64,000 bases of DNA, taken from assembly GCA_001179505.1 (NCBI GenBank), contig CDMY01000033.1, positions 62,001 to 126,000 of the forward strand, written 5' to 3'. The notes below the pieces were generated by a model, which ran no database searches, was not told the DNA's origin, and saw nothing but the letters and a program-made list of their open reading frames with translations. Positions 1 through 64,000 of the stretch are shown here, piece by piece. The stretch's first letter is position 1, and each line of letters begins with the position of its first letter. The position numbers were made by a program, and so were the translations under genes. The DNA comes from Vitrella brassicaformis CCMP3155 (Eukaryota; Protista; Chromerida).

Positions 1-824
1 CGTGGCGGCTCGCTGGCGTGGCGCCCATACCACCTACCGAGGTTCGATATGAGCTGCAGCAGCTCGTTGGCCCTTTTGCGTCTGTTCTTCTTCTCGACGC
101 CCATCTGTATGTCCATCACCACTCGACCCAGGAAGCGCGCAAGAGGCGATAACAGCTGGACCTGGTGGACACACAAAATGCCACACAACCAACGCACCTA
201 TGACAGACACTGTTTCGCTCTCTCGTGACGGTGTGTGCGTGCGCGTGTGTACCTGTCTTTTGCTGACGACGAGGGGCTTATTTCTGAAGTGCTTGCGGGC
301 GGCATCTGCATCATACGGCACCGACGGCTGCAGCAACGGCTCGGCCGCTGACAACCAACACACAAACGTGCAGTGCAGCAGAGTGACATTACATTTAGTC
401 TTCCTGCACTCTTCACTCCATGCCCACCTCTAGAAGTCTGCACGGCCTTCTGCAGCAGCTCCCGCGCCTTGATGAGCCTCTCGCTGGCATAGCTCGGCCG
501 CATCAGACTGGCGTCACTCGCACTCACGGGCGGGTCATCAACATCGTCTCTCACATTCCCGCTGCTCTCATATGCCGCATCCGTCTCCTCTATAGCGAAC
601 TCCACCTTCTGCGGCGGCGCCCGCGGTGCCCTCACGGCGTGCAGCACACTCACAGTCCGTGCTGATCTCTCCCTGGAGTGCACTGATGACGATGGCGCCG
701 CTGGAAGATGGGCAAAGGCCGCCGCCTGCCGGGCGGGGTAGGCGATGGGATGTGTGGATGCTGCGCCTACTGACACGGCGAGGAAGAGCAGTGCCGCTCC
801 AGAGGAGGATAAGAGAGCTCCCAT
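1..824 (-). CDS. ABC1/AarF (UbiB) atypical kinase, 5' part only, with bipartite (signal + transit) plastid-targeting leader
   Basis: Hydrophobic N-terminus LLFLAVSVGAA followed by AAAFAHLP and an S/R/A-rich stretch. Spliced exons read VPYDADAARKHFRNKPLVVSKRQ-VQLLSPLARFLGRVVMDIQMGVEKKNRRKRANELLQLISNLG, matching the N-terminal region of plastid ABC1K proteins just before the LG(P)xxIK motif. Runs off the window start. Confidence 0.72.
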
Positions 825-1112
825 GAGGATCTCTCACATCAAGACAGCTGACGCCGGAGATTTCGATGAGAAATGAACCGCTGCTCGTCGTAGAAGACTG
901 CTGCTGTGAGAGGAAGCGTTCACTGAGCTGAAATTGCTTCGCTGATCTGTGCGAGCTTTATTCCACCACTGCGAGCTTAGCGGCAAGACCCGAAGGGAAT
1001 GAAGAACAAGCGGACACCACAACAGTAATGCCGAGAAGGAGAAGGCCGGTCGTACAACAGCTCAGCATTCGTCCCGCCCCGAGCTCCACCGTCACAGCGT
1101 GAACTCGCTCTC

Positions 1113-2455
1113 ATGTCCCTGATGCGCCTCTTTTCAAGACGCGAATCGACGGCCAGCACAGCCCACACGGTCAGCCAGGCCGGCACCACTCAGTTCAGCA
1201 CCAGCCAGCTCTTCGACAAGGCCACCGGCGCGCCCACGTCACACAAAGGCCATCACCGGGAGTCCCAGCAAGCCGCCACAACACCCAACAAGGGCGCCGG
1301 TCTGCCTCCCCGGCCCGACTACGGTCGCATCATATGCGACTTACGCCAGCGACTGTCCGAGAGCCAGACAGCGTGTGAGGAGAAGGACGAGGAGGTTCGT
1401 TTGAAGGATGAGCAGCACAAGGAGCTGGGGAGGAAGGTGGAGGAGCTGGAGAGATGTGTGGGTGAGAAGCAGGAAGACGCCCGGGAGGCGAGGGAGAGGG
1501 AGGACAAGATGAGAAGCCTCTATGAGGCGGCATGCAGGAAGGCCGATGCCGACATAGAGGTAGGGACACACAGCCAGACGGCCGTCATCTGATTTATGTG
1601 TTATCATGCACCTTGTCTGTCTGTCTGCTTGTCTTCAGACGTTGACGGCCCACTTGGACCACGAGTATCCCTGGCGTGAGGCCCTCGCCCATCTGGCCAC
1701 CCTCATCCCCCCGACAGCCCAATCACGTCACGCCGGATCCGCATCGGCCTCCCCCGCCTCCCGGTCATCCGCCACACACACCAATAACTACTTCCCCTTC
1801 AGCACCCTCCCCGCATCCCTCTCACCCAAGAGCTCCAAGGCCCTCCAAAGCGAGGGCGGCGAGCCGCTCAGCCCCTCAACACGGCTGGACTTCCTCCCGC
1901 ACAACGCCTCAGGTGATGTGCGCGAGATGGCGGCCATGGTGGTCGGTGTGTTGGACGGCATGCGCGAGTACGTGCGTGAGGTGGGTATGGCCTGTGAGGG
2001 GCGGCGTGAGGAGTTCGAGCGGCTCAAGGAGGAGAACAAGGCGCTGCGGGAAGTGGTGGACGCGCCGCGGACCTGCATCCACTGCGGGGCCAAATACTCA
2101 CTGCTTAAGAACGGACCGGTGAGAGGGAGAGGGATCGGTGTGAGGGAGGGAGGGAGTGGTGGGTACATCCATCCATCCATTGATTGGGGTGTGGTGTGGT
2201 GTGTGGTTCTGTCTGTGTGTGCAGGAGGATTGTGTGTATCACCCCGGCAAGATGAAGTTCTACTCGTGCTCCAGCTGCGGAGGTAATTAAGACATAACAA
2301 GACACACAGCGCGAGCCGCAGCCATGTCGCTTGTGTGTCGTTTGTTTGTCTGTCTGTGTGTGGTGTGTTGTGGTTTAGGCGCCAAGTACTTCACGTGTTG
2401 CATGAAGTGCACAGAGTGCTCGGCGGGCTGCCGCACAGGATACCACGTCTCGTGA
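1113..2455 (+). CDS. Coiled-coil protein with C-terminal CHORD-like Cys/His zinc-binding domain
   Basis: Four GT-AG-bounded exons with E/K-rich coiled coils. The C-terminus splices to TCIHCGAKYSLLKNGP-(G)DCVYHPGKMKFYSCSSCGGAKYFTCCMKCTECSAGCRTGYHVS*, i.e. a C-x-YHPG...CC...GC-x2-G-x-H pattern. Confidence 0.6.
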
Positions 2456-3435
2456 CCGACTGCAAAGGCTGGGGCGGGGCGGGCAAGAGAGAGACCGACA
2501 GCACAAAGGGTGTTGTTGTGAGAGAGGTGGGATGGGATGGGTGGGCTGTCATGTCAGGTCGCATCGACTGCTTCCTCGCGTAGCAAACGGCTGCTGTTAT
2601 TTTTGGCCGAATGAATGGTTTGATCCATGTAGCTAGCTAGCACTGGTTGCTGTGTGCGCGTGTGTGGGTCCATGTGTGTCTGTCAGTTGTGTGTGCACTC
2701 ACCTCACTGCTGGTCCGACGCGGTTGTACCATAGCTGATAGAATAGGTTGGCTGGCGAGGGAGGGGGGGAGGGAGGGAGGGGGGTTTGACTATGAGGGGG
2801 GGAATAAGGTTGGGATCTGTTGTGTTTGCACCAGCCGTTTGGTGCCTCTGTGTGGTGTGTGTGTGAGCGATTGATTTCTGTGGGTGAGAAGAAAGGTGTC
2901 TGTCTGTGATTGCTGTGGTGTGCGTGTGTGCGTGGCTGACCTGAATTTCTCATTCATTCATGTGAATGTGCTGCCTCTCCTGCAGAATGAACCATGTCAG
3001 CTGACACAATCTGTCACAACGCCCGGCCCGGCGCATCAGATGTCTTCACTGTCGACCGTCTGCGGCTGCCCTTTTCTTCTTCATCGTCGCCATCGTCGCT
3101 GACGTCGCTGCGTGGAAAGCGTTCGCCACACACACGAACGTGGGCAGATCGCGCGGCGAAGCGTTCGTTCGTTCTTTTGTTAACCTCACGGGGACCTTGC
3201 CCACCAGCCCCGAAAGAGTCAGGAGAAGGAAGCACTGGATGCAACGCAACCCACCGCTTTCGCGAGGCCTTCGCAGAAAGTAGAAAAGTGGCTACCGCTT
3301 CATGCACATGCAGTGAGCGAGAGGTGAGCAAAGAAAAGGCAAACACAAGAGGACCATCAGGCGCCGCAAGGCCATACATGCGAACAACACGGAATACTTC
3401 CCCCAACTTCCCCTCGTGCAGAGAACCGTCAGCCC

Positions 3436-3583
3436 TTTTTCTGTACTAGTAGCTGATTCCGATGGGGCTCTGCTTGGACACGTCAAGACAAGTCAAGACG
3501 TCATCTGCCGTCCCGTTGCATGTGCTCCAGCAGATCTCGAGGTGGCTCTTCCGATCTCAAGCACGCTCCCAACCATCATTCAC
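3436..3583 (+). repeat. ~145-bp dispersed intergenic repeat, copy 1 (copy 2 at ~26455-26596)
   Basis: Near-identical sequence tagctgattccg...ggacacgtcaagacaagtcaagacgtca...gatctcaagcacgctcccaac.atcattcac at both loci, same strand, unrelated flanks. Confidence 0.9.
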
Positions 3584-4112
3584 AGAGAGACATGCACCAT
3601 TTTTGGCCGTCGATCCTGACAGTCAGTGACTCATGGGTGAATGGAATGGCTGCCAGCATCTCCTACAGAATGAACCCATGGCAGGCAATGAACCATCTGA
3701 TGCCATGCGACGCATGGGTCTGTGCCAGCGCGTCGAATTTCGCGTCTGTCGGTCGGTTGTCTGGGGCTGCTTGTTTCTTCTCCATTGTCGTCGCTGACGT
3801 CGGTGTGGTCCCATTAACAGTGATCAATCGGCCGGCCATGAATAGAATCAGCGAACGCCGCAGATCGCGAGCTCATAAACTCGCCTTTCGATGAATGGGT
3901 TGGCGTTTTGTATAGCAATTAGCACTCACTGAGTCGGCGTGAAGGCCCCGGAGGTCGGCCTCCTCGATAGCAAGCCTCGGCCGACACAGAGGCCATCGCT
4001 CATTGGATTCTGCTCGACAGATCTCGCCGGTAGGCAGCACACAGATGCCGAGAGTGATGCACACACACACACCCCTCTGTGCTCTTCTCGTCAGCCGTGT
4101 TTGAGTGCCGCC

Positions 4113-7100
4113 ATGGCAGCGGCGGCGGCTTCATCTTCATCTGCCGGTGCTGCGCATCAGGCCGAGGTGAGTCAAGGCACAGCACACACACACTCATCGT
4201 GTGCCACCGTCAATGATTCATTCATTTCTTCGTTTGCTTGTCTTCGTTTCATCAGGTGATGGGACGGTCTGCGAGTAGTCGTTACAAAGAGGGCACCCGT
4301 GTGGTGTCGCTGTCGAGCACCAGGAGGGCTCCGACCAATGACTACGTGTGGGTCACCGCCAAAGTATATCGCGTCGACCCGCATGTAGTCTACATGAAGG
4401 CGGGCACTCTGCACGAGGGGACGGCGCTTTACATGAGGGAGGTCGGCGGCTCGGAAGAGGAGTTCAAAGTGCTGAAGCCGCACCAGACCAACACAGACAC
4501 ACAAACGCACCCACAGGCACCCGTGGTAGGCAAACACACCTCAACAGAAAGGTCCCGGGCAGCACTCTGTGATGCATGTCTGTGGTGCTTTGGTGTGATG
4601 TGTGTTCAGGTGTGGGATGCTAGCAAGAAGGTACACACGGCCACACACGACACGCGAACGATGTCAGCCACTCTCATGTCTATCTCCCTTGGTCTTATCT
4701 TCGGTGCAGGCCCCTGAACGCTTTGGCGAGGACCTTCTGGCCTCGTTCTTTAGTTTCATGACCCCTCGCGAGCTGTCGGCCATCTTCCCACCCCCTCGCA
4801 GCACCGACTCCATTGGCGCAGCCACACCCGCAGCAAAACCACGGCCCAGAGCCGTCCAGCGCGTCAGTGCTGCCCGACCAAACCCCACCACCACCACCAC
4901 CACAGCCCCAGCGCCCCTCTTCGCCGGCATCTTCGCGCCTGCCCAAACACCATCCACATCACAATCGACAGCCACACCCGCCAGCTGCTTATTCGAGCTC
5001 GGCAAGGCATCCACGGGGGGAGTTGGCGATCTCTTTCATGGTGGGGCGGCAGCGTCGGGAGGTGGCTCTCTCTTCGGCGAAGTCGGGTCGACAAGCAGCG
5101 GCACTGGCAGAGGGAGTCTGTCTGGCCAGGGCGGGGCTGCCACTGGGACGGCTGGCATGTTCGGCGGCAGCATCTCTGGCGGCGCTGGTGAGTGTGTGAC
5201 GTCACGAAGCAACACACACATGGATGGATGGATCAATCTCCTGCTGGCTGCATGTGTGTGTGGATCCATCAAGTGTGGCGGCGACATCATCATTCAGTGG
5301 ACCGTCATTCTCAGCTCGGGGCAGCATGCTTGGCGGTCCGGCCTTCGGGCAGCAGCCATCCGGTGGTGCCACGCGGAGCAGCCCCTCCCTCATCCACACG
5401 GCAGCCCTTCACCAGCAGACACACGTCGCCATCGACTCTTCCACCGATATCGACCGTCACTTCTGGGACAACATGACGACTGAGAAGGCCTTCCAGCTCG
5501 GCAAACGGCTCGTCAACCTGACGGCCCTCACTCTTGTGCAGCCACGCCGCGGCCGGTCATGGTGTCTGGGCAGCATGATAAATGTCGTAGAGGGCCATGC
5601 GGCCGGGCGGCGCGAGGCGCGCGAGAAGGAGGGGCAGCGGCTCATGGCGGAGGGATCGCTGGAGACCATCGACTTCACCACCGCCCCCACTCGCACCAGC
5701 CGCAGCTCCCCGCCCTCCCTCCCTGTCACCCAGCCCCCCACCCTCCATGCCCTCAGGGCCGTCACTGGAGCCGTCCACCAGCACAGTGTGCTGGCCGACA
5801 GGGGCTGGAAGATGCCCGCACTCGAGTATGTGGACCAGGACGGGTGGGGTGCCAGCGAGCTCGGCCGCTTCGTCAGCTCGTCGCCATCGCTGAAAGAGGT
5901 TGGGGGGCGTCGGCGGTCATGGGGGCAGTGGGCGACTTTGTTTGAGCACTTCCCTGAGGCACCTGATGGGCAGCCGGGGCCGCTCAGCCACCTCCAGAGC
6001 ATCGGAGGGATCGAGCATCCGAGGAATCGACAGACATCAGAAATCACGCGACTGCAGGTAGGCAACCGTGACACAGAGGAGGCCTCATCCGCACGTGCAC
6101 ACACACGCGAATGACGCCATTCACCTTCTGTTTCTAGAACGTGCTCTCATCGCGTGGCTGCCGCAAGTCGCTCACAAGCCTCGACGTGGAACTCTCACCA
6201 TTCAGGGACCACGACGACCTGTCTGCCCTGCTGGCTGTTGACCGCTTCATCAACACCTGCTGCACCTCGCCGGACGTGCCGCTCTACGTGACGGTTTTGA
6301 GGGGCATCTTCAACTTGGCCGTCTTCTACGCCGACGCATTCCCCCGTCGCCCCTCGCCCTTCATCAAGACGGCCATCAAGGAGGCGGCACGGCAGACGAG
6401 GTACGTGTACTACAGGCTCAGCCAGCACGACGTCACCCACCCCCTTGACGACCCCAGCCCGGCGGCCACCGACATCGCATCGAGCCTCTCATTCGACGAG
6501 GCGCGGAGGGTGTCGGTCCACAATGCCAATGGCTTCGCTCCCCCTCCCGGCACCCCCCCACCCGCCCCCGCCATCATCAACGACCTGCAGCAGTTCCCGA
6601 GGGCGGGAGAGCTGTATTTCAGCAGCCGTCTGGGCGTTGCTGCGGGCCGGCTGTTGGCGCAGAGGATGCCCAGGGAGGTGGTGAGGGTCCTGTTTGATGG
6701 AGCTGTCAGTGCACAGGACAGGATCGGCGTGCTGGAGGGATTGGGGGCCTGGAGGGATGTCAACACTGTCCGTGTGGGTGAGTTAGATTGGGTCAGTCTC
6801 ACGCAGGGCGGCGCCTTTGACGGCTGGGGGTCGAATGGCCTGCCATCGATTAGCAACATAGGCATGCAGTTAGAAGGTATGCCGGGAGGGCAGTGAGTGC
6901 AGGAAGGTGGTCGTCGGGTCATCATGTGTGTGTGTCCATCCGCCTTGTCTGTGTGTCGTCATTCAGTGCCCCATGAGTTGGAGGCCTCTGCTGCCGCCAA
7001 CATCATCCGCGACGGCCTGTCATCTCTGCTCTCCGCCGGTCTCCGCGGCCTGAGGGTTGTGAAGCTGCGGCTGCTGGACGTGTATCACGACCTTGGCGAT

Positions 7101-7214
7101 GTCATTCGTCGTGAGCTGCTCCCGCACGGCACTCGAGTGGGCGGCTTCACCATCAACACACCGGATAATGATGAGGATTGGTGCATTGTGCTGGTGGCAT
7201 CTCGTGACCCCTAG
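4113..7214 (+). CDS. Lineage-expanded F-box/LRR-like family protein, paralogue A
   Basis: Multi-exon (MAAAAASSSSAGAAHQAE...APERFGEDLLASFFSFMTPRELSAIF...LHALRAVTG...RGCRKSL...). Clear paralogue of 12874-16215 at DNA and protein level. Domain label is weak inference from the F-box-like LLxxFFxFMTPxEL segment. Confidence 0.7.
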
Positions 7215-7860
7215 ACGGTGAGAGCAAAACACAGGCAGATACTCTTTAGCCCGCTGACCGGTGTAGTGTGTGTGTGTGTGTGTTTGTTTGGCCAGGCCGT
7301 CTGTCTGTCTGTCTGGCAGCATCGTACTGTAGCTGCATACACATGGGATGGATGGACGGACGGACGGAGGCATGAGTGTGAAGGTGCGTGGACTCATGTC
7401 TGCGTGCCTGTTCGTTAATACTTCTCTCCCATTGCATCCCTTCCCTCCACACACTGAGATGGATACACACTGCATTTCAACGATGGCAACGCAGCTCACA
7501 AGCCACACACGAGAGGCATCACCCTCTCTCCATCCAGGCTGCGTGAACGATTGACAAGAAGGGCCCAAATAAAGGTGTTTTCGACTAAGTGCACACGCAA
7601 GAAGGTCTTAGGGACGTGGAAGCCGGTCGGTATAAATCTGTCCTACACTGAGTGAGTACATATTCACAGAGATACATACACAACACAAACATACGTAGCA
7701 CATGGGTATACAAAGAGAGGAAGATACATAACAGGCCATCCAATTGCGCCACCGTGTCTGTCTGTCTGGCTGGCTGTCTGTCTGGCTGTCGGCCGGTTGT
7801 GTGTGACACATAGGTGGATGGGTGCACACCCTGACGGCTGGACAGAGGAAGATCGGTCAG

Positions 7861-10243
7861 TCAGTCAGTGGGCGTTCTCGTCTCCTCCTCGCTCTCCTCC
7901 TCCTCGTCGTCGTCATCATCGCCATCATCGTCATCCTCATCTGCAGACCAATGCATTCACACACACAGGTAGGCAGGCAGGCAGGCAGGGAGGGGGACAG
8001 CCGGATCCAAGGACACAAGTGAGTGTGGTGTCGGTCTGTTTGGCTGACCTTCGTCGACCTGCATCTCCTGCGACTCGAGGAATCCCTGGATGTGGGCGAG
8101 GACGAGCCCCTCGAGATGCTTGTCACGCAGGCTCAGCTCACCTGTACCCGCCACGCAGACAGACAGACAGACAGATGGGCAGACATGGATGGAAGGAATG
8201 GATTTGACTGACTGGCCGACCCTTGGCGACGATTTCGTCGAGGCAGAGGACGAGGAAGTTCTCGATGACGTTCTTCTTCCGCTGTGCGTCCAGCTTGCGC
8301 CAGGCTGTCATGTGGGCGCGGTTGCTGTTGTAGCAGAAGAAGCAGTCCCACTCCTCCTTGTCGTCGGGGTGGGGCAGCGTCAGCTCGTCGAACTCGATGT
8401 CATCTGACGATGGAGGCAGCTGTGTGTGTCTGTGTGAGTGTGTGTTGGTTGGGTGCATGTGTCTGCGCACCGCGGGTGAAGTTGCATTTCTTGAGGAACT
8501 CGTCGGTGGCCTCCCGCTCCTCAGGAGCCCTGCACGATCAACCAAAAGACACGACATCCGCCAGGCACACACCCATCATGATGTGTGTGTGCGTGGTGTC
8601 ATTGCACACACATGTATGGCAGCTGTAGACGGTCGAATATGTCCTTCTCGCTCGCACAGGCGATGTGTTCACTCGAGTATGCGCCGCCCTCATACTTGTA
8701 CAGATTCTTGTTGTTGAGGGTGTAGCCCTGCGAATGGCCGTGCGACGAGCAGACGCCGTACGCTGCTCGCACCGCCACCACCCGCCCACCTGTCGGCTGG
8801 CAAACTTTGCGATGGCCGTGTTGAAGTCGCGCGAGCCTGAACAACCCACAACACACAATCCACAACGCATCATGCACAGATAGTGTCGTGTGGTGTGTTT
8901 TGTGTGCTGACCGGTGAAGTACAGGAGGCCGCATGTCTTCTCCTTCTTCGGCTGGAACTGAGCCGCATAAGCAGACCACACACACAGGGAATGATTTGGT
9001 TCACGGCTCTTTCTGCATGGATCAGGTGTGGTTACGATGAGGTCGACGCGTCGGTTGATGTTGGTGCCGGGCAGACGGCCGATGCCAAACACGGTGTGGG
9101 GGCACTGGTACTGCCCAAGACACACCACGCACCAGCAAGCACATACAAAGCAGGGGATGTGTGTGCATGTCCGTGTGCGATGCGATGGTGTGTACCACTT
9201 CCTTGTCCACATTGCGGCCCGAGAGATCGTCGTGACCCAGGTAGTACTTCTCGGTCTGCCCGATGATGTCCACCAGGTAGCCGTCTGACTGCAAACTGCA
9301 CACAACCATTGCACACCAACCACACCACCGCCCGACTCGCCCACTTGTGGCGTCACTCACCGCTCGACGATGGGCTCGATCTCGGTCTCGAAGTAGTTGT
9401 CATGCTGATGGACACACACATCAGCGTACAAAACATGAATTTGTGTGTGTGCCAACCGTCCCTTTGCTGTGTGTGCATTTCTCACGTTGGGTACGATGAA
9501 TATGTCGACGTCGCCACAGGTGTCCTTCAGGCGGCGGTACGACCCCACACACATCACCTCCAGCTCGTTGTTCGGGAACAGCTTCTCTACCGTGCCCTTG
9601 ATGTAGTTGAAGTGCTGCAGCCACCCAGCCAGGCACACCAGACAGACAAACGGCACCCATGTGCGTGTTGGTGTGTGCGTACGGTGATGTGGTGTACCTG
9701 TTCCACCTCTGCGCGAGGGATGGGCTTCACAATGTCACCGTGGTGCTTGAGCCATACCTGCACACACACACACACACACACAGAGGCAGGACAGACAGAC
9801 AGACAGACACGTGAAAGGCACCCATGCCGATGCCACCCATGCTGCCCACATTCGGCGCATCCCCACCTTCTGGCCGGCATCGAGTAGGTGGGGATCCTCA
9901 TCGAGTGCAGCCTGGAGCTCAGCCAACGTGTTGATGCCTGCATGCAGGCATCCACCACCCACATGCGTCTGTGGCCTTTGTCCGCCTTTCTGTCTGTCTG
10001 TCTGTCTGTCTGTCTGAGTACCCTTGCAGTACAGCTGAAGAGCGAGGGGCGGGAACATCCACTTGATGTCCTTGCTGAGGATGTCAGTCGAGCTGCAGCC
10101 ACACAGACAGACAGCACACGACGAAGACAAATTTGGTTTGTGCGCCGGAGTGAACGTGTTGTGCTGCTGCATGTGAGCAGCCTGACTGTCGCTCTCCCGT
10201 ACCCGATGTCAGCGGCGCCACCAGAGGATGATGCAGCAGCCAT
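7861..10243 (-). CDS. DNA polymerase X family (Pol beta/lambda-like)
   Basis: Exons give GINTLAELQ, KPIPRAEVEQ, VGSYRRLKDTCGDVDIF (DxD), RRVDLIV (third Asp), LLYFTGSRDFN, GYTLNNKNL and SEKDIFDRLQLP, all PolX signature motifs. Followed by a C-terminal extension and an acidic tail. Confidence 0.93.
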
Positions 10244-10782
10244 TCTGACACGCCCGACGAGGGAATATGGTCAGCTGATTGCTCAGATCTGGGTGTCTGC
10301 TGAACTACTCCCGTCGGCCTCCGCTCTCCAGGGCAGGCTGAAAAGGTTTATCTCAAGAGATAGCGGTACTCATTCCGGCGCTCGCGAAAACCCCTTATGT
10401 ATGGGTTTTTTGGGGTTGCAGGGTTCCAAACCCGCAAACCCCAATTAATGGAAGAAGCGGCGGCTTTTCGCGTGCGTGCCGGTTTCGGCGGTGTGTCGCG
10501 TCCCTGAGGTGCGGCCGGATTTCAGAAAGCGCCGTGGATGAATGCCGACCCTCTCTGAAGATCTATCTGAAGAGCCCTCCCCTCTCGCCGCCTCACCTCT
10601 CGCTCTGATTTCCCTCGGCCATTGCGTGTCTGGGCGCAAGGGCTCCTAATCCCATCGCACACAAGCTCCGCCCGCTCTTGCCACCTCGTTGCAACCCTGC
10701 GCCTCCCTTCCACTGCTCGTTTCCTTGCTCTCTCGTCGATTGTCTTCCTTCGTGAGCCCTTCTCTCGCCCGCCGCCCGCACC

Positions 10783-11316
10783 ATGAAGACGTCCCCCTCA
10801 GGCTGCCTGTGCCTCGTCGGCGTGCTCCTGCTGGCCGCCACCGCCACCGCGACGCCCCGGGACAGTGAGGACAACTCCGATGTCGTCGACCTCATCACGG
10901 CGGACATCAAGCTCTCCGAGGAGTGGGAAATTGACGCAAACGTGACGGATGTTGACGACACGACGGAAGCTCCGGAATCTGGTGAGCAAACGGCCTCTTC
11001 CTCTCCCTCCATCCCTCTGAACCAATTCTGTCAATTCTGTCTGTCTATCTGCTGTGTGCGTGCCGTGGATGGCTGTGTGCGTGAAGAAGACGCTAGTGAT
11101 TCCTTCCCCTCCCCGGGGCCCCTCCGTGGTCTTCAGACCTTCTGCGGCTGGGTGATCCACCAAGCCTGGCGCAAGGCGTGCACTTCAATCAAGCTGCCCT
11201 TTCAACTCGTTTATCCCCATCAGGACCTCTTCGGGCTGCGCCCTCACGTGCATCAGCAACCACCACCTGCAGCAGCCCTGCCTCTGCCAGGGCGCAGGCA
11301 CCCCGCTGCTGCTTAA
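10783..11316 (+). CDS. Small acidic secreted protein (signal peptide), unknown function
   Basis: MKTSPSGCLCLVGVLLLAATATA signal-peptide-like start, D/E-rich segment, and a plausible 3-exon in-frame GT-AG model ending ...PLPGRRHPAAA*. Confidence 0.5.
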   Translation: MKTSPSGCLCLVGVLLLAATATATPRDSEDNSDVVDLITADIKLSEEWEIDANVTDVDDTTEAPESGEQTASSSPSIPLNQFCQFCLSICCVRAVDGCVREEDASDSFPSPGPLRGLQTFCGWVIHQAWRKACTSIKLPFQLVYPHQDLFGLRPHVHQQPPPAAALPLPGRRHPAAA

Positions 11317-11661
11317 CACACGGTGCAACCTGCCTCTCGTCACCTACCGCGACAGCTGAACGACAGACAGATGGCCAAATTGCCAAGAGTCTGTGTGTGT
11401 GAGTGTGAGTGTGTGTCTTTTGATGTGTGTGTGTGTCTTGTGTTGTGTGCTTCAACGTATGTGCTTTAGTGTGTGGTATTAAGGTGGTGCTTTATTCACA
11501 ACCACGTGCAAAGGTATGTGTGTGTGTGTAAGTGTGTGTGTGTGTGAGTCGTCTGTGTGACAGGTGTGGCTGGCTGTGTGCTGGCTGCTTTTGCGTCAGA
11601 GCTTTCCTTGAGAATAATCGTTTTTGACTGACAGGTCGCGCCTGATCTCGTCATATACATA

Positions 11662-12152
11662 CAGTCTGGACCGCGTAAGTGGGTCACCGCATAAGGCCAT
11701 TTCGACTGATGCATTCACTGCTGCAGGCGGTGGGGCGGCATGATTTATGTGATTTGTTTCCTGTAATGGGCCCATCAGACACCGTTGATGACACCAAGTG
11801 CATGTGTCGACGGCGAATCTTCTTGCAAAATCACTCAGGCTGCATCACTTTGCGTGGCGTGTGTGGAGATCAACGATGAATCAAACATTCGGAGACATCC
11901 AAGGGCTCTCGCAGCCATCCAAGGACTGATTGAATGAATAAGAGGACAGACGGTTTTTCGTCGTTTTGAGTGACTTTGCGCGAGAAAAAAAGAGTTAATG
12001 GGCTTCTGAGAGGCTCCTGTGATTCATTCACAGCGAGAAATCACTCCAAAAGTCGCTGGAAAATAAGTGGGTCAGCTCTGTACGTTCGCATAAACGGGTC
12101 AAACGCGTAAGTGGGTCAGCCCTGTACTGACCCACTTACGCGGTCCGGACTG
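11662..12152. mobile_element. 491-bp non-autonomous Tc1/mariner-type MITE
   Basis: TA|CAGTCTGGACCGCGTAAGTGGGTCA at the left and TGACCCACTTACGCGGTCCGGACTG|TA at the right: 25-bp terminal inverted repeats with one mismatch, CAGT termini and a TA target duplication. AT-richer non-coding interior. Confidence 0.9.
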
Positions 12153-12873
12153 TATGGTGTCCTAACGCATGTGTGCGTTTGTGCGTGCGTTTGTTGAAGC
12201 CAGGGGGGATGGGCGGGCCAGAGACGGGTGGGTAGTGGTGTCTATCAGTGGCCCTGCCATTCCTCGTCAGATCCGCTGGTCCAGGCCGCCCTTTCTCTCA
12301 CACAGTCAGAGGGCCCCTGTCGATGTCCATCGGCTCTTCGGCAGGCCACTCACCGCCTCGCCCGTCATTACCCGCGGCAGATCTTCGGTTCCCTCGACCC
12401 GTTGCGGGGCGGAGGGGCAGCAGCATCACTTGCCGACCGCCGGATGAGGGACTTGTCCTTGCTGCCGCCACCGTAACGTTACCTTTTGCGGCACATAGAA
12501 TCGTGACTGTCGGTTGTCTGCGGCTGCTTGTTTCTTCTCAATTGTCGTCACTGACGTCGGTGTGGTCCCATTTGGAGTGATCAATCGGCTCGGCCATGAA
12601 TAAATCAGCGAAGCCCTGCGGATCGCAAGCTGGCGAATAAGCTCGCCTTTCGATGAATGGGACAGCAATTAGCACTCACTGAGTCGGCGTGAGTGCCCTG
12701 GGGAGGTCGGCCTCCTCGATAAAAGCCTCGGCTGAAAGAGAGCCATCGCTCATTCAATTCTGCTCGACACATCCGCTGGTAGGCGACGGGCGAATGACGA
12801 GAGAGATGCCGAGAGTGATGCACACACACACACCTCTGTCCTCTTCTCGTCAGCCGTGTTTGAGTGTGTCGCC

Positions 12874-15800
12874 ATGGCAGCGGCGGCGGCGGCTTCATCT
12901 GCTGGTGCTGCGCATCAGGCAGAAGTGAGTCAAGGCACAGCACACACAGCCATAATGTGCCATTGGAATGACTCCTTCATTTGGTCATTCAATTTGTTAG
13001 GCAATGCCATTCCCTGCGCCGTGCCGTTACCAGGAGGGCACCCGTGTTGTGTTGCTGTCGAGCACCAAGAGGGCTCCGACCAATGACTACGTGTGGGTCA
13101 CGGCCAGCATACATCACATCGACCCACACGTGGTCTACATGAAGGCGGGCACTCTGCACAATGGGACGGCGCTCCACATGAGGGAGGTCGGCGGGAGGGG
13201 GGAGGAGTTCATACGAGTGGTGCCGCACCAGAGCAACACAGACACACACACGAACCCACAGCCACCCGTGGTAGGCAAACACAGCTCAACAGAAAGTCCC
13301 GGACAGCACTCTGTGATGTTTGGTGCTTTGGTGTGTGGTGTGATGTGTGTGCAGGGGTGGGATGTTAGCAAGAAGGTACACACAGCCACACACGACACAC
13401 GAATGATGTCAGCCACTCTAATGCCTATCTCCCTTGGTCTTGTCTTCGGTGCAGGCCCCTGAACGCTTTGGCGAGGACCTTCTGGCGTTGTTCTTTAGCT
13501 TCATGACCCCTCGCGAGCTGTCGGCCATCTTCCCTCCCGCTCGCAGCACCGACTCCGAAACGACCGTCCTCCCGTCGACCAGTGCCGGTCCGCTGTTTGC
13601 CGGCGCCGCCTTCGGACCCCTCAAGGGCGAGAACACAGCTGCGGCCAGCGGGGACGCGGCCTACGGGGCATCATCTCTGTTTGGCGGGTCTTCTCTGATC
13701 GGCACATTAACGGGAGAGGGGGGCCTGTCGAGTGCTGCGGCAGCTGCGTCATCAGGCGGCCGTTCCTCGTCGGTGTTCACACTTGGCGCAGTGGCCACAC
13801 CTGCGGTCAAAAAACCACGGTCCCGCGCCAAGCGCATCAGTGCCGCCCCTTCACCCGCCTCGGCCGCCGGCCCTACCAACCCCACCACCACCATCACAGC
13901 CCCAGTAGACCTCTTCGGTGGCAGCATCCAGACGCAGACTGGCAGCGTCTTCGCGCCTCCCAAAGCACCATCTACAGCACAGTCGACAACCACACCCGCC
14001 AGCGGCCCACTCGAGCTCGGGAAGGCATCCACGGGGGGAGGAGTCGGCGACCTGTTTGGTGGCGGGGCGGCAGCGTCGGGAGTCAAGTCGACGGACAGCC
14101 CGCTCAGCGGCGCTGGCAGAGCGAGCCTGTTTTGCCAGGGCGGGGCTGCCATGGGGACGGGCGGCATATTCGGCCTCTTCAGCGGTAGCAGCATCTCTGG
14201 CGGGACTGGTGAGTGTGTCACGTCACGGAGCAACACACACATGGATGGATCGCATGCTGGCTGCCTGTCTGTGTGTGTGGAACGATCAGCTGCGGCGGCG
14301 TCATCTTCATTCAGTGGACTGTCATTCTCGACTGGCGACAGCCTGTCTGGCGGTGCGGCCTTCGGGCAGCAATCATCCGGTGGTGCCGCACAGAGCAGCC
14401 CCTCCCTCATCCACACGGCAGCCCTTCAGCAGCAGACACACATCGCCATCGACTCTTCTACCGAGGACGAGCGCCAGTTCTGGGAGAGCATGACGACTGA
14501 GGAGGCCTTCCAGCTCGGCAAGCGGCTCGTCAACCTGACAGCAGTCACCCCCGTGCAGCCACACAACGACCGGTCATGGTGTCTGGACATCATGATGAGC
14601 GTCGTGGAGGGCCATGCGGCTGGGCGGCGCGAGGCGTGCGAGAAGGAGGGGCAGCAGCACACGGCTGTCGGCAGTTTGGAGACCATCAACTTCACCACCC
14701 CCACCACCCCCACCAGCAGTGTGAAGCAGCACCGTTCCCCTATCCCCCCTTCATTCGCCGCCCCGCCCCCGACCCTCCATGCCCTCAGGGCCGTCACAGG
14801 AGCCGTCCGACAGCACAGTGTGCTGGCCGACAGGGGCTGGAAGATGCCCGCACTCGAGAGTGTCGAGCTGTGGGGGTGGGATGCCGAGTTGCTGGGCCGT
14901 TTCATAAGCTCGTCGTCATCGCTGAAAGGGGTGGAGGGGCGTCGGCGGTCATGGGACAAGTGGGCAGCTGTGTTTGAGCACTTCCCCGTCGCATCCGCCG
15001 GCCAGCCAGGGCCGCTCAGACAGCTGCAGACCATCGGAGGGATCACATGGTTCCGCGGGGACGAGGGAGCAGTGAGTCGACTGCAGGTAGGCAGTTATCA
15101 CACAGGGGACACCTCATCCAATGGTGTCCTTCTCTCTTGGTTTCTAGGATGTGCTCACGTCGCGTGGCTGCCGCAAGTCGCTGACGAGGCTCGACGTGGA
15201 GATCCCACCATTCGGGGACCACGACGACCTGTCTGCCCTGCTGGCTGTCGACAAATTCATCAACACCTGCTGCGCGCCCGATGTGCCGCTCACCGTGTCG
15301 AGTGGGGGGGGCATCTTCAAGCTGTCCCTCTTCTACGCCGACGAGTTCCCCCGTCGCCCCTCGCCCTTCATCAAGGAGGCCATCCAGAAGGCGGCACGGC
15401 AGGCGATGTATGTGACTTACACCATCAGCCAGCATGACATCACCCACCCCCTTGACACCCCCAGCCAGGTGGCCGTCGAGATAGCACAGACACTCTCATT
15501 CGACAAGGTGTGGAGGGTGTCGGTCAGCAATGCCTATGGCTTCGTCCCCCCTCCCGGCACCCCCCCACCCGTCCCCGCCATCATCAACCACCTACAGCAG
15601 CTCCCGAGGGCAAGAGAGCTGCGTGTCCACAGCGGTCTGGTCGCATCATCTGCGGGCCGGCTGCTCGCAGAGAAGATGCCCAGAAAGTTGTGGCGGGTGG
15701 AATTTGGCAGAGGTGTGAGTGCAGAGGACAGACGCGGTGTGCTGGAGGCGCTGGGGGCGGGGAGAGAGGTGGTCGAGGTCTTTGTGGGTGTGGAGTGGGG

Positions 15801-16215
15801 TGAGATCAGTGCGGTCAGTCTCACGCAGGGTGGTGCCTTTGACGGCTGGCGGTCGAGTTCCCTGCCATCGAGTCGAGAGATAGGCATGCACTTAGAAGGT
15901 ATGGCGGGAATGCCTGCAGTGAGTGCAGCGGGTTGCTTGTCGGCTCATTGTGTGTTTGTGTCCGTGTGCCGTCATTCGTCAGTGTCCGAGGAGCTGGAGC
16001 CCCTTGCTGCTGCCGAGCTCATCCGCAGCGGCCTGACATATCTGCTCACCGCCGGTGTCCGCGGCCTGAGCCGCGTGGGGGTGCGGCTGCCGATGTATGG
16101 CGACCTTAACGACGCCATTCGACGGGTGGTCCACGACATCAGAGTCAGCGATTTCACCATCAGCACACGGGATGATAATGAAGACATAGTGGTGGAGGCA
16201 ACTCGTGGCTCCTAA
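12874..16215 (+). CDS. Lineage-expanded F-box/LRR-like family protein, paralogue B
   Basis: Same exon order and motifs as 4113-7214, with an extra ~230-bp G/S/F-rich insert near 13560-13790. Upstream ~370 bp is also homologous (12500-12870 vs 3740-4110). Confidence 0.72.
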
Positions 16216-16778
16216 ATGGTGAGACGGATGAGAGAGACAGACACTGTCCTGATTGCAACTTTGTCCATGGCACGCGCTGTGTGTCTGTCTGTGTGTTGTG
16301 TGGTCAGGCTATCTGTCTGTCTGACAGCACCGTAGACGTAGCTGCCGCACGTCCGGCCCTCCGATCAGCAGATGGACGTGCAGACACTCTCTCTCTTGAC
16401 GCATGGCTGGACCAGTGGGCGGACGGATGTGTGTGCGTGAGTACTCTATGCGAGTAGTGCCCGCCCAGACCCTGTGTCTGCATTGGGCCTCCAATGTTGA
16501 GCTGCAGTTCCGACTGGCACATCCACGGCGTCGGTGACACCATCAGGCGAGAACCAAAGTGGTCGTGGGAGGGGCTACGTCTCACCCACGCGCAAACCCA
16601 TATGCATCATATCAGCTACATTTGATTGCATGCTGGAGGCTACCCATCCGTCCACTGTTCCCTCTCCCTCTCTGCCTGCCTGCCTGCCTGCCTGCCTGGC
16701 CGTTTCGGCGAGCAGGCGTCAAGGACGAGAGGTCTGCAAGAATCTACAGCTACACCTACACACACATCCCTCCCCCAT

Positions 16779-18242
16779 CTACTTGAGCAGGTCCTTGACG
16801 CGCTGCACCAAGACGGCCTTGGTGCCACTCACCTGCAGGCAATGGACAACAGGACAGCCACGTGTGATTTGTTGTGGCGATGGGTCGGCTGCGTCTATGT
16901 GCGGACCGGCAGGTTGTTCTCAGGGAGGAACGACTTGAGGTTGTCGTTGGTGAGCTTCTGAATGCTGTCGTCGGCTATCATCTCCTGTGTGTTGACGGAG
17001 ACACACACCACACACACAGACAGAGACAGACATACCCATGGCCGCCCACAGCCGAACAGCCAGGGTGCAGCTGACCTTCATTTTGTCTTTGGTGAGCGAG
17101 TCCGGGTCGATCTTGGGTTTCTTGGCGCCCCCCCCGCCGCCCCCGCCGGCAGGCCGCTTCTTGCCGGCAGCCGGCTTGGGCACCAACTCGTCGCCATAAA
17201 CACTGCATAACACAACACACGGAGGGCTGGGGGAGGCATGGGCGTGTTGTGTGTACCTCTGTCGGAACTTGATGGCGTCCTCGGGGAGGCTGCCCTGCAT
17301 CATTGTGAGGGGGGGCGGCAGCACCTCCTGGGACATGCTGCTGGGCAACTCGTCACCCAACGCCAGACTTTGATGACACACATGGACATGCATGACACAC
17401 AATAAATGGCATTGGGGGTGACGTATAGGTGTGTGTGTGTGTGTAGGTACCTCTATGGCCTGGTAGTGTCGCTGCAGCATCGGGTTGGGGATCTGCTGCG
17501 GATGGAAATCGTCAATCTTCATACCTGCATCAACACACACACACACACACGTGTCCCCTCCCTGCCTCCCTGCCTCCCAGGGCCTCCTTCCCTCCCTCCC
17601 GCACCTCTGATCATTCGTTTGGCGTTCTTGACCTGCTCGCGCCACTCGTCGTGGTCCTTGATGATGGCGTGTGGGTCGGCCTGGTCGGCCTCGGTGGCGT
17701 CTTGCGAGTCCATCACGGCCACGTGGTGGGTGCCGAGCTGCAGATGGCGGATGTCCTCGGCCCACGGCAGACCGATCAGGTGGAAGCCACTCGGCTCGAT
17801 GTGCTTGACCCGCTTCTTGGACTCTCGCTGATGAGTGGAAGGACAAACACACACACACACAGATGGGTGAGGGGAGAGGGGAGGGGGGAGGAGCTCACCT
17901 GAGGCACCAGTGCGGCGAAGTACGGTGTGGCATTAGCGCGAGGGATGAGGCGGACGATGGCCACGACGTCCCTCTCGATCATCTTGGTGAGCAGCGCCGA
18001 GAAGAACACGCGGGAACCCTTGACGCGATTCTTGTTCGGGTAGCTGACAAACACAACACACAACACACGACACATAGATGGATGGGGCGGGCCGTGTGTG
18101 TTGGGGGAGGGGCGGGGGGGGATGGATTACATGAATTTGCTGTTTTCGACGATGTGGTCGAGTTTGATGGACGACTTGGGCTTGAACCCCAGCAGCTTCA
18201 TACCGGGCTCGTCGAACTTCTGCACACACACACACACAGACA

Positions 18243-18280
<38 letters not shown>

Positions 18281-20359
18281 AGGAGGCGCATCCGTCAATC
18301 ATTCTCGCCTTGTGTGTGTGTGTGTGTGTATCGTTGAGTGACTTAGTGACCTTGATTTGAGCTATTTCCTTTTTGGTGATCTTGACCTGCTCTCCGCCGT
18401 ACTCGAAGTAGGTCTCAACGCTCTCAGGCAGCACAGACGCACCAGATAGGTCGGTACTGCACACACACACACACACAGAGCACACAAATGGGTGCAGGCG
18501 TCGTTGTGTTGTGTGTGTGTGTGTGGGGGGNNNNNNNNNNNNNNNNNNNNNNNNNNNNNNNNNNNNNNNNNNNNNNNNNNNNNNNNNNNNNNNNNNNNNN
18601 NNNNNNNNNNNNNNNNNNNNNNNNNNNNNNNNNNNNNNNNNNNNNNNNNNNNNNNNNNNNNNNNNNNNNNNNNNNNNNNNNNNNNNNNNNNNNNNNNNNN
18701 NNNNNNNNNNNNNNNNNNNNNNNNNNNNNNNNNNNNNNNNNNNNNNNNNNNNNNNNNNNNNNNNNNNNNNNNNNNNNNNNNNNNNNNNNNNNNNNNNNNN
18801 NNNNNNNNNNNNNNNNNNNNNNNNNNNNNNCGGGGGGGGGGGGGGGGAATCGGCCGCACATGACTCTTTTGGGTTTGAGTTCTGTGTTGTCGTCGGTGCA
18901 GATCTTGATGGCCGTCGGCGGCCGCTGGGGGAGCAACTCAGTGAACATGCAGACTGACACACATCATGACCACACAGACAGAGATCATGACAGACACAAA
19001 GAGCATGTGTGTGTTGTGTGTGTTGGTGTGGTGTGTGCCGACCCGCTACTTGTACGCCCTCTGCGATCTCGAACGTCAGGCTGTTCAACGTCCGCTGCTT
19101 GAACTCACGACTCCTGCACAACACACACACCACACAGTGGATGGGCCATGTATGTGTGAATGTGGCTGACTGGCTGACCAGATGCGCTGTTTGAGGTCGC
19201 CCAGCTTGAGGGCTGCGGTGAAATCGGGGTGGTCCTCCTCGCCCACCTGCAGCACGTCGCTCCAAAACGTATCGAAGTTGAACGGCTCGCGGCCTGACAC
19301 ACACACACACACAGAAGGGCGCACACACAGGGGTGGTCAGTGTGAGAAGGGCGGTGGACGTCTGGCTGCACACACGTGTGTGTGGATGTGTGTGTGTGTG
19401 TGTACCATCTGGCTGCATGGGGAAGAGCTCCAGGTCGGCCTCTGCTTGCAAGTCCTGGGCACTGCACACACACAAACCACACGAGTGCACACACAGCCCC
19501 CCCTCCCTCCCTCCCTCCCTCTCGCCCACCGTTGGACTGCAAAATCGAATGCCGCCTTGTCCCGCCCCACGGGGTCGTCCTCGGTGGTGAAGACGAGCAG
19601 GCGGCAGTTGTGGGTCTTCTTGATGTCGGTGCGGCTGAACAGCGTGCTGGCCAGCCAAAGCACCTCGCCCAACTTGGCCTTCGGGTCGCACTCCTTGAAC
19701 TCGCTGTGGATCTTGTCGAGCGTCCAGTCGCCCACCTTCTCGATGGCGGCCACGCGCTCGGCGTCGGGCACCTGCAGCTCGCCAGCCTGGCCGTCGGCCT
19801 TCAACACGTGAATGCCTGAAGTTGCCAGCACAGAGAGAGAGAGAGAGTGTAATGGTGGTGTGGGTGCTGGTGGTGTGTGTGTACCGTTGAAGCCGTCGCC
19901 CAGTTCTAACACGCATTTGGCTCCGATGTTGTAGAGCATGACGCCCACCTTGTCGCGGCTGCCGCGGATGATGCGCGTCTTCATGAACTCACACACCGTC
20001 TTCAACACGTCCTGATGGATCACACACAGCACACCAAGTGGCCCGCCGCTCGTGTGTCTGCGCCCCTCTGTGTGTGGGATCTGTCTGCCCAGCCACCTCA
20101 CTCCGAAGACGGTTCTCTTTTCGTTGCGCAGCGTCTTGATGGGCCCCTCGCTGACCTCCACCGGCGTGTCCTTCTTGTCAAACATGGCCTCGCTGCAGTC
20201 GACGGCGAACAGCACTGCCTCGCGGCTCTTGTGCCACTCCTTGGAGTCGCTGCCGCCCGCCAGGTCGGTGCCGCCCTCGAAGCGGCCCGACTCGCCGTAG
20301 TCAAAGTCGCCCGAGGTGTCCTCGCCCTGCTCGAAGCCGCCGCCCTCAAACTCAGTCAT
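16779..20359 (-). CDS. KU70: Ku70 (XRCC6), NHEJ DNA end-binding subunit
   Basis: vWA start REAVLFAVDCS, DKVGVMLYN and RLLVFTTEDDP; beta-barrel FDEPGMKLLGFKP, YPNKNRVKGSRVFFSALL and GFHLIGLPWAEDIR; NPMLQRHYQAIE; C-terminal SAP-like LKSFL...SGTKAVLVQRVKDLLK*. One intron contains an N gap. Confidence 0.96.
18531..18830. other. Assembly gap (300 N)
   Basis: Exactly 300 N flanked by G runs, inside a Ku70 intron. Confidence 1.
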
Positions 20360-20475
20360 CCTCTCTCTCGCCCGAAGAATGGATTGCTGATGCTTCCTCG
20401 GTTTCTGAGTTGCGTCGGTTTCATACCACCGAACCCTACACCCTAACTCATTTGCTGATCCCCAACGCGTCTGCC

Positions 20476-21194
20476 ATGACGAGCGTCGTGCGTCTGAATG
20501 TCGGCGGTCGGGAGTTCAGCGTGGCCAAGTCGATGCTCGCGATGCACCCACACAACCTCTTGGGTCAGCTGGTGACCAACGAGTCGACAGACGAGTATTA
20601 ACAGATCCAGCAGGGCCAGCCCATCTTCATTGAGCGTGATCCCACCCTCTTCCCCTATGTCCTCGAGTACTACCGCGACGGTCTGCCGCTCCTCGTGGAC
20701 AACAGAGTCGACAAGCGCAAGGTGGTCCGCGAGATGCGATACTTCGGCATTGACGTCAACGAGAGCGACCTGCAGGGTCCGCCGCCGTCGAGAGATGAGG
20801 TGATGCGGCGCGTGGCCAACAACGTCGCGCTGGGTCTTCTGGCTAAGGTGCCCCGCCCAACTACGTATGAAATTAACAGAGAGATCAGTTATGAGGCTTT
20901 GGTCATCGCCGCGTGTGACTGGCTGGGGCCTGAGGCGGCGGAGATCAGGACCTTCCCGGAGGACGCGGGAAAGGTCGACCTGCTGTTCGGCATGGTGTGC
21001 CAGGAGGTGGAGAAAGAAGCTGGGGCAGGGATCCGCTGCACTCTAACGCCATCGCTAACGCCATCGCCGCCTACGGGTGTTCGGGGCCGGCCGAAGCTGG
21101 TCAATGTGAAGCTCTACAGGTACGCGCTGTGTGCCTGGATGGAACGATGCGCAGATAGATAATTTGCTCTGTGTGGTGGTGTTTCCTCAGGTGA
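20476..21194 (+). CDS. KCTD-type BTB/POZ domain protein with an in-frame TAA at 20599-20601 (possible pseudogene or 33-nt intron)
   Basis: MTSVVRLNVGGREFSVAKSML...LLGQL...IFIERDPTLFPYVLEYYRDG...EMRYFGI is a typical T1/BTB domain. The two ORF-track pieces (20410-20601, 20695-21162) are in the same frame. Confidence 0.8.
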
Positions 21195-21708
21195 ATGACG
21201 TCGACCAGCGACTGTTGCGGCTGCTGTGCTGATTGAGCTTTATTGAGTCAGTTTTTGGCGCTTCGAGTACTGTGTGTCGAATAGGCAATGTCATTTTAGC
21301 GAGTGTGGTGCATGTGTGGTGCATGTGTAGTGCATGTGTGTATCCCTGAGGTTGATGGACACTGACAGTCAGTGTGGGACAGAAAACTCACAGACACGAG
21401 TCGGGCAATACGAACGAAAAACACTCTCGATGGCGATGGCTGGATGCTGTGAGCACGAGCGAGTGGCTCAGATACAACCAGCAGAGAAGGTCCGTGCCCT
21501 CGCCGACAGAATCACTGACTTCAAGGTACTCACTGGCACCTATGCATCGCATCAACACACGCCACACATGGTTGGGTGGGTTGGCGTGTGTGGGGTGTTG
21601 TCAATTGTGTTGGTCTGTCAGCGGATGGTGCGGTGCCCCGCGTGCAAGAAGGCCGAGTCGCGGCGAGATGCGGCACTCAGAGTCTGCGGACACACATTCT
21701 GCAGAGGT
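20908..21708 (+). repeat. ~800-bp unit duplicated in tandem at 22026-22820 across a gap (BTB 3' end + RING exon fragments)
   Basis: Colinear, highly similar but not identical copies on both sides of the 21726-22025 gap. Confidence 0.85.
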
Positions 21709-21725
21709 ACGCGTGTGGGCGGGGG

Positions 21726-22025
21726 NNNNNNNNNNNNNNNNNNNNNNNNNNNNNNNNNNNNNNNNNNNNNNNNNNNNNNNNNNNNNNNNNNNNNNNNNNN
21801 NNNNNNNNNNNNNNNNNNNNNNNNNNNNNNNNNNNNNNNNNNNNNNNNNNNNNNNNNNNNNNNNNNNNNNNNNNNNNNNNNNNNNNNNNNNNNNNNNNNN
21901 NNNNNNNNNNNNNNNNNNNNNNNNNNNNNNNNNNNNNNNNNNNNNNNNNNNNNNNNNNNNNNNNNNNNNNNNNNNNNNNNNNNNNNNNNNNNNNNNNNNN
22001 NNNNNNNNNNNNNNNNNNNNNNNNN
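21726..22025. other. Assembly gap (300 N)
   Basis: Exactly 300 N. Confidence 1.
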
Positions 22026-22820
22026 GCCGCGTGTGACTGGGTGGGGCCTGAGGCGGCGGAGATCAGGACCTTCCCGGAGGACGCGGGAAAGGTCGACCTG
22101 CTGTTCGGCATGGTGTGCCAGGAGGTGGAGAAAGAAGCTGGGGCAGGGATCCGCTGCACTCTAACGCCATCGCTAACGCCATCGCCGCCTAAGGGTGTTC
22201 GGGGCCGGCCGAAGCTGGTCAATGTGAAGCTCTACAGGTACGCGCTGTGTGCCTGGATGGAACGATGCGCAGATAAACAAATAGTTTGCTGTGTGTGGTG
22301 GTGCTTCCTCAGGTGAATGGCGTCGACCAGCGACTGTGTGCGGCTGCTGTGCTGATTGAGCTTTATTGAGTCAGTTTTTGGCGCTTCGAGTACTGTGTGT
22401 CGAATAGCCAATGTCATTTTAGCGAGTGTGGTGCGTGTGTAGTGCATGTGTGTATCCCTGAGGTTGATGGACACTGTCAGTCAGTGTGGGACAGAAAACT
22501 CACAGACACGAGTCGGGCAATACGAATGAAAAACACTTTCGATAGCGATGGCTGGATGCTGTGAGCACGAGCGAGTGGCTCAGATACAACCAACAGAGAA
22601 GGTCCGTGCCCTCGCCGACAGACTCACTGACTTCGAGGTACTCACTGGCACCTATGCATCGCGTCAACACACGCCACACATGGATGGAGGGATGTGTTGG
22701 CGTGTGTGATGTGTCGTTGTGTTGGTCTGTCAGCGGATGGTGCGGTGCCCCGTGTGCAAGAAGGCCGAGTCGCGGCGAGATGCGGCACTCAGAGTCTGCG
22801 GACACACATTCTGCAGAGGT
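22026..22820 (+). repeat. Second copy of the ~800-bp tandem unit
   Basis: Starts at the gap edge with gccgcgtgtgactgg, matching 20908. Confidence 0.85.
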
Positions 22821-23086
22821 GCGCGGGGCCGGGGTGGGTCGGTACAGGTGAGGTGCATTCCTTCATGTGTTGTCGTACTGGTCGGTGCGGTGCGTCAGAG
22901 TGCATTGAGCGTGACGTCAACAGCAGACGCCGCAAGTGCCCCGTCTGCAGTAAACCAGCCAGCCAGACAGACATGCTGCCAGACACGGAACTAACAGAGG
23001 TGGTGTGTGTCGGTTGGGTTGGTGTGTGTGTGCAGATGAGAAGTTCAACCATGCAGGGCGACGTGCTGGAGCTGTATCTTAGCTGA
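22565..23086 (+). pseudogene. 5'-truncated copy of the BRE1-like RING exons
   Basis: Matches 42918-43450. Has a deletion in the first retained exon and a 4-nt insertion (AACC-ATGC-AGGG) that frameshifts the last exon. No upstream coiled-coil exons. Confidence 0.85.
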
Positions 23087-23415
23087 TGTGTCCTGTCCAA
23101 CCGACCGGTGCAAACTAGTCAGACTAAGTGAATGTGGCAGTCAGTGTGTTGCCTTGCCAGTGGGCACTTTTGGACAAGACATGACCTGTGTTGTGTTACT
23201 TCATCGCAATGGATCGGATCATCGATGCGATTGACACGCGACACGCACAGGCACACTCATCTCATCCATCCATCAATCCATCCATCACTCACTCACTCAC
23301 TGTCTCTCTTGCCTTGTGTGGCAATTGTTGTGTGGTCTCTCTTTCTCTTTTCGTCTGCGCGTCGACATCCATGCAGTCACATACACACAGTCTTGGCCAA
23401 TCAATCTCTGCACAG
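23085..23415 (+). repeat. Dispersed ~330-390-bp non-coding 3' cassette, copy 1
   Basis: gatgtgtcc...ctagtcagactaagtg.atgtggcagtcagtg...gacaagacatgacctgtgttgtgttacttca...cttggccaatcaatctctgcacag, also at 43449-43800 (+) and 36107-36498 (-). Confidence 0.88.
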
Positions 23416-23502
23416 CCAGGCACACAGACAGACACATGTGCACGTTTGTTTCGTAGGAAGGTGTGTGTGTCATGCATGGTTAGGCTGCTTGCCTTCGGTC
23501 AG

Positions 23503-26134
23503 TTAGTTGCTTGTGCTGGTGTTGTTGGCGGCGCTTTGCTGCTCGGCCACCCAGCGATCCAATAGGGACACAAGATCTGACCACAAACAATCACACACAA
23601 ACGAACGACATGCACACACACAATTCTCTCCCCACGAACGCACTCACCCACCCACCTGGTCTCTCTTGTTGCGTGAAGATGCGGAGTGCGGCGCGTGTGA
23701 CGCTGCCGTGTCGCGTCATGACCATCGCGTTGATGTCGGGGTTGGCCGTCACACTGAAGGCCGCTGCGCCGCCGGCACTCTGATCAACCACACACACAGA
23801 AGTGGCTGCGTGTTTCCGTGTCACTGTGTCTCTCGTGAGTGAAGTGCCGACTTTGAGGATGTTGACGATGCACGACGAGTAGCGAATTGATGCGGCAGCT
23901 GGGATGCAATCAGCCGCCTTGTGCATGCCCACGATCTTGACACCAGACACACCATCCACCACCACCTCACCTGAGCACGACACGACACGACACGACACGA
24001 CAAGACAAGACACGACACACAGGTGTGCAGTCCCCTCTTATCTGTCTGTCCATCTGCCTGTCTGTGTGTCCTTACCAGGTCGCGCGAGTGCAGTATTGCT
24101 GGAAGTCAGATCCACAATGCACTTGCCGCGGCCCATCACACGCACCTGCAGCATGGACACACACACATACAGGCAACACAGTGAGTGTCTGTCTGGTGTC
24201 AGTCTCGGTGCTGGCTGTTGTGCTCTGGCTGACCAGTTCTCCATCGAGTGTCTGGGGGGCCGTGTTGTCTCTGTTGGCCGCCGAGCAGATGACCAGATCC
24301 ATCGACGGCAACACCTTCATCAGCATCGCACGCTGCGCATCGAAGTCGCTGCCGTCGCCTGACGTCGATGTGGCAGCGTGCCAGGGGTCGATGTACCGCA
24401 CACCGCGAGACTCCAGGCGGGCCCTGGCATCACCTCCGGTGTCAGTGTCAGTGGCAAACACACAAGAGCCCAGAACTGATATACACACACCACACATGAC
24501 GCATATTCATGCAGAGAGAGGCCAGCACCACCTCATCTCTGTGTGTGTCTTCGTCTGACCGTGTTTGGCTGTCGCGATAGCCTGGCGAGCTGCGACGTCT
24601 GATCCGATGACCAGCACCTTGGGCGAGTTGAAGGATGAAGTGCCAGTCAGCGCGCCGAGAGCATGGATGCCCTCGATCACGGCCTGATTGATGGTCACGA
24701 GAAAGGAGAGAGGAAACAGTAGTGCATTTGTTTATCTGTGTGTGGGTGTGTTGTGTTGTGTTGTCTTGTGTCAAAGGGGGAAGGAGGTCGGGTACTTACT
24801 TGATGGCCGTCGAGCGAGGAAAGGGCGGATTGGACGTCCATGGCGCGAGTGGCTCTCGTGTGGGGGAGCTCGCCGACAGCCACCGCGGTGATCTTGTTGC
24901 TGCCGAGATCGAGCAGAAGCTGCTTGTCGCCAGACGCTGTCATGTTGCACACCAACACCTGCACCATCGTGCACCAAAGAGATCAAAGGCTGGTGGTGTG
25001 GTGGTGTGTTGGGGTATGTGTTCACCTTGTCTCTGTCGTTGGATGAGGAGCCCATCTGCTGAGCCTCCATGGCCGTCGGCTTGCCCACCTGCATCATGAA
25101 TGGATGGAGGTTTGGCTTGCAAATGAATGCATTGCTTTGTGTGTGGCGTACCTTGACGACGATGTCTGCCTGTTGGATCGTGTGCTGCTTGGACGCCACT
25201 TTCGGCGCCCCAGAGCATGTAGTCGCTGTCGCTGAAGCCTGCCGACTCCCCCGCACCCGTCTCGAGGACGACCTCGAACCCCATCCGACGCAACTGCGGC
25301 ACGGACCTGGGAACTACAGGCACACACCAACACACAGCATGCACACATTGACGCAAGACTTATCCTTCCCCTCCCCGCCTCCCTTCTTTCTGTTTGTCTG
25401 TCAGGCGTGCTTATAATGCATACCGATGGCCACCATCTTGGTCGCGGACTCCTTGATGACGCCCACCTTCATGCGCGGCGCCGGCATGATGGTCTGCTGC
25501 ACCCGCTGCTCACGCTCCTCCTGCTGCTCCCGCTCACGGACGAGTGTTGCGGCCCAGTCGACCTGCGCGCCGGGTCGACGGCGGGCGGGCGGCAGGGGCG
25601 GGTACATGTAGCTGTCATCTTCGTCACTCGTCAACTCAATCGGCGGATACTGCATCACACACACACACATGCAGAGAGGGGCAGAGTGAGTGAGTTAGGA
25701 GCAGTGCCTGTCTGTGTGTGTCTTTGTGTCTGTTTGCACGGCTCACGTCGTCTGTGTCTGTGTTGTGGTCTCGCGTGGGTGTGTCATGGTTGCTCAACGA
25801 CTGCTGCGGTGTGTCATTGTGACGCGAAGACGAGGGCGCAGCAGACTCAACACGAGCTGCACACGCCAAGCAGAAGCAACACAAACAACACAAATGAGTT
25901 TGTGTTGGCGTGTGAATGAGTGAGTGAGTGTCGCCCTCCCTCGTGGTGCTTACGGGCAGCTTCTTTGCAGACGAAGGTTCTGACGAAGTCCTCGGTGTCT
26001 GCGTCAGGCACCTCCACGTTGTAGGGCGTGTCTGCATCGGGCGGGTCCGTCAATCCCATCTGCCGAGCCGCCTCACGGTCCCACTGCAGGATGAGGGACC
26101 GACGCCCGCCGGTGCCGCCGGCACTGTCAGCCAT
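23503..26134 (-). pseudogene. Frameshifted copy of the NAD(P) transhydrogenase domain-I-like gene
   Basis: Same exons as 43887-46506, but with a 1-nt insertion at ~25200 (gccacTTTCGgcgcccc vs gccacTTGGgcgcccc) that splits YMLWGA from QVASKQ. Could also be an assembly error. Confidence 0.75.
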
Positions 26135-26454
26135 GGTCAACGGCAGCAGGCGATCAATGAGAGAGGGGAAATGACCAAACGAGCCGAACAGTCACGAAAC
26201 CGAGCCAAAAGCGACGATTGAAAGCTGGCCGCGAGGTAAAATTCGAGAAACCAAGCATGCATTGATCGGTCAAAGTTCACGACCGCCCCACCACCTGCAG
26301 CAGTGAATGCATCAGACAAATTGACCATCCAGTTGGATGAATGTCATCAGATGCCTCAGATGACTCAACTGACCCTTCTGTGAGTCACAATGGACAGTTG
26401 ACTCAACCTCGCGGTCATTTCGAGCCGTGATTGGTCGGCTCGGATGGCTGATTT

Positions 26455-26596
26455 TTTTTCTGTAGCTGATTCCGTTGCGGTTCTGCTCGGACACGTCAAG
26501 ACAAGTCAAGACGTCATTTGCCGTCCCGTTGCGTGTGCTCCAGCAGATCTCGAGGTGGCTCTTCCGATCTCAAGCACGCTCCCAACAATCATTCAC
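26455..26596 (+). repeat. ~145-bp dispersed intergenic repeat, copy 2
   Basis: See 3436-3583. Confidence 0.9.
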
Positions 26597-27191
26597 GAGG
26601 CAGTCAGAGTCAGCGCATCAGTGAGTAAAGCCAATGGGCGCGGTGAGCGCTTCTACGGAAGGGAATCTCTCCCAACCAACCTCACTGACTCGCCTTGTGT
26701 CAAGCTGAATAGCTTGGAAGCGAACAGGAAAAAAAACAAACGGCTAGCAGCAAACCCTGATCGGACACTTCTTGCCCACTGGGCGAGCCACAGCAAAAAC
26801 GTCAGGCCCGGTTGCATTCATTGAGTCTGTTTGTGAGGTTATCGGTTTGCGGTTCATTTTGCTTGTGTACAGAGTGATCGGGGTGGGCTCATTGCTCAGC
26901 GGACATAAGGAAAATGTTTATACGGTGATTGATTTGACCGATACTTACATTGAATTGTTTCATCATGGTCGCGTCCGCCCGGCGTCTTTAATTCCTCCCT
27001 TCCTCCCAGGGTCTGTCCGTCTGTGTTCGTTCCTCCTGACAACCCGGGCCCACTCTCTCTCCCGCTTTCGCGTACTGACGATCGATCACTCACGGGCAGC
27101 GCTGGACCCCATCTGTGTGTCTCAGTCACTCAGTTGTTCACTCACCACCCCATAGACAGTGGACATTCGGTTTTTTCATGCGTTCGATGGA

Positions 27192-29504
27192 TCACCTGCC
27201 CGTGTCTCCCATGGCAGTGTCGCGCAAAGCGGCGAAGAAGTCCAGCTCCTCCGCGGGGACCTGAGACGGCAGAAGGCTGCCTCCCACCGCCAGCCTGTCC
27301 CTGAGCTTGGCAAGACCCGGTTTGATGTCGTCCCCGAACCGCCCGCAGGCCTTGACCATCCTCGTCGTGATTCCCTTAGCGTACCTGCGGGCGAAAGTGT
27401 CGTGCGTGTGCGTGAGTGTGTGTGCGTGTGTGTGTGTGTCTGTCGGTGGNNNNNNNNNNNNNNNNNNNNNNNNNNNNNNNNNNNNNNNNNNNNNNNNNNN
27501 NNNNNNNNNNNNNNNNNNNNNNNNNNNNNNNNNNNNNNNNNNNNNNNNNNNNNNNNNNNNNNNNNNNNNNNNNNNNNNNNNNNNNNNNNNNNNNNNNNNN
27601 NNNNNNNNNNNNNNNNNNNNNNNNNNNNNNNNNNNNNNNNNNNNNNNNNNNNNNNNNNNNNNNNNNNNNNNNNNNNNNNNNNNNNNNNNNNNNNNNNNNN
27701 NNNNNNNNNNNNNNNNNNNNNNNNNNNNNNNNNNNNNNNNNNNNNNNNNGGCTGATTTCTTACTCGAAGACCGCAAACGAGTCGTTTAGGTCAAGTGTGC
27801 ATCGGTCTTTCGGTCCGTGGCGCAGACGGTCTCCATGAAGGAGACGTCGATCAGCATCAGGGAGTGAGGGCCTAGCTCCGTGAGAATGTACTCCTTGTAC
27901 GCGGCGCCGTTTCTTCGAGGAGCGACGGTACTAAATTCCGACGGGAAAGACGAGATGGGCAACAGCACATTCCCTAACGCACACACACACACACACACTC
28001 TACACACAGAGAGGCGGACACACTCAGAGACACATGTGGTGGCCGCCAGACGGCAGGCAAAGACGCCTCTCACCTGGATTCAGATCTGCGTGCGTAGAGG
28101 TCACACACAGTGCACACGTGCCAATCCTATGTCGATCATGCAGCTCCCTTAATGCATACCGCAGTGTGCCAGGTTGTGGCTGTGGAGTTGGTACATGCCT
28201 GTGGCCAGAAGCGCGATGACAAACGATCCAAATGGCATCTTCTGCTTGGCCCCCGTGGCAGGGTCCAGCAGCACATTCACGCGGCGGCGCCACAGGTCGG
28301 TTGCAGATAGCTGAAGTGTGAGGAGTTCTTCCAGGGAGATGCCTTCGAGACGCTGCATGACCAGGTGGTTGTCACGCAGCTGAGAAGGCAGCTCTGCAGG
28401 TACGCAAGAAGAGCGCGCGTACGTAAGGTTGGTTGTCTTGTCTCGTCTGCCGACGGATTATGGTCACTGACGTTTGATGACGTTTGGCTGCAGCGGGAGG
28501 ACACGAGGGAATTGGGGCAGATCCATTTCGATTTTTTGACTGTCGATGGTCGCCCAAAGGCTGTCGTACACTGCATACATGGAGAGAGACACACGTCCTT
28601 CTCTTACACGCACACACGCAGATAATCCATTCATTCGGTAGCGCGCACTTCTTTTCTCTCGTTGCAGCTCCTTTCTCCCCTCCTGCAGCGGGTCCTGATC
28701 AGGATGTGACAGCACCGCTGCAAACCCGATTTTGATGGCCACCGGCGATTCCGGATAAAGGCTTGAATGGCAAGAACACCGCTGAAGCATGGTATGCCGT
28801 ACCGCCGTCTCTAGCGTAGCGAGAGACACCGTACCGCTATCCAGACGATCTCGTGAGTCCTTGGGAAGATCGGCGAAATTTACAGCGGCTACATATGCAT
28901 TTAGAAGAGAAGACACACGTCAGGAAGACAAATAGAGCACTCCCTCCTTGCATCAACTGTCCTTACAGCGTAAAATCTCGGCCAGGACAACGACCTGACA
29001 AAGCAATAAAGCGGTCCGAGCCGTCCGAGCCAGGCAAACGTGCTGGGTGCGGCGGGGCCTACCGCATTGTTTCCCCGCATCGACCTGTAGTCACTATTGG
29101 AAACAAGAAGGAGACAATCGTGAGATGGTGTCGTGTGGGAGGAGGAGACACGAGAAACACCCCTGCTCTCCCCAGCTCACTCAATGCGATAGCGTGGCAC
29201 AGCCGCGAACGCCGAATTCTAGTCCCTTGTCGAGCTCACCGAGCATGTCCCGGTGCTTCTTCCAGAAGTCCTTCAGCAATGGATCAATCTTTTGGGGCTC
29301 GGTGCGAAGCTTGACGTTGCAGTAGACAGGTTTCAACCTGCACACCTCACGCACCAGCAAGCTGTAATCCCACTTGTCACCCACAGCTGGCGCATCAAGC
29401 CCTTTCCTGCCGTTAAGGGCGGGGACAGACAAGACAGTGCGGCCGTCCACAAAGACCGACGAGGCAGCAGTGAGGATGAGTGTCTGCAGGCCGACCGAAA
29501 GCAT
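27192..29504 (-). CDS. Divergent protein kinase-like gene with hydrophobic N-terminus (possibly truncated or pseudogenised)
   Basis: Phase-consistent spliced model: MLSVGLQTLILTAASSVFVDG...; LDSGTVSLA (Gly-loop position); PVAIKIG; ELQRE (alphaC); LVMQRLEGISL (hinge); LHSHNLAHCDLNPGNVLL (catalytic loop); LMLIDVSF (DFG position). An in-frame TAA at 27786-27788 and a gap obscure the C-lobe. Confidence 0.62.
27450..27749. other. Assembly gap (300 N)
   Basis: Exactly 300 N. Confidence 1.
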
Positions 29505-29754
29505 TGCAACCTTAGTTTCTGGCAGGGCCCGGGCGGCTCTGAATCGTCGGCACAATAAGACGGAATGGGGGCTGCATGCAATTTCCTGTCCGGGGGAGTT
29601 GCTGGCCGGTCGAGATGCGCGTTCAACCGCAACATCCCTAACACCTTTGGCAGATCTCCACTCCTCTCACGTGACTGTTCCGAGTCTTCCAACCGGGAGA
29701 GATCGTGCTTCAAGCCGGCCCGACGACAGCTGCTCCTCCGACTCGATCCTCGAT

Positions 29755-30054
29755 ATGGGTGTGTTCGACTTCAGAGCGCTGTTAGGGAACCAGACCGACA
29801 CGCCCGAGATCTACGAATTTGAGCCCTGTGTCACGTACGGGCTGCAGAGTCGGCGGCGGTTTGACATCGAGGCCTTCATCCGGGGCATCAAGAGACAGAT
29901 TTGCACGAGATACATGCCCAGGGAGATCTTTGAGGGCGTTCCCGGTGTGAAAATTCCCGAGGATCAAAGAGACAAGAGGGTCGTCACACTTGACCTGCGC
30001 TGCATCAAGGAGGCTCAAAGTACGCCATCCTACCAGTCAGTCATCCACGGATAG
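29755..30054 (+). CDS. Small intronless hypothetical protein (~99 aa)
   Basis: ATG-started MGVFDFRALLGNQTDTPEIYEFEPC...VIHG* with C/G-ending codon bias like host genes. Head-to-head with the kinase gene. No family recognised. Confidence 0.4.
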   Translation: MGVFDFRALLGNQTDTPEIYEFEPCVTYGLQSRRRFDIEAFIRGIKRQICTRYMPREIFEGVPGVKIPEDQRDKRVVTLDLRCIKEAQSTPSYQSVIHG

Positions 30055-30084
30055 CCTCATCGTCACAAGCAAGAAACAAAGAAA

Positions 30085-30216
30085 CGCTGCGGTTTCTGCT
30101 GCCTGCACCCTTTACATGCGATCGGCCAGTAGGCGTGCGCGCTTCTATGTGTGGCAGTGACTCTGATACATCAATCGACGTGTGAGCGGTCAGAAGCACG
30201 TGCAACCACAGATCTA
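30085..30216 (+). repeat. 5' pseudo-LTR (132 bp)
   Basis: Identical to 34982-35113 except for 2 substitutions. No target-site duplication seen. Confidence 0.95.
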
Positions 30217-30369
30217 CGTCTGTAAGGAGGAGATCCAGCCATTGGTGTTCCTTCTGAAACGTTCCTTCACCCTGTCTCCGTCCTCGTTACCCGTACTCAT
30301 CTCCCGCCCCCTCTGCCGTTCCCCCTGAGTGACCCCCACGCGCTCTAGCGCACCTCGCGCGTCTCCCTC

Positions 30370-31689
30370 ATGGCGTCCCAGCGCAACCCGGATCTCTTGG
30401 CAGATCTCAAGAGATCTACCACCACCGGCAGCACTGCCATGCGTTTTGGTTTCCAGACGTTCGGCAGCGCCAACCCGTTCGGCAGCGTCAACCCGAGCCC
30501 ATCCACGCCGCCCAGCACGCCTGGCTGCGGACAATGCCAAAGCGTCCGCCATCTCAACAGCCCGCTCAACCCATTCCGCGTCGGATTCAAGAGAAACGAC
30601 CGCTTCGTGGCGTGTGTAGCCATGACACCCGCCATCGAAAGTGCCATCAATGGCGGCACCAAGCAATACAAGCTCGTCGACAACGGCTACGCTCAGCTCA
30701 TAGAAGACCTCACCCAGCCCAAGCAGGACACCCCCAATCCCCTCATCGGCCTCCAACACCATGAGGCCGAGATCCGAGGCCTCAGCAGCGGCATGATCCA
30801 TCTCGCTGCCATCATGACCATGCGACTCTGCAAGAAGCACAACTACAACACGCCCCTCCAACGTGGTGCTAGTGACAATGCGGCTGCCGACAGATACCTC
30901 ATCAACCCGATGAATCGCGCAGATGTCCACAACCCACTTGCCAACGATTTGACGGCTGCCACGCACTGCGTCGCGGAGCTCGGCAACTTCCTCGTCAAGA
31001 ACGACAGTGACACGGCAATGGCGCTCATGCAGGCGCTACCCACCATCCTCCAGGACTTCGCCACCCGGTCAGTCCCTTCCTCCGGCCGCAGACGCAAGAC
31101 CCCATCGGCCGCGGCTGCTGCTGCTGCCGCCCCACCGGCAGATACGGAGCCGTCCTCTCCCTTCACCCCCAATGACCTGTTCGGCAACATGGACCATGAT
31201 GAGCAGGACGCCGATTTCGAGATGTATGATGACGACGTCGCCATCCCCCGTCGAGACGTCATCCCGTCCGCCCGCTACAAGACGCTGCCCACATTCCAGG
31301 CCCGCATCGCCTCCATCCCCGCCGACCTCAAACAATTCATGGGTGAGGCCGCAGCACCCAAGGACATCGTGCTGCTCACGAGTGCGAGCGACTGCACGAT
31401 CGACTACCCCAATGTGTTCGACGACGTCACTAAGCAGCAGGCTACCCTCTTCGCCAGCCAAATCGCCTCTGTGCTTCCCCCGGCCAAGACACCACGCGCC
31501 CACACCGCCCAGGACCTCCTCCTCAGCTGGGGCAAGCGCATCGACAATAGCGCTGAGCTCACAATCAAGGACGTCATCAACTACGTGGCCATCCACTATG
31601 CCATCAACCTACGCGCCGGAGTCCCCTTCCGTGCGTCCCAGGGACCATCAGTCACCACACGTGGTCGCACACAGAAGAAAGCTGACTGA
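30370..31689 (+). CDS. ORF1 of the Penelope-like element, 439 aa, unknown function
   Basis: Intronless ORF with strong C-ending codon bias, lying between the terminal repeats. Ends at TGA 31687-31689, in frame with the GIY-YIG ORF. Confidence 0.85.
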   Translation: MASQRNPDLLADLKRSTTTGSTAMRFGFQTFGSANPFGSVNPSPSTPPSTPGCGQCQSVRHLNSPLNPFRVGFKRNDRFVACVAMTPAIESAINGGTKQYKLVDNGYAQLIEDLTQPKQDTPNPLIGLQHHEAEIRGLSSGMIHLAAIMTMRLCKKHNYNTPLQRGASDNAAADRYLINPMNRADVHNPLANDLTAATHCVAELGNFLVKNDSDTAMALMQALPTILQDFATRSVPSSGRRRKTPSAAAAAAAAPPADTEPSSPFTPNDLFGNMDHDEQDADFEMYDDDVAIPRRDVIPSARYKTLPTFQARIASIPADLKQFMGEAAAPKDIVLLTSASDCTIDYPNVFDDVTKQQATLFASQIASVLPPAKTPRAHTAQDLLLSWGKRIDNSAELTIKDVINYVAIHYAINLRAGVPFRASQGPSVTTRGRTQKKAD

Positions 31690-31723
31690 TGTAAGGCGCC
31701 ACTGGAGCTTCGCCCCCAGTGGC
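31687..31723 (+). promoter_or_regulatory. Candidate recoding signal: TGA + 8-nt spacer + hairpin
   Basis: TGA tgtaaggc GCCACTGG agcttcgccc CCAGTGGC: perfect 8-bp stem (31698-31705/31716-31723) with a 10-nt loop. Function inferred. Confidence 0.5.
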
Positions 31724-33528
31724 AACAACGCACTCTACCTGTGCTGCCTGCGAATCCGTTTTCCTCGTCTGTTGTGTCTGTCTGCTGTAGATCTGACTAT
31801 GTATCGTCATCAGTCGGATCGCCGCGCGCGTCACCCACCTTTTCCCGTTGCGCGTGTTGTACTACTGGGCATAACTCACTCACTCACGTACACGAACAAG
31901 GGGCTGCCGTCCACCCATCTGAGCATGCAATCTCGTTGCTTTTGTCTGCGTGTGAGAATGTGTGTGCGAAGCTGTCGAGTACTCGTCAGGTCTTTCGTTT
32001 TCTTCGGTTTATGTCACGTGTCCGCCACCTACTCCACTACTTGCGTACACATACTCGCTGCTCTTACTGCCGTTGCACATGGCGTACGTGCCGCTGTGAG
32101 TGTCTTTTTATTCTGCAGCCAACACACTGTGAGCCTTTCCGCAGGGTGCGTTTGGACGGCTTACGTGATTTCGCCTCACTCTGCACTCAACGCCGCCTGA
32201 CACCATCGTCCATCAAGGCTCTCTGTATGCGTGTGTTCTCTATTCAACCTCGTGCGATGTGTGCTCTTGTATCACGCACCCCCACCCCTTTCCTGCGTAA
32301 GATCCATGCAATGCGAGAGCGACTGGGTGCCCTTTTCGCACCTGGCGTACATGATATGAAACATGGCCTGTACTTACTTTGTTCGCCTTGGTCTACTCAC
32401 TCGTATTTGGGCTTCACGGCGCGTGGATATGTTGTTCGCTGGGATGAGCATGTCGGTCATGCATTTCATTATGGCACTCGCTCTCGATCTTCGCAGCAAC
32501 ACTTGTATGGCTCTCTGTCGCGTCATGATGTGTGTACGTATGCATGTGTTCCTTTGTGTTCATTCGATACGTTGCGACTTACTATATCTCAGATGAAGTC
32601 GATCGAAGCACAGGCCATTGATGTATTTCAACCGTCGCTCAACACACAATCGTCGTCTCGTCATGACTTGCATGCGCTGCATCGCCCCCGTTTTGGCCCT
32701 GCATCTGGCCGTCCTCGTATGGTCCGTGGCTTGCGTTTGAGGTATCATTCGGTGTCTTCCATGCCGCCTGCTTTGCCTTTTCGTGCCTTTTCCCCCATTC
32801 ATCCATCTGCTGACTCACTCCCCTCTGCATTGCTGAATTCGTCTGTGTCACCACCCACCCTCTGTGCCACTGCTGCTTTGCTTGCTCGTCGTCCATCCCC
32901 CAGCCAGGCTATCCTTGCTGCGATTCGTGCATTGCCGGACGCTGACAAGTTGAATGACATGTCGTGCTTCCGCCAGGCAGCGATTCATGCCATACGGTCT
33001 CTCCTGTCTGAGACTGCTTCATCGTCATTGTTCCATGTCCAGGCAGCGTTCATTCCATCTGCGTGTCCATCCATCACGACTCTGTTTTACAATGCTAAGC
33101 GAATGGCGTCTCAGCCTCTCTCACAAGTTGTTTGTCCATGCCATTTGCCTCACTTCGCTCAATGGCCACGTATCGATGGGCATGTCTGTGTACGCCTGAG
33201 TGACCCATTCATGCGTGACGTTCTGTCTGTCCCACTACACTGGAATCGCAACAGTACATGCTTACCTACTTTCTCGGCGGTTAAACGTCAGTTTCGTTCT
33301 GTCGTGTTGCGTCTCTTTCGTCGTATATCTCAGCCAGAGCCACCCGCGCACGTGATCGATCAGTGTGCTGAGTCTGTGTTGCGCCCTGCGTACAGCCAGT
33401 TAGCCGGGTCGGGTCGTTTTCTTCCAATGCACGATGTGTTGCGTCACTCTACCCTTCTTCGCTCACTTGCATGTGCTCCAGTTGACAAGAGCAAAGGTGA
33501 CATGGCATGGATGTGCCCACTGCAGTAG
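31690..33528 (+). CDS. ORF2a: Cys/His-rich segment, GIY-YIG endonuclease (32365-32643), CxC linker (33133-33141) and start of the RT
   Basis: Stop-free frame from the ORF1 TGA to TAG 33526. First in-frame ATG only at 32011. Motifs as listed. Confidence 0.88.
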   Translation, partial: CKAPLELRPQWQQRTLPVLPANPFSSSVVSVCCRSDYVSSSVGSPRASPTFSRCACCTTGHNSLTHVHEQGAAVHPSEHAISLLLSACENVCAKLSSTRQVFRFLRFMSRVRHLLHYLRTHTRCSYCRCTWRTCRCECLFILQPTHCEPFRRVRLDGLRDFASLCTQRRLTPSSIKALCMRVFSIQPRAMCALVSRTPTPFLRKIHAMRERLGALFAPGVHDMKHGLYLLCSPWSTHSYLGFTARGYVVRWDEHVGHAFHYGTRSRSSQQHLYGSLSRHDVCTYACVPLCSFDTLRLTISQMKSIEAQAIDVFQPSLNTQSSSRHDLHALHRPRFGPASGRPRMVRGLRLRYHSVSSMPPALPFRAFSPIHPSADSLPSALLNSSVSPPTLCATAALLARRPSPSQAILAAIRALPDADKLNDMSCFRQAAIHAIRSLLSETASSSLFHVQAAFIPSACPSITTLFYNAKRMASQPLSQVVCPCHLPHFAQWPRIDGHVCVRLSDPFMRDVLSVPLHWNRNSTCLPTFSAVKRQFRSVVLRLFRRISQPEPPAHVIDQCAESVLRPAYSQLAGSGRFLPMHDVLRHSTLLRSLACAPVDKSKGDMAWMCPLQ

Positions 33529-34919
33529 TGACAGCGGTGTGGCGATTGCATGTGAGTAACCCATCTTATCGTGTCTCTACGTGTAATGATGATGTGGTGT
33601 ATGATGATTTTAGCCAGCTGCCGAAGTTTTTGGACGGCCCACGTATTGCCCAGCCCCGTGTGCATCACACGTGGGGCACGGCTATCGTGTGGCCCAAGGC
33701 GAAGTCTTTTCGTACACAGCTTACGTCATGGGATGCGATGAAATGGCGACCTCTGAACTCTTACTTTCGCCATCGTTTCGCGCGCATCTATGCGGATGTA
33801 GGGCGGGCTTCGGGTGTGTTGAATGAGTACATGTCAGACCATTTTTCTTGCATGCGTATCAGTTCTCTTTTCCATGCATTGGCGTCACATAATCGCTTGT
33901 TGCATGGCCATGCTGTATTATGTGGATCGCTATCGTCGACTGTGTCTGTGTGTGTGCATGATATTGGTAATCTTTATCCCAGCTGCCCCCGTGTGGAGGC
34001 TCTCGCTGCATTGCATGCTGCGTACAACTGGCTGAAAGACACAAAGCGTTATCGCTACGTCAACATTCCTCGTGCCCCTCCCTGGCCTGTCCATCGTAGT
34101 ACTCGCTCTCGTCTCTATCCCTCTCGCTTTGGATCCATGCGATGTGCCACGGCAACACGTCTGAAGCCGTTTTTCAGCACTAACGCCAACTATCTATCAT
34201 GTCGTACGTACACCATCGAGGATATCGTTCGTGTCGTTGAGCATGATCTTGCATTCAGCTACACTCGTGTGGGCGGTGTTTTGTTCTATCAACGTGAGGG
34301 CTTCTCGCAGGGCAGCCATATCAGCCCTGGTCTTGCTAATCTGTTCGCTGCTGACAGAGAGCGTGCATTTGTTCATTCACTGTCTCCAAATGAGCGCCAC
34401 GTGTTCTCACTGTGTTTCGTTCGACGATGGATGGATGATCGGTTGTTGATCCTGCCACCTGTCGACTATTTTCCATCTCATTACACTCATGCCTATTCAT
34501 CTGTGGTGTCGCGGCTGATGGCTACTGATTTTTATCATGAGCACTGCGTCTTGGAGTTGGATGCATCTGGTGTGTATGTCGGTTGCGATATCCATGTGAA
34601 TGGCTCTCAAGTGTCTCTCTCTCAGCACAACCCCAATGCTGACTTGCTCACTCGTCCCCTCTCCTCACCACTTGCCTACATTCGGTACATTCATGCCCAT
34701 TCTGCCATGTCTGATGCTCGTAAAGCTAATCTGCTGTATGGACATCTGCTGCGTGTGCTTGACTTTACCATGCGCGAGTGTCATGAGTCTCTCGTGATTG
34801 GTCTCTCTCGCTGTGTGAATGAGTTGACTCGTTTTGGCTTTTCACGCCCTTTGATTCATCGCCAACTCACTCGTGTTGCTCGCCACTTCCCCGCACTGCT
34901 GCGTGCATTACGTGAGTGA
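33507..34919 (+). CDS. ORF2b: Penelope-type reverse transcriptase core and thumb, offset -1 from ORF2a
   Basis: Motif A Asp at 33960, motif B QGS at 34308, motif C WMDD at 34428. The ~110-aa A-to-B spacing is compatible with an insertion-in-fingers domain. Confidence 0.93.
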   Translation: MDVPTAVVTAVWRLHVSNPSYRVSTCNDDVVYDDFSQLPKFLDGPRIAQPRVHHTWGTAIVWPKAKSFRTQLTSWDAMKWRPLNSYFRHRFARIYADVGRASGVLNEYMSDHFSCMRISSLFHALASHNRLLHGHAVLCGSLSSTVSVCVHDIGNLYPSCPRVEALAALHAAYNWLKDTKRYRYVNIPRAPPWPVHRSTRSRLYPSRFGSMRCATATRLKPFFSTNANYLSCRTYTIEDIVRVVEHDLAFSYTRVGGVLFYQREGFSQGSHISPGLANLFAADRERAFVHSLSPNERHVFSLCFVRRWMDDRLLILPPVDYFPSHYTHAYSSVVSRLMATDFYHEHCVLELDASGVYVGCDIHVNGSQVSLSQHNPNADLLTRPLSSPLAYIRYIHAHSAMSDARKANLLYGHLLRVLDFTMRECHESLVIGLSRCVNELTRFGFSRPLIHRQLTRVARHFPALLRALRE

Positions 34920-34981
34920 TGCCTTGCTTGTCGTCTGCTTGCCCGTTGTTGTCGTATCACCGCATTCTGCGAGACTAGTAC

Positions 34982-35113
34982 CGCTGCGGTTTCTGCTGCC
35001 TGCACCCTTTACATGCGATTGGCCAGTAGGCGTGCGCGCTTCTATGTGTGGCAGTGACTCTGATACATCAATCGACGTGTGAGCGGTCAGAAGCACGTCC
35101 AACCACAGATCTA
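34982..35113 (+). repeat. 3' pseudo-LTR (132 bp)
   Basis: Direct repeat of 30085-30216. Confidence 0.95.
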
Positions 35114-35171
35114 ACGGCTGAGCTGGCTACGTGTGTGTGTGTTGTCTTATCCATGATCGAATGGAATGCCA

Positions 35172-35345
35172 GCGCTCTTGTTCACATACGATCTGGACAT
35201 AGGCACTGACGCGGCCCAGGAGCGCGTTAACAGATGGGAGGAGACGTTTATCGCCGTCATGTCCGACTACACCGACCTTGAGAATCCTGGCAGGCACTTC
35301 CCTGGGCTAGAGGTCTCTTTCTTGACCCATGGGGGCAGAGGTCAG
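35172..35345 (+). pseudogene. Isolated exon-like fragment resembling a Patched/NPC1-family luminal segment
   Basis: ALLFTYDL...AQERVNRWEETFIAVM...GLEVSFLTH resembles the A-x-x-WE-x-x-FI...VSF segment preceding the sterol-sensing domain. AG acceptor upstream; no partner exons found. Confidence 0.3.
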
Positions 35346-36106
35346 GCGGGCAAGGAGCACTACATGTGACATTATACGAGGAAGGGGCACTCTCTGACTC
35401 TGTGTCTCCTCTCTCTCTCTCTCTCTCTCTGCGTGTGTGTGTGTGTGTGGTGTAGCCGACGCCCTCTAGTAAGGAAGCAGACGGAGACACGGAACAATCC
35501 TCTGCTTGATTCCTCGTGTGTGTCCCTGCCCCTCCCTCCCTCCCTCTCTCCCTCTGTGTGTGTGTGCGTGTGTCTGTGTGTGCAACAAGTCCCCCCGATT
35601 GGGACACCGGCGACACACAACCACCAGAAGAGTCGCCGGAATGGTACGAGGGCGAGTGGGTGGTCTGGGTCGCGGGCGCGGGGGCGGTGACAGGGACGGC
35701 CGTGATGACCTGTGTGGCGGGGGCGGTGGGCGCCTGGCTCTCCCGGAGGAAGAGACGAAACGCTGTCGGGGGTGGGCTGACCGATGCCAGTGCCCATGCG
35801 GCAAGTGAGAGGAGCTAGCCAAAAGGCGGGCTGCTCACACAGAGAGAGACACACGGAGGAACGGAGTTTTCGGTTTAGGAGGCTGTCTGTCTGTGAGGAT
35901 TTGTTTGAGCGATAGATCTCTCAGTTTTTCGGTGTGTCGTCGCATTTGAGCTCAATCGCTCTGCCCTCGGTGTGTGTGTGTGTGCCTCGGTGTGTGTGTG
36001 CCTCGGTGTGTGTGTGTGTGTGTCTGTGTGTGCGACAAAGTGGTGAAAGATAGTCCATGGAAGGCGTGGACTGATAGGGGTGGGTGCACTATTAAGGGAC
36101 CCATGT

Positions 36107-36498
36107 CTGTGCAGAGATTGATTGGCCAAGACTCTGTGTGTGTGACTGCATCGATATCGACGCGCAGACGGAAAGAGAAGAAGAGACCACACAAGGAAAG
36201 AGAGCTGGCAGTGTGTGTGGCTGATGGATGGATGTTCGTGGTCCCACCCGCCTCCCATCAATCCGCAGCACACAGACAGACAGACAGACAGACGGACGAA
36301 CAGACAGACGGATGGATGGATGGATGGATGAGATGAGTGTGTCTGTGCGTGTCGCGTGTCAATCGCATCACTGATCCGATCCATTGCAGTGAGTGAAGTA
36401 ACACAACACAGGTCATGTCTTGTCCAAAAGTGCCAACTGGCAACACACTGACTGCCACATCCACTTAGTCTGACTAGCCCCGGTCGGTTGGACACATC
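36107..36498 (-). repeat. Dispersed 3' cassette, inverted copy downstream of the TPR gene
   Basis: Reverse complement aligns with 23085-23415 and 43449-43800. Confidence 0.88.
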
Positions 36499-36545
36499 CC
36501 ATCCATCCAGATATCCATTCATTCAATTGACATGCGTCATATCAG

Positions 36546-38747
36546 TCACGATATCACCCTCACGAACGGCCCCACTTGCGCCAGCTGGTAAGCCTCACAC
36601 AGCACCTCGTGCATCTCCCTGTGTCGCTTCAGCGTCGCCCTGAAACTGGCCGCCCACACATCCGCAGCCCCATGGCCATTTCCGCCACCACTCGGTGACG
36701 AGGACTGCTGCAGGGCTTTCCACGCATCGCAGAAGGCCACCACGTGCGCGGCACCGTACTTGCGGACGAGCCGCAGGAAACCATACTGAGCTATCAAGTG
36801 CTCGGCCAGGTCAACCTGCACACATTAACCAAATGAGAGAGGGAGGTGTGAGCAGATGTCATCCACCTGGTTGTCGGCCATGGCTTTGAGAGTGGATGCC
36901 CTGAACTGCTCGAGGAACAGGCCAGCTTGCACGTCGAGCTCATCTGGGTAGGTCCTGAGCAGCTCGAGCAGGGAGGTAGCCGAGGGGAGGTTGCCCTCCC
37001 CGATGGCCTTGGCACTCGCCACCGAGGCCTTGGTCCACTCCCTGACACAAACACACGCCACAGACAGAGGACAGAAAGGAGTGTATGTGTGGGTGTGTGG
37101 GTGTGTGGGTGTGTGGGTGTGGGTGCTTACTGGAAGACTTTGAAGAGGGCCTGGTTCTTGAATGCCTCCTCCAGCCGCTCATAGCCAGCGAAGAACTGGA
37201 AGAAACACGCCACATCATCTGAACGACACACCACACACACAACGCTCACATGATATCATGAATCGCATGGCTTCCCACATCTGTCTGCCAGCTTGTCGGT
37301 CTCTCTTACTTGCGACGGTTTCCCACAGGTCAGTGCCATCCTTGTCCTTGTGTGCCTTGTCTGTCGCGGCTTGTTTGGCGTCCTCGAGCAGCCCCAGCAC
37401 CACAATGTCGGCCTCCAGGTCCACCAGACGGTTGAAAAACCGACCGTCATCAAGCGAATCCTGACAAGCACCAGCCACACAGAATGCGATGAAGGTCATC
37501 CCTGTGTGTGTATGTGTGTGTGTCATGAGAGGTCATCTCTCTGTCTTCAGACATCTGACCCACCTGCACGTGCTGCAGCAGATGGTCCGACAGGTACTGC
37601 CCTCGCACTCGCACGCTCCGCCACCCGCCACTCTCCCCTTCGCCCTCTCTCTCCACCACACCGCCCATAGCATCATGCCCACCCAACGGCAGGCGCCTCC
37701 CGTGCACACGCCTCAGTGTCGGGTACAGCGACGGGAACCGCGGCATGACCGGCTGCTGCTGCTGCTGCTGGCTGGCATCTGTGTCTGTGTCGCTGTGTGG
37801 GGGAGTTGGGGTCTCGTGGGTCTCCCTGAAGTCCTCACAGAGGTCGTAGAAGGCCTTGCTGTCCTCCTCGTTGAAGAGGTACTGCGAGAGGTCCACCAGC
37901 AGCCAGTCGGCGCCATGACTCTCACCACCCTCAGTGTCGCCAGCAGCACACGAGACTGCCACAGCCAGCAGCTCCTGGGTGTAGTCCTTGATGGCAACGT
38001 CAGTATAGAACGGCGCAACATCTGCTGATGTGGATGCCTCGTCGGCCTCCTCCTCCTGCTGCTGCTGCTGCTGGTGGTCTCTCTCGCCTTTCCTCCTCAG
38101 ACCGCCCTCAACCAGACCATCCAACAGCCCCGCCATCCTCTCCGCCCGCTGAGCTGGCTGCAGGGACCTGGCAAGCTTCGCCAGCTGCGCCCTGGCCTTC
38201 CTGAATGTGAGCTGCTGCTCCATGTGTGTGTCGCTGAGCCAGCTGGTGGAGGAGGCCTGTCCGAGGATCTCCTGTGTCTTGTTGAGCATGGAGCGGATCT
38301 GCGCGTTGGCGGGCTGGATTGCCAGGGCGGTGCGGAAGGCCACCTGGGCGGCGTGGAAGGACCGGTTGCGGAAACACGCAGTGCCCAGCCGATGCCACGC
38401 CTGCACGCGCCCACCGACGGAACAACCAACACAGATGTGGTGTGTGCGTTTGATGAGTTCACCTTGAGGTTGTCGGGGTCTCTCTGGATGGCCATCTTGG
38501 CTGCCTGGATGGCCTCGATGGGCCGCAGCAGTCTCAGGTGCGCCTCGGCCATGTTGGAGTAGATCAGCCCGCGTGTGGCTTCATCACCACCGTCGCTGTC
38601 GGACTGCATCGCCACGCCCTGGGCATAGAGTCTCAGGGCGCCCCCGTAGTCGCCTCGTGTGAATGCAGCGTTGCCTTGTGCGCGGCACTCATCGATGGTT
38701 GACGGAAGGGGCGGTGCAACGAATTCAGCTGAAGATGACGTGTCCAT
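36546..38747 (-). CDS. N-terminal TPR-domain protein
   Basis: ECRAQGNAAFTRGDYGGALRLYAQG, IYSNMAEAHLRL...AIQRDPDNLK and AWHRLGTACF...ALAIQPANAQIR form three TPR repeats. Further helical exons follow; 3' end approximate. Confidence 0.85.
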
Positions 38748-38911
38748 TGCACAGACAACAGTACCCAGACCGCAGATCTGGACCTTCTGGGATTGGCTTC
38801 AAGCTCGCAGTCGAAGCCGGGCAGTAAAAGATGGCCGAGAGCGCGTCGGCGAGCGCGGGAGAGGCCCGTGGGCAGAAGAGAACCCTCGAGCAATCAGATC
38901 TCCCATTCTCC

Positions 38912-41434
38912 ATGGACGTGGTACGCCTCACATGACACGCACACACACACACACATCCATCCATCCATCGTGGTCTCTCCTGCATTGGCCTCCAGACGTC
39001 GGGCAGTACTGGCGTGGTTGGACCGCTGAACGTCGAGCAGGTGACGCTTCTGCAGCAGCTTCTTCTGGACCAGAAGCGGTGCATCAAGGAGTGCCGGAGG
39101 CGCAACGAGCGGCTGAGGGATGAGGCCAGGAGGGGCAAACTCGCTATGGCACTCGTCAAACAGATCTTTGCCATGGTACGCCAACCGAGGAAGGAAGCAA
39201 GAGCCAACGGACATCGAGTGGTGGATGTGTGTGAGCACTTGACTTGGATGTGTGTGTTCAGTTGAAGTCTGACATCGAGACCTGTGGGAGGGGCCTGATC
39301 CGCCCCAGTGAGGACTGCCTGCAGGGACTCAACACATCCGCTGACGAAGACCAAGTTACGTCACCACACTGCGTGCGCCGTCAGTCGTCCATCGGTGTGT
39401 GTGTGTGTGTGTGCAGGTTTGGGTGAGTGGCTGCAGACGGCCACAGCCGACTACGAGAAGCTGCTGCCGCGGGACTCCCAGATGGACACCGACGAGGGCG
39501 ACGACCAGGACGACACTGCCGAGGAAATCGACCAGCTCTACCAAAACATGCCGCAAACGGTGAGAGGAGAGGAGAGGAGAGGAGATGACCACACAAACAC
39601 TCTCTGTGCGTCTATGTGTGTCTGTGTGTGTGTCTGTCTGTCTGTCAGGTGCTGGACACACTGCAGAAGTGCGTGGAGAGCGTGACGGGCATCGCCAGGG
39701 AGGTCATCCGGGACCAGAACAACCAGTGGCAGGTGCTGCAGCAGCGCACCAGCAACGACCACGATGACGCCCTCAAGGCGCAGAAGACCCTCAATGACAA
39801 ACTCCACACCAAGTGAGTAGGGACGGGGGGACAACACACGACAGCCAACAGGCAGGGAATAGGCGGGCATGTGCGCGTTGTGACGCCTGCCGTCTGTCTG
39901 TCTGTCTTTTGTCCTCTGTCTGTGTGTGTGTGTGTGTGTGTGTAGGCTCCGGGAGCAGACGGCCGCGGCCGAGATGCAGAAGGAGCGGGCGGATCGGACA
40001 AAGAGGAGACTCAAAGACCTCGAGGTCAGGCAGAGGCACACAGGCACACGCACAGGCACACCAATGTGTTGTTGTCATCATCCATCCCTCTCCTGTGTGT
40101 GTGTGTGTGTGTGTGTGTCAGGAGGACTACGAGGACGTCCGTCTGGAGCTGGATGAGGAGCGGCAGAAGGCCATCCGGCGGGTCCACATTCCATCCGCAG
40201 AACCGTCACCCACACCCAAACAGGAGGTACGCAGCACAGCACAGTTCTCCACCCCACACACACTTATGCACTGGGTGGATTGTCCATGTGTGTGTATCAG
40301 GATGGTGGTGTAATGGACACGGGCGCCGCGAGCAGCGAGGAGCTGGAGGACGTCAAGCAGCGGCTCGAGAGAAGGACCAATGAACTCCAACACGCTGAGG
40401 CCGCCGTCGCCCAACTCAAGGAGCGGCTCGCAAAGGAGAAGGAGCAAAATGTAGGCACGCTGGATGGAATACACCACACACGGCTCATGATTGCTCCTGG
40501 ATTCGTGTGTGTGTTCAGCGGTTGACGTCTGAGCGCATCAAGCAGTCGAAGGAGTACCAGGGCCTCGTCAAACTCACAGAGGAACAGTCCAGGGCACTGG
40601 TACGCACACACCACGCCCTCCCTCCCTCCCTGCCTGCCTGCCTGCCTGCCTGCATCTGTGCCCTTTCCTTCTCTCGTCCCTTCAGGCGGTGTCGCAGGCG
40701 GATCAGGCCACTGCTCGCGAAGAGACGCGGACCTACCAGATCAACTTCGACAGAATGCTCGACAAGAAAATGGTACCCACCCCACCCAGCCCCCGCAGCA
40801 CCTCTCTCTCTCTCTGTGGGCGGGGGGATGGGTGTATGTCAGGGTGAGCGCTTGGCCGAGTTGCGCGAGCGCAACAGCAAGCTGACTTCGGCTGTCCGTG
40901 AGCACGAGGAGCGGGTCCGCGAGGTAGAGGACCGGCTGCGTGCGACGCAGGAGGAGCTCGACAAGGAGAGGCACCGGCAGACGCTCGACACGGTCATGCA
41001 GGAGCTGCAGAATGTGCAGCGATGCCACAAGGAGCAGCTTGAGAGGAAACACAGAGCGGTGAGGGATGAGATACATGCAGGGAGAGAGAGACTCTGTGTG
41101 TGTGTGTGTCTGCTCGTACTGACATCAGTATGAGCAGCTGCGCGCTGAGTACACCAGCCAGCGGGAGGACTACAACAAGGCCGTCGAGGCACGCGACGAA
41201 CTCGCCAAACAGTGCCACAAGAAGGTCCGTAGGCCATCCAACCCTCACCACCTCCTCTCTCCCACATTGCCCCATCTGTGTGTCGTCGCTTGTGTGTGTG
41301 TGCCGCAGGAGGATGAGCTCGACGCGTTGCGTCGGGTGCAGGGCAGCGTGAGTGAGGCGCAGGCGCTCGCCAGCCTCCGAGAGGAGGTGGCCAGGCTCAG
41401 GAGAAACGAGGCGGTACGCGACCATACACACACA

Positions 41435-41471
<37 letters not shown>

Positions 41472-43450
41472 GCCTGGACACAGAAATCGATCTACGTGTG
41501 TGCGGCCATGACACACAGAGCATGGAGGCTGATACCAAGCGGGCCGTGGTGAGGAGCACTGAGCACGCACACGCCCGCAACTCTGCGGGGGGACACACAC
41601 ACTCCCCCTATCTGTCTGAATGCGTGTGTCATCAGAAGGACAAGCAGGAGATGAAGCAGACCTACGAGCAGACTGAGTGTGCGTACGAGGACGAGATTAA
41701 GAGCAAGGAGGCCAAAGTCACAGAATCCGCCAAAACTGTCATCGCTAAGTGAGCCAACCGGCCGCCAGTGAAAGACGCACGCGCTCGCGGGCGTGGGAGG
41801 CCTATGTGTGTGTGGGGGGGAATGTGTGTGTGGCTTAAGGGAGAAGGAGATCGAGCGGTATCGTCACGAGAAGGTCGACTTTGCCTACCAGAGGAAGAAA
41901 TACGAATATAATATCGACGACCTCCGGAAAGAGGTCAGTGAGTAAATGGGAGAGAGAGGGGGAGGGGAGAACGCTCACTCGCGCGATGCACGCGAGCATT
42001 GATATGTGTGTCTGTGCGTGTGTTTGTGTGTGTGTGTGTGTGTGGTTGGGTTCAGAACACCGAGGCCATGGTGCAGCTGGAGTTCGCCCAGACCACCCTC
42101 CGGCAATGGGCGAAGCTCATCCAGGAGCTGCAGCACAAAGTGGTCAGTAGCTCATGAGCACAAACGCCTAACCCCCCGAGCACACTAACAGGCACCTCAC
42201 CATCCCCCTCCTCGTGTGTGTGCAGGACATCTGCGAGACCGATCGCCGCGAGGCCATCGATGGCCGCAGAGAGCTGCAGGAACAAAACCAACAGAACAGC
42301 AAAAAGGTATACAGGCAGGCAGGCACGACAGACCAGTGGGCGTGGCGTGGATGGCCTCATCTCATCGATGGGATGGGTGTGCACTGCGCTGCACGTGTGC
42401 GTGTCAGGCGTTGCAAGAGGAGGACAGGGCAACCAAGCTGCTCCAAGAGAAAGCGGTGCGCTCTGCCTGAGTGTGTGGGGCCCAGCCCATCTGTGTGTCA
42501 CTCCTCTTTCCCCTGTCTCTCTGTGTGTCACTGCAGAGTGTGGCCGATGAGCTGAAGGAGGTCAGGGCTGAGTTGGACAAGGCCAGGAAGATCGCCAAGA
42601 AGCTCCAGGTCAGTCGGGTCGGCCGGAGCCACTTTAGTGCCCACAAAGCAAGGCGTGACTGACGTGCCTCAGGCACTGCACATGAGATACGATAGATAAC
42701 CGTTTGTTGGTGCATTCATTGTTTTCAGGATGACTTGGATTTCGCCATGCGGCGCCAGACGTCCAGCCTCTCTGTCATGTGTAAGACTGCATGATCTGAG
42801 CTGCCATGCCCTCCTCTGCACTGCACAACACACAATCCCTCGTTTGTGTGTGTGTGTTGGTGATGTGATCCACTGCTTTGATGTGTGACATGACAGCCCG
42901 TCAGCAGTCGACAACGGACACGAGCGAGTGGCTCAAGTACAACCAGCACCTCTCGCTCGACGACAAGGTCCGCGCCCTTGCCGACAGGCTCTCTGACTTC
43001 GAGGTGATGGACTCACTGTCATGGCACCTATGCATCGCATCAACACGTACACGCCACACATGGATGGGATGGATGGCCATGGATGTGTTGTCAATTGTGT
43101 TGGTCCGTCAGCGGATGGTGCGGTGCCCGGTGTGCAAGAAGGCCGAGTCGCGGCGAGATGCGGCACTCAGAGTCTGCGGACACACATTCTGCAGAGGTGC
43201 GCCACGTGGGCCGGGGTGGGTCGGTGAGGTGCATTCCTTCATGTCCTTTGGTTGGGCGTCAGAGTGCATTGAGCGTGACGTCAACAGCAGACGCCGCAAG
43301 TGCCCCGTCTGCAGTAAGCCAGCCAGCCAGCCAGACAGAAATGCAGCCAGACACGGAACTAACAGAGGCGCTGTGTGTCCGTTGGTGTGGTGTGTGTGTG
43401 CAGATGAGAAGTTCAACCAGGGCGACGTGCTGGAGCTGTATCTTAGCTGA
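38912..43450 (+). CDS. BRE1: BRE1/RNF20-like E3 ubiquitin ligase (long coiled coil + C-terminal C3HC4 RING)
   Basis: Many E/K/Q-rich exons ending in RCPVCKKAESRRDAALRVCGHTFCRECIERDVNSRRRKCPVCNEKFNQGDVLELYLS*, matching the BRE1 terminal RING pattern. Confidence 0.8.
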
Positions 43451-43800
43451 TGTGGACCTGGGCTAGTCAGACTAAGCGGATGTGGCAGTCAGTGTGGTGC
43501 CAGTGTGCAAGACAAGACATGACCTGTGTTGTGTTACTTCACTGCAATGGATCATTGATGCGACTGACATACGACACGCACACTCATCACATGAATCCAT
43601 CGGTCTGTCTGTCCATCGGTCTGTCTGTGTACTGCGAGTGTATGGAAGGCGGGTGGGACCACGAACATCCATCCATCCATCACTTACTCACTCACTCACT
43701 GGCTCTCTTGCCTTGTGGTCTCTCTCTCTTTCCGTCTGCGCGTCGATATCCATGCAGTCACACACACACACACAGTCTTGGCCAATCAATCTCTGCACAG
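43449..43800 (+). repeat. Dispersed 3' cassette, copy between the BRE1 stop and the transhydrogenase-like gene stop
   Basis: See 23085-23415. Confidence 0.88.
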
Positions 43801-43886
43801 CCGGCACACAGACAGTCACATGTGCACGTTTGTTTCGTAGGAAGGTGTGTGTGTCATGCATGGTTAGGCTGCTTGCCTTCGGTCAG

Positions 43887-46070
43887 TTAGTTGCTTGTGC
43901 TGGTGCTGTTGGCGGCGCTTTGCTGCTCGGCCACCCAGCGATCCAATAGGGACACAAGATCTGACCACAAACAATCAGACACAGACGAACGACATGCCCA
44001 CACGCAATTCTTTTTCCCCACGGACGCACTCACTCACTCACCTGGTCTCTCTTGCTGCATGTAGATGCGGAGTGCGGCGCGTGTGACGCTGCCGTGTCGC
44101 GTCATGACCATCGCGTTGATGTCGGGGTTGGCTGTCACACTGAAGGCCGCTGCGCCGCCCGAACTCTGATCAACCACACACACAGAAGTGGCTGCGTGTT
44201 TCCCTGTCACTGTGTCTCTCGTGAGTGAAGTGCCGACTTTGAGGATGTTGACGATGCATGACGAGTAGCGACTCGATGCCGCAGCTGGGTTTCGGTCAGC
44301 CGCCTTGTGCATGCCCACGATCTTGACACCAGACACACCATCCACCACCACCTCACCTGAGCACGACACGACACGACACGACACGACACACAGGTGTGCA
44401 GCTCCCTCTTATCTGTCTGTCCATCTGCCTGTTTGTGTGTCCTGACCAGGTCTCGTATTGCTGGAAGTCAGATCCACAATGCACTTGCCGCGGCCCATCA
44501 CACGCACCTGCAGCATGGACACACATACACACACACACACAGACAGGCAACAGAGTGAGAGTCTGTGCCTTGTCAGTCTCGGTGCTGGCTGTTGTGCTCT
44601 GACTGACCAGTTCTCCATCGAGTATCAAGGGGGCCGTGTTGCCATTGTTGGCCGCCGAGCAGATGACCAGATCCATCGACGGCAACACCTTCATCAGCAT
44701 CGCACGCTGCGCATCGAAATGGCCGCCGTCGCCTGACGTCGATGTGGCAGAGTGGTGGGGGTCGATGTACCGCACACCGCGAGACTCCAGGCGGGCTTTG
44801 GCATCAGCTCCGGTGTCAGTGTCAGTGGCAAACACACAAGCACCCAGAACTGATATACACACACAACACATGACGCATATTCATCCAGAGAGAGGCCAGC
44901 CACCTCATTTCTGTGTGTGTCTGTCTGACCGTGTTTGGCTGTCGTGATGGCCTGGCGAGCTGCGACGTCTGATCCGATCACGAGCACCTTGGGCGAGTTG
45001 AAGGATGAAGTGCCAGTCAGCGTGCCGAGAGCATGGATGCCATCGATCACGGCCTGAGTGATGGTCACGAGAAAGGAGAGAGGAAACAGTAGTGCACTTG
45101 TTTATGTGTGTGTGGCTGTGTTGTCTTGTGTCAAAGGGAAAAAGGTCCGCTACTTACTTGATGGCCGTCGAGCGAGGAAAGGGCAGATTGGACGTCCATG
45201 CTTTGCGTGGCTCTCGTGTGGGGGAGCTCGCCGACAGCCACTGCGGTCACGTGCTTGCTGCCGAGATCCAGCAGAAGGTGCTTGTTGCCAGACGCTGTCA
45301 TGTTGCACACCAACACCTGCACCATCGTGCGCAAAGGGATCAAAAAGCTGGTGGTGTGGTGGTGTGTTGTGGTATGTGTTCACCTTGTCTCTGTCGTTGG
45401 ATGAGGAGCACATCTGCTGAGCCTCCATTGCCGTCGGCTTGCCCACCTGCACCATCAGTGAATGAATGGATGGATGGATGGATGGCAGATAAATGCGTTG
45501 CTGTGTGTGTGTGCCGTACCTTGACGATGATGTCTGCCTGTTGGATCGTGTGCTGCTTGGACGCCACTTGGGCGCCCCAGAGCATGTAGTCGCTGTCGCT
45601 GAAGCCTGCCGACTCCCCCGCACCCGTCTCGAGGACGACCTCGAACCCCATCCGACGCATCTGAGGGACGGACTTGGGAACTGCACGCACACACCAACAC
45701 ACAGCATGCACACATTGACGCACGACATATCCTTCCCCTCCCCTCGTTCCTTCTTTCTGTTTGTCTGTCAGGCGTGCTTGCATACCGATGGCCACCATCT
45801 TGGTCGCGGACTCCTTGATGACGCCCACCTTCATGCGTGGCGCCGGCATGATGGTCTGCTGCACCTGCTGCTCACGCTCCTCCTGCTGCTCCCGCTCACG
45901 GACGAGTGTTGCGGCCCAGTCGACCTGCGCGCCGGGTCGACGGCGGGCGGGCGGCAGGGGCGGGTACATGTAGCTGTCATCTTCGTCACTCGTCAACTCA
46001 ATCGGCGGATACTGCATCACACACACACACATGCAGAGAGGGGCAGAGTGAGTGAGTTAGGAGCAGTGGC

Positions 46071-46101
<31 letters not shown>

Positions 46102-46506
46102 CACGGCTTACGTCGTCTGTGTCTGTGTTGTGGTCTCGTGTGGGTGTGTCATGGTTGCTCAACGACTGCTGCGGTGTGTCATTGTGACGCGAAGACGAGG
46201 GCGCAGCAGACTCAAAAGGCGCTGCACGCGCCAAGCAGAAGCGACACAAACAAACAAACAAACAACACAAATGGGTCATGTTCGGGTGTGAGTGAGTGAG
46301 TGTCGGCCTCCCTCTTGGTGCTTACGGGCAGCGACTTTGCAGACGAAGGTTCTGACGAAGTCCTCGGTGTCTGCGTCAGGCACCTCCACGTTGTAGGGCG
46401 TGTCTGCATCGGGCGGGTCCGTCAATCCCATCTGCCGAGCCGCCGCACGGTCCCACTGCAGGATGAGGGACCGACGCCCGCCGGTGCCGCCGGCGCTGTC
46501 AGCCAT
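43887..46506 (-). CDS. Stand-alone, divergent NAD(P) transhydrogenase domain I (PntA/PntAA, AlaDh_PNT fold)-like protein with N-terminal extension
   Basis: MKVGVIKE, VAIVPKSVPQMRRMGFEVVLETGAGESAGFSDSDY..WGA, QADIIVKV, VTAVAVGELPHTRATQSMD, KVLVIGSDVAARQAITTAK, DLVICSA, CIVDLTS and GVKIVG...ASSRYSSCIVNIL follow PntA domain I in order. The gene stops without transmembrane helices. Confidence 0.85.
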
Positions 46507-46801
46507 GATCAACGACAGCAAGCGATCAATGAGAGAGAGGAAATGACCAAACGAGCCGAACAAGTCACGAACCAAACCAGCGACAATAAGCTGTCCAAAA
46601 AGTAAATCCATTAAAAACCCTAACCCTAGTGATCGAACCCAGCGGGACTGTGTACTCAACCGCAAGTGCTTTGTGCTGCCGTGTGCGTCCCCAGCACCAC
46701 CAGCGTACGAGGTGTCTCGTGATTCACCTGTTCTCTGACGGTCTGACCGGTACCGCATGCAGGCGTCATCGCCGACGAGCAGCAAAGCCACAGCAGGCAG
46801 C

Positions 46802-49206
46802 ATGAGCGGCGGCGTGACGCAGATCAATGTCGGCGGCTATGTCATTGCGTTCCCGAGTGGCGTGCTGCTGCGCGAGGGGCTGCGTGGCATGTGTGTGGCG
46901 GTGCTGCTTCACCGGTTCGACGAGTGGATGCTCAAGGATGCCGACGGGACTCTCTTCATCGACGCAGACCCACTCTACTTCATCTGGTCATCCAGCAAAT
47001 GACACTCATTCATTGACTCACTGCTCTGCATGTCCATCTGTGTGTGTGTGTGTGTCAGGTTGTGTGAGAAGCTGACCCGTCTGAAGCATGGGTGGGTCGA
47101 CGAGATCAAGATCTTCGACGCCGTGCAGCCCATCCCCTTCTACCACGATATTTTCTTCGCCGAGTCGCCGATCGCCATCGACAGACCGCATAAGGACAGC
47201 GAGGACCAATCGGCATTCCGCAGCTTCATGGACAAGATGGGCGCCTTCATCAAGTCGTCCATAAAGGGCGGCAGGGGAGGGGCGGAGGTGCTCAGTGTGA
47301 CAGTGGACGGCCGCACAGTGGCGACCACCGATGCCACGCTGGCCGACTTCGACACACTCAACGACCGATTCACTAAGTGAGAAGACAGGCACACACAGGG
47401 GGTGAAATGGGGAAGCTGTGAAATGATTGACTTGCCTTCTCCCTCCTGTGTCACTTGTGCAGGTATGGCGCCACCCCCATTGTCGATGTGTGTGCCCATC
47501 ACTTCGACTTGTGAGCATCCAGACAACCACCACAGGCAACAACAGCGCATCTATTCCTCTGTTGGTGTGTTGGTCTTCAGGATCGTCGACTTCGCTCGTC
47601 GGTGTCGCCTCTCTCCCGATGCCGCCGTCGTCCCGCCGCCCTCGTGTGCCGACCAGGATGAGCTGGTGCGTGTGAGTGAGATGTACGGCGTCCTCGAGGC
47701 CATGTACCCCAACATCCTCGCCAACGACGTCATGCAGACCCTCCTCACCGTGATCGGCAAGAAGCAACCCAACACAACCTGCCTCTACAAGTGAGAACAG
47801 ACAAACGAAGGGCATCGCGCCATGCTACATGCATTCGTCGGCACGTCTGGCTGTGTCAGGAGTTCGCTCCACGGTTCGTCGTATGCAAGTTTGGTGCAGC
47901 GTGTGGTGGGGCGCCGCGGCCTCCTGTTCGTCATCAAGTGCGACGACGCCAACACCATCGCAACCTTCGCTGACACCAAACTGCACCTGCCGGCCGACCC
48001 AACATCTCAGCTTCTGTTCCGCTGCCCCGTGTCGCTGTTTTCGGTGTGCGGTGCGTTTGAGGGCGACGGAATCACCAAGATCGAGCTGCCACAGAACGAG
48101 CAGCATGTGGCGGTGGCGGGCACACAGGGGGCGGTGACGAACGAGGACGGTGAGCCACGCGGCAAGGTGTGCATCGCTGGCGGCCGCCTGTGGTTGGGGT
48201 ATGGCGAGCATGGCGGCCCGACTGACGACCTTCTCAACTGCGGTCAGTGGGTGATGAAGGAGGAGCTGCCGGCCAACAGGAAATTTGTGGGCAAGACCAT
48301 CAACAGGAACAGCAATGCCGCGAGCCTCTGTGGCGCTGAGACCTACAACATCACCGTCCAGCAGGTGGAGGTCTTCCAGGTCAGTCAGTCAGCCAGGCAT
48401 GAGCCAGAGGGCACACAAGTGGCTGTGAACATCATGACCTCTTTCATGTGTGTGAGCAGGTGTGGAGTGCTGTGCCGGCCGACCCCATCCTGTCTGAGGA
48501 TGGCCTGCGAGCACTCGTCGCCGCGACGGGCATGACGGATGCGACCCCACAACTACTCTACAAGTTAGCCAACGATGACAGGGAGGCTGGGAGGGTGCCT
48601 CGTAATGATATCCCTTTGCTGCTTTGTGTCTGCCTGTGTGTCAGGGGTGAGCGTGACGGCTGGGAGCATGAGGCCATGTTCAAGAATGTGCGCGACGCCA
48701 CCGACCTCCTGCTGCTCCTCAAAGACCTCGGCGGCTCCGTCATCGCCGCCCACATCGAGGGCGGACTCTCTCCGCCCGCCGACCCCACTGCAGTGACGAC
48801 AAGACCCTGTAAGGTATCACTGTTCTCGGTGTCCGGTGCGTTTGAGGGCGACGGAATCACCAAGATCGAGCTGCCACAGAAGGAGCAGGACGTGGCGGTG
48901 GCGGGCACACAGGGGGCGGTCAAGAATTGGAGACGCGAGGCGGTCGGCAAGGTGTGCATTGGTGACATGACCGACGACGCACCCGGCCGCCTGTGGCTGG
49001 GAATCGGCTGTCCCCGCCCGGCAGGCGACCTTCGCAGCTGCCAGCATTGGTTGTGGCAGAAGGAGCTGCCGGCCGGCAAGAAGCACATCGGGGCCATCGA
49101 CAACGAGGGCCACGGCAGCCTGGCCTCCAGCATCAACTTCCCACTCGCCGATATGGAGATCTACACACTGCAGTGCAGAAAGAGAAGGAAGCCCGACACA
49201 CGATGA
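46802..49206 (+). CDS. BTB/POZ + two tandem TLDc-like domains (lineage-expanded family)
   Basis: INVGGYVIAF...LFIDADPLYF (BTB-like). Two repeats of a LLYK...G...F...LLFVIK...F.../VSLFSVxGAFEGDG segment (TLDc-like). Confidence 0.75.
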
Positions 49207-50913
49207 GTGATGCGTCCTTCTCCCCCCACCGTCTCGCCTCTCTAAATCTCTCTCTCTCTCTCTCTCTCTTCCTCTCTCCTGGCCCGCAGTAGGTGAGTGT
49301 TGTCGCATCCACGACGAGCTCACGATCGACGTGACAGCTGCTGAGAGGGGCAGATAGGCGAGCACTTGGGTAGGTGGGACACACATCTGAAATGCGCTTG
49401 CGTCGCATGGTGGAATGCTTTATCACCGACGATGGATACAATCATACGTCCATGTGTGTGTGTGTGTGTGTGTGCGCACAGGGTCTGTTTTGGCCACATG
49501 GGGGGTATCTATCTTCATGTCTATAGCCAGTGGAACGCATCCCTTTGTCGACGGACTTCCATGTGTGTGGCGTGTCGCATGCGTCCGTGTGTCGGATGCT
49601 GTGCAGACAATACCGACGCACTCTCATCTCGATGTATTGCTTTTGACACACACGGTCCATCACAGTGTATGTGTGGAGCAAGAAACACGCAAGTACCCGC
49701 CCATTCACTGTCTCGCCTCTCGCCTCTCGCCGCGCGCACAAGACACTCCACACAGAGACATGTAGCGTCCATCGACAGTCATCATCCACCCACCCAGCTG
49801 GTCTGGTCTGCAGATGAATATGTGATGCGTGTGGGGCTTCCTCATCCCATGTGGTGTGTCACCACACATTCACTCGTTGGCGTCGCTCTGCTGCCTGCCG
49901 CATGTGCAGGGGGCGGCAAACAGCAGAGCGACGCCGTCGATGCGAATGCATGGCAACAAACCACACGGAGAGAGACGGGCAGACCACAGCCGGGCTATCG
50001 CACCAGACACACAGACAGACAGACAGACAGACAGAGGGCGGTAAGTCGTCACAATTATAAGGCAGCCAGGGCTGGTCAGTCTGTGTGGTCTTCACATCCG
50101 TCTAGAGCCAGCACAATGCATTGGTTCATCGACGGACCTCTGTGCGTGTGGTGTGTTGCATGGCATGCGTCCATATATGCGATGCTGTCCAGACAATACC
50201 GAGACATTCACATGTGGACACACACTGTCCGTCACACACGCAAAGGCATGCCACGTCATGCCCATCAACCCACCCACCCAGCCACCTGGTGGAAACAGAC
50301 CACACGGAGAGCTCTAGAGCCGGGCAGACCACAGAGAACTGACAGACAGACAGACAGACAGACGGGCAAGTCGCTGGGCAGCCGACGAATAGTTTGAGTG
50401 AAGCGGGAGAATGGCAGGGATACAGCCCGATTCATAACTACCTCGACCACGTATATCGACATGAGTGAAGATGGGTACGCAGCAACAGCGATCGCTCCAT
50501 CCATCCATCCATCCGCACATATATGCGCCCATCGGCCACCAAACACAGAGATGTATGCACGAAAACAGCCAGCCAACCAGACAGACATCCCCCAATGCTA
50601 TCACCTTGGCCAAATCCAAAGAAGAACAAACACACCGCATACCCACGCAGACAAACAGATAGATACACTGGTGCGGACATGTGCCATTCAGCGATGCACA
50701 GAGCCTGCAGCTTCTTGACGGGAAGGAGGCAGTGAGTTCGAAGAAGCCGCAACCAAGCGATTTACCATTAAAGGGTCAGCGCAGCACCAACGAAAGAGTC
50801 CAAGGGGTCACGTCAGGCATGCATCACGGGGGTATCGACACAGCACAGCGGCAGGTATAAATCACAGCACAGCACAGCACACTCTCCCATATGCACACCC
50901 GCCCATATCGACG

Positions 50914-52835
50914 TCACTTAGTGAGAGGGAAAGAAGCCCGCAACAAGGCCACGCGCCTATCTGTCGCTACCCTATCGCAATCCTCCATATTGCCCGTTTC
51001 GTCCGTGTCACTCACGGCGTCCTGCAGTGCAGCCATACTGAGCTCCTGCCTGTGGATGATAGGCGGGGCCTCAAACAGATCAGATCCTGACACACACACA
51101 TACATCGATCAACCACAAGTACATCCAGGGCGGGTCAGTGGTGGCTCACCGTGAAGTCTGTCTTCATAGGGTTGTTGTTGACGGCCCCGAGGGCACTGCA
51201 CTGCGGTAGTGGTGCACCTTGGCCACAGTGGGGTGGGCGGCATCATCATGCTCCGCCGCCTCCCCAGCATAAGCTTCTGCAGGTTGTGAATACCCTGCAC
51301 CCGCACCCATCCACAAATGCCACACAGAGACACAATGGATGACCGTTCTTCTCTCGTCGTCTCTCCCTCAGTCGATGCACGCTGACCATTCTGGCTGGCG
51401 GCCCAGATATCTGGGCATGATGATGCACTTGGTGCGGCTCTTGGGCTTCCCTCTCAGCCCGCAGTGCTCCGTGCGCCGGGTGAACCTCTGTGTGGCGAGC
51501 TGGGAAGACGGCCCGTCGGTTTGCCATTCGGTGAAGAAGAAATAGGTGTAGAAGCGGAATGCGTCGACGTCGCCCTTGGGCTCCTCGTTCTCTTTGGCAC
51601 GGATGGCATCCTGGAGGGTGGGGAGGGGAGGGGAGGGGGAAGGCCGGGTGACGTTGTCGCGTTATCAGTGGGCAGAATGAACTCATCTGTGTCCATGAAG
51701 GCCACATATCTGACAACAATCCGATAGGCAGCCATGCAGTGGCCACAGATGCTCTTCTCATGTCACCCACCTGCTGCCCATTCGCCTAAGGTAGCAGTCC
51801 TGGACGAGGGCATTCTGCGCGAAGTCCCACAGATCATTGAAGGGCGGCACCGCACTCGGCAGCCGATAGGGCACCACCTCGAGCAGCCCCTCGTGCACAT
51901 GGTACTCCACCAGCCGCACCACGGCTCCACTCACAGGCACCACACTCTCATAGCTTAAGGTGAAGAGCCGCACCCCCACCCAGCAGCCGCCACATCTCAA
52001 TGAACTCAGTCAGCGCGTCTACGTCATCGTAGGCCTCCAGTGATGACGGCAATGCGTTTGGGGTCTCGCCGGTGTCTGGTGGATGGCGTGTGGGTGCCTT
52101 GGGCACGCCCCACCAGTGACGCACACACACGGAGAGCTCACGCCGGGAGAAATCTGGCGCTCCACTCGCTGGCAAAGGTGACAAAATCCTGCAGCAAGCA
52201 GCACAAAAGGTCCAGCCAAATGGAGGAGGGATACGATCACCTGACGGCATTCTCACCTGACCGGCATGACGACGTGGCTCACGGACGGACTGTCGAAGAA
52301 GAGCTCCACATCAGCAGGAGCCCTCATAATTGGCGAGCCACACAGAAGAAAATGCGCCGCATAGGTCATGTTCTGGTGCTCAGGCCGCCGCTCTGTCACC
52401 ACCGGCGCGTCGTCGATCGTCTGCTTTTCCTCCCCACGCATCACCAGCAGCCATCTTCAGCCGGCACTTGAGGTTATCAAGAGCCGCCAGGTAGCCCACG
52501 CGATTCGCCGCTGCAGAGGGGATAGGGAGGGCCTGGCAGCCGTCTGACGACGCCCTATGGGTCGTAGTAAAGCCCTCGACGAGTGACAGCTCCTCTCCTT
52601 GCAGCGACCACCCACCGCTGCAGCACCGTAAGGATCTGGGTCTCATGCGTGCTGAGCTGATCCCCCGGATGCAATGAGTGCCGTGTCGAGCCTGCTGCTG
52701 ACAGATGCGATGCTGAGTCACACCAATTGCTGACGAAGCTGCTTGGCTGCGCATCGTCGTCCCATTGGGCCGGACCAGCCACCGCCGGCAGCCAAAGAAA
52801 GAGGCGACGAAGAGAAGCAGCGCCAAGAAGACCAT
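50914..52835 (-). CDS. Type II membrane glycosyltransferase family 92 (DUF23)-like protein
   Basis: N-terminal MVFLALLLFVASFFG anchor; LSVCV, EFIEMWRLLG, LVEYHVHEGLLEVVPY, QNALVQDCYLR, YVAFMDTDEFILP (DxD), TKCIIMP and KVHHYR motifs. Ends approximate. Confidence 0.65.
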
Positions 52836-53113
52836 CCTGCCCGCTCGCAGGCCACGTCTGACTGCTGAGTTGAATGGGGATGGCTATCCCACGTCCATCC
52901 AAGCGTCCATCATCATGCTGCCGAACACTCAATGACACGTCACGGCTGCAAGCATCGCTGCGGTTTGCGCAGAGCATCAGAAGAAGCCTTCGAAGCCGTT
53001 TCTTCTTTTCTTCTTTCGCTCGTGCAAGCTTGCATGCAGCGGGGGGCTCGGGGGGGGCCGAGACTTGGCCGAGACGGCAGAGTCATGCTTTCCGAGAGGG
53101 CATACTGCCCCCA

Positions 53114-53178
53114 CCCTAGCCCCTAACCCGAACCCTAACCCGAACCCTGAACCCGAACCCTGGGAATGGGGTTCGGGT
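53114..53178. repeat. Short interstitial telomere-like array (CCCTAA/CCCGAA) followed by an inverted half
   Basis: ccctagcccctaacccgaaccctaacccgaaccctgaacccgaaccc, then gggttcgggt: 10-bp stem 53151-53160/53169-53178. Confidence 0.7.
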
Positions 53179-53340
53179 AGTGGGGTCGAGACCTCCCTTT
53201 AGCGAAACGATCCTAGCCTATGGAGACCCGGGTGGGGGCATCCTGTCCGTGTCTTTAGGGCGGAACGTGAAACTTGCATCCATCGGGTCTGGGATATAAT
53301 TGTTCGGATGCAGTAGTTTGTTGCCGGGGGCGTCGTCATC

Positions 53341-53964
53341 ATGGACGACCGAATGCCTAATCGTCCGCCTAGGCCTCCGCGTGAGTGCGCCACCTTCTCA
53401 CGCCCAGAGAGGCCCCAGCTCCGATTCAGGTTTGGTCAGGACTCCGATATCGAGTTCACCGCCCCCGTGGACCGCCTGAGCCTCAGGTTCGACCCGCAGT
53501 GTAAAGTGAGTGCATTCATGGTGCAGTGGCAGCGACAGGGGGTGCTTCATCGCAAAGCTGTGGTGATTAGTGGAGATCTCGGGCTGTTTCGTCGGTTGGA
53601 AGCGCACCTGGTGTATGGAGAACCGCTGGGCGAGCGCGACCCACACCTTCTCCGCCATCAGCAGATGTTCACCAACTTCATCATATTCGCCAATACAGGT
53701 GGGAAAGGGCCAGTTGGGCAGAGAGCCTGGTTGGGCAGAGAGCGTGGAGGGATTGACGCACGGATGCAGATGCCTTTCTTTCATTCAGGAAGTGGCAGCG
53801 TAGATGCGGGCTCCGCAGGAGATGGCGCCGCACAAGCAGCTGCAGGCGCCTCAGACCAGACTCCGGTGGGTTATCATGCTTTGTTGGAATACTTTGATGG
53901 TGCACATGTGATGTGGTTTTTCTCAGCAAGGCGAAGCCTCTCCTCCTGGCGCTGCTGGTGTTGA
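53341..53964 (+). CDS. Hypothetical protein (207-aa ORF)
   Basis: ATG-started ORF with non-repetitive composition. No motif recognised; splicing uncertain. Confidence 0.3.
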   Translation: MDDRMPNRPPRPPRECATFSRPERPQLRFRFGQDSDIEFTAPVDRLSLRFDPQCKVSAFMVQWQRQGVLHRKAVVISGDLGLFRRLEAHLVYGEPLGERDPHLLRHQQMFTNFIIFANTGGKGPVGQRAWLGRERGGIDARMQMPFFHSGSGSVDAGSAGDGAAQAAAGASDQTPVGYHALLEYFDGAHVMWFFSARRSLSSWRCWC

Positions 53965-54983
53965 GATCGAACAACCTGACACATCGCCAAATCAGGTCAT
54001 TGCAGTACTACAAACACACCACACACCCAACGCATAGCCCCACCACGGGTCTTTATGGGTGCTTTTAGATACCCCCTCCCGCCCAACCGCAACCGTTTTG
54101 GAATGGAACCATCTCTCCACTCTCTGCTCCCAAGGCAAGCAAGCATTCACATTTTCAGCTGCAGGTTACTTATTGGACTTGGCGTGTAATGCAGGCTACG
54201 TTTGAGAGGCTTGAAGCATTCCCCGCAACTGGCAAGGTCACATACCTGCAAGGATGCACAGATGCACTTAATGTAGCACGGAAACGACCTATATGGCTGC
54301 ATGTATGCGCAGGTGGGCGGAGGTGGCCAGGGTGGCGATAAGTTGTCTGGCGGGCAGCAGAAGACACCAACTAACCAGGTGGGCAAAGTTGCCCGGCAAA
54401 CCCTCAAGTGAATACGGATGTGTTCGCATACGCGTTCATGCCCTCTTGTATGGATGTGTGTACACACAGGCGGAGGGCCAAGCCGAGACACATACCAAGG
54501 CACATACCAAACAGGCGGGCACCGCAACACGCACATACCCACATCCACACGAACACAAACCCTATTGTGGCACACATGCGCAGATGGCTGGAGGTGCTCA
54601 GGGTGGTCAGCAATCGTCTGTCGAGCAGCAGAAGATACCACCTAGTCAGGTGGGCAGCCCCTTGCGCCAAAACGAATGTGGTCGCAGTCATGTTTGCACG
54701 CTCTCCTCTCCCCCCTCCCCACCTCATCCCCATTCAATGGCGGACAAACCCCATTCACGTCGTTCTGGTGCGATGGATGTCTGCAGGGACAGGCGGGCGG
54801 TGGGGCTTCGCAGACAGTGCGACAGAAGGCAGGGACAATAGAAAGTTGAATACGTTTGACTGTCCGATTGATAGGCGTTGATGTGAAGCCGAGGAAGCTC
54901 TTGCTGAGAGGGAAAGAGCGCACAGCTGGTGTCAGAGCTGTGTACGGGTTCGGTCGTGATCGTTCTTCATCAGCCACATGCCG

Positions 54984-55283
54984 NNNNNNNNNNNNNNNNN
55001 NNNNNNNNNNNNNNNNNNNNNNNNNNNNNNNNNNNNNNNNNNNNNNNNNNNNNNNNNNNNNNNNNNNNNNNNNNNNNNNNNNNNNNNNNNNNNNNNNNNN
55101 NNNNNNNNNNNNNNNNNNNNNNNNNNNNNNNNNNNNNNNNNNNNNNNNNNNNNNNNNNNNNNNNNNNNNNNNNNNNNNNNNNNNNNNNNNNNNNNNNNNN
55201 NNNNNNNNNNNNNNNNNNNNNNNNNNNNNNNNNNNNNNNNNNNNNNNNNNNNNNNNNNNNNNNNNNNNNNNNNNNNNNNNNNN
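54984..55283. other. Assembly gap (300 N)
   Basis: Exactly 300 N. Confidence 1.
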
Positions 55284-55620
55284 AGCAAAATAAACCTTCA
55301 CCGCTTTCATGACGGTCTTGCCGGTGCCGCCCCCGCGGGTCAGGCACATGAGCAATGACGCGATGTACTTGTTGTCCCTCAGGTCTTTGTAGTGGTTCAG
55401 CAACTGGCTGCAGATGATTTGGAACGCCCGCATCTGCTTTTTGTTCAATCGGTGATGGCTCACCCACTGAACAGAGAAGATCCTGTCGTCGACCGTCTCA
55501 GGCGGCTTGAATGCGGACGCCGGCTGCGCCAGCAATCGAGTGAGGTCGGCCGCATTCATCGAGTGACCACCGTGTGTGAAGATATTCGAAGAGAAGCTAC
55601 TCAGAAGGCTTACTTCATCT
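55284..55620 (-). mobile_element. Degenerate PIF1-like helicase N-terminal fragment, probably a Helitron-like remnant
   Basis: HRLNKKQMRAFQIICSQLL...LLMCLTRGGGTGKTVMKAVKVYF matches the LN-x2-Q-x2-AF...G-x-GGTGK[ST] Q-motif/Walker A of PIF1-family helicases. Cut by the gap. Confidence 0.6.
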
Positions 55621-56156
55621 GACGTGCCGCGGCTGTGCCCGATTTTACTTAGCTTGTTGCGTTGCTGGTGCAGGTCATCGTTGGGCTGATCCTGGCGGCT
55701 CCCATTTGAATGACAAGCCGATTGACAGTCATCGAAGGCAGTCTTCAACAGCCCCTTCAACAGGCACATCCAATTGTATCCAGCGATGCATTGATATACT
55801 TCGCGAAGTGCGTCTTGAACACGGGCACAGCGGCGCGGCAATTGGGGGGGGCGCTTGTGTTCTTGGTGGAGCCACTTTGAGTACCTGCATGTCATCGCCA
55901 CGTCTGCCTTCAAGATCTGCATGTCTCTCGCCATTGTTGTCTGCATGTTTTTGAAACTCTCGCGGTGTGCTTCTCGCAAACACTCGTGCTGTGCACCTCT
56001 CTGTGACGCATAATTAAACCACCGCTTCGGACGCTGCTTTCGACCCCCGCCCAATTCGCGGCCCGGGGTGCCCACGCAGTGGGTGCCCCTTACTCGGAAT
56101 CTCTACCCCGTCCGGCGTTCGCTTTATTTCGCGAAGCTTGCGCGAATCTGGCACAG

Positions 56157-57198
56157 ATGAACGGAGGGGGTGAGGCATCTGGAGGCGGCGAAGCCAGCAG
56201 CCACCGCACTGTCCTGGATGCAATCCACCAGATGGAGCACAAAGTTCTCACTGCCATCCAGCAACTCGAGGTAAGACAGGCCCGGAACAGGCAGGCAGGC
56301 AGGCAGGCAGTCAGGCAGGCAGGCAGGGACCAGCTAATGCACACAGCATTCCGCCTGTGCATGTGTGTGTGTGTGTGTGTGTGTGTGCAGGAGCGTCTAT
56401 CGCGCCTCGAGAGTAGCGTGACGTCTGCGGCTGTGTCAGGTGCCAACCCGTCCGCTGCTCTGTCGGACAGCACTTCCAAGCCACCTGCCCGCTCCAGGGG
56501 TGATTTGGTAGTGCCGCCCGCCCCTCGGCCAGTTACTGGCCGCACCGCTGGCACCCCCGGTGTGCAGGATGGGGCGCCGCGTGCCCCTTCGGCCATCGAC
56601 ACCACGGCGCGGCTCATGGAGGAGGACCGACGACGGGCGGAAGAGGTGCGGTGCGCCTGGCTGGGCAGACGACACAGACAGACAAACAGACAGACAGAGA
56701 GTGCGGGAGGCAGGGAAACGACAGGCATGCACACGACAGAAATTCTCCCTCCCTCCCTCCCTCCCTCCCTCCCTCCGTCCCTGCCTTCAGGCCAAGTTGC
56801 GTGAGGAGCAGGCGCGGAAGCACAGGGAGATGGAGGAGGCCCGGAAGCGACAGGAGCAGGAACAGAAACAACGGTGGGTGACCATGAACCGACCGAATCA
56901 ACACACACACACACACACACACACGCACACTGTGCACCGGTGGATACCGCCCTGCCTTTGTTCATGTCCATCCATCTATGAGCATCTGTACTCATACTTG
57001 CTGCACTGCAGTGAGGAGGAGGAGAAGGCCAAGAAGCGTGCACTGCTCGACGAGAAACGGAAAGCCCTCCTCGGTGAGCAGCTCTTCGCACACAATGAGT
57101 GTTTCTTTGGTGGATGGATGGATGTTTGTTTGGCAGGCACCCTGGTGCAGGATGGTCCGACGAATAGCAAGGTGGGCGGAGCGGGGCTGTTTGACTGA
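56157..57198 (+). CDS. Hypothetical coiled-coil protein
   Basis: Five or six GT-AG exons (MNGGGEAS...LEERLSRLE...EEDRRRAEEAKLREEQ...ALL..GTLVQDGPTNSKVGGAGLFD*). Confidence 0.7.
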
Positions 57199-57538
57199 CT
57201 AGCGCAGCTGACAAATGACAGCAAAGGGCAGGCGGAAACAGAACGTGTAGCAGGCAATGCATCGTAGCTGCATCGAGTAGGGCGGGCAAAGCGGCGATGG
57301 CCATCCAGAGCCAGTCAGCCAGTCTCATGAATCAAAGCAGTGAGTGCATGGCAAGCTTCATGTATGAGGCATATGTGTGTACATGTCCTGTGTCTGTTCA
57401 TGGGACCATGACATTTCCTCGTGTCTGCGTGGCGCGTGTGGGGGACCAGCTCAATTTTTGTGTTTGTGTGCAAGGAGTAGTCAATCGCTTCCTTCCTCCA
57501 CTTTACAGCTCGCAATCCTCCAGGGGAATTTCGTCGAT

Positions 57539-60500
57539 ATGATGTCGAGGCTCCTGGGCAAGAGGCCCTCTGTGTGTGGCATTGCGTCTGCCTTTTGCTG
57601 CCAGCCCGGCGTTGGGCGGTGCGCCCCCCCGCTCTTTTCCAGCAGCGTCCGTCGCCTGCACACAACGCCACCCGCACGCGGCACCGAGGTGGGTGGTGGG
57701 TGGGCCATGCGGGAAGGACAATACACAACCAGTGTGCCACCCCCGCACACAACACACCCCTCGCTGAATACAGCTGTTTGGCTGATGAATTTGTGTGTGT
57801 GCAGGTCTACCATGCTGGTGCGCAGACAGACAATAAATCAGACGAGGCCACTCACTGATGTCATCCATGGATGCTATGACGCCTCACGGGGCTCGGGCTG
57901 CCACGCACAGAAGTACACATCCAGTTGCTGTGGTGTGATGTGGTGTGTGTGTTGTGTGCGTCAGGTTTGATAACGACCGAGTTCACAACGTCTCTGAACA
58001 TCAGCAAGCAGTCGCAGGTGATTCCGATTTTCCGTGTGCTCAACTACGATGGTGAGTTGGATGCGGGATGGGAGCTGCCGTTCAGCAAGGAGGAGATGCT
58101 GGACAAGTACAAGTTCATGGTTCGCCTGTCGGTCTGGGACGACATGATGTACAACATACAGAGGCAGGGACGAATCTCTTTCTACATACAAAACATGGGA
58201 GAGGTCAGTACGTGAGGAGGGGAGGAGGCAGGGGAACACACTCCACTCCACTCCACACTTCACACAACCCCACATGCACACGCACATGCGCCGACAGATA
58301 GAGAGATAGAAGGAAGGAAGGCTTCAGCGGGAGTCGCACACACAGTTGCAACCAGATCGCCCACGATGCCAACACAAGTGCACATGCAGACCCACTTGCG
58401 GCACTGTGGCCTGTCTGTCTGTCTGTCTTTCTGCATGTGTGTGTGTGTGCAGGAGGCGGCGCAGACGGGCAGCGGGTCGGCGTTGTCGATTGATGACCAC
58501 CTATGGTGTCAGTACCGCGAGCTCGGGGTGCTCATGTGGCGGGGATTCACACTCGAAGACGCACTCGACCAGTGCTTCAGGTAGTTACCGAGGGATATCT
58601 GGTCGAGGGTATATCATGTCAATGGACTGCATGCGTGTGTGTGTGTCCGTGCGTGTGAACATTAACTACATTTGTGGTCGGTGGTCCATCCATCCATCCA
58701 GCACCAAGGGGGATGAGGGCAAGGGTCGTCAGATGCCCATCTCATACACCAAGAAGGACATCAACCTGCAAACTATATCCACACCCCTCACCACACAGGT
58801 ATATATGTATGTATCAACACAACACAACCAACGACGGACGGACGGACTGCCATCACTCCACACAAGGCACGCAGTTATGTGAATCTTCTGTGTGTGGGTG
58901 GCTCTATCTGCCGTGTGTACAGGTTCCCCATGCTGCTGGGAGCGGCTATGCGTTTAAGTTGGCTGGTGAGAAGAGATGTTCGGTCGCATACTTCGGGGAA
59001 GGTAAGGACCGAGGGGAGGGACCGCGATGGACCGCACTCGATGGATATCCCCCCGGCACGTGTTGGTCCGTCCGTCCGTCCGTCCGTCTTTTGATTCAGG
59101 TGCCGCCTCAGAGGGTGACTTCCATGCTGCCCTCAACTTCGCCTCGGTGCTCAAGTCGCAAACCATTTTCATCTGCAGGTCTGGCGGGGGAAGGGGACGG
59201 AAGGCGACAAACGAAATCTGGCTCCTCTGCGCACTGACCGGCATCCTGGGTTCGGTACGTGCATTGATTGCATGTGGTGTGCAGAAACAACGGCTATGCC
59301 ATCAGTACGCCTGTGAAGGTGAGCATCTAGTACATACATACCACTGATACCTGCACAGACACATCCTACACATACATACATACATATCCGTATGTATGTG
59401 TCCCCGCCCACCGCCTGTGTGTGTCAGGATCAATACGCGGGCGACGGTATCGCCATCCGTGGCCTGGCCTACGGCATGCAGACATGCAGGTCGGTTGGTC
59501 CAGGGGGAACGGATGGCTAGGCAGCGTAGCCACACATTGGATGGCTGGGCTAGGTGAGATGTATGTGTGTATGTGTTGTGTTGTGTTGTGTTAGGATTGA
59601 CGGCAACGACCTTGTGGCCGTGTACATCGCGACCAAGAAGGCCCGTGAGATCTGTGTCAACAACTCGGAGCCCGTGCTGCTCGAATTCATGACGTACCGG
59701 TAGGTTGCCGCACCGCATCCACCGGGTGGATATCTATGCACCATCCCATCCATATGGATGAATGAATGTGGGTCCGTGGATGGGATGTGGGTATGTATGT
59801 ATGTCAGCATGGGGCACCATTCAACTTCGGACGATTCGGCTCAGTATCGCCCTGAGGGAGAGTTTGAGGCGTGGAACCAGCCAGGAATCAACCCAATCGG
59901 TACGTCACGTCCATCAAACTGGCTCGACTCGATTGCATTGCATCGCTGCCCTTGATATATTGTGGTTGGTCAACCAATCTCGATACACGTGCAGCTCGAG
60001 TGCGCAAGTTCCTGGTCAACGCCGGCATGTGGGACGCCGACCAAGACGCGGTCAGTCTGTCAGTCAGCTCAGTGCACCCCACCCCTTGATGTGCTGATGT
60101 TTCCTGGAGAGACAGACAGGCGAAGAGCAGGTCGATCGGTTTGCTGTTTCTGCTGTCGCTGTCCGGTTGTGGTGGTGCGTGCAGGAGTTGCGCCGGGAGG
60201 CCAAGAGCACCATGATTGCCGAAATGAAGAAGGGGGAGAAGAAGAAACGGGTAAGTGGGGCACGGGATAGACAGACAGACAGACGGACAAACAGACCGAC
60301 ACGCACGCGTTCATCATGCAATGCATGCATTGCCGGCTGGCTGCTACATGGATGTGTTCCCGCTGTGTACGAATCCAGTATCCGATCATCCCTGGTGTGT
60401 TTGATGACGTGTACGACCAACGCCCGTGGAATCTGGTACGCGTCTGCACTGCACTGCACTGCACTGCATCACACACAACAGCCGCTTACCGTTCCTCACT

Positions 60501-60638
60501 CTGTGTGCGTATGTATGCCTTGTGACCATCTGTCCGTCCGTCCCTCCCTGCCAGGAGGAGCAGGCCGAGTCGATGCAGGCTCATCTCGCCAAGTACCCCC
60601 AGCAGTATGACCAGACCCAGTACGAGAGCTCGGCCTAG
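57539..60638 (+). CDS. BCKDHA: Branched-chain alpha-keto acid dehydrogenase E1 alpha subunit, mitochondrial
   Basis: Mitochondrial-type presequence MMSRLLGKR...RRLHTT; QRQGRISFY, QYRELGVLMWRG, GKGRQMPISY, YFGEGAASEGDFHAALNFA, RNNGYAISTP, IDGNDLVAVY, MTYRMGHHSTSDDS. Confidence 0.96.
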
Positions 60639-60917
60639 CGCAACCCGCACACAGTCATTCACGCCGATTCCGATTTAGTGCGCGGTGCATGGATGGATGG
60701 ATGGATCGAGACAGGGGGGGGAAGGAAGACATTATGCATTCACGTGTGTGTGAACGTGTGACGGGCTTCGTGCGTCTGAGTTCATGAGCCAGCCAATCAA
60801 GGGACGTGTTCGTTCCACCCACTAAATATGTATGTTCACACAAAGAGCCTCATGTCTCGTTGACGTGCCCATGATCGGTGCTGTCAGCATGCCATGCGCA
60901 TATACATCATCCATCCA

Positions 60918-63666
60918 TCAGGGGGATGCCTGAATGAATGCAGACAACCAAACCGCATCCATCAACCAACATGCAAGAAGCATGTCACACATTCTTTCAT
61001 GCGTCTGGCACACCATCGTCTCTCTCGCCCGCCCACCGTCGGTACCCGAGTGGGAGTGCGAGGGAACATTGAGGCCTTCCGTACGTTGTCCAGACCCAGG
61101 AAGAGCGTTGCGATACGGTCGAGGCCCAGCCCTGCGCCGGCGTGAGGCGGACATCCATGCTCAAAGGACTTGATGTACGCCTGGATCGACGGGGAGTCCG
61201 TCGGCAGGCCACCACTGAGGCAGGCAGGCAGGCAGGGAGGCAGGGAGGGAGGGACGGAACGAGGAATGAAACACATACCATAAGCAGAACAGTCAACTGC
61301 CCTCCCGGCCTCATTCAAGCTGCCGACACCGATGAGACTGACCTGTCCATGGCTTGCTTGAGCTGTGCGGGATTGTTGATCCGCTGGGCACCTGCGGGTG
61401 GTCAGGACAGGACAAAAGAAGGACGCACACATTTCATGAACCGAGCCCGCCTGCCCCTGCCTGTGACTTTCCTCCCATCTTTTGTCTGTCACGTCCCTCT
61501 CCCTTTGTGTGTGTGAGTGCGTGTGCGTGTGGGCGAGGCTTCCCTTGGTACCTGAGGCTATCTCCTGGCCCCTGAGGAAGAGGTCATATGAGTTGGAGTA
61601 GTCGGCGTCAGTGTCCGAGGGCATCGTGTAGAAGGGCCGTAGGCTCCGGGGGTACTGGTCTACTGCAAACAGATCGGTGCCGTACTCATCGTGGACGATG
61701 CGGCCTAGTTTCTGCTCCTGCTCGTCACTGAGGTCATCGAAATCCGACATGGACTCGCCAGCCGACCTGACCACGAAACAGGAAAGGAACAGGACCAGCG
61801 TAAGGAACATCCCTCCCCTCCACAGCTGCCACTGAATGTGTGTGTGCACAGAATCGACCTGAGGAGTTGAAGCGCGTCTTTGTAGGTGAGTATGACAGGT
61901 TCGTCGGTCAGCAGCAAGGGCTCTGACGGATACTGCTCCCTCACCGTTGCCAGAAGGTCACCGAGACTGGCTTCGGCATCCTCAAACATCCTCTGAAGCA
62001 CGCTGACGACTCACACACAGACACGCGGCAGGCAGCTACAAGAAGCAACAAGTCGTTGTTTGCGTACTTGTAGACAAGCAGGAGGGCCTCTTGGTATGTG
62101 TGAAGAATGGACATCTCCAAATCAAGGCCTGGAGAGACAGACAGACAGACAGACACACGGGCAAATTGGAACCATTCCAACCATCAAAGCACCCACATCA
62201 TCACGAGTGAATTTGACGCACCCGTGAATTCACAGAGGTGCCGCCTCGATCTCGACTTCTCGGCCCTGAAGACGGGCCCGATCTCGAAGACTCTGTCGAG
62301 GTCGCTGCTTATGGCCATCTGCTTGTACAACTGAGGCGACTGGGCAAGGCACACCTGCTGGCCGAAATAGTCAGTCCGGAACACCTCTACAGAGCAGACG
62401 GGAAGCCCACATCAGACGCGCACCACGGAGGTGGGTAGGTGTGTGCATGTGTGTGCGTTGCTGCCTCGGCCATGGGATGCCAGGCCTACCTGCCCCTCCC
62501 TCCGACTGTCCTGGTACAAGCTTGGGGCTGAAGATCTCTACAAAGCCAGCCTGTCAGTAGGATTAGTACACTCGTCAGTCACCTGAGGACGGTCGTCTTG
62601 ACGCTTGTTCTTCTTCTTCTTCACCTGGATGAGTTGCTGTCGGAAGGCACTGGCCATGTGAGCCTTGACTCTCATAATGGCCTGGTTAGCGGGTGTCCTG
62701 AGGTCCAGCCACCGGTGGTCCAGACGGAGGTCCTGACCAATCACAGGGATCGGACGCTCCGTCTCCTGCGATTCCATGACCTGATCAATCAATCCATTGT
62801 GGTCAAATAGGCAACTCGCCGATGATGGATGGATGTGTTCCATGGCTGCTTGCGCCATGCACCTACCTCTGCCGGCGATCGTGCAGCGTCCCGGACACTG
62901 AAGGGGAGCTGCTGTGTGCAGCTGGATACAAGATGCGCACTGAGGATCTGCAGCCAAGGAATCACACAGAGTCCATCGTCAGCAGCACATGCCTGCCTTC
63001 ACTGCAGGACGATTAGAGGTACTCACGTGGATCTCGACGTTCTTCTGAGTGCATGAGCTTACTCTTGCAGGTTTCACCGTCCCCTGCACGAGAAGGAAAG
63101 ATGAAGCGATACTGCGCGATGAGGGATGCACGCGAATGCGATCATATACGTCTGCGTCCCCTCACTCTGGTCGATCTCTCCGACCTCAGTCCCAGCGGGT
63201 GTCTGCCTACCTGTATGTCGATGATTGATTCCTCCGGAATGCTCTTGAGGAACTTGAGTAGCTCTTTAGATCTCTCGGGGTCTTCTGTGTCTTTGAAGAG
63301 GCATGCCTGCACTGTAGATCCTCCACTCTAACAGACACACCACATATGCACAAAGACAAGACGGTTCTTGTTGACAGAACGTCCCAGACGTGTCTGTACC
63401 TGCCGTAGGACAAGGAAGCAAGAGTTGCCTTTGCTTCTGAATGCATGGAGACGTCCCCTGACGTAGACTGATGACTCAGCCGCCACCTTGTCGATGTCCG
63501 GGACTCGCACATAAAGCTGGCTGTCCAACGAAGACCAGAGGGTGGTAGATCTGGGACTTGCTGCTGCCGAACGACGAAACGCGGGGGCAACGAACGCTCT
63601 GCTCAGCGGCAGCCAACACACAGACACTGCTGCACACACTGCTGCATATAGACACCGCTGCTGCAT
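60918..63666 (-). CDS. DARS: Aspartyl-tRNA synthetase, eukaryote/archaeal type, with bipartite plastid-targeting leader
   Basis: [21 protein letters not shown] (OB fold), [48 protein letters not shown] (motif 2), [47 protein letters not shown] (motif 3). Leader [33 protein letters not shown]. Confidence 0.95.
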
Positions 63667-64000
63667 GAATTCAGCCCCGGCACTACTTGCGAGCTTGGTT
63701 TGCAGATCTCTGACAGGGAAGTTTTTTGCGCGAAGAAGCAGAGGAGAGCCTCCTCCATTCATTCCAAGATGGAGGCTGCTAGGCAATGCAGGGATGTTGG
63801 GACGCAGGTGCATGTGCCTCCACGCGAGGTACGGTGACTGACACAGCTGCGAGGACGCGTAGCACTTGTGACGAATTCATTCTACCTGCTTCCTCTTGTC
63901 ACATTTCAGTATATCAGCCCTCAAGGTTCACGCTCTCGTCTGATGGAGATTCATGCACTCATTCTTCTGTTGTATGCATGCATGCAGTGTTGTTCTCGCA

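Follow-up and report, generated by a model that had tools for sequence, protein, structure and literature searches.

We identified, in a 64,000-nt stretch of Vitrella brassicaformis DNA (hereafter the window), a retrotransposon in which stop-codon readthrough and splicing may act together at a single junction. Our preferred reading, to which we give a probability of roughly 55%, is that a hairpin stimulates readthrough of the ORF1 UGA to give an ORF1-EN-RT fusion (EN, endonuclease; RT, reverse transcriptase), while splicing yields an ORF1-only mRNA. Readthrough is supported by the conserved in-frame stop, the selected frame downstream of it and the lack in that region of an AUG common to the two subfamilies compared. 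On the intron-retaining RNA, a minority of ribosomes would decode the UGA as an ordinary amino acid; for an intact element the resulting fusion would come to about 1,570 aa, and the same RNA form may also be the template copied into DNA. Splicing would remove both the hairpin and the frame and leave ORF1 only, and the two layers combined would give a high ORF1:RT ratio. That the readthrough signal sits within an intron which is alternatively retained, with one splicing decision toggling recoding, setting the ORF1:RT ratio and explaining the upkeep of the intron during copying, is in our view an even bet. If true, this would be a two-layer switch, splicing over recoding, contained within 100 nt.

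The element and the window's copy

Judged by its sequence, the element is a two-ORF Penelope-like retrotransposon (Table 1), and the window holds no second copy beyond its terminal repeats. The Pfam search gave no match for ORF1, whose AlphaFold model (pLDDT 30) was unusable; the paralogue P0002, of 437 aa, has the same end point. Motif positions in the 5′ half of ORF2 place a Cys cluster at 32059, a CxC at 33133 and a DK motif at 33481. A GIY-YIG-type endonuclease was assigned by motif reading (GLYL 32365, YLGF 32404, R/H 32437, E 32602, N 32635), Pfam giving no match to this domain in ORF2. The RT frame closes at a TGA serving as an ordinary stop, and P0004 and P0097 finish at the same residue; genome-wide TGA reassignment was rejected on this ground.

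Table 1. Features of the element and of its ORF1/ORF2 junction (window positions)
Feature	Position	Strand	Remarks
5′ pseudo-LTR (direct terminal repeat)	30085..30216	+	132 nt, 98.5% identical to 34982-35113
ORF1, 439 aa	30370..31689	+	no known family; paralogue P0002 59% identical
Block identical in both subfamilies, 46 nt	31682..31727	+	shared contigs in X3 and X5; holds TGA, donor, spacer, hairpin
ORF1 TGA, in frame with EN-RT	31687..31689	+	context GAC TGA TGT; kept in subfamily 2
ORF2 5′ half	31690..33528	+	50% identical to P0096; motifs assigned by position
Spacer, 8 nt	31690..31697	+	contains GTAAGG donor
GT-AG intron, 100 nt, open in EN frame	31691..31790	+	spliced in some contigs, retained in others
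Hairpin	31698..31723	+	8-bp Watson-Crick stem, 10-nt loop, predicted -14.2 kcal/mol
147-nt in-frame deletion site, window's copy	32949..32951	+	49-aa gap vs. P0003 and P0096
RT frame	33501..34919	+	weak RVT_1 match, E=0.037; 61% identical to P0096
Frameshift break, EN half vs. RT frame, window's copy	33526..33531	+	P0096 continuous there
3′ pseudo-LTR	34982..35113	+	partner repeat of 30085..30216

The frameshift near 33526 and the 147-nt deletion mark the window's copy as defective, with full RT beyond its reach. Run contigs span the break without gaps, so the frameshift is not an assembly error. A sequence-only reading of this DNA had anticipated a low-level fusion of ~1050 aa, or about 1500 aa with the RT frame repaired. 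The fusion of the window's copy would stop at 33526 after 1052 codons and is short of 49 aa that relatives have.

Conservation and splicing of the junction

Recomputation bore out the arrangement described in that reading: no in-frame stop other than the TGA occurs between 30370 and the TAG at 33526, exactly 8 nt separate the TGA from the perfect 8-bp stem GCCACTGG/CCAGTGGC that begins at 31698, and the next in-frame ATG, at 32011, lies 107 codons downstream. Perfect 8-bp stems (loop 3-15) occur 33 times on the + strand of the window; among its 1053 TGA triplets, 3, the junction TGA included, are followed by one that begins 4-12 nt downstream. The folding z-score was -2.49 for 31690-31760 (4 of 200 shuffles equally good) and only -1.18 for 31687-31800 (26 of 200). 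The hairpin by itself is modest relative to chance; conservation raises it above chance. A larger predicted fold around the hairpin was discarded, being broken by the subfamily 2 changes at 31731, 31733, 31746 and 31752, as judged by eye. A -1 frameshift ahead of the stop was likewise rejected, the -1 frame having a TGA at 31683 within the shared block, and a codon-usage score gave no consistent frame choice.

Subfamily 2 is 83% identical to the window's element in nucleotides and 59% in ORF1 amino acids (P0002), and it keeps the TGA, the frame, the 8-nt spacer and the hairpin; its indels amount to no more than a net 3-nt insertion. The 46 identical nt, ending before the first difference at 31728, stand against a background of 171 differences in 1012 nt. 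At this pre-named site, 37 identical nt would arise by chance with a probability of 0.001, and zero change at 8 synonymous sites with one of 0.024. Elsewhere in the element, the subfamilies share a 32-nt run at 32677-32708. Gene conversion could also yield the 46-nt identity. The comparison of junction DNA comprised two sequences with identical stems, and stem covariation is therefore invisible; no compensatory changes were seen between them. Scans of metagenome and viral sequences gave no further junctions, and prokaryote scans for relatives gave either none or 7 pattern-only matches without a tblastn match.

Between the TGA and 32010, the EN frame shows 19 synonymous and 23 non-synonymous differences, with dN/dS of 0.37 (p=0.0014; 7 of 5000 permutations as high), and 31792-32010 alone gives p=0.0012. 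For the intron only, the two-subfamily comparison is not significant (dN/dS 0.46, p=0.21; second test p=0.097). This substitution pattern indicates that the EN frame past the TGA is under purifying selection, and the dN/dS below 1 proposed as a check has thus been found, as has conservation of stop, frame and spacer. The +1 frame, open over 30953-32197 in the window's copy, had been raised as a caveat; its ratio of 1.9 and the subfamily 2 stops at 31943 and 31967 remove it. ATG 31799 and ATG 32011 are both absent from subfamily 2, and codons 1-28 after the stop hold no in-frame AUG in either subfamily, even though the EN frame is selected.

P0096 is a distant intact EN-RT, known here, like P0003, as a protein sequence. 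Intron codons 5-24 match its N-terminus at 14 of 20 residues, and codons 13-24, past the hairpin, at 8 of 12; none of 20000 shuffles did as well in either case. Because the in-frame peptide of the intron matches P0096, EN-RT is likely made from intron-retaining RNA.

The 100-nt intron runs from the donor GT at 31691 to the acceptor AG at 31789-90. Its splice joint (31690-31791) was found in two of the seven covering runs, X2 and X4, which come from two studies and show it in both subfamilies; these two were taken as RNA from the joint itself. It was absent from X1, X3, X5, X6 and X11, and X12, which did not cover the junction, was left out of the count. In X4, the spliced form predominates for the window's subfamily, and a 160-nt contig of subfamily 2 retains the intron. 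The sequence-only reading had recognized the GTAAGG donor and the acceptor but rated the intron a mere possibility that would leave the TGA in place. The intron is in fact spliced and the TGA stays in the exon; what was underrated is its weight, since splicing deletes the hairpin and shifts the frame. A restart on the spliced RNA at ATG 31799 was tried and rejected: that ATG is lost in subfamily 2 and its frame has stops.

Routes to the EN-RT protein

These comparisons mark the ORF1/EN junction as programmed rather than a nonsense mutation. A nonsense mutation or an assembly error in a dead copy, as the origin of the TGA, would fit the two other lesions of the window's copy; but the TGA is shared by subfamily 2, under selection since the split, and run contigs agree with the window across it, which makes this account scarcely credible. 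Subfamily 2 refutes a nonsense origin except if the block was spread by recent gene conversion. Only marginally less remote is decoding of the UGA as selenocysteine, which the sequence-only reading had entertained. Sec-encoding Naiads are known (PMC8557442) and SEPN1 has a stem-loop near its Sec UGA (PMC3159437), but the junction UGA sits at an ORF boundary, whereas the Naiad UGAs are described as mostly replacing conserved Zn-finger cysteines (PMC8557442). Neither an Rfam scan of 29500-35600 nor a crude pattern search over 31690-35300 (0 matches) found a SECIS, and the suggestion is unsupported.

The main competitor, unlikely but to be taken seriously, is termination-reinitiation on the intron-retaining RNA, with restart within a few codons of the UGA giving a separate EN-RT protein. 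The restart would use a non-AUG codon, AAG 31693 or CTG 31702, or perhaps an AUG in the P0096 family; the hairpin would aid coupling and splicing would still turn RT off. P0096 as called opens with a Met in the codon directly after the stop position, and an alignment with a one-codon gap sets it, by eye, on the window's AAG, although a GTG or TTG may have been rendered as Met by the gene caller. Long relatives begin 65-167 aa before the Cys cluster and the TGA lies 123 aa from it in the window; with this spacing and the P0096 Met, ORF2 looks stand-alone, which fits reinitiation, and none of the 111 proteins examined was a natural ORF1-EN-RT fusion carrying a sense codon at the junction. Translation of L1 ORF2 is AUG-independent, which we counted for reinitiation. 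Coupling of SART1 ORF1 and ORF2 requires downstream structure (PMC3894237, PMC10275272), and near-cognate restart codons are described as usable, reaching no more than 45% of the wild-type level. Conservation of the intron peptide is accounted for equally well by reinitiation and readthrough. Against reinitiation, neither subfamily has an in-frame AUG in those first 28 codons despite selection; the only AUG at the stop (ATG-TAA, 31689-31694, overlapping stop and spacer) is out of frame with TAA directly after; CTG 31702 sits within the stem; and reinitiation would make both the common frame and the precise spacing of 8 nt coincidental.

Two further routes are improbable. A separate EN-RT transcript driven by an internal promoter close to the junction, or leaky scanning, would make the conserved block a promoter or splicing element, with translation beginning at 31774 or a near-cognate codon; at 31774 a G>A change creates an in-frame ATG in subfamily 2. 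In Penelope and Chlamys-3 an intron overlaps the internal promoter (PMC8557442), and the Tca2 junction shows minor promoter activity (PMC2194720). Yet position 31774 is downstream of the conserved peptide and is occupied by a GTG in the window's subfamily, and contigs link ORF1 to ORF2 across the splice joint. Slightly less probable still is that EN-RT is translated from the spliced RNA, through a coupled restart without AUG at the CTG that overlaps the stop (C-TGA, 31686-88). The spliced junction does read stop-Leu-Ile-Ser-Asp in the EN frame, and the predominance of splicing in X4 would suit this route, but it omits codons 1-33, the best match to P0096, and leaves hairpin conservation and the open in-phase frame of the intron unexplained.

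Comparison with known systems

Readthrough sites of MuLV, alphaviruses, plant viruses and kelch likewise place a 3′ structure after an 8-nt spacer (PMC3159437). MuLV gag-pol, alphavirus nsP3/4 and Drosophila kelch share with the window's junction the order of stop, spacer and structure and extra synonymous-site conservation (PMC3159437); the window's junction differs in its UGA-U context, short 8-bp stem and a structure removable by splicing. Tca2 of Candida albicans, likewise a retrotransposon, has a UGA and a predicted 3′ structure between its two in-frame ORFs, but it is an LTR element whose abstract names no intron, and its UGA with predicted pseudoknot gave no readthrough in an S. cerevisiae reporter (PMC2194720). 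SART1 and L1 resemble the window's element in their bicistronic RNA, and SART1 in structure downstream of the ORF1 stop; its overlapping UAAUG opens another frame, whereas the overlapping AUG of the window's element immediately meets UAA. Some Penelope-like elements, presumably of the Athena type, use a frameshift and a pseudoknot. This ORF1-RT linkage (PMC8557442) resembles that of the window's element in joining the two by a recoding signal with 3′ RNA structure; the window's element has instead an in-frame UGA, a simple hairpin, a signal within a spliced intron, and an EN. Our literature search found no published case of stop readthrough in Penelope-like elements. The junction is a short cassette suited to reporter use.

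Under both readthrough and reinitiation, the reading frame places the start of the enzyme ORF in the retained intron; Craig et al. (PMC8557442) termed the significance of intron retention unknown, and this coding role offers a testable reason for it. The element is Chlamys-like (PMC8557442) in its N-terminal GIY-YIG without CCHH, its R/H/E/N residues, CxC, DK motif and pseudo-LTRs, and the lack of a canonical hammerhead. R, H, E and N lie N-terminal of RT in ORF2 and P0096, as in Naiad/Chlamys; the CxC between EN and RT reads CPC and recurs at P0096 residue 538; the DK motif reads DKSKG, with no fixed third residue; and no Cys pair is common to ORF2 and P0096 between GLY and YLG/YIG. The 132-nt direct repeats correspond to the pseudo-LTRs used as a criterion for Naiad/Chlamys, and the Rfam scan of 29500-35600 returned no canonical hammerhead. 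In P0096 the stretch from motif A to motif B, the measure taken for the fingers-domain insertion of Naiad/Chlamys elements, spans 116 aa. Chlamys-2_cBra also has an ORF upstream (PMC8557442), but neither a zinc knuckle nor any other Pfam match was obtained for the window's ORF1, which is in frame with EN-RT across the UGA. Chlamys elements lack a Zn-finger linker ahead of EN; because a Cys cluster (CxxCxCx4CxC) precedes EN, by ~100 aa in both ORF2 and P0096, the element was not classed as Chlamys. PMC8557442 does not mention the host group of Vitrella; the element extends the range of N-terminal-EN elements to a chromerid alga.

Conservation and selection past the stop codon

The junction between ORF1 and the endonuclease-reverse transcriptase (EN-RT) of the Penelope-like element was compared with contigs from 8 of 20 sequencing runs, the junction region being covered in 7. 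These contigs contain a second version of the element (subfamily 2), which shows 171 differences from the window over 1012 nt (31698-32706) and whose loose end 5′ of 31682 encodes the C-terminus of P0002, an ORF1 relative. The sequence-only reading had described the TGA as the sole in-frame stop from 30370 to 33525, an 8-bp stem 8 nt 3′ of it and 32011 as the next in-frame ATG, and all three were borne out. We found 31682-31727 to be identical between the subfamilies, including the TGA, donor, spacer and entire hairpin. The chance of 37 identical nt at such a pre-named site is 0.001, given 83% identity; a 32-nt identical run is also present at 32677, and an equally long run anywhere in the element is less surprising than one at a pre-named site. 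Gene conversion is another conceivable source of the block. Folding z-scores were -2.49 (31690-31760) and -1.18 (31687-31800), and of the 1053 + strand TGA triplets in the window, 3 are followed by such a stem within 4-12 nt; by itself, the hairpin is a modest feature.

Features of the element and its surroundings (window positions, + strand)
Feature	Position	Description
Penelope-like element	30085-35113	bounded by 132-nt direct repeats
ORF1	30370-31686	439 aa; third positions C 55%, T 13%
TGA	31687-31689	in-frame stop
Intron	31691-31790	100 nt, GT..AG ends
Hairpin stem	from 31698	8 bp
Hairpin loop	includes 31706-31713	
Loop complement	31966-31973	8 nt fully complementary to loop; sole such 8-mer in element
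EN half		612 codons after TGA
RT frame		
EN + RT	31690-34916	third positions T 38-41%
Cys cluster	32059-32097	CxxC...CxC, upstream of endonuclease
Assembly gaps (n=4)	18531, 21726, 27450, 54984	300 N each, all outside element

In the frame of ORF1 and the EN half (EN frame), the subfamilies differ from the TGA to 32010 by 19 synonymous and 23 non-synonymous changes with no stops, giving a dN/dS of 0.37, below 1 as the readthrough proposal had predicted; 7 of 5000 permutations scored as high. The +1 frame gave a ratio of 1.9 and carries two stops in subfamily 2, which disposes of the earlier caveat that it is also open. These counts used 55 of the ~171 differences, listed for 31728-31787 and 31872-32070 (stretches assumed complete), with 12 read from loose ends at 31791-31833; 31834-31869 and everything past 32070 lie outside them. 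Within 31792-32010 alone, 13 of 61 residues are changed vs. 19.9 expected (p=0.0012). A net 3-nt insertion in subfamily 2 is the sole indel, leaving the frame between the TGA and 32011 intact. Together, these substitution patterns indicate that the frame after the TGA is under selection. Subfamily 2 lacks both ATG 32011 and the +1 ATG at 31799 and has acquired one at 31774; in the codons covered, no AUG common to both subfamilies could start the selected stretch. Position 31774 (GTG in the window) lies in the EN frame within the intron.

Splicing and retention of the intron

The intron, previously proposed as a possibility, is genuine: its spliced joint (31690-31791) was present in runs X2 and X4, from two studies, and absent from the contigs of X1, X3, X5, X6 and X11. 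We infer that X2 and X4 are RNA. Splicing keeps the TGA, as the sequence-only reading had said, removes the hairpin and joins ORF1 to the +1 frame, which is not selected. The window's subfamily was seen in X4 in spliced form only and in X2 in both forms (~6 retained vs. 13 spliced), and subfamily 2 was unbroken across the intron in X2 and represented in X4 by a 160-nt contig of the intron plus 30 nt on either side (depth 42) and a downstream contig starting at the acceptor (depth 74), all these figures showing presence only, as contig depth is a poor gauge of level. The X4 contigs of subfamily 2 have the pattern of partial intron retention with the same splice sites.

Read in the EN frame, the intron matches the N-terminus of P0096, an intact EN-RT relative, at 14 of 20 residues in codons 5-24 and at 8 of 12 in codons 13-24, beyond the hairpin. 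In the latter codons the subfamilies differ at 7 of 36 nt, with four of the seven changes synonymous (not significant alone, p=0.097). Because such close subfamilies already differ to this extent, DNA similarity alone is unlikely to explain the 8/12 match to the far more distant P0096. It is likely, judging from these alignments, that EN-RT is read from intron-retaining RNA, starting at or before codon 5 past the stop.

Readthrough and reinitiation as possible routes to EN-RT

UGA-U is a weak terminator, and in copia the spliced mRNA encodes gag only. We favor UGA readthrough as the route to EN-RT, with a probability of about 0.55; it requires an in-frame stop and does not depend on an AUG. 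A structure 8 nt from the stop aids readthrough, according to PMC3159437, and PMC8557442 offers a recoding precedent among Penelope-like elements; in Tca2, however, such a junction can fail in a reporter (PMC2194720). Reinitiation after the stop also fits, as a less likely route: the called start of P0096 is the codon right after the stop position, ORF2 length fits a stand-alone protein and SART1 is a supporting parallel (PMC3894237 and PMC10275272), yet neither of the subfamilies seen as DNA has an AUG there. Conservation, selection and the splice joints are observations; the hairpin's role is putative and any fusion protein a predicted one. Selenocysteine at the UGA, also suggested, found no support.

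The single parts are already known, and their combination in a Penelope-like element appears new. In the literature searched, which did not extend to subscription journals, Repbase or bioRxiv supplements, we found no paper linking V. brassicaformis to Penelope, no description of stop readthrough in a Penelope-like element (the one match was a human review) and no retrotransposon in which readthrough is combined with a retained intron. Among the matches listed in one wider search, none carried 'Vitrella', and in another no listed title described such a junction.

The element and its copies

Motifs place the element with N-terminal-EN Penelope-like elements, as groups are defined in PMC8557442. 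P0002 is the sole ORF1 relative found; it is labelled V. brassicaformis, and its element turns up together with the window's copy in the runs, making this alga the likely host. P0096 (1136 aa) is 50% identical to the window's copy in the EN half and 61% in RT. Relative to it, the window's copy is short of 49 aa near 32950 and is frameshifted near 33526, a break that run contigs span without gaps; the copy itself is therefore defective. P0003, another EN-RT relative, stops where the window's copy does, but its sequence at that point is identical to the window's, and it may represent this very copy. A P0003-like variant in run contigs (32794, 32833-32950) has a 4-nt insertion at 32794 and greater depth; more copies therefore exist, partly broken or mosaic.

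The third-position compositions may reflect separate origins or constraints of ORF1 and EN-RT. A loose pattern of the Cys cluster occurs in 9 of 12 long relatives, including P0096, and could be the mark of a branch of N-terminal-EN elements not yet described. Long-range pairing of the hairpin loop with its complement is possible, at near chance level and with encoded residues not the same in P0096; with the change seen at 31967 in subfamily 2, a G-U pair would remain. One X2 contig of subfamily 2 continues from the RT end (34919) into terminal-repeat sequence at 30110, and another X2 contig joins 34780 to 34951, skipping 170 nt with ends that are not GT-AG. Loose contig ends at both flanks (30064-30100 and 35235) suggest that the element lies inside or adjoins another repeated sequence.
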